Origin: Escherichia coli
GTDB taxonomy: Bacteria > Pseudomonadota > Gammaproteobacteria > Enterobacterales > Enterobacteriaceae
Direction: 5' to 3' (one strand)
Assembly: GCF_050920415.1 (NCBI RefSeq)
Contig: NZ_CP169309.1
DNA length: 64,000 bases
Shown: one piece after another, positions 1 through 64,000 of the stretch
Position numbering within the stretch: the first letter of the stretch is position 1
Layout of the letters: every line of letters starts with the position of its first letter
The notes under the pieces: model-generated
What the model was told of the DNA's origin: nothing
The model's database searches: none
What the model saw: only the letters and a program-made list of their open reading frames with translations
Translations under genes and position numbers: made by a program

Positions 1-798
1 TTTACCAGAGAATGCACCACCACCGTGACGTGCCATGCCGCCGTAGGTATCAACGATAATTTTACGACCAGTCAGACCGCAGTCACCCATCGGGCCGCCA
101 ATAACAAAACGACCGGTCGGGTTGATGAAGAATTTGGTGGCAGAAGTCAGCCATTCTGCGGGCAGAATCGGCTTGATGATCTCTTCCATTACCGCTTCTT
201 GCAGCGATTTCTGGTCGATCTCTTCAGAGTGCTGAGTGGAAAGTACTACAGCATCGATACCAACGATTTTGCCGTCGTCATACTGGAAAGTCACCTGGCT
301 TTTCGCGTCCGGGCGCAGCCACGGTAGAGTGCCGTTTTTACGTACTTCAGCCTGACGCTGAACCAGACGGTGTGCATAGGTGATAGGTGCTGGCATCAGC
401 ACGTCGGTTTCATTGGTTGCGTAGCCAAACATCAGACCCTGGTCACCCGCGCCCTGTTCCAGCGGATCGGCACGGTCGACGCCCTGGTTGATGTCAGGAG
501 ACTGTTTGCCGATAGCGCTCAGGACCGCACAGGAGTTAGCGTCAAAGCCCATGTCGGAATGTACATAGCCAATTTCGCGAACGGTGTTACGGGTGATCTC
601 TTCGATGTCTACCCAGGCGCTGGTGGTGATTTCACCGCCAACTAAAACCATGCCGGTTTTTACGTAGGTTTCGCAAGCAACACGTGCTTTCGGATCCTGT
701 TCGAGGATCGCGTCTAAAACGGCATCAGAGATTTGGTCAGCAATTTTGTCAGGATGCCCTTCAGAGACGGACTCGGACGTAAAAAGGTGTTTTGCCAT
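1..798 (-). CDS. metK: S-adenosylmethionine synthetase, N-terminal ~266 codons; 3' end lies beyond window start
   Basis: Reverse complement of 721-798 translates [26 protein letters not shown]; not in ORF track because the gene is truncated by the window edge. Confidence 0.9.
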
Positions 799-838
799 AT
801 TTAATATCACCTAAAGAGAATTTGGTTAGCTCAAACTG

Positions 839-1105
839 TTGTGTGGATTTTCTGTGGTAGCGGATCCTACCACGACTCTGCAGGTTAAAAACACTGGCAG
901 TCTGAGTGTTAATCGGTATGGATGGATTAACATCTGGATGGCTATTTTAGGTCAGTTCTTCACCCAATTTCCACTTTTTTTTGAATCGTGTCTCATTCTG
1001 TTAAAAACGTGGCTGGAAATTTTTCCTGACAATGCTGGCATTCTGCGTATTTATCTTTTGCAATTTTCTGCCATTGTGGGGTATAAAACGCGGCGCGCGG
1101 CTTAA
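839..1105 (+). CDS. yqgD: small hypothetical protein in metK upstream region (position of K-12 yqgD)
   Basis: ORF track 88 aa with non-ATG start; position recalled only; overlaps metK promoter. Confidence 0.25.
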
Positions 1106-1317
1106 ATAAAAAGCACACGACGTTTCTTTCGTGTTGCCACTTCCAGCCGGGTTGAAATCAGAGTTTTGGCTTGTGGGTTCGTCTTAACAGGCGGCCGTGG
1201 AGGTGATACGAAATAATGAACCGTTGTCTGCTGCTTAACCTGTCTCACCGTTCTGGTGAAGATTCGTTCCCCGCACTCTGCATCTCTGCTTTGCATACCT
1301 GCCGATGTTATACCCAT
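1102..1317 (-). CDS. yqgC: small protein YqgC-like (71 aa)
   Basis: ORF track; size and position between metK and speA match recollection of K-12. Confidence 0.4.
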
Positions 1318-1452
1318 CTCGGCGCTTCTCAGGATTCAAGAGCTGGTTACAGTTACTGAGGACTGAACAAGGGCGCTCTTGTAAAAACAAGAGTTTTCTC
1401 GTGGTTTCGCCGAACTGTCACACTTACGTTCGGTTATGTGTTTAATAATGTT

Positions 1453-1584
1453 ATGAAAAAGAAACCGGTTGCGCAGTCGGAGCGTCAGCATACTTTGCTG
1501 GAAAATCCGTGTGCTTATGGGTTGTTATCGCAGTCCCAGGCTGCGATAGTCGTTAACTGTTTTACACTTAATAAAATAATTTGA
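1453..1584 (+). CDS. yqgB: small protein YqgB (43 aa)
   Basis: Manual translation [43 protein letters not shown]; immediately upstream of speA. Confidence 0.5.
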
Positions 1585-1592
1585 GGTTCGCT

Positions 1593-3569
1593 ATGTCTGA
1601 CGACATGTCTATGGGTTTGCCTTCGTCAGCGGGCGAACACGGTGTACTACGCTCCATGCAGGAGGTTGCAATGAGCTCCCAGGAAGCCAGCAAGATGCTG
1701 CGTACTTACAATATTGCCTGGTGGGGCAATAACTATTATGACGTTAACGAGCTGGGCCACATTAGCGTGTGCCCGGACCCGGACGTCCCGGAAGCTCGCG
1801 TCGATCTCGCGCAGTTAGTGAAAACTCGTGAAGCACAGGGTCAGCGTCTGCCTGCACTGTTCTGTTTCCCACAGATCCTGCAGCACCGTTTGCGTTCCAT
1901 TAACGCCGCGTTCAAACGTGCGCGGGAATCCTACGGCTATAACGGCGATTACTTCCTCGTTTATCCGATCAAAGTTAACCAGCACCGCCGCGTGATTGAA
2001 TCCCTGATTCATTCAGGCGAACCGCTGGGCCTGGAAGCCGGTTCCAAAGCTGAGTTGATGGCGGTACTGGCGCATGCTGGCATGACCCGTAGCGTCATCG
2101 TCTGCAATGGTTATAAAGACCGAGAATATATCCGCCTGGCATTAATTGGCGAGAAGATGGGCCATAAGGTCTATCTGGTCATTGAGAAGATGTCAGAAAT
2201 CGCCATTGTGCTGGATGAAGCAGAACGTCTGAATGTCGTTCCTCGTCTGGGCGTGCGCGCGCGTCTGGCGTCTCAAGGTTCTGGCAAATGGCAGTCTTCT
2301 GGCGGGGAAAAATCGAAGTTCGGCCTGGCGGCGACTCAGGTACTGCAACTGGTTGAAACCCTGCGTGAAGCCGGACGTCTCGACAGCCTGCAACTGCTGC
2401 ACTTCCACCTCGGTTCGCAGATGGCGAATATTCGCGATATCGCCACGGGCGTTCGTGAATCCGCGCGTTTCTATGTGGAACTGCACAAGCTGGGCGTCAA
2501 TATTCAGTGCTTTGATGTCGGCGGCGGTCTGGGTGTGGACTATGAAGGTACTCGTTCGCAGTCCGACTGTTCAGTGAATTACGGCCTCAATGAATACGCC
2601 AACAACATCATTTGGGCGATTGGCGATGCGTGTGAAGAAAATGGTCTGCCGCATCCGACAGTAATCACCGAATCAGGTCGTGCGGTGACTGCGCATCACA
2701 CCGTGCTGGTGTCGAATATCATCGGCGTGGAACGTAACGAATACACGATGCCGACCGCGCCAGCAGAAGACGCGCCGCGCGCGCTGCAAAGCATGTGGGA
2801 AACCTGGCAGGAGATGCACGAACCGGGAACTCGCCGTTCTCTGCGTGAGTGGTTACATGACAGCCAGATGGACTTGCACGACATTCATATCGGCTATTCT
2901 TCGGGCACTTACAACCTGCAAGAACGCGCGTGGGCTGAGCAGCTTTATCTGAGCATGTGTCATGAAGTGCAAAAGCAGCTGGATCCGCAAAACCGCGCAC
3001 ATCGCCCGATTATCGACGAATTGCAGGAACGTATGGCGGACAAAATGTACGTCAACTTCTCGCTGTTCCAGTCGATGCCGGACGCATGGGGGATCGACCA
3101 GTTGTTCCCGGTTCTGCCGCTGGAAGGGCTGAATCAAGTTCCGGAGCGGCGCGCCGTGCTGCTGGATATTACCTGTGACTCTGACGGTGCCATCGACCAC
3201 TATATCGATGGTGATGGTATTGCCACGACAATGCCTATGCCGGAGTACGATCCAGAGAATCCGCCGATGCTCGGTTTCTTTATGGTCGGCGCATATCAGG
3301 AGATCCTCGGCAACATGCACAACCTGTTTGGTGATACCGAAGCGGTTGATGTGTTCGTCTTCCCTGACGGTAGCGTAGAAGTGGAACTGTCTGACGAAGG
3401 CGATACCGTGGCGGACATGCTGCAATATGTACAGCTCGATCCGAAAACGCTGTTAACCCAGTTCCGTGATCAAGTGAAGAAAACCGATCTTGATGCTGAA
3501 CTGCAACAACAGTTCCTGGAAGAGTTCGAGGCAGGTTTGTACGGTTATACCTATCTTGAAGATGAATAA
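1593..3569 (+). CDS. speA: biosynthetic arginine decarboxylase (658 aa)
   Basis: ORF 1581-3569; start moved to ATG giving [18 protein letters not shown]. Confidence 0.95.
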
Positions 3570-3584
3570 TTAAGATTATTCCGC

Positions 3585-3630
3585 TACCGGGTCGATTTAT
3601 TTACGTAAATCGGCCCGCTTTCTTTTTATA
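3585..3630 (+). terminator. imperfect stem-loop followed by T-rich tract downstream of speA
   Basis: ggtcgattta...taaatcggcc inverted repeat then ctttcttttt. Confidence 0.4.
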
Positions 3631-3714
3631 TATTCTTAAAAATAATTTAGCTGCTTTCCTTATTGAATAATCTCCCTACAATCGCTGCATTAATTAAATG
3701 CAGAGGGAACGGTT

Positions 3715-4446
3715 ATGAAAAAATGGAAAGTACGTAGCGCGTTGGTGGCATTAGTCGTGCTGCTGGCCGGTTGTTCCAGTAATGCGCAGTATAATAGCAG
3801 TGCATCGGGCAATGTCGGCACCGCCTGGGGTGGGGATGTGCACTCAACGGTACAGGGCGTAACTGCTGAACGAGCCTGGCGCGATCCGGCAGAGATGATC
3901 GTTATTAGTTATTCGACTAATGTTCCTTCCGGCTACGACCGCGTTTATAGCATTCGTATTAACGAACTTGAATATGCTATTCGCGATGGTAATTTTAATT
4001 CTCTACCTATTACGCGGGTTTATAATTCATCAGGTAAAGAACTACGCTATATAGTCCATGCCAGAGTAGGAATGAATTACCAATTATATGTCCGCAATTA
4101 CAGTCGTAACACCAACTACGAGATCGTTGCGACAGTTGATGGTCTGGATGTTCTCAATGGTAAACAAGGTTCCCTGAATAACAACGGCTATATTGTGAAT
4201 GCCGGGGATTCGTTGGCGATTAAAGGATTCCGCAAAGATAAACATACCGAAGCGGCTTTTCAGTTCGCCAACGTTGCGGATTCCTACGCAGCCAATTCGG
4301 CGCAAGGCGATGTGCGTAATACCGGTGTAATCGGCTTTGCCGCCTTTGAATTACAAGGCCCGGCGCAAAATGCGCTGCCACCGTGCTCTGGACAAGCGTT
4401 TCCGGCGGACAACAATGGCTATGCGCCGCCACCGTGTCGGAAATAG
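3715..4446 (+). CDS. hypothetical lipoprotein (243 aa)
   Basis: ORF track; N-terminal signal peptide MKKWKVRSALVALVVLLAGCSS with LAGC lipobox; slightly AT-biased codons; bracketed by terminator-like hairpins. Confidence 0.7.
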   Translation: MKKWKVRSALVALVVLLAGCSSNAQYNSSASGNVGTAWGGDVHSTVQGVTAERAWRDPAEMIVISYSTNVPSGYDRVYSIRINELEYAIRDGNFNSLPITRVYNSSGKELRYIVHARVGMNYQLYVRNYSRNTNYEIVATVDGLDVLNGKQGSLNNNGYIVNAGDSLAIKGFRKDKHTEAAFQFANVADSYAANSAQGDVRNTGVIGFAAFELQGPAQNALPPCSGQAFPADNNGYAPPPCRK

Positions 4447-4512
4447 TAACCTCGCTTGATGCCTCGCCCATTTAAGGCGATAATTAGCACAAAATTGTGT
4501 TTCGCAAATCCA

Positions 4513-4553
4513 ACCCTTCCTCGTCGGGCCTAACGACGCGGAAGGGTTTTTTT
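4513..4553 (+). terminator. rho-independent terminator after lipoprotein gene
   Basis: cccttcc-tcgtcg...cgacg-ggaaggg stem followed by TTTTTTT. Confidence 0.6.
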
Positions 4554-4581
4554 ATATCGACTTTGTAATAGGAGTCCATCC

Positions 4582-5502
4582 ATGAGCACCTTAGGTCATC
4601 AATACGATAACTCACTGGTTTCCAACGCCTTTGGTTTTTTACGCCTGCCGATGAACTTCCAGCCGTATGACAGCGATGCTGACTGGGTAATTACCGGCGT
4701 GCCGTTCGATATGGCTACTTCCGGTCGTGCGGGTGGACGCCACGGTCCGGCGGCGATCCGTCAGGTTTCAACAAATCTGGCCTGGGAACACAACCGCTTC
4801 CCGTGGAATTTCGACATGCGCGAGCGTCTGAACGTGGTGGACTGCGGCGATCTGGTGTATGCCTTCGGCGATGCTCGTGAGATGAGCGAGAAGCTGCAGG
4901 CGCATGCCGAAAAGCTGCTGGCTGCCGGTAAGCGTATGCTCTCCTTCGGTGGTGACCACTTTGTTACCCTGCCGCTGCTGCGTGCTCATGCGAAGCATTT
5001 CGGCAAAATGGCGCTGGTACACTTTGACGCCCACACCGATACCTATGCGAACGGTTGTGAATTTGACCACGGCACTATGTTCTATACCGCGCCGAAAGAA
5101 GGTCTGATCGACCCGAATCACTCCGTACAGATTGGTATTCGTACCGAGTTTGATAAAGACAACGGCTTTACCGTACTGGACGCCTGCCAGGTGAACGATC
5201 GCAGCGTGGATGACGTTATCGCCCAGGTGAAACAGATTGTAGGTGATATGCCAGTTTACCTGACCTTTGATATCGACTGCCTGGATCCTGCTTTCGCGCC
5301 GGGAACGGGTACACCGGTGATTGGCGGTCTGACCTCCGATCGCGCCATTAAACTGGTACGCGGCCTGAAAGATCTCAACATCGTTGGGATGGACGTAGTG
5401 GAAGTGGCTCCGGCATACGATCAGTCGGAAATCACCGCTCTGGCAGCAGCGACGCTGGCGCTGGAGATGCTGTATATTCAGGCGGCGAAAAAGGGCGAGT
5501 AA
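4582..5502 (+). CDS. speB: agmatinase (306 aa)
   Basis: ORF track; arginase-family protein at expected position after speA. Confidence 0.95.
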
Positions 5503-5511
5503 GCGCCAGAT

Positions 5512-5628
5512 GCGATGTCGCCCGTAGGCCGGATAAGATGCGTCAGCATCGCATCCGGCATTGCGGACAGGGTAACAAATGTGCCATTCAAGTCAGATGC
5601 GGCGTGAACGCCTTATCTGACCTACGTT
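5512..5628. repeat. BIME: two REP (palindromic unit) copies in opposite orientation
   Basis: gtaggccggataag...gcatccggc and gtcagatgcggcgtgaacgccttatctgacctac. Confidence 0.7.
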
Positions 5629-5643
5629 CGGCACCACCAGGCT

Positions 5644-6402
5644 TTACTTAACCCCATCCGCGCTCATACGATCGCGAATATGCTGGGCGCGTTCGGCGGA
5701 TGCCGGATGGTCGTCAAACATTGAGCTTTGGCGGCCTTCTTCCAGTTTCGCCAGTTTTTCAAAGCTGGTGGCAAGACCAGCCGGGCTGATGCCGCGTTGG
5801 CGCAGAAGATCGTAAGAATAATCATCGGCTTCTGCTTCCTGGCGCTGGGAGAATTGCGAATTGACTAATTTCTCGCCCAGATCACCAAGTTGCGATTGCG
5901 ATAAACTGCCGACAATCCCGCCCGCAGAGGCTGCCGCGACTCTCACGGCGTTGGTACCTAATGCAACTTGCATCCCTTTCTTCACATGGCCTAACGCGAC
6001 GTGCCCCATTTCGTGACCGATCACCGCTTCGACTTCGTTATCCGTCATCATATCCATCAGCCCGCTATAGACGCGGATACAGCCGTTTGCCATCGCAAAA
6101 GCATTCACATCCTTCGCCATATACACTTTGTAATTCACCGGCTGACCGTTGATATTGTTGCCTAGCGCATTGGCAATAGTTGTCAGACGTTTAGCGTATT
6201 CGCTATTGGCTGGCGCAATCGTCGCCTTGCTGTCCATCTCCTGACATGCCTGATCGCTCAGGGCTTTCACCTGCGCATCACTCAAACTGTAAGCCTGAAA
6301 AGCTTCCGCTCCTGATGAGAGCAGTCCGTTGGAGTCCATATTCTGGCAACCGGTCAGTACCGTTGCCACGCTCATTACTACCAATAAGGCGCGAATTTTC
6401 AT
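5644..6402 (-). CDS. loiP: M48-family metalloprotease lipoprotein LoiP/YggG (252 aa)
   Basis: ORF 5644-6636 trimmed to ATG giving MKIRALLVVMSVATVLTGC (lipobox); HEMGH zinc motif present. Confidence 0.9.
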   Translation of the reverse strand: MKIRALLVVMSVATVLTGCQNMDSNGLLSSGAEAFQAYSLSDAQVKALSDQACQEMDSKATIAPANSEYAKRLTTIANALGNNINGQPVNYKVYMAKDVNAFAMANGCIRVYSGLMDMMTDNEVEAVIGHEMGHVALGHVKKGMQVALGTNAVRVAAASAGGIVGSLSQSQLGDLGEKLVNSQFSQRQEAEADDYSYDLLRQRGISPAGLATSFEKLAKLEEGRQSSMFDDHPASAERAQHIRDRMSADGVK

Positions 6403-6678
6403 GTTTTCTCTTCCGCACAAGGTCAGGATTATTCTAAAAATGCGCCGTTTGCAGGTGAATCGACGCTCAGTCTCAGTATAAGGAAAAGCGCAGCGGACGG
6501 GCGAGCGTTTGCGCAACATGCGAGCATGATCCAGAGATTTCTGAAGCGGCAAAAGGATGTTCCATGTACATGACGCGCGGCTTGCGGTAAATTGTTGGCA
6601 AATTTTCCGGCGTAGCCCAAAACGCGCTGTCGTCAAGTCGTTAAGGGCGTGCCCTTCATCATCCGATCTGGAGTCAAA

Positions 6679-8670
6679 ATGTCCTCACGTAAAGAGCTTG
6701 CCAATGCTATTCGTGCGCTGAGCATGGACGCAGTACAGAAAGCCAAATCCGGTCACCCGGGTGCCCCTATGGGTATGGCTGACATTGCCGAAGTCCTGTG
6801 GCGTGATTTCCTGAAACACAACCCGCAGAATCCGTCTTGGGCTGACCGTGACCGCTTCGTGCTGTCCAACGGCCACGGCTCCATGCTGATCTACAGCCTG
6901 CTGCACCTCACCGGTTACGATCTGCCGATGGAAGAACTGAAAAACTTCCGTCAACTGCATTCCAAAACTCCGGGCCACCCGGAAGTGGGTTACACCGCTG
7001 GTGTGGAAACCACTACAGGTCCGCTGGGTCAGGGTATTGCCAATGCAGTCGGTATGGCGATTGCAGAAAAAACGCTGGCGGCGCAGTTTAACCGTCCGGG
7101 CCACGACATCGTCGACCACTACACCTACGCCTTCATGGGCGACGGCTGCATGATGGAAGGCATCTCCCATGAAGTTTGCTCTCTGGCGGGTACGCTGAAG
7201 CTGGGTAAACTGATTGCGTTCTACGATGACAACGGTATCTCTATCGATGGTCACGTTGAAGGCTGGTTCACCGACGACACCGCAATGCGTTTCGAAGCTT
7301 ACGGCTGGCACGTTATTCGCGGCATCGACGGTCATGACGCGGCATCCATCAAACGCGCAGTAGAAGAAGCGCGCGCAGTGACTGACAAACCGTCCCTGCT
7401 GATGTGCAAAACCATCATCGGTTTCGGTTCACCGAACAAAGCCGGTACGCACGACTCCCACGGTGCGCCGCTGGGCGACGCTGAAATTGCCCTGACCCGC
7501 GAACAGCTGGGCTGGAAATATGCACCGTTCGAAATCCCGTCTGAAATCTATGCTCAGTGGGATGCGAAAGAAGCAGGCCAGGCGAAAGAATCCGCATGGA
7601 ACGAGAAATTCGCTGCTTACGCCAAAGCTTATCCGCAGGAAGCCGCTGAATTTACCCGCCGTATGAAAGGCGAAATGCCGTCTGACTTCGATGCCAAAGC
7701 GAAAGAATTCATCGCTAAACTGCAGGCTAATCCGGCGAAAATCGCCAGCCGTAAAGCGTCTCAGAATGCGATTGAAGCGTTCGGCCCGCTGTTGCCGGAA
7801 TTCCTCGGTGGCTCTGCTGACCTGGCACCGTCTAACCTGACCCTGTGGTCTGGTTCTAAAGCAATCAACGAAGATGCTGCGGGTAACTACATCCACTACG
7901 GTGTTCGCGAGTTCGGTATGACCGCGATTGCTAACGGTATCTCCCTGCACGGTGGCTTCCTGCCGTACACCTCCACCTTCCTGATGTTCGTGGAATACGC
8001 ACGTAATGCCGTACGTATGGCTGCGCTGATGAAACAGCGTCAGGTGATGGTTTACACCCACGACTCCATCGGTCTGGGCGAAGATGGCCCGACTCACCAG
8101 CCGGTAGAGCAGGTCGCTTCTCTGCGCGTGACCCCGAACATGTCTACATGGCGTCCGTGTGACCAGGTTGAATCTGCAGTAGCGTGGAAATACGGCGTTG
8201 AGCGTCAGGACGGCCCGACTGCGCTTATCCTCTCCCGTCAGAATCTGGCGCAGCAGGAACGTACCGAAGAGCAGCTGGCAAACATCGCGCGCGGTGGTTA
8301 TGTGCTGAAAGACTGTGCCGGTCAGCCGGAACTGATCTTCATCGCTACCGGTTCTGAAGTTGAACTGGCGGTTGCTGCCTACGAAAAACTGACTGCCGAA
8401 GGCGTGAAAGCGCGCGTGGTTTCCATGCCATCTACTGACGCATTCGACAAGCAGGACGCGGCTTACCGTGAATCCGTACTGCCGAAAGCGGTTACTGCAC
8501 GCGTTGCTGTGGAAGCGGGCATTGCTGACTACTGGTACAAGTATGTTGGCCTGAACGGTGCCATCATCGGTATGAATACCTTCGGTGAATCTGCACCGGC
8601 AGAGCAGTTGTTCGAAGAGTTCGGCTTCACCGTTGACAACGTTGTTGCGAAAGCAAAAGAACTGCTGTAA
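6679..8670 (+). CDS. tktA: transketolase 1 (663 aa)
   Basis: ORF 6649-8670; start moved to ATG giving [19 protein letters not shown]. Confidence 0.95.
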
Positions 8671-8690
8671 TCGGTAAGATGCTTTGTGAG

Positions 8691-8710
8691 AAGGGCCGCG
8701 AAAGCGGCCC
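8691..8710 (+). repeat. GC-rich hairpin aagggccgcgaaagcggccc, copy 1 (identical copy at 10144-10163)
   Basis: Perfect 8-bp stem with GAAA loop just after tktA stop; no T run after this copy. Confidence 0.5.
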
Positions 8711-8741
8711 TTCAGATTATTGGCAAAGTGCGCGTTGTTCA

Positions 8742-8776
<35 letters not shown>

Positions 8777-8810
8777 AAGATCGTGCAAATTCAATATATT
8801 GCAGGAAGTA

Positions 8811-8841
<31 letters not shown>

Positions 8842-8871
8842 TCTACCCCGGTTTCCCAGATTGCAGGCATG

Positions 8872-10119
<1,248 letters not shown>

Positions 10120-10143
10120 AGTTTTGCCTTTGCTATCAGTCTC

Positions 10144-10170
10144 AAGGGCCGCGAAAGCGGCCCTTTTTTA
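10144..10170 (+). terminator. hairpin aagggccgcgaaagcggccc + T run (copy 2 of the tktA-proximal hairpin)
   Basis: Identical stem-loop to 8691-8710, here followed by TTTTTT; overlaps stop codon of the convergent SPFH gene. Confidence 0.5.
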
Positions 10171-11076
10171 CTTAGTAGAGATAAACGGAACTGTACTGCC
10201 GGGGATCATGGTATCGGGTAGCTTACCGTCCCAACGCTCAGCAGTGGTGAGGGCAACAAGTCCGGGATTATCCCGCAGAGCTTCACCGCGCAGGCGGATC
10301 GCTTCTGCTTCAGCCGCACTTTTTAAACGAATAGTTTCAGCCTCTGCCGCGCCTCTTACGCGAATAGTCTCAGCTTCTGCTTTGGCTGCCGCTAGTTTAC
10401 TGTCTGCTTCTGCCTGGGCCTGAGTTACCGCTATTTGCGCCTGGATTTTCTCTGTTTCCAGATTTTGCTTACGTGTGGCAATGGCGACTTCTGCTTTCAT
10501 TCGATCTTCAATCGATTTTTCATAAGCGTCAGAAAAATCAATATTTTCAATCTGGACACCATCAATCACCACCGGGCCAACAACGGCTTTACGCATTGCA
10601 TTTTGCAGATCCTGAACCAGTTTTGTACGATCCTGTACCGCGCTGATGGCGGTATATTGGCCGAAAACGTTCTCCAGTTGAGTTGGCAACTGACGGACAA
10701 TCAGACGATCTTTTAATGCTTCAATGGTGTTGTAGGTGGTATAAACCGCGCCTGCTTCTGAAGGTTTAATGTGGAAGCTGACTGATACTGTCATTTGTGC
10801 CGGTTGCTGGTCGCGGCTGTAGGCCTGTAATCCCTGATAAACCACAGCCTGATTACGCGTGGAAATTTTCTCTACGCTTTCCATAAAAGGGATCTTAAAA
10901 CCCAGACCCGGCTCGGCAACTTTTACGATTTTTCCGTAGCGCAGCAAAATGCCGCGTTCACCTTCATTAACGGTGTAATACGAGAGAAATGGCAGCACAA
11001 CCACGGTAAGCACGCCAATGGCGATAGCAATAGATTTTTGTGGGCGAAATGAGGTTATTGAAACAGGCGCTTTCAT
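10168..11076 (-). CDS. SPFH/band-7 (prohibitin/HflC-like) membrane protein (302 aa)
   Basis: ORF track; N-terminal hydrophobic segment, band-7 core, Ala/Glu-rich coiled-coil C-terminus; AT-rich 375-bp upstream region. Confidence 0.8.
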   Translation of the reverse strand: MKAPVSITSFRPQKSIAIAIGVLTVVVLPFLSYYTVNEGERGILLRYGKIVKVAEPGLGFKIPFMESVEKISTRNQAVVYQGLQAYSRDQQPAQMTVSVSFHIKPSEAGAVYTTYNTIEALKDRLIVRQLPTQLENVFGQYTAISAVQDRTKLVQDLQNAMRKAVVGPVVIDGVQIENIDFSDAYEKSIEDRMKAEVAIATRKQNLETEKIQAQIAVTQAQAEADSKLAAAKAEAETIRVRGAAEAETIRLKSAAEAEAIRLRGEALRDNPGLVALTTAERWDGKLPDTMIPGSTVPFISTK

Positions 11077-11451
11077 GAGAATCTTCCTTGAGTAAAGTGT
11101 GGGAATATGTCACATGAGGTGAGGAGAAAACAGCCAACAGGTGAGAATTCAGAATCTATAAAGGGGGAGAGCGAAAAACATCGGCTAAAAAAGTATGTTT
11201 TCGAACATTCAATAGATAAATAGAGATATGCATCACAAATACATAGGCAGATAAAACATTGGTTTTGTGATAAACATAACAAACACAAACTTGACTTTAT
11301 AAGTATAAATTTCATGTTGTTGTTATTTAACATTTTATTATTTTGGTTCATGTTTTTTTTCTTCTCGCGTGCCCAATTGCTTTCATTAAATCGCACGAGT
11401 ATTTTATTTTTACCGCCGGACGGTACCCTAAAAATAAAATAAGGATAATTT

Positions 11452-11895
11452 ATGCGGCTTATTGATTATTTTCCAGAATCATCAATCTCAGTTATACATT
11501 CAGCAAAAGATTGGCAGGAAGCTATCAATTTCTCGATGGCATCATTGCTGGATAAAAACTATATCAGCGAGAATTACATTCAGGCTATTAAAGATTCCAC
11601 CATTAACAATGGCCCTTATTATATTCTCGCACCAGGCGTGGCAATGCCTCATGCGCGACCGGAATGTGGGGCGCTTAAAACCGGGATGTCTTTGACGTTA
11701 CTTAAACAAGACGTTTATTTTCCGGGGAATGACGAACCGATTAAATTACTTATCGGTCTTTCTGCTGCTGATGCCGATTCGCACATTGGCGCTATTCAGG
11801 CGTTAAGTGAATTGCTGTGCGAAGAAGAAATACTTGAACAACTCTTAACTGCAACATCAGAAAAACAATTAGCGGACATTATCAGCCGCGAATAA
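11452..11895 (+). CDS. cmtB: PTS mannitol-type EIIA component (cryptic) (147 aa)
   Basis: ORF track; PTS EIIA-2 family. Confidence 0.85.
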   Translation: MRLIDYFPESSISVIHSAKDWQEAINFSMASLLDKNYISENYIQAIKDSTINNGPYYILAPGVAMPHARPECGALKTGMSLTLLKQDVYFPGNDEPIKLLIGLSAADADSHIGAIQALSELLCEEEILEQLLTATSEKQLADIISRE

Positions 11896-11922
11896 TGACT
11901 CTCTCCTCTACAGGATAATATT

Positions 11923-13311
11923 ATGGAAAACAAGTCTGCTCGTGCAAAGGTCCAGGCTTTTGGGGGCTTTTTGACGGCAATGGTCATCCCCAATATTGGT
12001 GCTTTTATTGCCTGGGGTTTTATTACTGCATTATTTATTCCTACTGGTTGGCTGCCTAACGAACATTTCGCCAAAATTGTCGGCCCGATGATTACCTATT
12101 TATTGCCCGTAATGATTGGTTCTACCGGTGGCCATTTAGTCGGCGGTAAACGCGGCGCAGTCATGGGCGGAATAGGGACAATTGGTGTAATCGTCGGCGC
12201 AGAGATTCCGATGTTCCTTGGCTCAATGATCATGGGACCGTTAGGTGGGCTGGTCATAAAATATGTCGATAAGGCACTGGAAAAACGCATACCTGCTGGT
12301 TTTGAGATGGTTATCAATAACTTCTCATTAGGTATCGCTGGGATGCTCCTTTGTCTGCTGGGTTTTGAAGTTATCGGCCCGGCGGTGTTAATTGCCAATA
12401 CTTTCGTCAAAGAGTGTATTGAGGCGCTGGTACATGCGGGCTATCTGCCTTTGCTGTCAGTCATCAATGAACCGGCGAAAGTGCTTTTCCTCAATAACGC
12501 GATAGATCAGGGCGTCTATTACCCGTTGGGGATGCAACAGGCTTCAGTTAACGGTAAATCCATCTTCTTTATGGTGGCGTCCAACCCTGGGCCTGGCTTA
12601 GGACTGCTGCTGGCGTTTACTTTGTTTGGTAAAGGGATGAGTAAACGTTCTGCGCCCGGGGCGATGATTATTCACTTCCTCGGTAGGATCCACGAACTGT
12701 ATTTCCCGTATGTGCTGATGAAGCCGCTGACCATTATTGCCATGATTGCCGGCGGTATGTCTGGCACCTGGATGTTTAACTTACTGGACGGTGGTCTGGT
12801 GGCTGGTCCAAGTCCGGGGTCTATCTTTGCTTACCTTGCACTGACGCCGAAAGGCTCGTTCCTGGCGACAATTGCCGGTGTTACGGTAGGTACCCTGGTG
12901 TCCTTTGCTATCACTTCCGTAATACTGAAGATGGAAAAAACGGTGGAAACGGAGAGCGAAGATGAGTTTGCGCAGTCCGCCAATGCGGTTAAGGCGATGA
13001 AACAAGAAGGTGCATTCTCGTTAAGCCGTGTTAAGCGTATTGCCTTTGTTTGCGATGCGGGAATGGGCTCCAGCGCGATGGGCGCAACCACCTTCCGTAA
13101 GCGCCTGGAAAAAGCGGGGCTGGCAATAGAAGTAAAACATTACGCGATAGAAAACGTGCCTGCGGATGTGGATATCGTCGTTACTCACGCTAGTCTGGAA
13201 GGGCGCGTGAAACGTGTGACGGATAAACCGCTGATATTGATTAATAACTATATTGGCGATCCCAAACTCGACACTTTATTTAATCAATTAACCGCTGAAC
13301 ATAAAAACTGA
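11923..13311 (+). CDS. cmtA: PTS mannitol-type EIICB component (cryptic) (462 aa)
   Basis: ORF track; multi-TM EIIC followed by EIIB domain. Confidence 0.9.
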   Translation: MENKSARAKVQAFGGFLTAMVIPNIGAFIAWGFITALFIPTGWLPNEHFAKIVGPMITYLLPVMIGSTGGHLVGGKRGAVMGGIGTIGVIVGAEIPMFLGSMIMGPLGGLVIKYVDKALEKRIPAGFEMVINNFSLGIAGMLLCLLGFEVIGPAVLIANTFVKECIEALVHAGYLPLLSVINEPAKVLFLNNAIDQGVYYPLGMQQASVNGKSIFFMVASNPGPGLGLLLAFTLFGKGMSKRSAPGAMIIHFLGRIHELYFPYVLMKPLTIIAMIAGGMSGTWMFNLLDGGLVAGPSPGSIFAYLALTPKGSFLATIAGVTVGTLVSFAITSVILKMEKTVETESEDEFAQSANAVKAMKQEGAFSLSRVKRIAFVCDAGMGSSAMGATTFRKRLEKAGLAIEVKHYAIENVPADVDIVVTHASLEGRVKRVTDKPLILINNYIGDPKLDTLFNQLTAEHKN

Positions 13312-13325
13312 TTGCCGAGGTAAAA

Positions 13326-14603
13326 ATGAAAACCAAAGTTGCTGCTATTTATGGCAAGCGGGATGTCCGTCTGCGCGAATTTGAACTGCCCGAAATTACC
13401 GATAATGAACTGCTGGTGAGTGTAATTTCTGACAGTGTGTGTTTATCGACCTGGAAAGCGGCGTTACTCGGTAGCGAACATAAACGGGTGCCCGACGATT
13501 TAGAAAATCATCCGGTCATTACCGGGCATGAATGTGCCGGGATTATTGTTGAAGTGGGGAAAAATCTTACCGACAAATATAAAAAAGGCCAACGTTTTGT
13601 ATTGCAACCGGCGATGGGGCTACCAAGCGGGTATTCTGCGGGATACAGCTACGAATATTTTGGCGGTAATGCTACCTATATGATTATTCCGGAGATCGCC
13701 ATTAACCTGGGCTGCGTATTACCGTATCACGGATCTTATTTTGCTGCGGCGTCTCTGGCAGAGCCGATGTGCTGCATTATTGGCGCTTATCATGCCAATT
13801 ATCACACCACGCAATATGTTTATGAGCATCGCATGGGCGTGAAACCTGGTGGCAATATTGCGCTGCTGGCGTGTGCGGGCCCGATGGGGATAGGCGCTAT
13901 CGATTACGCTATTCACGGCGGCATACAACCGTCGCGGGTAGTGGTGGTCGATATCGACGACAAACGCCTGGCACAGGTGCAGAAGCTGCTGCCGGTGGAG
14001 CTGGCGGCCAGCAAAGGCATTGAGCTGATATATGTGAATACCAAAGGAATGGCCGATCCGGTACAGAAGCTGCGGGCGCTGACAGGAGATGCTGGGTTCG
14101 ATGACATTTTTGTTTATGCGGCGGTGCCTGCTGTCGTTGAGATGGCTGACGAATTACTGGCGGAAGATGGCTGCCTGAACTTCTTTGCCGGGCCGACGGA
14201 TAAAAACTTCAAAGTGCCGTTTAATTTCTACAACGTCCATTACAATAGCACGCACGTCGTCGGTACATCGGGTGGTTCAACGGACGATATGAAAGAGGCG
14301 ATTGCCCTGAGCGCCACGGGGCAGTTGCAACCGTCGTTTATGGTGACGCATATCGGTGGCCTGGATGCAGTGCCAGAAACCGTTCTCAATTTACCGGATA
14401 TCCCCGGTGGTAAAAAACTCATTTACAACGGCGTTACCATGCCGCTCACCGCCATTGCCGATTTTGCCGAAAAAGGCAAAACAGATCCGCTGTTTAAAGA
14501 GCTTGCGCGGCTGGTTGAGGAAACGCACGGCATCTGGAATGAACAGGCCGAGAAATATCTGCTGGCGCAATTTGGCGTTGATATCGGGGAGGCCGCGCAA
14601 TGA
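13326..14603 (+). CDS. yggP: putative Zn-dependent alcohol/polyol dehydrogenase (425 aa)
   Basis: ORF track; MDR-family motifs. Confidence 0.8.
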   Translation: MKTKVAAIYGKRDVRLREFELPEITDNELLVSVISDSVCLSTWKAALLGSEHKRVPDDLENHPVITGHECAGIIVEVGKNLTDKYKKGQRFVLQPAMGLPSGYSAGYSYEYFGGNATYMIIPEIAINLGCVLPYHGSYFAAASLAEPMCCIIGAYHANYHTTQYVYEHRMGVKPGGNIALLACAGPMGIGAIDYAIHGGIQPSRVVVVDIDDKRLAQVQKLLPVELAASKGIELIYVNTKGMADPVQKLRALTGDAGFDDIFVYAAVPAVVEMADELLAEDGCLNFFAGPTDKNFKVPFNFYNVHYNSTHVVGTSGGSTDDMKEAIALSATGQLQPSFMVTHIGGLDAVPETVLNLPDIPGGKKLIYNGVTMPLTAIADFAEKGKTDPLFKELARLVEETHGIWNEQAEKYLLAQFGVDIGEAAQ

Positions 14604-15565
14604 TGTCCCTGGCGTGGCCATTATTTCGCGTTACGGAGCAGGCAGCGTTGGCTGCCTGGCCGCAAACCGGATGTGGCAACAAAAATAAAATTGATGGCCT
14701 GGCGGTCACCGCGATGCGCCAGGCATTAAACGATGTCGCTTTTCGTGGGCGAGTGGTTATCGGCGAGGGAGAAATTGACCATGCGCCGATGCTGTGGATT
14801 GGCGAAGAGGTGGGCAAAGGCGATGGGCCAGAAGTCGATATCGCGGTTGACCCGATTGAAGGCACGCGGATGGTGGCGATGGGGCAAAGCAATGCGCTGG
14901 CAGTCATGGCCTTCGCCCCACGAGGCAGCCTGTTACACGCGCCCGATATGTATATGAAAAAGCTGGTCGTTAATCGGCTTGCGGCGGGCGCGATTGATCT
15001 GGCGTTACCCCTGGCGGACAACTTGCGCAATGTGGCGAAAGCGTTAGGCAAACCGCTGGACCAGCTACGTATGGTTACGCTGGATAAACCGCGCCTGAGA
15101 GCCGCAATTGAGGAAGCGACACAACTGGGCGTGAAGGTTTTTGCCCTGCCGGATGGCGATGTCGCCGCCAGCGTGCTGACCTGCTGGCAGGATAATCCTT
15201 ACGATGTGATGTACACCATCGGCGGCGCGCCGGAAGGAGTTATTTCTGCCTGTGCTGTTAAAGCATTGAGCGGGGATATGCAGGCCGAGCTGATTGATTT
15301 TTGCCAGGCCAAAGGGGATTACACGGAAAATCGGCAGATTGCAGAACAGGAACGCCAGCGTTGCAAGGCAATGGGCGTTGACGTTAACCGTGTGTACTCG
15401 CTCGATGAGCTGGTGAAGGGGAACGATATCCTCTTTAGTGCTACGGGCGTGACGGGCGGCGAGTTGGTGAATGGTATCCAACAGACGGCGAATGGGGTGC
15501 GGACGCAGACATTACTGATCGGCGGCGCGGACCAAACGTGTAATATAATAGACTCCCTGCATTGA
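14600..15565 (+). CDS. yggF: fructose-1,6-bisphosphatase class II (GlpX family) (321 aa)
   Basis: ORF track; overlaps yggP stop by 4 nt. Confidence 0.85.
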   Translation: MMSLAWPLFRVTEQAALAAWPQTGCGNKNKIDGLAVTAMRQALNDVAFRGRVVIGEGEIDHAPMLWIGEEVGKGDGPEVDIAVDPIEGTRMVAMGQSNALAVMAFAPRGSLLHAPDMYMKKLVVNRLAAGAIDLALPLADNLRNVAKALGKPLDQLRMVTLDKPRLRAAIEEATQLGVKVFALPDGDVAASVLTCWQDNPYDVMYTIGGAPEGVISACAVKALSGDMQAELIDFCQAKGDYTENRQIAEQERQRCKAMGVDVNRVYSLDELVKGNDILFSATGVTGGELVNGIQQTANGVRTQTLLIGGADQTCNIIDSLH

Positions 15566-15586
15566 TGGTGATCTATCGGAAGACGA

Positions 15587-16096
15587 ATGGCGACGCTGAC
15601 AGAAGATGATGTGCTTGAGCAACTGGACGCACAGGACAATTTATTGTCATTTATGAAAACTGCGCATTCTATTTTGCTCCAGGGGATACGCCAGTTTCTG
15701 CCGTCGCTGTTTGTCGATAACGATGAAGAGATCGTCGAATATGCAGTGAAGCCGTTACTCGCCCAAAGCGGCCCGCTTAACGATATTGATGTTGCACTGC
15801 GTTTGATTTATGCGCTGGGGAAAATGGATAAATGGCTGTACGCCGATATCACGCATTTTTCCCAGTTCTGGCATTACCTGAACGAACAGGATGAAACGCC
15901 CGGATTTGCCGATGACATTACCTGGGATTTTATCAGCAACGTCAATAGCATAACCCGCAATGCGACGCTCTATGACGCGTTAAAAGCGATGAAGTTCGCT
16001 GATTTCGCCGTCTGGTCAGAGGTGCGTTTTAGTGGGATGGTCAAAACGGCGCTGACGCTGGCAGTAACGACCACCTTAAAGGAATTAACGCCGTGA
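15587..16096 (+). CDS. yggD: MtlR-like transcriptional regulator (169 aa)
   Basis: ORF track; position. Confidence 0.75.
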   Translation: MATLTEDDVLEQLDAQDNLLSFMKTAHSILLQGIRQFLPSLFVDNDEEIVEYAVKPLLAQSGPLNDIDVALRLIYALGKMDKWLYADITHFSQFWHYLNEQDETPGFADDITWDFISNVNSITRNATLYDALKAMKFADFAVWSEVRFSGMVKTALTLAVTTTLKELTP

Positions 16097-16806
16097 AAAT
16101 CGAACTGACGGTGAATGGATTGAAGGTACAGGCGCAGTACCCGAACGAAGAGATTGAAAATGTGCATAAACCGTTGCTGCGTATGCTGGCAGCCTTACAG
16201 ACGGTAAATCCGCAGCGGCGTACCGTGGTTTTTCTTTGCGCTCCGCCGGGGACGGGTAAATCTACCCTGGCCACTTTCTGGGAATATCTCGCGCAACAAG
16301 ACCCGGAACTACCCGCTATTCAGACGCTGCCGATGGATGGTTTTCACCATTACAATAGCTGGCTGGATGCGCATCAATTGCGCCCCTTTAAAGGCGCACC
16401 AGAGACATTCGATGTGGCAAAGCTGGCGGAAAATCTGCGCCAGGTAATGGAAGGGGATTGTACGTGGCCGCAGTACGATCGACAAAAGCATGATCCTGTT
16501 GAAGATGCGTTGCACGTTACCGCACCACTCGTCATCGTCGAAGGAAACTGGTTGTTGCTGGACGACGAGAAGTGGCGGGCGTTGGCATCTTTCTGCGATT
16601 TTTCTGTTTTTATTCATGCCCCCGTTCAAATTCTGCGGGAACGCTTGATTAGTCGTAAAATTGCGGGGGGATTATCGCGGGATGAAGCTGAAGCTTTTTA
16701 TGCCCGAACCGATGGTCCCAATGTCGAGCGTGTGCTGCTGAATAGTTGTCAGGCCAATCTGATATTAGAGATGACGGAAGAAGGCAGGTATCACTTCATA
16801 AGCTGA
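16093..16806 (+). CDS. yggC: P-loop NTPase / putative kinase (237 aa)
   Basis: ORF track; Walker A CAPPGTGKST. Confidence 0.8.
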   Translation: MKIELTVNGLKVQAQYPNEEIENVHKPLLRMLAALQTVNPQRRTVVFLCAPPGTGKSTLATFWEYLAQQDPELPAIQTLPMDGFHHYNSWLDAHQLRPFKGAPETFDVAKLAENLRQVMEGDCTWPQYDRQKHDPVEDALHVTAPLVIVEGNWLLLDDEKWRALASFCDFSVFIHAPVQILRERLISRKIAGGLSRDEAEAFYARTDGPNVERVLLNSCQANLILEMTEEGRYHFIS

Positions 16807-17090
16807 CAATTTATTCCAGTTATTGCGTGGTTATTATTACGCCAGTCTGGAATAAAGCCTCCTACAAGAAGGGAAGAAAATGTGACGTAAGTCAGATAAT
16901 TGTCTTCTTTGACTGGACAATCATTCCTTTTATTCCACGTTTCGCTTATCCTAGCTGAAGCGTTTCAGTCGATTAAATGTTCGACAATTAACCAATCAGT
17001 CGCAGTTTGCGACAGGTAAGGTTTCCCCGGACGATTTGCTGGATTACTCTGTTTGGCAAATTTGCTCAGGGAAAACCTTGCAGGAGATCT

Positions 17091-18110
17091 ATGACCGTAC
17101 GCGTAGCGATAAATGGCTTCGGTCGCATCGGGCGTAATGTGGTTCGTGCTTTGTATGAATCCGGACGCCGGGCGGAAATTACCGTGGTGGCAATCAACGA
17201 ACTGGCGGATGCTGCGGGCATGGCGCATTTGTTGAAATATGACACCAGTCATGGCCGTTTTGCATGGGAAGTACGACAGGAACGCGATCAACTTTTTGTT
17301 GGTGATGACGCCATCCGCGTATTGCACGAACGTTCACTGCAATCGCTCCCATGGCGTGAACTTGGCGTCGATGTGGTTCTTGACTGCACCGGCGTATATG
17401 GCTCCCGCGAGCATGGCGAAGCGCATATTGCCGCCGGGGCCAAAAAAGTGCTCTTTTCACATCCTGGTAGTAATGATCTCGACGCGACCGTGGTTTACGG
17501 CGTCAATCAGGATCAACTTCGTGCGGAACACCGCATCGTTTCTAACGCTTCCTGTACCACGAATTGCATAATTCCCGTCATCAAATTGTTAGATGATGCG
17601 TACGGTATTGAGTCCGGCACTGTGACCACAATTCACTCCGCCATGCACGATCAACAGGTTATTGATGCATATCATCCTGACCTGCGTCGCACCCGGGCAG
17701 CCAGCCAGTCGATCATTCCAGTCGATACTAAACTGGCCGCCGGTATCACACGATTTTTTCCGCAATTTAACGATCGCTTTGAAGCAATTGCGGTGCGTGT
17801 ACCAACCATAAATGTGACGGCAATCGATTTAAGCGTGACGGTGAAGAAACCTGTAAAAGCCAATGAAGTCAACCTGTTGCTGCAAAAAGCAGCACAAGGT
17901 GCATTTCATGGTATAGTTGACTATACGGAATTGCCGTTGGTCTCTGTAGATTTTAACCACGATCCGCACAGTGCCATTGTCGATGGCACCCAAACCCGGG
18001 TCAGTGGCGCACATCTGATCAAAACGTTGGTCTGGTGCGATAACGAATGGGGCTTTGCTAACCGAATGCTCGACACGACGTTAGCTATGGCTACTGTTGC
18101 TTTCAGGTAA
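17091..18110 (+). CDS. epd: erythrose-4-phosphate dehydrogenase (339 aa)
   Basis: ORF 17007-18110 trimmed to ATG giving [15 protein letters not shown]. Confidence 0.9.
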
Positions 18111-18159
18111 GACGCAAGCAGCGTCTGCAAAACTTTTAGAATCAACGAGAGGATTCACC

Positions 18160-19323
18160 ATGTCTGTAATTAAGATGACCGATCTGGATCTTGCTGGGAA
18201 ACGTGTATTTATCCGTGCGGATCTGAACGTACCAGTAAAAGACGGGAAAGTAACCAGCGACGCGCGTATCCGTGCTTCTCTGCCGACCATCGAACTGGCC
18301 CTGAAACAAGGCGCGAAAGTGATGGTAACTTCCCACCTGGGTCGTCCTACCGAAGGCGAGTACAACGAAGAATTCTCTCTGCTGCCGGTTGTTAACTACC
18401 TGAAAGACAAACTGTCTAACCCGGTTCGTCTGGTTAAAGATTACCTCGACGGCGTTGACGTTGCTGAAGGTGAACTGGTTGTTCTGGAAAACGTTCGCTT
18501 CAACAAAGGCGAGAAGAAAGACGACGAAACCCTGTCCAAAAAATACGCTGCACTGTGTGACGTGTTCGTAATGGACGCATTCGGTACTGCTCACCGCGCG
18601 CAGGCTTCTACTCACGGTATCGGTAAATTCGCTGATGTTGCGTGCGCAGGCCCGCTGCTGGCAGCTGAACTGGACGCGCTGGGTAAAGCACTGAAAGAAC
18701 CTGCTCGCCCGATGGTGGCTATCGTTGGTGGTTCTAAAGTATCTACCAAACTGACCGTTCTGGACTCCCTGTCAAAAATCGCTGACCAGCTGATCGTGGG
18801 TGGTGGTATCGCTAACACCTTTATCGCGGCACAAGGCCACGATGTGGGTAAATCCCTGTACGAAGCTGATCTGGTTGACGAAGCAAAACGTCTGCTGACC
18901 ACCTGCAACATTCCGGTTCCGTCTGACGTTCGCGTAGCAACTGAGTTCTCTGAAACTGCACCGGCTACCCTGAAATCTGTTAACGATGTGAAAGCTGACG
19001 AGCAGATCCTGGATATCGGCGATGCTTCTGCGCAGGAACTGGCTGAAATCCTGAAGAATGCGAAAACCATTCTGTGGAACGGCCCGGTTGGCGTGTTCGA
19101 ATTCCCGAACTTCCGCAAAGGTACTGAAATCGTGGCTAACGCTATCGCAGACAGCGAAGCGTTCTCCATCGCTGGCGGCGGCGACACTCTGGCAGCAATC
19201 GACCTGTTCGGCATTGCTGACAAAATCTCCTACATCTCCACTGGCGGCGGCGCATTCCTCGAATTCGTGGAAGGTAAAGTACTGCCTGCAGTAGCGATGC
19301 TCGAAGAGCGCGCTAAGAAGTAA
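18160..19323 (+). CDS. pgk: phosphoglycerate kinase (387 aa)
   Basis: ORF 18097-19323 trimmed to ATG giving [17 protein letters not shown]. Confidence 0.95.
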
Positions 19324-19331
19324 AAAATCAC

Positions 19332-19356
19332 AGGGCAGGGAAACCTGCCCTTGTTG
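19332..19356 (+). terminator. weak stem-loop after pgk (partial terminator within epd-pgk-fbaA unit)
   Basis: gggcagg-gaaa-cctgccc then ttgttg. Confidence 0.35.
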
Positions 19357-19386
19357 CAGCGCGCTTTTAGAGCACGCATTTTTTCA

Positions 19387-19513
19387 TACTCTAAATAATT
19401 CGAGTTGCAGGAAGGCGACAAGAGAGTGAATCCCCAGGAGCTTACATAAGTAAGTGACTGGGGTGAGCGAACGCAGACGCAGCACATGCAACTTGAAGTA
19501 TGACGAGTATAAG
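19387..19513 (+). repeat. ERIC/IRU repeat (~127 bp)
   Basis: Contains gtgaatccccaggagcttacataagtaagtgactggggtgagcg; inverted copy at ~31327-31453. Confidence 0.8.
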
Positions 19514-19537
19514 GCCCGACGATACAGGACAAGAGAC

Positions 19538-20617
19538 ATGTCTAAGATTTTTGATTTCGTAAAACCTGGCGTAATCACTGGTGATGACGTACAGAAAGTT
19601 TTCCAGGTAGCAAAAGAAAACAACTTCGCACTGCCAGCAGTAAACTGCGTCGGTACTGACTCCATCAACGCCGTACTGGAAACCGCTGCTAAAGTTAAAG
19701 CGCCGGTTATCGTTCAGTTCTCCAACGGTGGTGCTTCCTTTATCGCTGGTAAAGGCGTGAAATCTGACGTTCCGCAGGGCGCTGCTATCCTGGGTGCGAT
19801 CTCTGGTGCGCATCACGTTCATCAGATGGCTGAACATTATGGTGTTCCGGTTATCCTGCACACTGACCACTGCGCGAAGAAACTGCTGCCGTGGATCGAC
19901 GGTCTGCTGGACGCAGGTGAAAAACACTTCGCTGCTACCGGTAAGCCGCTGTTCTCTTCTCACATGATCGACCTGTCTGAAGAATCTCTGCAAGAGAACA
20001 TTGAAATCTGCTCTAAATACCTGGAGCGCATGTCCAAAATCGGCATGACTCTGGAAATCGAACTGGGTTGCACCGGTGGTGAAGAAGACGGCGTGGACAA
20101 CAGCCACATGGACGCTTCTGCACTGTACACCCAGCCGGAAGACGTTGATTACGCATACACCGAGCTGAGCAAAATCAGCCCGCGCTTCACCATCGCAGCG
20201 TCCTTCGGTAACGTACACGGCGTATACAAGCCGGGTAACGTTGTTCTGACTCCGACCATCCTGCGTGACTCTCAGGAATATGTTTCCAAGAAACACAACC
20301 TGCCGCACAACAGCCTGAACTTCGTATTCCACGGCGGTTCCGGTTCTACTGCTCAGGAAATCAAAGACTCCGTAAGCTACGGCGTAGTGAAAATGAACAT
20401 CGATACCGATACCCAATGGGCAACCTGGGAAGGTGTTCTGAACTACTACAAAGCGAACGAAGCTTATCTGCAGGGTCAGTTGGGCAACCCGAAAGGCGAA
20501 GATCAGCCGAACAAGAAATACTACGATCCGCGCGTATGGCTGCGTGCCGGTCAGACTTCGATGATCGCTCGTCTGGAAAAAGCATTCCAGGAACTGAACG
20601 CGATCGACGTTCTGTAA
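19538..20617 (+). CDS. fbaA: fructose-bisphosphate aldolase class II (359 aa)
   Basis: ORF 19454-20617 trimmed to ATG giving MSKIFDFVKPGVITGDD. Confidence 0.95.
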   Translation: MSKIFDFVKPGVITGDDVQKVFQVAKENNFALPAVNCVGTDSINAVLETAAKVKAPVIVQFSNGGASFIAGKGVKSDVPQGAAILGAISGAHHVHQMAEHYGVPVILHTDHCAKKLLPWIDGLLDAGEKHFAATGKPLFSSHMIDLSEESLQENIEICSKYLERMSKIGMTLEIELGCTGGEEDGVDNSHMDASALYTQPEDVDYAYTELSKISPRFTIAASFGNVHGVYKPGNVVLTPTILRDSQEYVSKKHNLPHNSLNFVFHGGSGSTAQEIKDSVSYGVVKMNIDTDTQWATWEGVLNYYKANEAYLQGQLGNPKGEDQPNKKYYDPRVWLRAGQTSMIARLEKAFQELNAIDVL

Positions 20618-20640
20618 GTCATTCCTTTCTGCTTATCTCA

Positions 20641-20667
20641 AGGCCCGCTCTGCGGGTCTTTTTTTCG
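20641..20667 (+). terminator. fbaA terminator (hairpin + T7), copy 1
   Basis: aggcccgctctgcgggtc followed by ttttttt. Confidence 0.6.
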
Positions 20668-20681
20668 CCAAAAGAAAAAAT

Positions 20682-20779
20682 GCCTGATGCGCTACGCTTA
20701 TCAGGCCTACACGTATCCTGCAATATATTGAATTTGCAGGTTTTTGTAGGCTGGATAAGGCGTTAAAGCCGCATCCAGT
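20682..20779. repeat. BIME: REP - L motif - inverted REP; contains an unoccupied IS621-type target ATCAGGC-CT-AC at ~20700-20710
   Basis: gcctgatgcgctacgcttatcaggcctac + cctgcaatatattgaatttgcagg + tgtaggctggataaggcg...; same arrangement as the site occupied by the IS at 8814-10094. Confidence 0.75.
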
Positions 20780-20807
20780 ATGACAAATCGCACATTGCTA
20801 TCTGTCT

Positions 20808-20832
20808 GAGGCCCGCTCTGCGGATCTTTTTT
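20808..20832 (+). terminator. near-identical second copy of fbaA terminator hairpin + T run
   Basis: aggcccgctctgcggatc + tttttt; ~48-bp direct repeat flanking the BIME. Confidence 0.5.
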
Positions 20833-20974
20833 CACCAAAAGCAAGGTGATGCAGATGAGAAATCTGTGATCTATTTGGCAAAATTATGCTTTATTGTTTA
20901 CCCTTGTCAGACTGCCCGTCATAAGGCGGCGGAGTGTATTTCTCCATTTTGAGTCAGTTGAAAAGGAATATTGA

Positions 20975-21835
<861 letters not shown>

Positions 21836-21973
21836 TCAACGCTGAGGCCAGATAATACTCTCTGGCCTCTCTCTTATTAGTTTTTCTGATTACCAATTAA
21901 TATTATCAATTTCCGCTAATAACAATCCCGCGATATAGTCTCTGCATCAGATACTTAATTCGGAATATCCAAC

Positions 21974-22609
21974 GTGTTTTCTTATTACTTTCAAGGTCTT
22001 GCTCTTGGGGCGGCTATGATCCTGCCGCTCGGTCCACAAAATGCTTTTGTGATGAATCAGGGCATTCGTCGTCAGTACCACATTATGATTGCCTTACTTT
22101 GTGCTATCAGCGATTTGGTCCTGATTTGCGCCGGGATTTTTGGTGGCAGCGCGTTATTGATGCAGTCGCCGTGGTTGCTGGCGCTGGTCACCTGGGGCGG
22201 CGTAGCCTTCTTGCTGTGGTATGGTTTTGGCGCTTTTAAAACCGCAATGAGCAGTAATATTGAGTTAGCCAGTGCCGAAGTCCTGAAGCAAGGAAGATGG
22301 AAAATTATCGCCACCATGCTGGCAGTGACCTGGCTGAATCCGCATGTTTACCTGGATACTTTTGTGGTGCTGGGTAGCCTTGGGGGGCAGCTTGATGTTG
22401 AACCAAAACGTTGGTTTGCGCTCGGGACAATTAGCGCCTCTTTCCTCTGGTTCTTTGGTCTGGCTCTTCTCGCAGCCTGGCTGGCACCGCGTCTGCGTAC
22501 GGCAAAAGCACAGCGCATTATCAATCTGGTAGTGGGATGTGTTATGTGGTTTATTGCCTTGCAGCTGGCGAGAGACGGTATTGCTCATGCACAAGCCTTG
22601 TTCAGTTAG
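21974..22609 (+). CDS. argO: arginine exporter, LysE family (211 aa)
   Basis: ORF track; GTG start. Confidence 0.9.
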
Positions 22610-22701
22610 GCGCTATCTGATGGAAAAATAAAACAGAGGCGCTAAGCTTGCCTCCAGAGGTCCTGAATTTTGGGCAAGTCAATTAACACGGAGAGACTAA
22701 C

Positions 22702-23442
22702 GTGAAGTTCAAAGTTATCGCCCTGGCGGCATTAATGGGTATTAGCGGGATGGCAGCGCAGGCTAACGAATTGCCGGATGGACCGCATATTGTCACCTCC
22801 GGTACGGCAAGCGTGGATGCGGTGCCAGACATTGCCACTCTTGCGATTGAAGTCAACGTGGCCGCGAAGGATGCCGCTACTGCCAAGAAACAGGCGGATG
22901 AGCGCGTCGCACAATACATTTCCTTCCTTGAACTCAATCAGATCGCGAAAAAAGATATCAGCTCAGCGAACTTACGCACCCAGCCAGATTATGATTATCA
23001 GGATGGTAAAAGTATCCTGAAAGGCTACCGCGCAGTGAGAACGGTGGAAGTCACGCTCCGTCAGTTAGACAAACTGAATTCCTTGCTGGATGGTGCGCTG
23101 AAGGCGGGTCTTAACGAAATTCGTTCTGTATCGCTGGGCGTGGCGCAGCCGGATGCCTATAAAGACAAAGCGCGTAAGGCAGCGATTGATAACGCGATTC
23201 ATCAGGCGCAGGAACTGGCGAACGGCTTTCATCGTAAACTAGGGCCGGTATATAGCGTGCGCTACCATGTTTCCAACTATCAGCCCAGCCCAATGGTGCG
23301 GATGATGAAAGCCGATGCCGCGCCGGTCTCAGCCCAGGAAACTTACGAGCAGGCTGCTATTCAGTTTGATGATCAGGTCGATGTGGTCTTCCAGTTAGAA
23401 CCTGTGGATCAACAACCCGCTAAAACACCTGCCGCACAATAA
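22702..23442 (+). CDS. yggE: periplasmic oxidative-stress protein, DUF541/SIMPL family (246 aa)
   Basis: ORF track; signal peptide. Confidence 0.85.
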   Translation: MKFKVIALAALMGISGMAAQANELPDGPHIVTSGTASVDAVPDIATLAIEVNVAAKDAATAKKQADERVAQYISFLELNQIAKKDISSANLRTQPDYDYQDGKSILKGYRAVRTVEVTLRQLDKLNSLLDGALKAGLNEIRSVSLGVAQPDAYKDKARKAAIDNAIHQAQELANGFHRKLGPVYSVRYHVSNYQPSPMVRMMKADAAPVSAQETYEQAAIQFDDQVDVVFQLEPVDQQPAKTPAAQ

Positions 23443-23609
23443 TACTTGTAGCCCGACGTATTGGTCGGGCTAATGCCTTTACCCGATATTGCCTCCTTTT
23501 TCTGTAATTTTCTGTAAAACCATGACGTAATCACCTATCTTTGCTCGCGGTTTCATCAAGGATAGGCTGACTGAAACGGTTAAGCGGACAAGGATGCGGG
23601 GGAGCGGGG

Positions 23610-24506
23610 ATGGACATTTTTATTTCGAAAAAGATGCGCAATTTCATTTTATTAGCGCAAACCAATAATATTGCCCGGGCGGCAGAAAAAATCCATATGA
23701 CGGCTTCGCCATTTGGCAAAAGCATTGCCGCGCTGGAAGAACAAATTGGCTATACGCTATTTACCCGCAAAGATAATAATATCAGCCTCAATAAAGCCGG
23801 GCAGGAACTGTATCAAAAACTGTTCCCGGTTTATCAACGGCTTTCTGCGATTGATAATGAAATCCATAACTCAGGACGTCGTTCACGAGAAATTGTGATA
23901 GGCATAGATAATACTTATCCGACCATTATTTTTGATCAGTTGATTAGTCTCGGAGATAAGTACGAAGGCGTGACCGCTCAGCCAGTTGAGTTCAGCGAAA
24001 ACGGCGTTATCGATAATCTTTTTGACCGTCAGTTAGATTTTATAATCTCCCCACAGCATGTATCTGCACGAGTTCAGGAACTGGAAAACCTGACTATCAG
24101 TGAACTACCACCGCTGCGATTGGGCTTTCTCGTTTCTCGCCGTTATGAAGAGCGACAAGAGCAAGAGTTGCTTCAGGAGCTACCCTGGCTACAAATGCGC
24201 TTTCAGAACCGGGCCAACTTCGAAGCAATGATTGATGCGAATATGCGTCCTTGTGGGATCAATCCCACCATTATTTATCGACCTTACAGTTTTATGGCCA
24301 AAATCAGCGCCGTGGAGCGCGGACATTTTCTGACGGTGATCCCGCATTTTGCCTGGCGACTGGTGAATCCGGCAACGCTGAAATATTTTGATGCGCCGCA
24401 CAGGCCGATGTATATGCAGGAATATCTTTATTCAATCAGAAATCATCGTTATACCGCCACGATGCTTCAGCATATTGCTGAAGATCGTGACGGGACGAGT
24501 CATTAA
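23610..24506 (+). CDS. ygfI: LysR-family transcriptional regulator (298 aa)
   Basis: ORF track; convergent with scpC, stop codons overlap. Confidence 0.8.
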   Translation: MDIFISKKMRNFILLAQTNNIARAAEKIHMTASPFGKSIAALEEQIGYTLFTRKDNNISLNKAGQELYQKLFPVYQRLSAIDNEIHNSGRRSREIVIGIDNTYPTIIFDQLISLGDKYEGVTAQPVEFSENGVIDNLFDRQLDFIISPQHVSARVQELENLTISELPPLRLGFLVSRRYEERQEQELLQELPWLQMRFQNRANFEAMIDANMRPCGINPTIIYRPYSFMAKISAVERGHFLTVIPHFAWRLVNPATLKYFDAPHRPMYMQEYLYSIRNHRYTATMLQHIAEDRDGTSH

Positions 24507-25981
24507 CCCAGCATCGAGCCGGTTGCAATTAAATTACGGTGTAAATCGAAGACGTGGCTAAGATCGTGGTGAATATGTCCGCCGGGCGCATTTTCCAGAT
24601 AGCGATGCAGATAATCCCGATACATAGGATGTGCACAATTATCAATGATGGTGCGGGCGCGTTGAAGCGGGGAAAGACCACGCAGATCGGCGATCCCTTG
24701 TTCGGTGATGATCACTTTGACGCTGTGTTCGCTGTGATCAACATGGCTGCACATTGGCACGACGGTTGAGATCTTGCCTTCTTTAGCAATCGACGGGGCC
24801 ATAAAGATCGACAGATACGCGTTGCGTTCAAAATCACCGCTGCCACCGATGCCGTTCATCAGATCGACCCCGGCTACGTGCGTTGAGTTGGCATGCCCGT
24901 AAATATCAAACTCCAGGCCGACGTTCAGAGCGATGACGCCCAGACGACGGATGATTTCCGGGTTATTGGAAATCTCCTGCGGACGCAACACAATGCGGCT
25001 GGCAAAGTAATCCATATTGTCGTAAATCTTGCGCAGGGAATCGGCCGAGATAGTCAGGCTGGAGGCGCTGGCCCCGCTGATTTTGCCCGTTTCCAGTAAA
25101 TGCACCACCGATTCCTGTAGCACTTCCGAATACATCATGAACGGAGGAATTTCCGGGTTTTCCCCTAGTCGCGCCATGACTGCATTATTGATATTGCCCA
25201 CGCCACTTTGCAGCGGCAGAAATTCCGGCGGAATACGCCCATGCGCCATTTCCTGCAACAAGAACGTGACCACGTTATCGGCAATCTGCTGGCACATGGG
25301 ATTTTGCTTATCCAGCATATTACCGGCGTCGGGCAAGTTGGTTTCCACGACGGCGACAATCTTTTTCGGATCGATTTGCACATAGCGGGTACCGACGCGA
25401 TCCATTGCATGGAAGATCGACACGCTATTGCGCCGCGGTGGCGCGCCAGGAATCACAATATCCGCCAGTTCTGCAACGCGCGGATCGTGATAGTGATTGA
25501 GTTCAATGATCACTTTCTTCGCCCGCAGCAGCCAGGTCGGCGCATTACCGATCCCGCTGGTTAACCAGACTCGACCATCCGGTGCCAGTGCCGATGCTTC
25601 AATGACGGCAACATCAATTTCGCCGAAGAAACCGTAATTGACCATTTGCGCCACTTCGCTCAAATGCAGGTCAACGAAACTCACCGCGCCCTGATTGATC
25701 TTTTTACGTAAACCGGACGATGTTTGATATGGCGCACGCCAGGAAACAGCATCGGCGTCAGAAAGTACATCGTCAGCGGCGGCGCTGATTGACGCCCCCG
25801 TCAGTAGGCGGATTTGATACGGCTTTTTGGCCTCATGCTGTTCGTTAGCTCTGCGGGCAATGGCGGTGGGAAGGGCTTTCGGCGAACCCGCCGGGGTAAA
25901 GCCGCTAAATGCCACCATGTCGTTATGCTGGATAATTTCTGCCGCTTCATCGGCGGTCATCCTTGTCCACTGAGTTTCCAT
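24503..25981 (-). CDS. scpC: propionyl-CoA:succinate CoA transferase (492 aa)
   Basis: ORF track; acetyl-CoA hydrolase/transferase family. Confidence 0.9.
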   Translation of the reverse strand: METQWTRMTADEAAEIIQHNDMVAFSGFTPAGSPKALPTAIARRANEQHEAKKPYQIRLLTGASISAAADDVLSDADAVSWRAPYQTSSGLRKKINQGAVSFVDLHLSEVAQMVNYGFFGEIDVAVIEASALAPDGRVWLTSGIGNAPTWLLRAKKVIIELNHYHDPRVAELADIVIPGAPPRRNSVSIFHAMDRVGTRYVQIDPKKIVAVVETNLPDAGNMLDKQNPMCQQIADNVVTFLLQEMAHGRIPPEFLPLQSGVGNINNAVMARLGENPEIPPFMMYSEVLQESVVHLLETGKISGASASSLTISADSLRKIYDNMDYFASRIVLRPQEISNNPEIIRRLGVIALNVGLEFDIYGHANSTHVAGVDLMNGIGGSGDFERNAYLSIFMAPSIAKEGKISTVVPMCSHVDHSEHSVKVIITEQGIADLRGLSPLQRARTIIDNCAHPMYRDYLHRYLENAPGGHIHHDLSHVFDLHRNLIATGSMLG

Positions 25982-26004
25982 TTTTACTCCTTCGTTCGCA
26001 GGGA

Positions 26005-26790
26005 TTAATGACCAACGAAATTAGGTTTACGTTTTTCGAGGAAAGCGTTCATCCCTTCCTGGTAATCTTCGCTGTCATAAACCGCGCGGCGCATCCCCTG
26101 AATACGTTCAAATTCATCGGAGTTCATGGTGTGTGCTTCGCCCAGTACACGCAGTTCTTCTTTGATAACGGCAATGGCTAACGGCGCTTTCTCAGAGATG
26201 TGATGCGCCATTTGTAAGGTGAAATCTTCCAGTTCTTCCACTTCCACAACATGGTTGAGGATGCCGACAGCCAGCGCGCGCTGGGCTGTGATTGGCGAAG
26301 CGGTAAAAATCAGCTCTTTGACAATGTGGAAGCCCGCGTCGCGGGTCAGGTTGTGAATGCCGACCAGGTTATACGGGACGCCGAGGTTTACAGGCGTCAT
26401 TGAGAAGGTTGAGGTACTGGCGGCGATGATCAGATCGGAACTCATGATCATTTCAAATGCGCCCCCCCAAACACTACCTTCCACCATCGAAATGATCGGT
26501 TTCGGGAATTTTTGGATCATGCGGGTGATTTGACGCAACGGATCATCATAGGAGAGCGGATCGCGACCGCCAGACGGCAGTTCGTGAATATCGTGACCTG
26601 CGGAGAAGACTTTGGATCCACTCGGCGTGCGCAAAATGATACAGCGAATTTCCGGCCGGTTGAGATCGCTTAATGCCTGCATAAGATCATCAATAAAAAC
26701 TTTACTTAAGGCATTAAGTTTTCGGCCATAGTTAAACTCAATGACCGCCACTTTGTTGATAGTGACAACGTTCACATACTGATAAGACAT
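26005..26790 (-). CDS. scpB: methylmalonyl-CoA decarboxylase, crotonase fold (261 aa)
   Basis: ORF 26005-26832 trimmed to ATG giving MSYQYVNVVTINKV. Confidence 0.9.
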   Translation of the reverse strand: MSYQYVNVVTINKVAVIEFNYGRKLNALSKVFIDDLMQALSDLNRPEIRCIILRTPSGSKVFSAGHDIHELPSGGRDPLSYDDPLRQITRMIQKFPKPIISMVEGSVWGGAFEMIMSSDLIIAASTSTFSMTPVNLGVPYNLVGIHNLTRDAGFHIVKELIFTASPITAQRALAVGILNHVVEVEELEDFTLQMAHHISEKAPLAIAVIKEELRVLGEAHTMNSDEFERIQGMRRAVYDSEDYQEGMNAFLEKRKPNFVGH

Positions 26791-26800
26791 AAAAATTCCT

Positions 26801-27796
26801 TTAATCAAAATATTGCGTCTGGATAAATTCACTGAGCTGTCGCAGGCCGGTGCGCGGTGAGAGCGTATTGTTTTTGACCGCTAAAAGCGTCTGGCGGTAA
26901 TAACGATCGAAATCTTCATTCGCGAACAGGTGATTCAGTACTTCTTCTTCGGTTTGTTTACGCAGCCATTCCACCGATTGTTGTTGCCGCACTTGCTGTA
27001 AACGACCACTGGCAGTTAGCGCGGTTTTGAAGTCGATGATGGCGTGCCAGATCTCATCGATTCCACGTTTTTCCAGTGCGCTACAAGTCAGAACTCGTGG
27101 CTGCCATTCGTCGTATTTACGTCGCAGAATATGCAGGGCACTCTCGTACATATGCCGGGCAATGGCGACATTGGTATGGTTATCGCCATCGTCTTTGTTG
27201 ATAACGATCAGATCTGCCACTTCCATCAGCCCCTTTTTAATCCCCTGCAGATCATCGCCGCCACCGGCAATTTGCAACGAGATAAAACAGTCCACCATGC
27301 GGGCGACTTCCGTTTCCGACTGTCCGACGCCAACCGTTTCGACAATCACTACGTCATAACCCGCCGCTTCGCATAACAGCATTAATTCCCGCGCTCGCTG
27401 ACTGGCACCGCCCAGATGGCCGGAGGATGGTACCGGGCGAATAAACGCCGCCTCGGCACGCGCCAGGTCATTCATGCGGGTTTTATCCCCGAGAATGCTA
27501 CCGCCAGTGACCGGGCTGCTGGGATCGACCGCAATAACCGCAACCTTTAGTCCCTCACGAATCAACAACATGCCAAAGGCTTCAAGAAAGGTACTTTTCC
27601 CCGCGCCGGGTGTGCCGGTAACACCCAGTCGCAGGGCGTTACCACAGAACGGCATAATGGCATCAAGCAGTTGCGTACTTAGCGCCTGATGACGCGGGTG
27701 ACGGCTTTCCACCAGCGTCATGGCCTGGGCGAGCGTGGCACGCTCACCCTGACGTAAGCGGCGAATACTTTCTGCCAGCGTGGCTTCATTAATCAT
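26801..27796 (-). CDS. argK: MeaB/ArgK-type GTPase, methylmalonyl-CoA mutase chaperone (331 aa)
   Basis: ORF track; P-loop GTPGAGKST. Confidence 0.9.
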
Positions 27797-29933
27797 GATG
27801 CTGGCTTATCAGATTCAGTACGTCGCGCACGCTGTCGAGCATAGGCGTACCTGGACCATAAATCGCCACCACGCCGCGCTCCTGCAGGAAGGCGTAATCC
27901 TGCGGCGGAATGACGCCACCCGCGACCACGCAGATATCTTCGCGTCCCCATTTTTTCAGCGCTTCGACCAGTTCCGGGATCAGCGTTTTATGACCGGCAG
28001 CCAGTGAAGATGCGCCCACTACGTGAACGTCGTTTTCTACTGCCAGGCGGGCGATCTCTTCAGGTGTAGAGAACATCGGGCTTAAATCTACGTCGAAACC
28101 GAGATCGGAATAGGCGCTGGCGATCACTTTCGCGCCGCGATCGTGCCCATCCTGGCCCATTTTGGCGATCAGAATGCGCGGGCGACGACCATTGTCGGCA
28201 AGGAACTGCTCCGTTTGCGCAACAATGGCATCGAACTCGGAGGCCGATTTCTCAGACTGATGATAGCTTTGCGCAATCACGCCGGTAACACACTGGCTTG
28301 GCACCAGATAACGGTCGAAAGCGGCTTCCAGCGCATCGGAAATTTCACCCAGGGTGGCGCGAACGCGAGCGGCATTAACAGCGGCAGCCAGCAGGTTTTC
28401 GTTATGCTGTGCGGCGTGAGTCAGGGCGTTCAACGCGGCGGTTACGGCGGCATCATCACGGGTGGCGCGAATGCGTTCCAGCGAAGCAATTTGCTCGTTA
28501 CGCACCATCACGTTGTCGATCTCAAGTACATCGGTTTCGTCTTCGTGATCCAGTTTGTACTTGTTGACACCAACGATGACACGCTTGCCCTGGTCGATCA
28601 ACGACTGTTCGCGCGCGGAGGCCTCTTCGATCATTCGTTTTGGCAGACCTGCTTCGATCGCTTTCGCCATACCTCCGGCTTCGTCGATCTGTTGGATAAT
28701 GGCTCTGGCTTGTTTGACGATTTGATCGGTCAGCGATTCAACGTAATAGGATCCGGCCAGTGGATCGACGGTGCGGCAGAGTTCTGATTCTTCCTGAATG
28801 ATGATCTGGGTATTGCGGGCAATGCGTGCTGAGAAATCGGTAGGCAAACCAAGCGCTTCATCAAAGGCGTTGGTATGCAGTGACTGAGTACCGCCCAGCG
28901 TTGCAGCCAGTGCTTCAATGGTGGTGCGGATAACGTTGTTATACGGATCCTGTTCAGTCAGGCTCCAGCCTGAGGTCTGGCAGTGGGTACGCAGCGCCAG
29001 TGATTTCGGATCCTGTGCGCCAAATCCACTGACCGCTTCGCTCCATAAATAACGTGCCGCACGCAACATGGCGACGTTCATAAACAGATCCATGCCAATG
29101 CCGAAGAAAAACGACAGGCGAGGAGCGAAGTCATCAATTTTCAGCCCAGCGGAGATTGCTGCTTTGATGTACTCAATCCCATCAGCGAGCGTAAATGCTA
29201 CCTGCTGCACGCAGTTGGCACCCGCTTCACCCATATGGTAACCGCTGATACTGATGGTATTAAAGCGAGGCATGTTGCCAGAACACCAGGCAATGATGTC
29301 AGCAATAATGCGCATTGACGGTTTCGGCGGGTAAATATAGGTGTTGCGGCAGAGATACTCTTTGAGGATATCGTTCTGAATGGTGCCTGTCAGTTTATCG
29401 GGCGTAACTCCTTGCTCTTCTGCGGCGACGATATAAAACGCCAGTACGGGTAACACTGCGCCATTCATGGTCATCGAAACCGACATTTTATCCAGCGGGA
29501 TCTGGTCGAACAGGACTTTCATATCTTCCACGGTGTCGATAGCAACGCCCGCTTTGCCGACGTCGCCCGCCACGCGCGGGTTATCGGAGTCGTAGCCACG
29601 GTGGGTGGCAAGGTCAAACGCAACGGAAAGACCTTTTTGCCCGGCGGCCAGGTTACGGCGATAAAAAGCGTTAGACTCTTTTGCTGTCGAGAAACCGGCA
29701 TACTGACGGATAGTCCACGGTTGGGCGGTATACATAGTGGCACGCGGGCCACGAACGTAGGGTGGCAAACCAGGAAGGGTACCGGTCACTTCCAGATTAT
29801 CGAGATCGGCTTCAGTATACAGCGGCTTGATGGCGATCCCTTCTGCGGTTTGCTGAACCAGCGAGTCGACAGTTTTCTCCCGACGGCTCAATTCCTTGTT
29901 GGCAAGCTGTTGCCACTCCTGCACGTTAGACAT
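27789..29933 (-). CDS. scpA: methylmalonyl-CoA mutase (714 aa)
   Basis: ORF 27789-29954 trimmed to ATG giving [14 protein letters not shown]. Confidence 0.9.
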
Positions 29934-30136
29934 TATTTGCTCCATAAAACGCAATCAAAATGAGGGTATTTGCGCTTACGGTGAGCTTTTTACGTGGGTT
30001 TGTCGCCAGCAAAAAAAATGCATTCAGACGTCGTTTTTTGCCGCCTGAGATTTGTCTATTTTGTGATGTGATTCAAGGAATACAAAAAGAACTGGAGGTG
30101 ATGCCTGGTATGTATTACCAGGCATTATTTGATGGA

Positions 30137-31030
30137 TTATTCCTGACGAAGAACTTTGTGACCATAATCGAGCAACGCATCAGTGACTTTACGCATCATG
30201 CGGCTTTCAGGAGCAAAGCGGTGCCAGTAGAGCATCCGGCGTTGAAATAGCCCTGGCGTTAAGTCAATCAGTTCGCCGCTGGCCAGTTCTTTCTCGATTT
30301 GCAGATGTGGGATCATACAGCAGGTGGTCCCCTGACGAGCAAGTTGCACGAACGCTTCTGAAGAATTAACGATATGGCAGGGTACGCTGCCTGGAGGCAG
30401 ATCAAAGTTTTGCTGCAAAAAGGCCTGGTGCATATCATCAAGATGGTCAAACGCGACCACTGGCGCTTTCAGTAATGCCGAACGCGTTACGCCGTTAGGG
30501 AAATATTTTTCGGCGAACGGTTTTGAGCTGACGAACAGATAGTCGAGCGCACCGAGCTTATCGACAAGACAACTCGGTAGCGCCTGATGTTGAATACTCA
30601 CCGCGCCGACCACTTCGCCGCGACGCAGACGTTCCTGAGTGCGGGTTTCATCTTCTACCTGCAAGTTGAGGCGGATAGGCGAATCAGCTAACACAGGAGC
30701 CAGCGCCGGAAGCAACCACGTCGCCAGACTGTCAGCGTTGACCGCCAGTGAAAGCAGCAGCGGAGTTGAACCGGTTTGTTCATCGCCCAGCCACTCTTCT
30801 TCCAGTAACTCCACCTGGCGTAGCAGTGCCAGCAGTTTTTGCCCTTGTTCCGTCGGGCGCGGCGGTACGGTACGCACCAACAGCGGCTGCCCGAACATAT
30901 TTTCCAGTTGCTTAATGCGCTGTGAGACGGCTGATTGTGTAATGCACAGCTTTTGTGCCGCGCGCTCAAATCCTCGTTCACGTATCACCGCATCCAGTGC
31001 CTGTAATGTTCTGTAGTCCGGGCGTTTCAT
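30137..31030 (-). CDS. argP: LysR-family regulator ArgP/IciA (297 aa)
   Basis: ORF 30137-31096 trimmed to ATG giving [21 protein letters not shown]. Confidence 0.9.
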
Positions 31031-31326
31031 TGCTGTTGTCTGCTCCTGGTAAATGCTTTTTCCTGCACTATGACACAATTTTGCGTCAGGTTGCATATAC
31101 CGAAGCCGTCGGCGGGTACATTTGTATCAGTGGTTAAACACGCAGCTTAAAAGATCAGGGATTTGCGCTATTGCATTTCGCTCAGCGAGTTCGCGCCCTG
31201 GAGCGGCATACCCAGACCTTTATATGCTTTGTTTGCGGGGCGAAAGGGGATGCCCGCTATTGCACGATATTTTATGGATGAGGTAACCACGCGACTTGCC
31301 AACGGGGTCTGAATCGCTTTTTTTGT

Positions 31327-31453
31327 ATATACTCGTCATACTTCAAGTTGCATGTGCTGCGTCTGCGTTCGCTCACCCCAGTCACTTACTTCTGTAAGCT
31401 CCTGGGGATTCACTCTCTTGTCGCCTTCCTGCAACTCGAATTATTTAGAGTAT
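31327..31453 (-). repeat. ERIC/IRU repeat, inverted relative to copy at 19387-19513
   Basis: Reverse complement matches the 19.4-kb copy over ~125 bp. Confidence 0.8.
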
Positions 31454-31490
31454 AATGCGTGTGAAATTTCATACCACAGGCGAAACGATC

Positions 31491-32150
31491 ATGACGCAGG
31501 ATGAATTGAAAAAAGCAGTAGGATGGGCGGCACTTCAGTATGTTCAGCCCGGCACCATTGTTGGTGTAGGTACAGGTTCCACCGCCGCACACTTTATTGA
31601 TGCGCTTGGCACGATGAAAGGCCAGATTGAAGGGGCTGTTTCCAGTTCGGATGCGTCCACTGAAAAACTGAAAAGCCTCGGCATTCACGTTTTTGATCTC
31701 AACGAAGTCGACAGCCTTGGCATCTACGTTGATGGCGCAGATGAAATCAACGGCCACATGCAAATGATCAAAGGCGGCGGCGCAGCGCTGACCCGTGAAA
31801 AAATCATTGCTTCGGTTGCGGAAAAATTTATCTGTATTGCAGACGCTTCTAAGCAGGTTGATATTCTGGGCAAATTCCCGCTGCCAGTAGAAGTTATCCC
31901 GATGGCACGTAGTGCAGTGGCGCGCCAGCTGGTGAAACTGGGCGGTCGTCCGGAATACCGTCAGGGCGTGGTGACCGATAACGGCAACGTGATCCTCGAC
32001 GTCCACGGCATGGAAATCCTGGACCCAATAGCGATGGAAAACGCCATAAATGCGATTCCGGGCGTGGTGACTGTTGGCTTATTTGCTAACCGTGGCGCGG
32101 ACGTTGCGCTGATTGGCACACCTGACGGTGTCAAAACCATTGTGAAATGA
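31491..32150 (+). CDS. rpiA: ribose-5-phosphate isomerase A (219 aa)
   Basis: ORF 31455-32150 trimmed to ATG giving [18 protein letters not shown]. Confidence 0.95.
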
Positions 32151-32405
32151 TCTGACGGGGGAATCTCCCCCGTTAAAAAAATTCTCTTCGTTAAATTTGG
32201 TGACATGTGTCACGTTTTTACCTGGCTATTGTCGATTGCTCTAAATAAATCCTCTAATCCAGCATATTCATCCAAGAAAAACCTTTGCGTGATATTTCCT
32301 CAACATCGCGACGCAAACGTTCATATTGCCGCAATATTATTTTTTGATATGTTGAAAGGCGGATGCAAATCCGCACACAACATTTCAAAAGACAGGATTG
32401 GGTAA

Positions 32406-33638
32406 ATGGCAAAGGTATCGCTGGAGAAAGACAAGATTAAGTTTCTGCTGGTAGAAGGCGTGCACCAAAAGGCGCTTGAAAGCCTTCGTGCAGCGGGTTA
32501 CACCAACATCGAATTTCACAAAGGCGCGCTGGATGATGAACAATTAAAAGAATCCATCCGCGATGCCCACTTCATCGGCCTGCGATCCCGTACCCATCTG
32601 ACTGAAGACGTGATCAACGCCGCAGAAAAACTGGTCGCTATTGGCTGTTTCTGTATCGGAACAAACCAGGTTGATCTGGATGCAGCTGCAAAACGCGGGA
32701 TCCCGGTATTTAACGCACCGTTCTCTAATACGCGCTCTGTTGCGGAGCTGGTAATTGGCGAACTTCTGCTGCTATTGCGCGGCGTACCGGAAGCCAACGC
32801 TAAAGCGCACCGTGGTGTCTGGAACAAGCTGGCAGCTGGCTCTTTTGAAGCGCGCGGCAAAAAGCTGGGTATCATCGGCTATGGTCATATTGGTACACAG
32901 TTGGGCATTCTGGCTGAATCGCTGGGAATGTATGTTTACTTTTATGATATTGAAAACAAACTACCGCTGGGCAACGCCACTCAGGTACAGCATCTTTCTG
33001 ATCTGCTGAATATGAGCGATGTGGTGAGTTTGCATGTGCCAGAGAATCCGTCCACCAAAAATATGATGGGCGCGAAAGAGATTTCGCTAATGAAGCCCGG
33101 CTCGTTGCTGATTAATGCCTCGCGCGGAACGGTGGTGGATATTCCGGCGCTGTGTGACGCGCTGGCGAGCAAACACCTGGCAGGTGCGGCAATCGATGTC
33201 TTTCCGACGGAACCGGCGACCAACAGCGATCCGTTTACTTCGCCGCTTTGCGAGTTCGACAACGTCCTTCTGACGCCACATATTGGCGGTTCGACTCAGG
33301 AAGCACAGGAGAATATCGGCCTGGAAGTTGCGGGTAAATTGATCAAGTATTCTGACAATGGCTCAACGCTCTCTGCGGTGAACTTCCCGGAAGTCTCGCT
33401 GCCACTGCACGGTGGGCGTCGTCTGATGCACATCCACGAAAACCGTCCGGGCGTGCTGACTGCGCTGAACAAAATCTTTGCCGAGCAGGGCGTTAACATC
33501 GCCGCGCAATATCTGCAAACTTCCGCCCAGATGGGTTATGTGGTTATCGATATTGAAGCTGATGAAGACGTTGCCGAAAAAGCGCTGCAGGCAATGAAAG
33601 TTATTCCGGGCACCATTCGCGCCCGTCTGCTGTACTAA
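32406..33638 (+). CDS. serA: D-3-phosphoglycerate dehydrogenase (410 aa)
   Basis: ORF track. Confidence 0.95.
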   Translation: MAKVSLEKDKIKFLLVEGVHQKALESLRAAGYTNIEFHKGALDDEQLKESIRDAHFIGLRSRTHLTEDVINAAEKLVAIGCFCIGTNQVDLDAAAKRGIPVFNAPFSNTRSVAELVIGELLLLLRGVPEANAKAHRGVWNKLAAGSFEARGKKLGIIGYGHIGTQLGILAESLGMYVYFYDIENKLPLGNATQVQHLSDLLNMSDVVSLHVPENPSTKNMMGAKEISLMKPGSLLINASRGTVVDIPALCDALASKHLAGAAIDVFPTEPATNSDPFTSPLCEFDNVLLTPHIGGSTQEAQENIGLEVAGKLIKYSDNGSTLSAVNFPEVSLPLHGGRRLMHIHENRPGVLTALNKIFAEQGVNIAAQYLQTSAQMGYVVIDIEADEDVAEKALQAMKVIPGTIRARLLY

Positions 33639-33657
33639 TTCCCCTTCTCTGAAAATT

Positions 33658-33690
33658 AACGGGCAGGTCACTGACTTGCCCGTTTTTTTA
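33658..33690 (+). terminator. serA rho-independent terminator
   Basis: gggcaggtca...tgacttgccc stem + TTTTTTT. Confidence 0.7.
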
Positions 33691-33839
33691 TCCCTTTTCC
33701 CGCGCATGTCACTGCCATTTGTAGTGCGCTGCAATTGCCTTTGCGAGTCTGCTCGAAGAAATAAATTAAAGCCAGATCAATGCGTTGTGCTTATTTAAAG
33801 AGAGTTTACGATGGCAGGGCAGCATGGGGCTGTAACGGT

Positions 33840-33990
33840 AAAGCCCTCACCGAAGCGAGGGCTTGAAGGAGAAGGGTTATGATGCGACTCGTCATCATAC
33901 TGATTGTACTGTTACTCATAAGTTTCCCAGCTTATTAACAGTCAGTCACAGGGGAGGAGCAATCCTCCCTTACCCTTACTCACTAAATTA
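33840..33990 (-). ncRNA. sibC: Sib-type antisense sRNA (antitoxin) overlapping ibsC; ends approximate
   Basis: Established arrangement for Ibs/Sib loci; hairpins flank the ibs ORF on both sides. Confidence 0.45.
33879..33938 (+). CDS. ibsC: type I toxin Ibs, 19-aa hydrophobic peptide
   Basis: Manual translation MMRLVIILIVLLLISFPAY; below ORF-track size cut-off. Confidence 0.65.
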   Translation: MMRLVIILIVLLLISFPAY

Positions 33991-34038
33991 GGTCAAAGAA
34001 TCAACGATGTCAATCAGGGCGATGCAGGTGTGTCGCCC

Positions 34039-34587
34039 TCACCACTCCCAGACTTTCGACGGCGTAACTACTGCAGGAAGTGGAATATCCCACTCTTCAA
34101 CGGGGAGTTTTTCTACCAACTGACAATCATGCGCATAACCCACCGGTTGCATTTGATAGCGCTGCCAGTTTTGTAAGGTCCGATCATAAAAACCACCGCC
34201 CATTCCCAGGCGCTGACCGTACTCATCAAAGGCGACCAGCGGTGTGATCAACACGTCTAATCGGGAAAGGGGTAGCACGTCACGCACATCCAGTTTTGGC
34301 TCATGGATCTTCAACCTGTTCATCACCAGTTCGCTTTGCGGATGGTAATTCAGGAACAGCAAATTACCGGCACTAAAGGGATGCAAAACTGGAAGATATA
34401 CGCGCTTACCGGCGCGCCAGAGTTGTTCTATGAGTGGCTGGGTGTCGAGTTCGCCATCAAAAGAGAGGAATACAGCGACCGTATGCGCCATCACCACCGG
34501 GGGATACGTCATCATCCGGGTAGCAGCTTGTTGACCCATTTCTTGCTGTTGTTTCGGCGTTAACGCACGACGACGTTGCCGAATCAT
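34039..34587 (-). CDS. fau: 5-formyltetrahydrofolate cyclo-ligase (182 aa)
   Basis: ORF 34039-34641 trimmed to ATG giving MIRQRRRALTP; downstream of ssrS in same orientation. Confidence 0.85.
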   Translation of the reverse strand: MIRQRRRALTPKQQQEMGQQAATRMMTYPPVVMAHTVAVFLSFDGELDTQPLIEQLWRAGKRVYLPVLHPFSAGNLLFLNYHPQSELVMNRLKIHEPKLDVRDVLPLSRLDVLITPLVAFDEYGQRLGMGGGFYDRTLQNWQRYQMQPVGYAHDCQLVEKLPVEEWDIPLPAVVTPSKVWEW

Positions 34588-34659
34588 TTTGCGGATTTCT
34601 TGTCGAGATAATGTCAGTGGGATTTCTGGTAGTTGCGTCATGGCTGGTGCCAGATAAGA

Positions 34660-34845
34660 AGGGAATCTCCGAGATGCCGCCGCAGGCTGTAACCCTTGAA
34701 CCCTTGGTTCAAGGTGAATGTGTCGTCACAGTTTTAAGGCTTCTCGGACGGACCGAGCATGCTCACCAACCGCGGAGCGCCACATTCTTGTGGTATGAAA
34801 TATCGGCTCAGGGGACTGGCCCGCTTGCGAACATCTCAGAGAAAT
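34660..34845 (-). ncRNA. ssrS: 6S RNA
   Basis: Reverse complement reads atttctctgagatgttcgcaagcgggccagtcccctgagccgatatttcatacc...ggagattccct, matching my recollection of E. coli 6S RNA. Confidence 0.9.
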
Positions 34846-34886
34846 TTTGTCTTCACGGTTACTCTACCACAGTAAACCGAAAAGTG

Positions 34887-35282
<396 letters not shown>

Positions 35283-35383
35283 CTATAGCTACCCTGATGA
35301 GAAGAGACAAGCCCTTTTCTGGTCCACCAGGGCCCAAAGTGGTAGCATATCATGAATATTCCTCCCTTTGACGACGAATGCTT

Positions 35384-35962
35384 ATGTCTATACAGAACGA
35401 AATGCCTGGTTACAACGAAATGAACCAGTATCTGAACCAACAAGGGACGGGTCTGACCCCTGCTGAGATGCATGGTTTAATCAGTGGGATGATATGTGGT
35501 GGTAACGATGACAGCTCATGGCTGCCACTGCTTCACGACCTGACGAACGAAGGCATGGCTTTCGGTCATGAGCTGGCACAGGCATTGCGCAAAATGCACT
35601 CTGCTACCAGCGATGCCCTGCAGGATGACGGCTTCCTTTTTCAGCTTTATCTGCCTGATGGCGATGATGTCAGCGTTTTCGATCGGGCTGATGCGCTGGC
35701 AGGTTGGGTTAATCACTTCCTGCTTGGTCTTGGCGTTACGCAACCGAAGCTGGACAAGGTGACCGGCGAAACCGGTGAAGCCATCGACGATCTGCGTAAC
35801 ATCGCGCAGCTGGGCTACGACGAAGACGAAGATCAGGAAGAGCTGGAAATGTCGCTTGAAGAGATCATCGAGTACGTCCGTGTTGCCGCGCTGTTATGCC
35901 ACGACACCTTTACTCATCCGCAACCGACCGCGCCAGAAGTACAAAAACCGACTCTACACTAA
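35384..35962 (+). CDS. ygfB: UPF0149-family protein YgfB (192 aa)
   Basis: ORF 35378-35962; start at [10 protein letters not shown]. Confidence 0.8.
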
Positions 35963-35987
35963 AAACAAAAAACGTAAGGAGAGTGTT

Positions 35988-37313
35988 ATGAGTGAGATAT
36001 CCCGGCAAGAGTTTCAGCGTCGCCGTCAGGCCCTGGTGGAGCAAATGCAACCCGGCAGCGCCGCGCTGATTTTTGCTGCACCAGAAGTAACACGTAGCGC
36101 CGACAGCGAATACCCCTATCGTCAGAACAGTGACTTCTGGTACTTCACCGGCTTTAACGAACCGGAAGCGGTGCTGGTGCTGATTAAAAGCGACGACACT
36201 CATAACCACAGCGTTTTGTTTAACCGCGTTCGCGACCTGACGGCAGAGATCTGGTTTGGTCGTCGCCTAGGCCAGGATGCCGCGCCAGAGAAACTGGGCG
36301 TTGACCGCGCACTGGCATTCAGCGAAATCAATCAGCAACTTTATCAACTACTTAATGGTCTGGATGTGGTGTACCACGCCCAGGGCGAATATGCATATGC
36401 TGATGAAATCGTGAACAGCGCGCTGGAAAAACTGCGTAAAGGTTCGCGACAAAATCTCACCGCACCGGCAACGATGATCGACTGGCGTCCCATTGTTCAT
36501 GAAATGCGCCTGTTCAAATCACCAGAAGAGATTGCCGTACTTCGCCGCGCGGGGGAAATCACCGCCCTGGCGCATACCCGGGCGATGGAAAAATGCCGTC
36601 CGGGAATGTTCGAGTACCACCTGGAAGGCGAAATTCACCACGAATTTAACCGCCACGGTGCGCGCTATCCTTCCTATAACACCATTGTCGGCAGCGGTGA
36701 AAACGGCTGCATTCTGCACTACACCGAAAACGAGTGTGAACTGCGTGACGGTGACCTGGTGTTGATTGACGCGGGTTGTGAATACAAAGGTTACGCTGGC
36801 GATATTACCCGCACCTTCCCGGTTAACGGTAAATTCACTCAGGCTCAGCGTGAAATCTACGACATTGTGCTGGAGTCTCTTGAAACCAGCCTGCGCCTGT
36901 ATCGTCCGGGAACGTCCATTCAGGAAGTCACCGGTGAAGTGGTGCGCATCATGGTTAGCGGCCTGGTAAAAATCGGCATCCTGAAAGGTGATGTTGAAGA
37001 ACTGATCGCCCAAAACGCCCATCGTCCTTTCTTTATGCATGGCCTTAGCCACTGGTTAGGTCTGGATGTCCATGATGTTGGCATTTATGGTCAGGATCGC
37101 TCGCGCATTCTGGAACCGGGCATGGTACTGACCGTAGAGCCGGGGCTGTACATTGCGCCGGATGCGGATGTACCAGAACAATATCGCGGTATCGGCATTC
37201 GTATCGAAGACGACATTGTGATTACCGAAACCGGCAATGAAAACCTCACCGCCAGCGTAGTGAAAAAGCCGGGAGAAATTGAAGCGTTGATGGCTGCTGC
37301 GAGAAAGCAATGA
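35988..37313 (+). CDS. pepP: Xaa-Pro aminopeptidase (441 aa)
   Basis: ORF 35775-37313 trimmed to ATG (after GGAG) giving MSEISRQEFQRRRQ. Confidence 0.9.
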   Translation: MSEISRQEFQRRRQALVEQMQPGSAALIFAAPEVTRSADSEYPYRQNSDFWYFTGFNEPEAVLVLIKSDDTHNHSVLFNRVRDLTAEIWFGRRLGQDAAPEKLGVDRALAFSEINQQLYQLLNGLDVVYHAQGEYAYADEIVNSALEKLRKGSRQNLTAPATMIDWRPIVHEMRLFKSPEEIAVLRRAGEITALAHTRAMEKCRPGMFEYHLEGEIHHEFNRHGARYPSYNTIVGSGENGCILHYTENECELRDGDLVLIDAGCEYKGYAGDITRTFPVNGKFTQAQREIYDIVLESLETSLRLYRPGTSIQEVTGEVVRIMVSGLVKIGILKGDVEELIAQNAHRPFFMHGLSHWLGLDVHDVGIYGQDRSRILEPGMVLTVEPGLYIAPDADVPEQYRGIGIRIEDDIVITETGNENLTASVVKKPGEIEALMAAARKQ

Positions 37314-38488
37314 GCGTAATCATCGTCGGTGGCGGCATGGCGGGCGCGACGCTGGCGCTGGCTATTTCCCGGTTAAGTCACGGGGCGCTGCCGGTACATT
37401 TGATTGAAGCGACCGCGCCAGAGTCTCATGCTCATCCGGGCTTTGATGGACGAGCGATAGCGCTGGCGGCGGGCACCTGTCAGCAACTGGCGCGCATCGG
37501 CGTCTGGCAATCTCTGGCAGATTGCGCAACCAACATCACTACCGTTCATGTCAGCGATCGTGGTCATGCCGGATTCGTCACCCTCGCCGCAGAAGATTAC
37601 CAACTGGCGGCGTTGGGGCAGGTTGTCGAATTGCATAATGTCGGGCAACGGCTGTTTGCGCTATTGCGCAAAGCGCCTGGCGTAACGCTGCATTGTCCGG
37701 ATCGCGTGGCTAACGTTGCCCGTACTCAGAGTCACGTTGAAGTGACGCTGGAGAGTGGCGAGACGCTGACGGGCTGCGTGCTGGTAGCCGCTGATGGCAC
37801 CCATTCCGCGTTAGCCACCGCGTGCGGTGTTGACTGGCAGCAGGAGCCTTACGAACAACTGGCCGTGATTGCGAACGTTGCGACTTCCGTTGCGCACGAA
37901 GGCCGGGCGTTTGAGCGTTTCACACAATATGGCCCGTTGGCGATGTTGCCGATGTCTGACGGACGCTGTTCGCTGGTCTGGTGTCATCCACTGGAACGGC
38001 GCGAAGAGGTGCTGTCGTGGAGCGACGAGACGTTTTGCCGTGAACTCCAGTCGGCCTTTGGTTGGCGACTTGGGAAAATTACCCACGCTGGTAAACGCAG
38101 TGCTTACCCGCTGGCGTTAACCCGCGCCGCCAGACCTGTTACCCATCGTACCGTGCTGGTGGGCAATGCGGCGCAAACTCTGCACCCGATTGCCGGGCAA
38201 GGGTTCAACCTCGGTATGCGGGATGTGATGAGCCTTGCGGAAACCCTGACTCAGGCGCAAGAGCGCGGAGAAGACATAGGTGATTACGGCGTCTTGTGCC
38301 GTTATCAGCAGCGTCGACAGAGCGATCGAGAAGCAACCATCGGCGTCACTGACAGCCTTGTACATCTTTTTGCCAACCGTTGGACGCCGCTGGTTGTCGG
38401 GCGCAACATCGGGCTGATGGCAATGGAATTATTCACTCCGGCACGCGATGTGCTGGCGCAGCGCACCCTCGGTTGGGTGGCGCGTTAA
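37310..38488 (+). CDS. ubiH: 2-octaprenyl-6-methoxyphenol hydroxylase (392 aa)
   Basis: ORF track; FAD-binding IIVGGGMAGATLA; ATGA overlap with pepP. Confidence 0.9.
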   Translation: MSVIIVGGGMAGATLALAISRLSHGALPVHLIEATAPESHAHPGFDGRAIALAAGTCQQLARIGVWQSLADCATNITTVHVSDRGHAGFVTLAAEDYQLAALGQVVELHNVGQRLFALLRKAPGVTLHCPDRVANVARTQSHVEVTLESGETLTGCVLVAADGTHSALATACGVDWQQEPYEQLAVIANVATSVAHEGRAFERFTQYGPLAMLPMSDGRCSLVWCHPLERREEVLSWSDETFCRELQSAFGWRLGKITHAGKRSAYPLALTRAARPVTHRTVLVGNAAQTLHPIAGQGFNLGMRDVMSLAETLTQAQERGEDIGDYGVLCRYQQRRQSDREATIGVTDSLVHLFANRWTPLVVGRNIGLMAMELFTPARDVLAQRTLGWVAR

Positions 38489-38510
38489 AGGCGGCTTTAA
38501 GGAATAAACA

Positions 38511-39713
38511 ATGCAAAGTGTTGATGTAGCCATTGTTGGCGGCGGCATGGTGGGGCTGGCGGTTGCCTGCGGCTTGCAGGGCAGCGGCTTACGCGTTGCC
38601 GTACTGGAGCAGCGCGTACCGGAACCCCTGGCGGCGGATGCACCACCACAACTGCGCGTTTCGGCTATCAATGCCGCCAGCGAAAAATTACTCACCCGTC
38701 TTGGCGTCTGGCAGGAGATTCTCTCCCGCAGAGCCAGTTGCTATCACGGCATGGATGTGTGGGACAAAGACAGTTTTGGTCACATTTCGTTTGACGATCA
38801 AAGCATGGGCTATAGCCATCTTGGGCATATCGTTGAAAATTCAGTCATTCACTACGCGCTGTGGAACAAAGCACAGCAGTCCTCAGATATCAGCCTGTTA
38901 GCCCCTGCAGAATTACAGCAGGTCGCCTGGGGAGAGAACGAAACCTTCCTGACGCTGAAAGACGGCAGCATGTTAACGGCGCGTCTGGTGATTGGCGCAG
39001 ACGGCGCTAATTCCTGGTTGCGCAACAAAGCCGATATTCCGCTGACTTTCTGGGATTATCAGCATCACGCGCTGGTGGCGACCATTCGCACGGAAGAACC
39101 GCATGATGCGGTGGCGCGACAGGTTTTCCATGGCGAAGGCATTCTGGCCTTTTTGCCGCTTAGCGATCCGCATCTTTGCTCAATTGTCTGGTCACTGTCG
39201 CCAGAGGAAGCACAGCGGATGCAGCAGGCAGGCGAAGACGAATTTAACCGCGAGTTAAATATCGCTTTTGATAATCGCCTGGGCTTATGCAGGGTTGAGA
39301 GTGAACGTCTGGTGTTCCCGCTGACTGGGCGTTATGCGCGCCAGTTTGCCGCGCACCGTCTGGCGCTGGTGGGCGACGCCGCGCATACCATTCACCCGTT
39401 GGCGGGGCAGGGGGTGAATCTCGGCTTTATGGATGCTGCAGAGCTGATTGCTGAACTGAAACGGTTGCATCGTCAGGGTAAAGACATCGGGCAGTACATT
39501 TACCTGCGTCGCTATGAGCGTAGCCGCAAGCACAGTGCGGCGCTGATGCTGGCAGGTATGCAGGGATTCCGCGATCTGTTTTCCGGGGCTCATCCGGCGA
39601 AAAAACTGCTGCGTGATATTGGCCTGAAACTGGCCGACACGCTTCCTGGCGTTAAACCACAACTTATCCGTCAGGCAATGGGATTAAACGATTTGCCTGA
39701 ATGGCTGCGCTAA
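38511..39713 (+). CDS. ubiI: 2-octaprenylphenol hydroxylase (400 aa)
   Basis: ORF track; FAD motif AIVGGGMVGLAVA. Confidence 0.9.
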   Translation: MQSVDVAIVGGGMVGLAVACGLQGSGLRVAVLEQRVPEPLAADAPPQLRVSAINAASEKLLTRLGVWQEILSRRASCYHGMDVWDKDSFGHISFDDQSMGYSHLGHIVENSVIHYALWNKAQQSSDISLLAPAELQQVAWGENETFLTLKDGSMLTARLVIGADGANSWLRNKADIPLTFWDYQHHALVATIRTEEPHDAVARQVFHGEGILAFLPLSDPHLCSIVWSLSPEEAQRMQQAGEDEFNRELNIAFDNRLGLCRVESERLVFPLTGRYARQFAAHRLALVGDAAHTIHPLAGQGVNLGFMDAAELIAELKRLHRQGKDIGQYIYLRRYERSRKHSAALMLAGMQGFRDLFSGAHPAKKLLRDIGLKLADTLPGVKPQLIRQAMGLNDLPEWLR

Positions 39714-39756
39714 AAATTTCTCTTCTGCTGTTTATTTGATACCCATCACACTTTCA

Positions 39757-39786
39757 TCTCCCGGTTTTTTCGCCGGGAGATTTTCC
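39757..39786 (+). terminator. terminator after ubiI
   Basis: tctcccgg-ttttttcg-ccgggaga hairpin then tttt. Confidence 0.65.
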
Positions 39787-40160
39787 TCATTTGAAATAAA
39801 CTAATTTCACCTCCGTTTTCGCATTATATTTTCTAATGTCACGAATTTTTGATTTGGTGTTTTTTGACATTTTTTCAGTTCTTAATGTTGCCTTATTCAA
39901 ATTAACTTTCTCATCTAATTATCTTTGTATAGAGATTGGTTCTTTTTTTGGTTTTTTATTCTGTTGCGATTTTGGCGTTTTTTAACCATAAGCTAATGTG
40001 ATGATCAATTTTACCTTATGGTTAACAGGCTGTTTCGGTGGTAAGTTCAGGGAAAAGAGAACGATTGCGTTGGGGACCGGGAGTGGCTCCGATGCTGGGT
40101 TTCGTGGTGATAATTTCACCATGAAAAAGTTGTCAGCCCCGCTTATTCAATGAGGACAAG

Positions 40161-41255
40161 ATGGCACAACAGACTCCTTTGTACGAACAACACACGCTTT
40201 GCGGCGCTCGCATGGTGGATTTCCACGGCTGGATGATGCCGCTGCATTACGGTTCGCAAATCGACGAACATCATGCGGTACGTACCGATGCCGGAATGTT
40301 TGATGTGTCACATATGACCATCGTCGATCTTCGCGGTAGTCGCACCCGGGAGTTTCTGCGTTATCTGCTGGCGAACGATGTGGCGAAGCTCACCAAAAGC
40401 GGCAAAGCCCTCTACTCGGGGATGTTGAATGCCTCTGGCGGTGTGATAGATGACCTCATCGTCTACTACTTTACTGAAGATTTCTTCCGCCTCGTTGTTA
40501 ACTCCGCCACCCGCGAAAAAGACCTCTCCTGGATTACCCAACACGCTGAACCTTTCGGCATTGAAATTACCGTTCGTGATGACCTCTCCATGATTGCCGT
40601 ACAAGGGCCGAATGCGCAGGCAAAAGCTGCCACACTGTTTAATGATGCTCAGCGTCAGGCGGTGGAAGGGATGAAACCCTTCTTTGGCGTGCAGGCGGGC
40701 GATCTGTTTATTGCCACCACCGGTTATACCGGTGAAGGGGGCTACGAAATTGCGCTGCCCAATGAAAAAGCGGCGGATTTCTGGCGAGCGCTGGTGGAAG
40801 CGGGCGTTAAGCCCTGCGGTCTGGGCGCGCGTGACACGCTGCGTCTGGAAGCGGGTATGAATCTTTATGGTCAGGAGATGGACGAAACCATTTCTCCTTT
40901 AGCAGCCAACATGGGCTGGACCATCGCCTGGGAACCGACTGATCGTGACTTTATCGGTCGTGAAGCTCTGGAAGCGCAGCGTGAACATGGCACAGAAAAA
41001 CTGGTTGGTCTGGTGATGACCGAAAAAGGCGTGCTGCGTAATGAACTGCCGGTACGTTTTACCGATGCGCAGGGCAATCAGCATGAAGGCATTATCACCA
41101 GCGGTACTTTCTCCCCGACGTTGGGTTACAGCATTGCGCTGGCACGCGTGCCGGAAGGTATTGGCGAAACGGCGATTGTGCAAATTCGCAACCGTGAAAT
41201 GCCGGTAAAAGTGACGAAACCTGTTTTTGTGCGTAACGGCAAAGCCGTCGCGTGA
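40161..41255 (+). CDS. gcvT: glycine cleavage system T protein (364 aa)
   Basis: ORF track; preceded by long AT-rich regulatory region. Confidence 0.95.
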
Positions 41256-41278
41256 TTTACTTTTTTGGAGATTAATTG

Positions 41279-41668
41279 ATGAGCAACGTACCAGCAGAAC
41301 TGAAATACAGCAAAGAACACGAATGGCTGCGTAAAGAAGCCGACGGCACTTACACTGTTGGCATCACTGAGCACGCTCAGGAGCTGTTAGGCGATATGGT
41401 GTTTGTTGACCTGCCGGAAGTGGGCGCTACGGTAAGCGCGGGCGATGACTGCGCGGTTGCCGAATCGGTAAAAGCGGCGTCAGACATTTATGCGCCAGTA
41501 AGCGGTGAAATCGTGGCGGTAAACGACGCACTGAGCGATTCTCCGGAACTGGTGAACAGCGAACCGTATGCAGGCGGCTGGATCTTTAAAATAAAAGCCA
41601 GCGATGAAAGCGAACTGGAATCACTGCTGGATGCGACCGCATACGAAGCATTGTTAGAAGACGAGTAA
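41279..41668 (+). CDS. gcvH: glycine cleavage system H protein (129 aa)
   Basis: ORF 41276-41668; start at [10 protein letters not shown]. Confidence 0.95.
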
Positions 41669-41786
41669 CGGCTTTATTCCTCTTCTGCGGAAGAGGATTA
41701 GGGTGAGGAACATTTACGCCTCACCCTCACTCTCTTCGCAAGGAGAGAGGTTCACAATTCACTGCACGTTTCAGGAACCATCGCTC

Positions 41787-44660
41787 ATGACACAGACGTT
41801 AAGCCAGCTTGAAAACAGCGGCGCTTTTATTGAACGCCATATCGGACCGGACGCCGCGCAACAGCAAGAAATGCTGAATGCCGTTGGCGCACAATCGTTA
41901 AACGCGCTGACCGGCCAGATTGTGCCGAAAGATATTCAGCTTGCGACCCCGCCGCAGGTTGGCGCACCGGCGACCGAATACGCCGCGCTGGCGGAACTCA
42001 AGGCTATTGCCAGTCGCAATAAACGCTTCACGTCTTACATCGGCATGGGTTACACCGCCGTGCAGCTACCGCCGGTTATCCTGCGTAACATGCTGGAAAA
42101 TCCGGGCTGGTATACCGCGTATACTCCGTATCAACCTGAAGTCTCCCAGGGCCGCCTTGAAGCACTGCTTAACTTCCAGCAGGTAACGCTGGATTTGACC
42201 GGGCTGGATATGGCCTCTGCTTCTTTGTTGGATGAAGCCACCGCTGCCGCCGAAGCAATGGCGATGGCAAAACGCGTCAGTAAACTGAAAAATGCCAACC
42301 GCTTCTTCGTTGCTTCTGACGTGCATCCGCAAACCTTAGATGTAGTACGTACACGCGCAGAAACCTTTGGTTTTGAAGTGATTGTCGACGATGCGCAAAA
42401 AGTTCTCGATCACCAGGACGTCTTCGGCGTGCTGTTACAGCAGGTTGGCACTACCGGTGAAATTCACGACTACACTGCGCTTATCAGCGAACTGAAATCA
42501 CGCAAAATTGTAGTCAGCGTCGCCGCCGATATTATGGCGCTGGTGCTGTTAACTGCACCGGGTAAACAGGGCGCGGATATTGTCTTTGGTTCGGCGCAAC
42601 GCTTTGGCGTACCGATGGGCTACGGTGGCCCACATGCGGCATTCTTTGCGGCGAAAGATGAATACAAACGCTCAATGCCGGGCCGTATTATTGGTGTATC
42701 GAAAGATGCAGCTGGCAATACCGCGCTGCGCATGGCGATGCAGACTCGCGAGCAACATATTCGCCGTGAGAAAGCGAACTCCAACATTTGTACTTCGCAG
42801 GTACTGCTGGCAAACATCGCCAGCCTGTATGCCGTTTATCACGGCCCGGTTGGCCTGAAACGTATCGCTAATCGCATTCACCGTCTGACCGATATCCTGG
42901 CAGCGGGCCTGCAACAAAAAGGTCTGAAGCTGCGCCATGCGCACTATTTCGATACTTTGTGTGTGGAAGTGGCCGACAAAGCGGGCGTGCTGGCGCGTGC
43001 CGAAGCGGCTGAAATCAACCTGCGTAGCGATATTCTGAATGCGGTTGGGATCACCCTTGATGAAACCACCACGCGCGAAAACGTGATGCAGCTTTTCAGC
43101 GTACTGCTGGGCGATAATCACGGACTGGACATCGACACGCTGGACAAAGACGTGGCTCACGACAGCCGTTCTATTCAGCCTGCAATGCTGCGCGATGACG
43201 AAATTCTCACCCATCCGGTGTTTAATCGCTACCACAGCGAAACCGAAATGATGCGCTATATGCACTCGCTGGAGCGTAAAGATCTGGCGCTGAATCAGGC
43301 GATGATCCCGCTGGGTTCCTGCACCATGAAACTGAACGCCGCCGCCGAGATGATCCCAATCACCTGGCCGGAATTTGCCGAACTGCACCCGTTCTGCCCG
43401 CCGGAACAGGCCGAAGGTTATCAGCAGATGATCGCCCAACTGGCTGACTGGCTGGTGAAACTGACCGGTTACGACGCCGTCTGTATGCAGCCGAACTCTG
43501 GCGCTCAGGGCGAATACGCGGGGCTGCTGGCGATTCGTCATTATCATGAAAGCCGCAACGAAGGGCATCGCGATATCTGCCTGATCCCGGCTTCTGCGCA
43601 CGGCACTAACCCGGCTTCCGCGCATATGGCAGGAATGCAGGTGGTGGTTGTGGCGTGTGATAAAAACGGCAACATCGATCTGACTGACCTGCGCGCGAAA
43701 GCGGAGCAGGCGGGCGATAATCTCTCCTGCATTATGGTGACCTATCCTTCCACCCACGGCGTGTACGAAGAAACGATCCGTGAAGTGTGTGAAATCGTGC
43801 ATCAGTTCGGCGGTCAGGTTTACCTTGATGGCGCGAACATGAACGCCCAGGTTGGTATCACTTCGCCGGGTTTTATTGGTGCGGACGTTTCGCACCTTAA
43901 CCTGCATAAAACTTTCTGCATTCCGCACGGCGGTGGTGGTCCGGGTATGGGACCGATCGGCGTGAAAGCGCATTTGGCACCGTTTGTTCCGGGTCATAGT
44001 GTGGTGCAAATCGAAGGCATGTTAACCCGTCAGGGCGCGGTTTCTGCGGCACCGTTCGGTAGCGCTTCTATTCTGCCAATTAGCTGGATGTACATCCGCA
44101 TGATGGGCGCAGAAGGGCTGAAAAAAGCAAGCCAGGTGGCAATCCTCAACGCCAACTATATTGCCAGCCGCCTGCAGGATGCCTTCCCGGTGCTGTATAC
44201 CGGTCGCGACGGCCGCGTGGCGCACGAATGTATTCTCGATATTCGCCCGCTGAAAGAAGAAACCGGCATCAGCGAGCTGGATATTGCCAAGCGCCTGATC
44301 GACTATGGTTTCCACGCGCCGACTATGTCGTTCCCGGTGGCGGGGACGCTGATGGTTGAACCGACTGAATCTGAAAGCAAAGTGGAACTGGATCGTTTTA
44401 TCGATGCGATGCTGTCTATCCGCGCAGAAATCGACCAGGTGAAAGCCGGTGTTTGGCCGCTGGAAGATAACCCGCTGGTGAACGCGCCGCACATTCAGAG
44501 CGAACTGGTCGCCGAGTGGGCGCATCCGTACAGCCGTGAAGTTGCAGTATTCCCGGCAGGCGTGGCAGACAAATACTGGCCGACAGTGAAACGTCTGGAT
44601 GATGTTTACGGGGACCGTAACCTGTTCTGCTCCTGCGTACCGATTAGCGAATACCAGTAA
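41787..44660 (+). CDS. gcvP: glycine dehydrogenase, P protein (957 aa)
   Basis: ORF 41703-44660 trimmed to ATG giving [22 protein letters not shown]. Confidence 0.95.
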
Positions 44661-44682
44661 TTTACTGATTCGACTATCTTCT

Positions 44683-44710
44683 AAAGGCGCTTCGGCGCCT
44701 TTATTTTTTT
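44683..44710 (+). terminator. gcvTHP terminator
   Basis: aaaggcgc-ttcg-gcgccttt hairpin + T run. Confidence 0.75.
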
Positions 44711-44720
44711 AGGAAAACAA

Positions 44721-45464
44721 ATGACTATAGCACTTGTGACCGGTGGCAGTCGCGGCATCGGGCGGGCAACTGCATTACTGTTGGCGCAAGAAGGGTATAC
44801 GGTGGCGGTTAATTATCAGCAAAACCTCCACGCGGCGCAGGAAGTGGTGAAGTTAATCACGCAAGCCGGTGGCAAGGCATTCGTGCTTCAGGCGGATATC
44901 AGCGACGAAAATCAGGTCATCGCAATGTTTACAGCAATCGATCAGCACGATGAACCGCTAGCCGCGCTGGTCAATAACGCCGGGATCTTGTTTACCCAGT
45001 GCACCGTAGAAAACCTTACCGCAGAGCGAATCAACCGGGTACTTTCCACCAATGTGACGGGATATTTTCTCTGTTGCCGCGAGGCGGTAAAACGCATGGC
45101 GCTTAAAAATGGCGGTAATGGCGGTGCTATCGTCAACGTCTCTTCAGTGGCCTCACGGCTGGGATCTCCGGGGGAATACGTTGATTATGCGGCCTCGAAA
45201 GGGGCGATTGATACGTTAACCACAGGGCTGTCGCTGGAAGTCGCCGCGCAGGGGATCCGCGTTAACGGCGTGCGGCCAGGGTTTATTTATACCGAAATGC
45301 ACGCCAGCGGTGGCGAACCTGGACGCGTTGATCGCGTTAAGTCGAACATCCCCATGCAGCGTGGCGGACAGGCGGAAGAGGTCGCGCAGGCCATCGTCTG
45401 GCTGTTAAGTGATAAAGCCTCTTATGTCACGGGAAGTTTTATCGATTTGGCGGGTGGAAAATAA
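44721..45464 (+). CDS. ygfF: SDR-family oxidoreductase (247 aa)
   Basis: ORF track; TGGSRGIG Rossmann motif. Confidence 0.85.
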   Translation: MTIALVTGGSRGIGRATALLLAQEGYTVAVNYQQNLHAAQEVVKLITQAGGKAFVLQADISDENQVIAMFTAIDQHDEPLAALVNNAGILFTQCTVENLTAERINRVLSTNVTGYFLCCREAVKRMALKNGGNGGAIVNVSSVASRLGSPGEYVDYAASKGAIDTLTTGLSLEVAAQGIRVNGVRPGFIYTEMHASGGEPGRVDRVKSNIPMQRGGQAEEVAQAIVWLLSDKASYVTGSFIDLAGGK

Positions 45465-45520
45465 AACAGGAAAGTTATCTGACCGGATGCAACGAGTATT
45501 GCATCCGGTACTTCATCGAC

Positions 45521-46981
<1,461 letters not shown>

Positions 46982-46998
46982 TTACAGGAAATAGTACC

Positions 46999-47310
46999 AT
47001 GCAGCCAAACGACATCACTTTTTTTCAACGTTTCCAGGATGACATTCTGGCTGGGCGTAAAACCATCACCATCCGCGACGAGTCTGAATCGCACTTCAAA
47101 ACGGGGGATGTGCTTCGTGTCGGGCGCTTTGAAGATGACGGTTATTTTTGCACGATTGAAGTCACTGCAACATCAACCGTAACGCTGGATACGTTGACGG
47201 AAAAACATGCACAACAGGAAAATATGACCCTGCCTGAACTGAAAAAGGTCATTGCCGACATCTATCCTGGGCAGACACAGTTTTATGTAATTGAATTTAA
47301 ATACCTTTAA
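46999..47310 (+). CDS. yqfB: ASCH-domain protein (103 aa)
   Basis: ORF track. Confidence 0.8.
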
Positions 47311-47470
47311 ATTGAACTCACGCCTGTTAGTTGAAATTTCGCATTTAATTTCATGATTTTTCGGAGATTAGTCTCAAATCAGAATTTATTTTAGCTAACA
47401 GGTGTTCACTGGAACTATTCTCAGTTACGCTGGAGGAGTATACATGTGCGTGTACGTTTCTCCGGAGTAA

Positions 47471-48133
<663 letters not shown>

Positions 48134-48144
48134 TTGGTGCGCCG

Positions 48145-48310
<166 letters not shown>

Positions 48311-48328
48311 CTGATGCGATACAGAGAT

Positions 48329-49309
48329 TTACTCTTCGAGCGAATAGGGCAGCGGCTCGATATGCAATGTATTCGCATCGTCACGCACGCGGAAGATGCT
48401 GTCCGGTTCCATATCGTTATTCATGACGACCTGTACCACGACCTGACCATCTTCCAGTTTTACCGCAGCCAGCACCGTACCGGTACGACGCCAGTTCTCG
48501 CCCATTTTCAGCTCTAAATCTTCACCCGCTTCCGGCAGTCGGCTGGCGCTACCTGCCAGCAGCCAGAGGGCACGTTTGTTGGCACCGCGGAATTTAGCCC
48601 GTGCCACCATCTCTTGTCCGGTATAGCAGCCTTTTTTAAAGCTGATGCCGCCCAACGCCTGGAGGTTGGTCGCCTGTGGGATAAACTGCCCGCTGTTGGC
48701 GGCATCAATCACCGGAAAACCCGCTTCAATGTTTAATGCCAGCCACTGTTGGCTATTGTTCAGTTCCGCTTCACCGCGCAGTTTATCGGTCAGCGTATTG
48801 GCGGTAGCTTCATCGGTTACGATCAGGAAACGTTCTGCCGGGTGTTCAAACCATAGCAAAGTGGTCGCGCCTTCTTTAACTACCTGTTTTTCTTTCGTAG
48901 GCAGTTCACTAAAGAGATTTGCCAGCGCGGCGCGTGCCTGAAAACCGGCAACACCAAGCAGCACACGTTCATCGTCTGGCGCGATGGTCACTTTAGAGAA
49001 CACCGCATATTTTTTCAGTTCAGTCAGTTGCGACTCGCGCACGCTGCGCCGTTCAATCCACGCAAAGCCGTCGCCGTCGCGGAACAGACGTAAATTGCTC
49101 CACATTTTACCTTTGGCGTCGCAATGGGCGGCGAGCAGGTGCTGATCTTCTGTCATCTGGCTGACATCTGCTGTCACCTGACCCTGCATATATTTTTCGC
49201 TGTCCGTGCCAGTAATGGTGGCAAGCGCCCAGTCATCAAGCGTCATCAGCGTCAGCGGTAAACGGGCAGAAGCCGTAGGCTGACGGGGAGGAAAAGGTGT
49301 AAAAGCCAT
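48329..49309 (-). CDS. ygfZ: tRNA-modifying / Fe-S cluster repair folate-binding protein (326 aa)
   Basis: ORF 48329-49375 trimmed to ATG giving [19 protein letters not shown]. Confidence 0.85.
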
Positions 49310-49548
49310 AATGGAGTCCTGTTTTACAAACGGCGTATTTATGACTAATGGTAAAAGAGCTATGAGGCAATGCAAGTGCTTTCACTACGCGATCTGTGCC
49401 TTCTGATATGCTTTGCGAGGCGACTTCCAAAAAAATGAAGCCCTTGAAATATTGTGGGTTAATTTCGCGATCGCGATTGTGTTTACTGATATTCCCGCAA
49501 AAGAAGTCGAAAAACACGTTACAATAGCCTGGTACTGGATTTTCGTGA

Positions 49549-50215
<667 letters not shown>

Positions 50216-50254
50216 AGATGACGGCAAAGCCTGTGTGCTAAGCCGTCAGTGACA

Positions 50255-50776
50255 TCAGGCGTAATGCTCTGCCATTTCGTTGAGGATTTGCTCGCACCAG
50301 TTCTGAATACGCTCGTCGCTAAGGTCATACTGGTTAGTTTCGTCCAGCGCCAGACCCACGAACAGTTGCCCGTCAGCAATCACCGGTTTCGGGCTGGTAA
50401 ACTCATATCCTTCCGTTGGCCAGTAGCCGACGAACTTCACGCCTTTGGTCGAGAGTTTGTCATGCAGCATGCCGAGCGCATCGAGGAACCACTCGCCATA
50501 CCCCAGTTGATCGCCAAGCCCATACAGCGCAACAATTTTACCTTCGAGGTTCAGGTCGTCGAGCTGATCCCAGACGGCTTCCCAGTCTTCCTGGATTTCG
50601 CCAAAATCCCAGGTCGGGATGCCCAGAATGAGCACATCGTACTGCTCCATTAATTTCGGGGAATCGTCCTTGAGGTTATGTAAGGTCACCAGTTCTGGGC
50701 CGATAATATCGCGGATTTTTTCTGCCGCCATTTCGGTGTAACAGGTGCTGGAACCGTAAAAAAGACCCATATTCAT
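50255..50776 (-). CDS. fldB: flavodoxin 2 (173 aa)
   Basis: ORF track. Confidence 0.9.
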
Positions 50777-50887
50777 AACGTAAGCTTCTCGATTCTGCTG
50801 TGGCTTTTGCGGCTAGTGTATCAGAATCGCTTTAGTCACGGCACAATAAGGCATAATGGATCAAATGAGTGACCATAAGGGGCGCAA

Positions 50888-51784
50888 GTGAAACAGGATC
50901 TGGCACGCATCGAGCAGTTTCTTGATGCTCTGTGGCTGGAAAAAAATCTGGCTGAAAATACGTTGAACGCATACCGTCGCGATCTGTCAATGATGGTGGA
51001 GTGGTTGCATCACCGCGGGTTGACGCTGGCGACGGCGCAAAGTGACGATTTGCAGGCATTACTGGCAGAACGGCTGGAGGGTGGGTATAAAGCCACCAGC
51101 TCAGCGCGTTTGCTGAGCGCAGTGCGCCGATTGTTCCAGTATCTTTATCGCGAAAAGTTTCGTGAAGACGATCCCAGCGCGCATCTCGCTTCGCCGAAAT
51201 TGCCCCAGCGTTTGCCAAAAGATTTAAGCGAAGCGCAGGTCGAACGATTATTACAGGCACCATTAATTGATCAGCCACTGGAGCTGCGCGATAAAGCCAT
51301 GCTTGAAGTGTTGTATGCTACCGGGCTGCGAGTCTCTGAACTGGTCGGGCTGACAATGAGTGATATCAGCCTGCGTCAGGGCGTAGTGCGGGTCATTGGT
51401 AAAGGCAACAAAGAACGCCTTGTGCCGTTAGGTGAAGAGGCGGTTTACTGGCTGGAAACTTATCTGGAACACGGGCGACCGTGGTTGCTAAACGGTGTGT
51501 CAATTGACGTGTTGTTTCCCAGTCAGCGCGCGCAGCAGATGACGAGACAAACCTTCTGGCACCGCATTAAACATTATGCTGTGCTGGCGGGTATCGACAG
51601 CGAAAAGCTGTCACCGCATGTGTTGCGTCACGCTTTTGCCACTCATTTATTAAATCATGGTGCGGATTTACGCGTGGTGCAGATGCTACTGGGCCACAGC
51701 GATCTCTCCACCACGCAAATTTATACGCATGTCGCTACCGAGCGTCTGCGGCAACTTCATCAACAGCATCACCCGCGGGCGTGA
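50888..51784 (+). CDS. xerD: site-specific tyrosine recombinase XerD (298 aa)
   Basis: ORF track; GTG start. Confidence 0.95.
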   Translation: MKQDLARIEQFLDALWLEKNLAENTLNAYRRDLSMMVEWLHHRGLTLATAQSDDLQALLAERLEGGYKATSSARLLSAVRRLFQYLYREKFREDDPSAHLASPKLPQRLPKDLSEAQVERLLQAPLIDQPLELRDKAMLEVLYATGLRVSELVGLTMSDISLRQGVVRVIGKGNKERLVPLGEEAVYWLETYLEHGRPWLLNGVSIDVLFPSQRAQQMTRQTFWHRIKHYAVLAGIDSEKLSPHVLRHAFATHLLNHGADLRVVQMLLGHSDLSTTQIYTHVATERLRQLHQQHHPRA

Positions 51785-51808
51785 TGTCTGAAAAGAACGG
51801 GAAGATTT

Positions 51809-52519
51809 ATGAAGAAAGGTTTTATGTTATTTACGTTGTTGGCGGCGTTTTCTGGTTTTGCTCAGGCTGATGACGCGGCAATTCAACAAACGTTAGCCAA
51901 AATGGGCATCAAAAGCAGTGATATTCAGCCTGCGCCCGTGGCTGGTATGAAGACAGTTCTGACTAACAGCGGTGTGTTGTACATCACTGATGATGGTAAA
52001 CATATCATTCAGGGACCAATGTATGACGTTAGCGGAACGACTCCGGTCAATGTCACTAATAAGATGTTGTTAAAGCAGCTGAACGCGCTTGAAAACGAGA
52101 TGATCGTTTATAAAGCGCCGCAGGAAAAACACGTCATTACCGTGTTTACTGATATTACCTGTGGTTACTGCCACAAACTGCATGAGCAAATGGCAGACTA
52201 CAACGCGCTGGGGATCACCGTGCGTTATCTTGCTTTCCCTCGCCAGGGGCTGGAGAGCCAGGCTGAGCAACAAATGAAAGCCATCTGGTGTGCGAAAGAT
52301 AAAAAGAAAGCGTTTGATGATGTGATGGCGGGTAAAGCTGCCACTCCGGCAAGTTGCGATATCGATATTGCCGATCATTACGCACTTGGCGTCCAGCTTG
52401 GCGTTAGTGGCACTCCGGCAATTGTGCTGAGCAATGGCACACTTGTTCCGGGTTACCAGCCGCCGAAAGAGATGAAAGAATTCCTCGACGAACACCAAAA
52501 AATGACCAGCGGTAAATAA
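51809..52519 (+). CDS. dsbC: thiol:disulfide interchange protein DsbC (236 aa)
   Basis: ORF track; CGYC active site. Confidence 0.95.
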   Translation: MKKGFMLFTLLAAFSGFAQADDAAIQQTLAKMGIKSSDIQPAPVAGMKTVLTNSGVLYITDDGKHIIQGPMYDVSGTTPVNVTNKMLLKQLNALENEMIVYKAPQEKHVITVFTDITCGYCHKLHEQMADYNALGITVRYLAFPRQGLESQAEQQMKAIWCAKDKKKAFDDVMAGKAATPASCDIDIADHYALGVQLGVSGTPAIVLSNGTLVPGYQPPKEMKEFLDEHQKMTSGK

Positions 52520-52524
52520 TTCGC

Positions 52525-54258
52525 GTGAAACAACAGATACAACTTCGTCGCCGTGAAGTCGATGAAACGGCAGACTTGCCCGCTGAATTGCCTCCCTTGC
52601 TGCGCCGTTTATATGCCAGCCGGGGAGTACGCAGTGCGCAAGAACTGGAACGTAGTGTAAAAGGTATGCTGCCCTGGCAGCAACTGAGCGGCGTCGAAAA
52701 GGCCGTTGAGATCCTTTACAACGCTTTTCGCGAAGGAACGCGGATTATGGTGGTCGGTGACTTCGACGCCGACGGTGCCACCAGCACGGCTCTAAGCGTG
52801 CTGGCGATGCGCTCGCTTGGTTGCAGCAATATCGACTACCTGGTACCAAACCGTTTCGAAGACGGTTACGGCTTAAGCCCGGAAGTGGTCGATCAGGCCC
52901 ATGCCCGTGGCGCGCAGTTAATTGTCACGGTGGATAACGGCATTTCCTCCCATGCGGGGGTTGAACATGCTCGATCGTTGGGCATTCCGGTTATTGTTAC
53001 CGATCACCATTTGCCGGGCGAAACATTACCCGCGGCGGAAGCGATCATTAACCCTAACTTGCGCGACTGCAATTTCCCGTCGAAATCACTGGCAGGCGTG
53101 GGGGTGGCGTTTTATCTGATGCTGGCGCTGCGCACCTTTTTGCGCGATCAGGGCTGGTTTGATGAGCGCGGCATCGCAATTCCTAACCTGGCAGAACTGC
53201 TGGATCTGGTCGCGTTGGGGACAGTGGCGGACGTCGTGCCGCTGGATGCTAATAATCGCATTCTGACCTGGCAGGGGATGAGTCGCATCCGTGCCGGAAA
53301 GTGCCGTCCAGGGATTAAAGCGTTGCTGGAAGTGGCCAACCGCGATGCGCAAAAACTCGCCGCCAGCGATTTAGGTTTTGCGCTGGGGCCACGTCTCAAT
53401 GCAGCCGGGAGACTGGATGATATGTCCGTTGGTGTGGCGCTGTTGCTGTGCGACAACATCGGCGAAGCGCGAGTACTGGCAAATGAACTCGATGCGCTAA
53501 ACCAGACGCGAAAAGAGATCGAACAGGGAATGCAGGTTGAAGCCCTGACCCTGTGCGAGAAACTGGAGCGCAGCCGCGACACGCTACCCGGCGGGCTGGC
53601 AATGTATCACCCGGAATGGCATCAGGGCGTTGTCGGTATTCTGGCTTCGCGTATTAAAGAGCGTTTTCACCGTCCGGTTATCGCTTTTGCGCCTGCGGGT
53701 GACGGTACGCTGAAAGGTTCCGGTCGCTCCATTCAGGGGCTGCATATGCGTGATGCGCTGGAGCGGCTAGACACACTCTACCCCGGCATGATGCTGAAGT
53801 TTGGCGGTCATGCGATGGCGGCAGGCCTGTCGCTGGAAGAGGATAAATTCGAACTCTTTCAGCAACGGTTTGGCGAACTGGTTACTGAGTGGCTGGACCC
53901 TTCGCTATTGCAAGGCGAAGTGGTGTCAGACGGTCCGCTAAGCCCAGCCGAAATGACCATGGAAGTGGCGCAGCTGCTGCGCGATGCTGGCCCGTGGGGG
54001 CAGATGTTCCCGGAGCCGCTGTTTGACGGTCATTTCCGTCTGCTGCAACAGCGACTGGTGGGTGAACGTCATTTGAAAGTCATGGTCGAACCGGTCGGCG
54101 GCGGTCCGCTGCTGGACGGTATTGCTTTTAATGTCGATACCGCCCTCTGGCCGGATAACGGCGTGCGCGAAGTGCAACTGGCTTACAAGCTGGATATCAA
54201 CGAGTTTCGTGGCAACCGAAGCCTGCAAATTATCATCGACAATATCTGGCCAATTTAG
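52525..54258 (+). CDS. recJ: single-stranded-DNA-specific exonuclease RecJ (577 aa)
   Basis: ORF track; GTG start. Confidence 0.95.
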   Translation: MKQQIQLRRREVDETADLPAELPPLLRRLYASRGVRSAQELERSVKGMLPWQQLSGVEKAVEILYNAFREGTRIMVVGDFDADGATSTALSVLAMRSLGCSNIDYLVPNRFEDGYGLSPEVVDQAHARGAQLIVTVDNGISSHAGVEHARSLGIPVIVTDHHLPGETLPAAEAIINPNLRDCNFPSKSLAGVGVAFYLMLALRTFLRDQGWFDERGIAIPNLAELLDLVALGTVADVVPLDANNRILTWQGMSRIRAGKCRPGIKALLEVANRDAQKLAASDLGFALGPRLNAAGRLDDMSVGVALLLCDNIGEARVLANELDALNQTRKEIEQGMQVEALTLCEKLERSRDTLPGGLAMYHPEWHQGVVGILASRIKERFHRPVIAFAPAGDGTLKGSGRSIQGLHMRDALERLDTLYPGMMLKFGGHAMAAGLSLEEDKFELFQQRFGELVTEWLDPSLLQGEVVSDGPLSPAEMTMEVAQLLRDAGPWGQMFPEPLFDGHFRLLQQRLVGERHLKVMVEPVGGGPLLDGIAFNVDTALWPDNGVREVQLAYKLDINEFRGNRSLQIIIDNIWPI

Positions 54259-54348
54259 CGTCATATTATCTATAAAAAAGAGCGTGGATTCGGTACAATC
54301 CCGCTCTTATCACCGCATTTTGACTAGCTCAATAAAAGAAATCAGACC

Positions 54349-55447
54349 ATGTTTGAAATTAATCCGGTAAATAATCGCATTCAGGACCTCACGGAACGCT
54401 CCGACGTTCTTAGGGGGTATCTTTGACTACGACGCCAAGAAAGAGCGTCTGGAAGAAGTAAACGCCGAGCTGGAACAGCCGGATGTCTGGAACGAACCCG
54501 AACGCGCACAGGCGCTGGGTAAAGAGCGTTCCTCCCTCGAAGCCGTTGTCGACACCCTCGACCAAATGAAACAGGGGCTGGAAGATGTTTCTGGTCTGCT
54601 GGAGCTGGCTGTAGAAGCTGACGACGAAGAAACCTTTAACGAAGCCGTTGCTGAACTCGACGCCCTGGAAGAAAAACTGGCGCAGCTTGAGTTCCGTCGT
54701 ATGTTCTCTGGCGAATATGATAGCGCCGACTGCTACCTCGATATTCAGGCAGGTTCTGGCGGTACGGAAGCACAGGACTGGGCGAGCATGCTTGAGCGTA
54801 TGTATCTGCGCTGGGCTGAATCGCGTGGTTTCAAAACTGAAATCATCGAAGAGTCGGAAGGTGAAGTGGCGGGTATTAAATCCGTGACTATCAAAATCTC
54901 CGGCGATTACGCTTACGGCTGGCTGCGTACAGAAACCGGCGTTCACCGCCTGGTGCGCAAGAGCCCGTTTGACTCCGGCGGTCGTCGCCACACGTCGTTC
55001 AGCTCCGCGTTTGTTTACCCGGAAGTCGATGATGATATCGATATCGAAATCAATCCGGCGGATCTGCGCATCGACGTTTATCGCGCATCCGGCGCGGGTG
55101 GTCAGCACGTTAACCGTACCGAATCTGCGGTGCGTATTACTCACATCCCAACCGGGATTGTGACCCAATGCCAGAACGACCGTTCCCAGCACAAGAACAA
55201 AGACCAGGCCATGAAGCAGATGAAAGCGAAGCTTTATGAACTGGAGATGCAGAAGAAAAATGCCGAGAAACAGGCGATGGAAGATAACAAATCTGATATC
55301 GGCTGGGGCAGCCAGATTCGTTCTTATGTCCTTGATGACTCCCGCATTAAAGATCTGCGCACCGGGGTAGAAACCCGCAACACGCAGGCAGTGCTGGACG
55401 GCAGCCTGGATCAATTTATCGAAGCAAGTTTGAAAGCAGGGTTATGA
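54349..55447 (+). CDS. prfB: peptide chain release factor 2, expressed via programmed +1 ribosomal frameshift
   Basis: Frame 1 from ATG 54349 runs 25 codons to in-frame UGA at 54424-54426; body ORF 54566-55447 is in the +1 frame; SPSGGR and GGQ motifs. Confidence 0.95.
54412..54427 (+). promoter_or_regulatory. prfB: prfB frameshift site: SD-like AGGGGG + slippery CUU UGA C
   Basis: tagggggtatctttgac read directly. Confidence 0.9.
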
Positions 55448-55456
55448 GGAACCAAC

Positions 55457-56974
55457 ATGTCTGAACAACACGCACAGGGCGCTGACGCGGTAGTCGATCT
55501 TAATAATGAGCTGAAAACGCGTCGTGAGAAGCTGACGAACCTGCGTGAGCAGGGGATTGCCTTCCCGAACGATTTTCGTCGCGATCATACCTCTGACCAA
55601 TTGCACGCAGAATTCGACGGCAAAGAAAACGAAGAACTGGAAGCGCTGAACATCGAAGTTGCCGTTGCTGGCCGCATGATGACCCGTCGTATTATGGGTA
55701 AAGCCTCCTTCGTTACTCTGCAGGATGTCGGTGGTCGCATTCAGCTGTATGTGGCTCGTGACGATCTGCCGGAAGGTGTTTATAACGATCAATTCAAAAA
55801 ATGGGATCTCGGCGATATCCTCGGCGCGAAAGGTAAACTGTTCAAAACCAAAACTGGCGAACTGTCGATCCATTGCACCGAGCTGCGTCTGCTGACCAAA
55901 GCACTGCGTCCGCTGCCGGACAAATTCCACGGTTTGCAGGATCAGGAAGCGCGCTATCGTCAGCGTTATCTGGATCTCATTTCTAACGATGAATCCCGCA
56001 ACACCTTTAAAGTGCGTTCGCAGATCCTCTCTGGCATTCGCCAGTTCATGGTGAATCGTGGCTTTATGGAAGTTGAAACGCCGATGATGCAGGTGATCCC
56101 AGGCGGCGCGGCGGCGCGTCCGTTTATCACCCATCACAATGCGCTGGATCTCGACATGTACCTGCGTATCGCGCCGGAACTGTACCTCAAGCGCCTGGTG
56201 GTTGGTGGCTTCGAGCGTGTATTCGAAATCAACCGTAACTTCCGTAACGAAGGTATCTCCGTACGTCATAACCCAGAGTTCACCATGATGGAACTCTATA
56301 TGGCTTACGCGGATTACAAAGATCTGATCGAGCTGACCGAATCGCTGTTCCGTACTCTGGCACAGGATATTCTCGGTAAGACCGAAGTGACCTACGGCGA
56401 CGTGACGCTGGACTTCGGTAAACCGTTCGAAAAACTGACCATGCGTGAAGCGATCAAGAAATATCGCCCGGAAACCGACATGGCGGATCTGGACAACTTC
56501 GACTCTGCGAAAGCGATTGCTGAATCTATCGGCATCCATGTTGAGAAGAGCTGGGGTCTGGGCCGTATCGTTACCGAGATCTTCGAAGAAGTGGCAGAAG
56601 CACATCTGATTCAGCCGACCTTCATTACTGAATATCCGGCAGAAGTTTCTCCGCTGGCGCGTCGTAATGACGTTAACCCGGAAATCACTGACCGCTTTGA
56701 GTTCTTCATTGGTGGTCGTGAAATCGGTAACGGTTTTAGCGAGCTGAATGACGCGGAAGATCAGGCGCAGCGCTTCCTGGATCAGGTTGCCGCGAAAGAC
56801 GCAGGCGACGACGAAGCGATGTTCTACGACGAAGATTACGTCACCGCACTGGAACACGGCTTACCGCCGACAGCAGGTCTGGGAATTGGTATCGACCGTA
56901 TGGTAATGCTGTTCACCAACAGCCATACCATCCGTGACGTTATTCTGTTCCCGGCGATGCGTCCGGTGAAATAA
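55457..56974 (+). CDS. lysS: lysyl-tRNA synthetase (505 aa)
   Basis: ORF track; starts 10 nt after prfB stop. Confidence 0.95.
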
Positions 56975-56993
56975 GCATTACGTTATGCTCACA

Positions 56994-57019
56994 ACCCCGG
57001 CAAATGTCGGGGTTTTTTA
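56994..57019. terminator. bidirectional terminator between lysS and convergent idi
   Basis: ccccggcaaatgtcgggg hairpin + tttttt; overlaps idi stop. Confidence 0.7.
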
Positions 57020-57565
57020 ATTGTGCTGCGCGAAAGCAGACAACAATTTTCTTGCTTCACTATTGGCTGCCTGCATCACCATCCACGGGCTGAACGCCCA
57101 CGGCGTGGCATCAATACCGTGTAATACATCTGCTAAATCACACCATTGATAATCCATCACTTCATCATCATTGATCTGTAACGCACTGGTCGTGCGTGCG
57201 GCAAATACCGGACACACTTCATTTTCCACAATGCCACTCGGATCGGTGGCGCGGTAGCGAAAGTCAGGATAGATAGATTCAGGAGGCGTAATTTCCACGC
57301 CAAGCTCATAACGGCAACGGCGGATCACTGCGTCTTCGTTGCTTTCTCCCTGTTGTGGGTGCCCACAAACCGAGTTAGTCCACACGCCAGGCCATGCTTT
57401 TTTGCTCAGTGCGCGGCGGGTAACTAATAATTGCCCCTTGGCATTAAACAGCCAACTGGAGAACGCGAGATGTAAGAGGGTGTCTGCCGTGTGTGCGGCA
57501 TACTTTTCCAGCGTACCCGTGGGAACTCCCTGTGCATTCAATAAAATGACGTGTTCCGTTTGCAT
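57017..57565 (-). CDS. idi: isopentenyl-diphosphate delta-isomerase (182 aa)
   Basis: ORF track; Nudix-like fold motifs. Confidence 0.9.
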
Positions 57566-57813
57566 AATTTCTCACATGTAATTCTAATCACTCATCATTA
57601 TAGATAATTGAAGAGTGAAATGATTAACCAAGTGAGCGTTTATCGACAACCGCCCGTTTTGAGCGGATGTCGACAGGTAAAACCATTTAAAAAAGCAGCA
57701 TCATATATTTGAAGCGACTTTCAATGGCCATTGCAACACAGTCAGAAATGACAGGAATAGAGAGAGTAAAAAGCAACAACAGACTGAATATAGCGCGCAT
57801 TAAAAGATTCATA

Positions 57814-59262
57814 TTATTCTCCATGCTCATTTTTCTTCAGCTTGCGCATCAGAAGCCACATACGTACTGTCCTGACTTTTAAATCTTTATCAGAGACGGA
57901 TTCCTTCACCAGATCAGCATGATGCTGATAGCCATTAAAGAAGACGTTCAGCACAACGGCGCTAAGGGTTGCGAGCATAATGCCGCTATGCAGCAACGGT
58001 TGCAGTACGGCCGGTAACTTAGAAAAGAAATCGTGAGAGAGCGTCGGAGTCATGCCAACGCCGAGACTGATCGCCACAATATAGAGGTTGTAACGGTTAG
58101 TGGTGTAGTTACAGCGCGACAGAATTCGAATCCCCGTCGCCAGTACCATGCCGAACATCACCAGCCCTGCGCCGCCAAGCACAAATTGCGGAATCGAGGC
58201 TACCAGCACCGCCATTTTGGGCACCATGCCAAACATGATTAATATGATCCCCGAAGAAATACACACCCAGCGACTATGAACGCGCGTCACGCTAACCAGG
58301 CCAACGTTTTGAGAAAATGACGTGTGGGGGAAGCTGTTAAACGTTCCGCCTATCATTGTCCCTACACCATCGACACGCAGCCCGCGAATAATATCGTGCG
58401 AAGAGAGTTTACGACCGACTATTTCACCCAGTGCCAGGAACATCCCCATCGACTCGATAAACACGATGATTAACACAGCGGTCATGGTTAGAATAGAAAC
58501 GGGGTCAAATACCGGCATACCAAACGACATTGGGGTGACAATCGCAAACCACGAAGCATCATGTAGCCCGGACAAATTGACTTCATTCATCATCCACGAA
58601 AGTAAAAAGCCAAATACAATCCCCAGTAATACGGCGACGTTGGACATAAATCCTTTCGCATAGCGAGTAATGAGCAAGATAAAAATTAAGACGGCAAAGG
58701 AGATACCTAAATAAACGGGATTACCATATTGCGGATTCCCTTTACCTCCAGCGGCCCAGTCAATACCGACCTGAATAATGCTAAGCCCGATAGAAGTAAT
58801 AACCACACCGGTAACCAGTGGCGGGAATAAAGGCATTAAGCGACCGATAAGTGGTGCTAATAATGTGGTGATAAATCCCGCGGCGATAGTGGCACCAAAT
58901 ATCCCCAGCAGGCCGATATCCGGGTTCATGCCAATGGCTATCATTGGTGTTACAGCAGCAAAGGTTACCGACATAATCACCGGCAGACGGATCCCCATAA
59001 AGCGGCCGATACCGATACATTGTAATAATGTGACGATCCCGCAGCAAAAGAGATCCGAGCTAATGAGCATCGCAATAGCTTCTTTTGAGAGGCCCAGTCG
59101 GTCACCAATCATAAGAGGAACAGCGACTGCACCTGCGTACATTACAAGGACGTGTTGCAGACCGAGTATGATCAGCTTTCCTGGTGATAATATGCGGTCA
59201 ACCTCATCAGTTGGGCGGTCTTGCCCTGAAGATGAGGGAAGTTGGGAATCTATGGCGCTCAT
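57814..59262 (-). CDS. uacT: uric acid/xanthine permease, NCS2 family (482 aa)
   Basis: ORF 57814-59391 trimmed to ATG giving MSAIDSQLPSSSGQ. Confidence 0.85.
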   Translation of the reverse strand: MSAIDSQLPSSSGQDRPTDEVDRILSPGKLIILGLQHVLVMYAGAVAVPLMIGDRLGLSKEAIAMLISSDLFCCGIVTLLQCIGIGRFMGIRLPVIMSVTFAAVTPMIAIGMNPDIGLLGIFGATIAAGFITTLLAPLIGRLMPLFPPLVTGVVITSIGLSIIQVGIDWAAGGKGNPQYGNPVYLGISFAVLIFILLITRYAKGFMSNVAVLLGIVFGFLLSWMMNEVNLSGLHDASWFAIVTPMSFGMPVFDPVSILTMTAVLIIVFIESMGMFLALGEIVGRKLSSHDIIRGLRVDGVGTMIGGTFNSFPHTSFSQNVGLVSVTRVHSRWVCISSGIILIMFGMVPKMAVLVASIPQFVLGGAGLVMFGMVLATGIRILSRCNYTTNRYNLYIVAISLGVGMTPTLSHDFFSKLPAVLQPLLHSGIMLATLSAVVLNVFFNGYQHHADLVKESVSDKDLKVRTVRMWLLMRKLKKNEHGE

Positions 59263-59696
59263 CAGTGTTTCTCCTTTCGCCCGCCAGAGTAAAAAGCAAC
59301 CGTTTACGTTATTGAAACTGTCTAAACATATGCTCGTGGAGTGCCAGTTTTTGCGAGGAAGGGGAGTTAGAGACAGGAATTGCGGAGGCAATCACATAAT
59401 CGTGGTTAAACCACGAAAATGAGAAGAGAACCTGACAATGGAATTATCTGTAATTTTCTCATATTGATATTTCATTAATCATTCTGGCATGTCGCACTCT
59501 CGCATTTAATCGTTTTTATCTGGATAGCGCTCTTTTGGTCGGCAATGTTGAAATAATGAAAGCGGCACAGATTGAGGGGTAATAATTTGAACTTAGTCAC
59601 AAACTTATAATTAAAAAGTCATTCTACCTAATATATGCCCGTTTATTGCATCGCGAACTTTGAGAAGACATAACTCATTAAATGAAAGGGATGCAA

Positions 59697-61616
59697 ATGA
59701 ATAAGTTTATCGCTGCTGAAGCTGCGGAATGTATAGGCTGTCATGCTTGTGAAATTGCCTGTGCGGTGGCACACAATCAAGAAAACTGGCCGCTGAGTCA
59801 CAGTGACTTTCGACCGCGTATCCACGTTGTAGGGAAAGGCCAGGCTGCGAATCCGGTGGCCTGTCATCACTGCAACAATGCTCCTTGCGTTACGGCTTGT
59901 CCGGTTAATGCTCTGACTTTCCAGCCCGATAGCGTACAACTGGACGAGCAAAAATGTATTGGTTGTAAAAGATGCGCAATCGCTTGCCCCTTTGGCGTCG
60001 TTGAGATGGTCGATACGATTGCGCAGAAATGCGACCTTTGTAACCAGCGCAGTTCCGGCACGCAAGCCTGTATTGACGTATGCCCAACACAGGCGTTACG
60101 GCTGATGGACGATAAAGGGTTGCAGCAGATAAAGGTGGCCCGCCAGCGCAAAACGGCAGCAGGAAAAGCGTCATCAGACGCTCAGCCATCTCGCAGTGCA
60201 GCGTTGCTCCCCGTTAACTCGCGTAAAGGCGCAGATAAAATTTCAGCGAGTGAACGGAAAACCCACTTTGGCGAAATTTATTGCGGGCTGGATCCACAAC
60301 AAGCGACTTATGAGAGTGACCGCTGTGTTTATTGCGCCGAAAAAGCTAACTGCAACTGGCATTGCCCGCTGCATAACGCTATTCCGGATTACATCCGTCT
60401 GGTGCAGGAAGGAAAGATTATTGAAGCGGCAGAACTTTGCCACCAGACCAGTTCCTTACCAGAAATCTGCGGCAGGGTATGTCCACAGGACCGTCTTTGT
60501 GAAGGCGCATGTACTTTGAAAGATCACTCTGGCGCAGTCTCTATCGGTAATCTGGAGCGCTACATCACCGATACTGCGTTGGCGATGGGCTGGCGTCCCG
60601 ATGTCAGCATGGTGGTTCCCCGTATCGAAAAAGTGGCGGTGATTGGCGCTGGGCCTGCAGGATTAGGGTGTGCTGATATCTTGGCGCGCGCGGGAGTTCA
60701 GGTTGATGTCTTTGATCGCCATCCAGAAATTGGCGGTATGCTGACTTTTGGCATTCCTCCTTTCAAACTCGATAAAACAGTCTTAAGCCAGCGGCGAGAG
60801 ATATTCACCGCAATGGGAATCGACTTTCATCTCAACTGTGAGATTGGCCGCGATATTACCTTTAGCGATTTAACTTCTGAATATGATGCCGTTTTCATCG
60901 GCGTGGGGACTTACGGGATGATGCGAGCAGATTTGCCGCATGAAGATGCGCCCGGTGTCATTCAGGCTCTACCGTTCCTGACTGCCCATACCCGCCAGCT
61001 CATGGGGTTGCCGGAGTCTGAAGAGTATCCGCTGACGGATGTGGAAGGTAAGCGAGTCGTGGTATTGGGCGGTGGCGATACGACCATGGATTGTTTGCGG
61101 ACTTCCATCCGCCTCAATGCCGCCAGCGTGACCTGCGCGTATCGTCGTGATGAAGTCAGTATGCCGGGCTCGCGCAAAGAGGTGGTCAATGCGCGCGAGG
61201 AAGGTGTCGAGTTTCAGTTCAATGTTCAGCCGCAATATATCGCTTGTGACGAAGATGGGCGTTTAACTGCGGTGGGCCTGATTCGTACAGCCATGGGTGA
61301 GCCGGGGCCGGATGGTCGCCGTCGTCCTCGTCCGGTAGCGGGTTCAGAGTTTGAGCTGCCCGCCGATGTTCTGATTATGGCCTTTGGTTTCCAGGCGCAT
61401 GCCATGCCGTGGTTGCAAGGCAGCGGAATTAAGCTCGATAAATGGGGCCTGATTCAAACCGGGGACGTCGGGTATTTACCCACCCAGACGCATCTGAAAA
61501 AAGTCTTTGCTGGTGGGGATGCAGTTCATGGCGCGGATCTGGTTGTCACTGCAATGGCCGCAGGAAGGCAGGCGGCGCGCGATATGTTAACTCTGTTTGA
61601 TACGAAGGCATCGTGA
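59697..61616 (+). CDS. ygfT: Fe-S/FAD oxidoreductase (GltD-like with N-terminal 4Fe-4S ferredoxin domains) (639 aa)
   Basis: ORF 59682-61616; start at [22 protein letters not shown]; multiple CxxCxxCxxxCP motifs. Confidence 0.85.
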
Positions 61617-62104
61617 TGAAATCGTTAATTATCGTTAATCCGGCTGACTGTATTGGCTGCCGTACTTGTGAAGTGGCCTGTGTGGTCGCTCACCCTTCAG
61701 AACAGGCGTTGAATGCCGATGTCTTTTTGCCTCGGCTGAAGGTACAGCGACTGGACAGCATCAGTGCGCCGGTGATGTGCCATCAGTGTGAAAACGCCCC
61801 TTGTGTTGGCGCTTGCCCCGTGGGAGCGCTGACGATGGGCGAGCAGGTGGTGCAGGCCAATTCTGCCCGTTGTATTGGCTGTCAGAGTTGCGTCAGTGCG
61901 TGCCCGTTTGGGATGATAACCATTCAGTCGTTGCCGGGGGATACCCGGCAACAAATTGTGAAATGCGATCTCTGTGAACAGCGGGAAGAGGGGCCTGCCT
62001 GCGTTGAATCTTGCCCGACACAGGCGCTGCAGTTGCTTACTGAAAGAGAACTCAGGCGAGTCCGCCAGCAGCGTATTGTTGCCAGCGGTGAGAATCCTCT
62101 CTGA
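61613..62104 (+). CDS. ygfS: 4Fe-4S ferredoxin-type protein (163 aa)
   Basis: ORF track; four Cys clusters; overlaps ygfT stop. Confidence 0.85.
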
Positions 62105-62139
62105 AAGAATTCTCCGCGCTGAAAGGCGCGGAGAATCTA

Positions 62140-63507
62140 TTAGATAGCCCATCCACCCGCGTAAAATGCGACCAGTGCGGCAGTAATGATTACCGTACCA
62201 ATATTCAGCTTTTGCCATTCGCGTGCAAAGACGCGGCCTACGACCAGTGTCACAAAGCCCAGCATAATACCGGTAACGATATTACAAGTCAGAACGATAA
62301 ACACGGCACACACCAGGCCAGCCATTGCGTCAATAAAATCGTTGAAATCCAGCTTCGAGACGTTACTTAACATCAGCAAACCTACGTACATCAGAGCGGG
62401 TGCAGTGGCGTAACCAGGGATCAAAAATGACAGTGGTGATAAAAACAGAATCAACAGGAATAACGCCCCCACTACGGTTGCGGTCAACCCTGTTTTACCC
62501 CCGGCGGCGGTTCCTGCCGCTGATTCGATATAAACCGCTGCGGGCGCAGCACCCACCAGGCCGGAGAATATTGAACTTACTGAGTCACTGGTCAGGGCTT
62601 TACCGCCGTTGATGATCTGGTTGTCTTTATCTAACAAATTCGCCTGACCGGCGACGGCACGGATGGTACCGGTGGCGTCGAACACTGCGGTCATCACCAA
62701 TGCCAGTACACTCGGAAGTACAGTTGGCTGGAGTGCCCCCATAATATCGAGGCTGAAAATCAGAGACTTACCATCTTCGCCAGTCAGACTGGGCATCGCC
62801 ACCAGACCGTGGTACTTCACCGCTGGATCAAAGATTAAGCCGATGATCGAAATTGCAATAATCACCAACAAGATCCCGCCAGGTACGCGGCACTTTTCCA
62901 GACCGAAGATGACCGCCAGACCCAGTAAGCTCATCATCACCGGGAAGGAGGTAAACGCACCGAGCGCCACCGGCAAGCCTTCAATCGGGTTTTTGATAAC
63001 CATTCCCACACCGTTAGCAGCAATCAGCAGCAGAAACAGGCCGATACCGATACCTGTGCCGTGAGCGATACCCATCGGTAAATTACGTAATATCCAGGTT
63101 CGCACACCGGTTACAGAAATGGCGGTGAAGATGACGCCCATCAGAAAGACCGCACCCAGTGCGACAGGAACGCTAATTTGTTGCCCGAGTACCAGACTGA
63201 ATGCGGTAAATGCCGTTAAGGAAATAGCGCAACCAATCGCCATTGGCAAGTTGGCCCACAAGCCCATCAGCAACGAGCCGAAGCCCGCGACCAGACAGGT
63301 GGCAACAAACACAGCTGCGGGAGGAAAACCTGCTTTGCCCAGCATTCCCGGAACGACGATAACGGAATAAACCATGGCCAGAAAGGTCGTTAAGCCAGCC
63401 AGTACTTCCTGACGAACGGTACTGCCACGAGCGGTAATTTTAAAATAATTATCCAGCGCGCCTTGTGGCTTTGGTGCGTCCGGTGTTTGTAGGATGTCTC
63501 CAGACAT
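62140..63507 (-). CDS. ghxQ: guanine/hypoxanthine permease, NCS2/AzgA family (455 aa)
   Basis: ORF track. Confidence 0.85.
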
Positions 63508-63542
63508 AATGATGTCCTCACGAGGATGTTAAAGTTTTATTA

Positions 63543-64000
63543 TTAGTTGCGTTCGTACACCAGACGACCATCAACGTAGGTGCGGTAGATCGAACGGTCA
63601 TCGCCCAACGTCATCATCACGAACAATTTGTCGACTAAAGAAACAGAGTTGTCATAGCGCAGCTGCTGTAGCGGGGTGGCGGTGGGTTCCATCACCACGA
63701 AATCAGCCTCTTTGCCAGGTAAAAAGTTGCCAATCAAATCGTCAAGGCCCAGAGATTTCGCCCCGCCGAGCGTGGCAAGGTAAAACGCTTCATATGCCGA
63801 GAGGCGATAGCCTTGTAATTGCAACACTTTGTAGGCTTCGTTCAGCGTTTGCAGCATGTTGAAAGTTGTTCCTGCGCCAATGTCAGTCCCCATGCCCACT
63901 TTGACTTTCTTCTGCCATGCTTTTTTCAAGTTGAATAAGCCACTGCCGAGGTAAAGGTTGGAGGTAGGACAGAAAGCAATGCTGGATTTGGTTTCGCTGA
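63543..64000 (-). CDS. guaD: guanine deaminase, C-terminal part; 5' end beyond window end
   Basis: ORF 63543-63929 continues in frame to window edge; amidohydrolase C-terminal motifs. Confidence 0.8.
   Translation of the reverse strand, partial: SETKSSIAFCPTSNLYLGSGLFNLKKAWQKKVKVGMGTDIGAGTTFNMLQTLNEAYKVLQLQGYRLSAYEAFYLATLGGAKSLGLDDLIGNFLPGKEADFVVMEPTATPLQQLRYDNSVSLVDKLFVMMTLGDDRSIYRTYVDGRLVYERN

Follow-up and report, generated by a model that had tools for sequence, protein, structure and literature searches.

The +1 frameshift of prfB, the gene for the release factor RF2, has been the textbook example of bacterial programmed frameshifting and translational autoregulation since 1985-86. Its motif features and mechanism are set out in PMC12421855, which cites Craigen et al. 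1985, Craigen & Caskey 1986 and Weiss et al. 1987/1988, and further Marquez et al. 2004 and Baranov et al. 2002. The prfB cassettes have been surveyed across Bacteria (Baranov et al. 2002; Prince, Lin & Feaga 2025, PMC12421855), recently in more than 12,000 genomes (PMC12421855). Published shares of genes with the frameshift were ~70% in early samples, 87% of 259 genomes and 64% of 12,753 genomes, and the stop codon at the shift site was TGA in >99% of genomes and never TAG (PMC12421855).

Other programmed frameshifts share some of these features. The E. coli dnaX frameshift likewise uses a Shine-Dalgarno (SD)-like stretch inside the gene, whose pairing with 16S rRNA in the elongating ribosome stimulates the change of frame, but it moves the ribosome by -1 on A AAA AAG, has its SD ~10 nt upstream, needs a downstream stem-loop and possesses no stop-codon sensor, whereas prfB shifts by +1, keeps a 3-nt spacing, employs the stop codon itself as the sensor and has no notable downstream structure. 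The eukaryotic antizyme gene (OAZ) also shifts by +1 at a UGA after a short ORF1 and acts as an autoregulatory sensor of the output of its pathway. Unlike prfB, antizyme senses polyamines, is stimulated by a downstream pseudoknot and by upstream sequence instead of SD:anti-SD pairing, and belongs to an unrelated family.

Here, we analyzed the prfB locus in a 64-kb window of an E. coli chromosome, the window being the whole stretch of 64,000 nucleotides. In comparison with E. coli K-12 and B, the gene, its neighbours (recJ 5', lysS 3'), the 25-codon initial reading frame (ORF0) and the cassette CUU AGGGGG UAU CUU UGA C were the same, and only the strain background differed, with the surrounding 12 kb being ~96.3-96.5% identical to typical E. 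coli. The bacterial prfB consensus was matched in every element, that is, the SD-like AGGGGG, the 3-nt spacer, CTTT, TGA and C. We conclude, with a probability of about 0.97, that the element is the canonical prfB programmed +1 ribosomal frameshift in an E. coli chromosome.

Anatomy of the prfB frameshift site

By direct reading and by script, the prfB initiation frame was found to begin with ATG at 54349-54351 and, after 25 codons, to meet TGA at 54424-54426 as codon 26, exactly where the original prediction had placed an in-frame UGA. The context that it had given for this stop, AGGGGG-uau-CUU-UGA-C at 54412-54427, was correct to the base: AGGGGGTATCTTTGAC occupies 54412-54427 and consists of AGGGGG (54412-54417), TAT (54418-54420), CTT (54421-54423), TGA (54424-54426) and C (54427). 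The features of a prfB shift site, namely an early stop recognisable by RF2, CTT 5' of the stop, an SD-like hexamer and a following C, were all present. The features of the locus, all on the + strand, are as follows.

54349..54423, +: prfB frame-0 segment, ATG and codons 1-25; its product matches residues 1-25 of solved E. coli RF2 exactly, and the RefSeq CDS begins at the same base
54412..54417, +: internal Shine-Dalgarno-like hexamer AGGGGG, 3 nt 5' of CUU and 6 nt 5' of the stop; the literature consensus is AGGGGG
54418..54420, +: UAU (Tyr24) spacer codon, which would be in the E site with CUU in the P site (role from the literature, Marquez et al. 2004)
54421..54424, +: slippery run CUU_U, made up of CUU (Leu25) and the stop's first base; sequence read directly, mechanism from the literature
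54424..54426, +: in-frame UGA, frame-0 codon 26, the RF2-specific stop and putative sensor; sequence read directly
54427..54427, +: C 3' of UGA, giving the weak UGA-C termination context, and third base of GAC (Asp26); sequence read directly
54425..55447, +: prfB +1-frame segment, codons 26-365 and the TGA stop at 55445-55447, assigned by RF2 models and PDB alignment; the RefSeq CDS ends at the same base
55457..56974, +: lysS (lysine-tRNA ligase), 9 nt 3' of prfB, given as context only and outside the frameshift signal
56993..57014, +: GC-rich, terminator-like hairpin with a T run behind it, 3' of lysS, from a consensus scan only

The cassette AGGGGGTATCTTTGAC occurred once in the 64-kb window even when up to 2 mismatches were allowed, and 0.02 matches were expected from dinucleotide-preserving shuffles. 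No continuous ORF ran from 54349, the condition under which the prediction was to be given up; frame 0 stopped at the TGA at 54424-54426 and continued beyond it for 31 further codons, arginine-rich, to another stop. The +1 frame remained free of stops between 54371 and its TGA at 55445-55447, and a script run over this open frame found no ATG, GTG or TTG before 54566, the first start-type codon being the ATG at that position. The mechanical ORF list therefore gave for prfB only a 293-aa ORF (54566..55447), which is the N-terminal truncation that had been predicted for the six-frame ORF. The RF2 body lies in the +1 frame, which lacks a separate initiation codon for it, and the RF2 N terminus comes from frame 0. 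When 54349-54423 and 54425-55447 were joined, with T54424 skipped, the resulting 1098 nt made up 365 codons and a stop. The TGA at 55445-55447 that ends prfB lies within GGTTATGAGGAACCAACATG and is itself RF2-specific.

The spliced product is RF2

The protein translated from the joined segments scored 525.9 bits against NCBIfam TIGR00020 (prfB; cut-off, 370), in an alignment that began at residue 12, and it remained below the cut-offs of the RF1 models (~304-306 versus 400-423 bits) and of prfH (125.5 versus 166.65). The Pfam domains PCRF (207.5 bits) and RF-1 (146 bits) were both detected. E. coli RF2 sequences from PDB aligned with it from residue 1-365 on 1-365, with 364/365 identity to each variant (1gqe and 1ml5), and neither a gap nor a drop in the alignment appeared at the Leu25|Asp26 junction. 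Hence, the check proposed with the original prediction, an alignment of 54349-54423 plus 54425-55447 to RF2, gave an unbroken match, and the placement of the release-factor body in the +1 frame, open to 55447, was borne out by the RF2 models and the PDB alignment alike. The solved E. coli RF2 chains comprise 365 residues and have the N terminus MFEINPV. The recognition tripeptide SPF was found at residues 205-207 (54962-54970), and the catalytic GGQ, the motif for peptidyl-tRNA hydrolysis, at residues 250-252 (55097-55105). Because the frame-0 and +1 parts align continuously to RF2, both halves constitute one RF2. Judged from this sequence alignment, the 25-codon frame-0 leader is the authentic RF2 N terminus and not an unrelated upstream ORF.

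Residue 246 of RF2 is Ala in this strain (GCA, 55085-55087), as in 1gqe and in most non-K-12 strains, versus Thr in the K-12-type PDB sequence 1ml5. Thr246 is a K-12-specific RF2 variant with lower activity.

Conservation of the cassette across species

For comparison across species, one genome per species was scanned for the stretch that encodes the RF2 GGQ loop; this anchor was chosen because selection on the shift motif itself was to be avoided. In the window, the anchor starts 222 codons 3' of Asp26. The scan returned at least 120 loci, skewed toward Gammaproteobacteria. From the 120 loci listed, 37 without SPF and 6 cut by contig ends were left out, leaving 77 scorable RF2 genes. The 37 excluded loci are presumably RF1 or other class-I factors. 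These SPF-less loci (L003, L005, L008 and 34 others) match the GGQ-loop pattern and would have Arg after Asn; in some genomes one lies beside an RF2-type locus, as with L053 and L054 in Pseudidiomarina marina.

Among the matches listed, CTT-TGA was present at the homologous place in 62 of the 77 scorable RF2 genes, and in 59 loci from many genera and phyla the frame-0 stop lay exactly 222 codons 5' of the anchor. Within the 62 CTT-TGA loci, a C followed the stop in 59, NGGRGG stood 3 nt upstream in 59, and the full cassette was complete in 56. When all 73 loci with a frame-0 stop at the shift position were considered, the spacer was TAT in 53/73, the codon before the stop was CTT in 64/73, the stop was TGA in 70 and TAA in 3, and a C came after it in 65/73. 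Approximately 11 sampled genes encoded RF2 in a single frame. These proportions agree with the published survey shares.

Four near-variants occurred in the sample, with CTT-TAA twice, TTT-TGA once and GTT-TGA-T once. The CTT-TAA sites were AGGGGG-TAT-CTT-TAA-C in Thiospirillum jenense (L081) and GGTGGC-TCC-CTT-TAA-C in an Oscillospiraceae metagenome-assembled genome (MAG; L007). The Pantoea sp. Brub symbiont (L026) had AGGGGG-TAT-TTT-TGA-C, and Candidatus Pantoea edessiphila (L033), a reduced insect symbiont, had AGGAGG-TAT-GTT-TGA-T, lacking both CTT and the following C.

At the nucleotide level, third codon positions of the 62 loci held 1.50 bits of information in the five codons before the stop, versus 0.18 bits upstream and 0.38 bits downstream, indicating that the nucleotides are constrained beyond the coding need. 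In an ungapped display of 14 Gammaproteobacteria, the flanks were variable and the 3' end of ORF0, CTT AGGGGG TAT CTT TGA C, was nearly constant; one sequence differed at 2 bases, and in 4 more the sole change was a C in place of the hexamer's first G. This nucleotide-level conservation supports a selected signal. One locus, from a MAG labelled Klebsiella pneumoniae (L044), had a prfB ORF0 (…AERLNAIGGALNNLAGRIGELRRYL) and flanks very unlike those of other Enterobacterales, which suggests that its contig was mis-binned.

Conservation within E. coli and Enterobacterales

The 41-mer at 54400-54440 had seed matches in 5420 of 5426 complete E. coli genomes and was identical in 4410 of them. A megablast seed is a 28-base exact word, and a single mismatch within 54413-54427 would leave no match; given this word requirement, the 5420/5426 matches indicate that the cassette is effectively invariant in E. 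coli. The 1.4-kb prfB region was present as a single copy in 5425 of the 5426 genomes, always under recJ, prfB and lysS. The prfB locus in 5425 genomes versus the 41-mer seed in 5420 leaves a difference of five complete E. coli genomes, in which the frameshift signal or the bases next to it may be altered or wrongly assembled.

Compared with strain STEC383, prfB showed 24 differences in 1099 nt, all of them synonymous and none before 54604, indicating purifying selection on a working prfB; the neighbouring recJ and lysS differed by 4.1% and 3.4%, respectively. The first 255 nt of the gene (54349-54603) were thus identical to STEC383, and the remainder differed by ~2.8%. No differences from E. 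albertii were found in the first 150 nt, and in 6 other Enterobacterales nucleotides 1-150 diverged by 3-7% (12% in one) versus 11-20% in nucleotides 151-750. Taken over Escherichia and the other Enterobacterales, the first ~150 nt of prfB, comprising ORF0 and ~75 nt past the shift, evolved 2- to 3-fold more slowly than the middle of the gene, and this slow tract spans far more sequence than the 16-nt cassette. This tract probably reflects ordinary constraint at the 5' end of a gene, or a recombination tract. That it is instead an additional cis-acting layer, extending beyond the 16-nt cassette and tuning the frameshift, appears unlikely; if true, such a layer might be, for example, a start-to-shift distance governing ribosome queuing and collisions, or an mRNA structure.

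Annotation and genomic context

The best match, NZ_CP169399.1 (strain MFDS1022581), carries in RefSeq a prfB annotated as a two-piece join with the remark "programmed frameshift", and the ends of this feature map exactly to 54349 and 55447. The genes there run xerD-dsbC-recJ-prfB-lysS, and idi lies on the other strand. The protein WP_001701073.1, with the same join annotation, was also found in a genome that is ~96.5% identical.

Positions 48000-60000 of the window were 100.0% identical to MFDS1022581, a strain from animal-source food in South Korea. Identity of the same 12 kb to typical E. coli was as given above, and a value of at least 99% was reached in only 2 of 5426 complete genomes. By these identities, the window appears to represent a divergent lineage of Escherichia, possibly one of the cryptic clades, that is filed under E. 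coli.

Downstream, the prfB stop is overlapped by GAGGA, the ribosome-binding site of lysS, and the lysS start follows 9 nt after that stop; this arrangement suggests translational coupling in a prfB-lysS operon. The hairpin at 56993-57014 is probably the end of the prfB-lysS transcript. A promoter scan of 54000-57200 gave a single weak sigma-70-like hit, fewer than in shuffled sequences, and this hit (54209-54236) falls within the 3' end of recJ.

Proposed mechanism

The anatomy of the site, the identity of its spliced product and the conservation of the cassette at the nucleotide level were established directly. For slippage, SD:anti-SD pairing and dependence on the RF2 level, we infer the course of events from experiments that were published for this same sequence in E. 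coli. Ribosomes would start at ATG 54349 and read 25 codons, which would bring CUU (Leu25) into the P site and UGA-C into the A site. With abundant RF2, termination would occur at the UGA (54424-54426) and a 25-residue peptide would be released. With scarce RF2, the ribosome would pause at the UGA, where RF2 and the frameshift would compete. AGGGGG would then pair with the 16S rRNA anti-SD, the spacing being too tight for the complex to be relaxed, and the strained SD:anti-SD complex would destabilise the E-site tRNA and lead to its release. The peptidyl-tRNA-Leu would re-pair from CUU to UUU, so that base 54424 would be read twice in pairing and skipped as coding. Subsequently, GAC (Asp26) would enter the A site and the +1 frame would be translated to the 365-residue RF2. 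In this manner, RF2 would limit its own synthesis. The original prediction had called this the classic autoregulatory frameshift, a description that the cassette, the product and RefSeq support; its "autoregulatory" part rests on the published E. coli experiments, in which frameshift efficiency on the identical sequence went up as RF2 fell (Craigen & Caskey 1986 and later work, PMC12421855).

When the whole window was scanned with Rfam at gathering thresholds, no rRNA genes were found and no family covered the prfB site. Rfam contains no family for this signal, and a match at the site was not expected because the signal is not structure-based. Between the E. coli anti-SD CCUCC and GGGGG, four G-C pairs and one G-U pair would form. 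Folding of 54395-54494 revealed no distinctive structure (z = -1.37; 18 of 200 shuffles folded at least as well), which fits an SD-driven, structure-independent mechanism. A tRNA scan found no tRNA genes in the window, and the slipping tRNA-Leu is therefore encoded outside it. The Rfam matches that did occur were a Sib antitoxin RNA (33863-34013, -), 6S RNA (ssrS; 34662-34845, -), naRNA4 (48150-48227, -) and two ES036 (REP-like) elements (20703-20745, -, and 8777-8820, +), all unrelated to the prfB site.

Alternative explanations

On its face the prfB ORF is interrupted, and the frame break could be a real 1-nt insertion that makes a pseudogene, or a sequencing or assembly error, so that the gene would be either inactive or truly continuous. 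An extra base in a short T run such as CTTTG is indeed a common type of sequencing error. However, 5420-5425 of 5426 complete E. coli genomes, which were assembled independently, showed the same interruption, and it recurred at the homologous position in the 59 loci from many genera and phyla. It was always accompanied by the SD-like hexamer at fixed spacing and by the C, a combination that random errors would not give. Moreover, all 24 differences from STEC383 were synonymous, and RF2 is essential. The recurrence across assemblies and phyla, the accessory elements and the purely synonymous divergence led us to exclude an error or a pseudogene, for which the remaining probability is negligible. 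Independent initiation at ATG 54566 would make RF2 a 293-aa protein and the 25-codon ORF a separate leader peptide. Short regulatory upstream ORFs do exist, and 54566..55447 is the longest conventional ORF, but the +1 frame from 54425 to 54565 encodes RF2 residues 26-72 and frame 0 encodes residues 1-25, both identical to the solved protein. The prfB family model, furthermore, aligns from residue 12 of the spliced protein, the solved chains have 365 residues starting with MFEINPV, and the 20 nt 5' of 54566 (TTGTCGACACCCTCGACCAA) contain no SD-like purine run. Internal initiation is thus highly improbable, and it was excluded on account of the RF2 residues 1-72 encoded upstream and of the lack of an SD before the ATG.

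Other routes than ribosomal +1 slippage would be readthrough or recoding of the UGA in frame 0 (as Trp, as Sec or by a near-cognate tRNA), or restoration of the frame in the RNA by transcriptional slippage. UGA-C is a leaky stop context, and transcriptional slippage is known in bacteria, where it takes place at longer homopolymer runs. Against these routes, frame 0 contains only 31 more codons past the UGA, without similarity to RF2, and no distinctive downstream RNA structure was predicted in 54395-54494. The T run here has three bases, which is too short for known transcriptional slippage, and the Leu25-Asp26 sequence of the published protein fits +1 re-pairing on CUU_U. We accordingly consider that these routes have only a very small chance of being correct. 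The sequence holds nothing against the canonical prfB +1 frameshift.

Significance for annotation

The prfB frameshift in this chromosome is already known; it is neither a new member nor a variant and is identical to that of E. coli K-12 and B, so that its scientific novelty is none. Its practical value lies in the correct annotation of prfB, which is join(54349..54423,54425..55447), and neither the 293-aa ORF 54566..55447 nor a pseudogene.

Follow-up and report, generated by a model that had tools for sequence, protein, structure and literature searches.

YqfG, a conserved small membrane protein encoded directly behind the urate permease gene uacT: a tentative transporter partner in the Enterobacterales

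Several small membrane proteins are known to bind or modulate transporters, with AcrZ-AcrB, KdpF-KdpABC, MgtS-MgtA/PitA and CydX-cytochrome bd as examples. AcrZ, KdpF, MgtS and CydX are, like the YqfG protein considered here, single-helix polypeptides of fewer than 50 residues, and some of them are encoded in the operon of their partner. YqfG displays the AcrZ/KdpF type of conserved adjacency to a transporter gene, together with an apparent stop-start coupling to that gene, but it has no sequence similarity to any of the four proteins and is likened to them by gene context alone. To our knowledge, no permease of the NCS2/NAT family has a described small-protein partner. A second precedent is provided by yjcH (DUF485), which lies beside actP, and by yhdT (DUF997), which lies beside panF; in both cases the gene of a small membrane protein adjoins that of a secondary transporter and, as with yqfG, a short hydrophobic ORF has been kept in this position across species. 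The yjcH and yhdT products, however, comprise roughly 80-104 residues with two helices, belong to Pfam families and are encoded upstream of the transporter gene, whereas yqfG lies downstream of it, spans 41 codons and matches no family model. The roles of small membrane proteins have been summarized elsewhere (PMC10470546).

YqfG can also be compared with the substrates of the site-2 protease (S2P) RseP, such as RseA, FecR, HokB, YkgR, Blr, YshB and remnant signal peptides, with which it shares a type II-like hydrophobic segment, helix-destabilizing residues and a very short periplasmic part. Remnant signal peptides are by-products of secretion, whereas YqfG is the product of a stand-alone gene, and cleavage of RseA (sigmaE) and FecR has a regulatory outcome, whereas none has been described for YqfG. 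The existence of the protein has presumably been confirmed by chromosomal tagging. In the literature it counts as an E. coli small membrane protein, traced back to Hemm et al. 2008, to which TMHMM assigns an N-in/C-out (i.e. type II) topology (PMC4597795); the periplasmic part is put at approximately 12 residues (PMC8144685, PMC4597795). An HA-MBP-YqfG fusion is made smaller by wild-type RseP and not by catalytically dead RseP, and proline substitutions in the N-terminal half of the YqfG transmembrane segment suppress RseP loop mutants in an allele-specific manner (PMC4597795). YqfG has been listed as a class I RseP substrate, cleaved in all four published assay formats, which cover plasmid-borne, chromosomal and purified in vitro RseP and two tags (PMC10470546, Table 1). 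Membrane integration of tagged YqfG and its intramembrane cleavage by RseP have thus been shown by others (PMC4597795, PMC10470546), with the caveat, voiced in the RseP papers themselves, that tags can alter topology, the published data being those of tagged K-12 protein. Finally, a 2023 Ribo-seq study places yqfG among the previously known sORFs and reports no significant change for it under acid stress, with one adjusted P value left blank, possibly owing to low counts (PMC10746267, Table S8).

The locus analyzed here lies in a 64-kb stretch of E. coli DNA, hereafter the window. A first-pass annotation of its letters had pointed to an unannotated minus-strand ORF of 41 codons, opened by an ATG two nucleotides after the uacT stop and preceded by GGAG at suitable spacing inside the uacT 3' end. 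Both the ORF and the GGAG are present as described (Table 1); a single base (57813) separates the uacT stop from the ATG, which therefore begins at the second nucleotide past the stop. The ORF turned out, however, to be annotated already. The window DNA is 100% identical to a RefSeq record that carries, at exactly the same coordinates, the CDS "yqfG: protein YqfG" (WP_001050745.1), and the K-12 MG1655 counterpart is b4684, "uncharacterized protein YqfG" (NC_000913.3:3032817-3032942, YP_002791254.1). The K-12 gene occupies the same position between uacT and idi, on the same strand and with the same length, is co-oriented with uacT and likewise starts one base past its stop; the product encoded in the window, MNLLMRAIFSLLLLFTLSIPVISDCVAMAIESRFKYMMLLF, is identical to that of K-12 at 40 of 41 residues and differs in one conservative substitution (L3 here, F3 in K-12). 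The label "unannotated" thus reflects nothing other than the size cut-off of the ORF track. It is hardly open to doubt that the 41-codon ORF is yqfG and that yqfG is a genuine, already catalogued E. coli gene; having stood in the K-12 annotation for years and served as a model RseP substrate, it is already known and not a discovery. The best overall explanation of the data, to which we assign a probability of about 0.85, is that this real and catalogued gene encodes an inner-membrane protein of 41 residues, probably coupled to uacT; the joint action with UacT discussed below is held with considerably less confidence.

Table 1. Features of the uacT-yqfG region of the window, in window coordinates
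Feature	Coordinates	Strand	Basis or remark
yqfG CDS, 41 codons + TAA	57687..57812	-	Sequence, translation, identical RefSeq-annotated DNA; ATG at 57812-57810, TAA at 57689-57687
Shine-Dalgarno-like GGAG, in final uacT codons	57819..57822	-	6 nt before yqfG ATG
uacT (ygfU), urate/H+ symporter gene, 482 aa	57814..59262	-	TAA stop at 57816-57814
Stem-loop 3' of yqfG	57641..57675	-	RNA fold, comparative
yqfH, small gene antisense to yqfG	57620-57712	+	

The mechanical ORF list gives a 47-aa form of the yqfG frame, starting at an upstream ATG within uacT. This start was rejected, the upstream in-frame ATGs being missing in Citrobacter Res13, Raoultella and Kluyvera; the ATG of the 41-codon form is the only start common to the orthologues.

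The first-pass annotation had also considered that the ORF may be spurious, and a chance ORF without a product in the AT-rich DNA behind uacT has some arguments in its favor: its sequence is AT-rich and uses rare codons, and neither Pfam nor NCBIfam provides a model for it. In addition, ORFs of this size are common: with 271 ORFs of 41 codons or more opening at an ATG in the six frames of the window, the length of yqfG is unremarkable by itself. What sets it above chance is the conservation of its reading frame. To assess conservation, uacT loci were taken from one genome per species, the region downstream was inspected for a yqfG-like ORF and substitutions were counted by the Nei-Gojobori method. 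The comparison of the window with E. albertii yields seven synonymous changes and a single non-synonymous one (dN/dS 0.03; binomial P = 1.6e-4 for 7/8 synonymous, with 22% of sites taken as synonymous). Values of 0.12 and 0.31 were obtained against the yqfG genes of Citrobacter MGH106 and R56, respectively, and of 0.09 between Citrobacter R56 and Res13, the range among the more distant orthologues being 0.09-0.33. Within the Escherichia group, variable sites are distributed 4/2/12 over codon positions 1/2/3. At the distance of Citrobacter, 11 of 30 changed codons are synonymous in the annotated frame, as against 0-6 in the other five frames, and the excess of synonymous changes at larger distance is seen in the sense frame of yqfG only. 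The conservation and Ka/Ks test in relatives that had been proposed with the annotation thus shows the frame to be kept and dN/dS to lie well below 1.

Frame, ATG and Shine-Dalgarno sequence are in fact conserved across species in at least eight genera, and the frame is under purifying selection in Escherichia, Citrobacter, Raoultella, Kluyvera, Klebsiella, Pseudocitrobacter, Pantoea and Apirhabdus/Erwinia. Together with the status of b4684 as a curated K-12 gene and the experimental work on YqfG as an RseP substrate (PMC4597795, PMC10470546), this leaves practically no room for a chance ORF.

Within E. coli, the gene is close to universal. A megablast search with the region matched 5,393 of 5,426 complete E. 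coli genomes, in which the features read uacT, yqfG, idi, and a 144-nt query was covered over at least 80% of the region in 5,356 of the 5,426 (~99%). Among 60 records sampled evenly down the match ranking of these genomes, 59 carry a yqfG annotation. Rare in-frame indels give rise to E. coli variants of 37, 38, 43 and 45 aa, and in three further variants (P0046, found in 33 contigs, P0033 and P0029) the first 8-12 residues of YqfG are swapped for others (MNKLESLP..., MNTVLTSRLP...), a pattern suggestive of insertions or rearrangements where uacT meets yqfG in these strains. yqfG is thus dispensable at least in those E. coli strains whose copy is truncated or has had its N-terminus replaced. 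One more match, a "protein YqfG, partial" (P0042) 97% identical to that of E. coli, comes from a 216-nt contig labelled Vibrio parahaemolyticus and is most likely due to E. coli contamination of that assembly.

Beyond E. coli, a single-sequence homology search returned matches in Escherichia and Shigella only. This search under-reported the family because of its word index, and inspection of uacT loci and profile searches reached further. E. albertii and Citrobacter sp. MGH106, R56 and Res13 have the same 41-codon ORF, its ATG again one base past the uacT stop, and three Raoultella species as well as Kluyvera have a 38-codon version that carries its own Shine-Dalgarno sequence and starts 66-88 nt past uacT. 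A profile built from 11 orthologues and run against 1.84 billion representative proteins produced 34 hits at E <= 1e-3, including approximately 20 distinct peptides of 38-42 aa, and a second profile search added Pseudocitrobacter corydidari, Klebsiella aerogenes, K. pasteurii and Raoultella terrigena, as well as Pantoea alhagi and Apirhabdus/Erwinia. The relatives outside E. coli named in this second search are all labelled "hypothetical protein". The consensus of the family reads M-x-x-R, some 13 hydrophobic residues and then S/A-I/L-P-A-V-Q/S-x-x-I-x-L-G-I/L-x-S-R-F-x-F/Y-x-L-L-F; P20, R33 and F34 are invariant, whereas R6, L14 and S32 show very little variation.

Database models did not capture this family: Pfam gave no hit for E. 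coli YqfG and none above threshold for 21 family members, NCBIfam returned only a sub-threshold ComGG match (12 bits against a 40-bit cutoff), Rfam offered nothing meaningful at yqfG and no PDB chain matches the family. Nor does the 64-kb window contain a second ORF of the family, beside the other NCS2/nucleobase permease genes or elsewhere. An unnamed YqfG family extending across the Enterobacterales, with an invariable place behind UacT-type permeases, was not found in the literature examined, and we regard it as a modest addition to what is known.

The family has also been lost, or is missing, in several lineages. A Cedecea species retains the permease gene with a decayed 10-codon remnant behind it (MNFLALLQSY and a stop; locus L006, 3607-3640), its ATG still one base past the uacT stop, and this remnant shows a lineage-specific loss of yqfG with the permease retained. 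No yqfG-like ORF was found behind uacT in Serratia oryzae, Buttiauxella, Morganella and Pluralibacter, and none of 66 UacT-like genes from outside the enterobacteria, most of them in Beta- and Alphaproteobacteria, has a family member beside it. Given that some uacT-bearing relatives lack the ORF, the permease does not universally need YqfG.

Where the small ORF exists, on the other hand, its association with the permease is strict. The gene directly upstream of it encodes a UacT-like permease (Xan_ur_permease, PF00860) in all 28 loci examined, that is, the species uacT loci plus the contigs encoding nine diverged family members, and the identity of these permeases falls to approximately 44% over the C-terminal half. 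The distance from the stop of the permease gene to the ATG of the ORF amounts to -1, +1, +2, +3 or +4 nt for most lineages and widens to 66-88 nt in Raoultella and Kluyvera. A purine-rich GGAG, AGGA or GGGAG precedes nearly all orthologues at similar spacing; the Shine-Dalgarno sequence of E. albertii (GGTG) is weak, as are those of the Apirhabdus/Erwinia-type loci. The gene that follows is idi in Escherichia and Citrobacter and an FdhF-like gene in Raoultella, Klebsiella, Pantoea and others; some loci have none, and in Kluyvera a terminator stands right behind the small ORF. The permease is the sole constant neighbor of the small ORF in these 28 loci, and the adjacency persists across lineages.

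In the Raoultella and Kluyvera loci, where the small ORF lacks stop-start coupling to uacT, the spacer between the two genes (3601-3688 in L008 and L009, 3604-3669 in L012) bears a GC-rich hairpin, e.g. GGCGTCAG...CTGACGCC. The small ORF may be expressed or regulated differently in these two genera.

Because the adjacency has held while the permease diverged to this extent and the downstream gene changed, a partnership between YqfG and UacT suggests itself. Taken from conserved gene order alone, such joint action would be a serious possibility, which we nevertheless rate at somewhat less than an even chance. The same neighborhoods bring in a different candidate partner. A gene for an FdhF-like molybdopterin oxidoreductase starts 12-45 nt past the small ORF of Raoultella, Klebsiella, Pantoea and a number of metagenomic lineages, and YqfG might be tied to an anaerobic redox module for urate degradation, made up of the FdhF-like protein and of iron-sulfur flavoproteins of the AegA/YgfT type, and not to the permease; the YqfG of Escherichia would, on this view, be what remains there of an ancestral uacT-yqfG-fdhF-like operon. 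This close spacing is found in most lineages other than Escherichia, a YgfT/AegA-like gene is located upstream of the permease in divergent orientation, and AegA and YgfT, encoded next to UacT, are held responsible in E. coli for the degradation of urate that depends on formate (PMC12507026, which cites Iwadate and Kato 2019). The gene order as such suggests an ancestral uacT-yqfG-fdhF-like operon that may have been tied to that process. The FdhF-like gene is absent, however, from Escherichia, including E. albertii, and from three Citrobacter lineages, and the small ORF is still under selection there (dN/dS 0.03-0.33); in Kluyvera the terminator directly follows the ORF, in Serratia oryzae no small ORF intervenes between uacT and the FdhF-like gene, and it is the permease gene, not the FdhF-like one, that the small ORF adjoins in a tight stop-start junction. 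We therefore regard a tie to the redox module as unlikely, and a functional link of YqfG to UacT as the preferred reading.

Some properties of the FdhF-like genes can be recorded here. Examples are found at 4138-6285 in L084, 4144-6300 in L087, 5238-7385 in L092, 3143-5290 in L098, 3848-5989 in L009 and 3655-5796 in L011, and the Serratia oryzae gene sits directly behind uacT. The gene is often called as two pieces of 139 and 559 aa, which points to an in-frame TGA, and this codon probably encodes selenocysteine.

At the protein level, the suggestion of a signal- or TM-like N-terminus was borne out. The best 19-residue Kyte-Doolittle window of YqfG scores 2.18 (residues 4-22), the GRAVY value is 1.44, and published work takes the protein to cross the membrane once (PMC4597795, PMC8144685); its hydrophobic segment has the length needed for one passage of the bilayer and is accompanied by an N-terminal positive charge (R6), the topology being a predicted one. 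The AlphaFold2 model, computed from a 21-sequence alignment, has a helix at residues 3-17, a break at 18-19 and a second helix at 20-40 (mean pLDDT 86). YqfG would comprise an N-terminal arginine, a hydrophobic helix some 15 residues long, an interruption at P20 and a further helix bearing the S-R-F-x-F/Y...F C-terminus, and its predicted N-in/C-out insertion would leave a periplasmic tail of about 12 residues, with the conserved SRFxF...F at the periplasmic face.

The layout of R6, some 13 hydrophobic residues, a helix-breaking proline and small residues is also that of a signal peptide, and YqfG could conceivably be a secretory precursor, in which residues 1 to ~23-29 form a cleavable Sec signal peptide that releases a 12-18 residue peptide, ending in ...SRFKYMMLLF, to the periplasm, with RseP merely clearing the leftover signal peptide. 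Candidate sites such as VIS|D and AMA|I for the E. coli protein and IQA|A and VQA|G for its R. terrigena and Kluyvera relatives, the location of the most conserved block in the putative mature part and the fact that RseP degrades remnant signal peptides, YqfG having been tested for its resemblance to them (PMC4597795), are in line with such a precursor. Inspection of the family alignment, however, revealed no conserved small residue at -3/-1 for signal peptidase I: acceptable sites occur in E. coli, Citrobacter, R. terrigena and Kluyvera, whereas Q, R, Y or D occupies these positions in approximately half of the family, which lacks a fixed site (AVQQA|I, AVRQA|I, SIQDV, AVQYA). Moreover, HA-MBP-YqfG stays full-length without RseP, its conversion being RseP-dependent (PMC4597795), and the cysteine is not conserved, with G, A, I or V in its place in other family members, and no lipobox is present. 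Secretion as a precursor thus appears improbable, and we retain a membrane-anchored, predicted single-pass protein on which RseP, the site-2 protease, acts within the membrane, as published. A lipoprotein reading was likewise considered and rejected, because YqfG has no L-[AS]-[GA]-C lipobox, the E. coli protein having V-I-S-D-C.

On its 3' side, yqfG is followed at 12 nt from its stop by a stem-loop without a U-run. The 81-nt RNA that contains it (57700-57620) has a folding energy of -25.4 kcal/mol (z = -3.95 relative to shuffled sequences), and the stem is perfect in E. albertii, Citrobacter sp. MGH106 and the E. coli locus L002, with changes on both arms. Citrobacter R56 and Res13 have a hairpin of unrelated sequence at the same position, and Kluyvera a hairpin with a T-run. 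The structure is a probable 3' end or terminator-like structure of a uacT-yqfG transcript. Since it lacks a U-run and was not called by a simple terminator scan (no T-run), it may be a weak terminator or a structure that stabilizes the 3' end. A reading of the hairpin as a REP element was not supported by eye. The promoter of idi, TTGTCG-18-AATCAT, has been placed between yqfG and idi in a list of constitutive promoters (Shimada 2014, PMC3946193), and its -35 hexamer TTGTCG sits in the 3' arm of the stem-loop.

This arrangement raises the question of whether the peptide matters at all. The ORF abuts uacT, the hairpin follows closely on its stop and the proposed idi -35 hexamer is part of the hairpin, and translation of yqfG might in principle act in cis, by protecting the 3' end of the uacT mRNA or by modulating the hairpin or the idi promoter, irrespective of the product. 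The amino acid conservation described above (dN/dS 0.03-0.33) exceeds, however, what a cis-acting spacer needs, P20, R33 and F34 are invariant despite nucleotide saturation at synonymous sites, and the ORF is kept although the genes behind it differ widely, and also where there is no hairpin. A pure cis effect is hence very improbable, and selection on the YqfG protein remains the reading we adopt.

A further gene, yqfH, lies antisense to yqfG. In K-12 it is b4753 and encodes a product of 23 aa, MINQVSVYRQPPVLSGCRQVKTI, reported by VanOrsdel 2018 (PMC6001520). In the window, a 1-nt deletion in a T-run just past the yqfG stop shifts the 3' end of yqfH and leaves yqfG untouched; the resulting product has 30 aa, MINQVSVYRQPPVLSGCRQVKPFKKAASYI, and the gene overlaps the final 26 nt of yqfG. 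Strains with the deletion allele carry the PGAP label "hypothetical protein" instead of YqfH. The variable C-terminus, as read from these alleles, argues against strong constraint on YqfH.

The mechanism that we propose can be outlined as follows. yqfG would be the distal cistron of a uacT-yqfG transcript, as its sequence context indicates, and ribosomes that terminate on uacT would re-initiate at the yqfG ATG by translational coupling through the embedded GGAG, a proposal prompted by the start one base past the uacT stop and by the GGAG in the last uacT codons. The stem-loop would close this unit ahead of the separate idi promoter. YqfG would act in the membrane with UacT, on the stability, assembly or activity of the urate/H+ symporter, and RseP would set its lifetime. 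Co-transcription, coupling, N-in/C-out topology and the functional tie to the urate permease are all elements that we infer. In its most specific form, the proposal is that the YqfG family is a dedicated small partner of UacT, either subunit or regulator, co-translated with it by stop-start coupling and removed by RseP, throughout the Enterobacterales; we advance it tentatively and consider it rather more likely to fail than to hold in full.

The analysis also shows that an ORF below the size threshold, flagged from sequence alone, can be a real gene, and yqfG may serve as a positive control for scans of this kind. The locus is now of interest for the degradation of urate by gut microbes, and the strict adjacency to uacT in the Enterobacterales provides a hypothesis that is cheap to test, namely an effect of YqfG on urate transport. 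If the proposal is correct, YqfG would be the first small protein described as the partner of an NCS2/NAT nucleobase transporter and a previously unnoticed part of the locus for urate uptake and degradation in gut bacteria.
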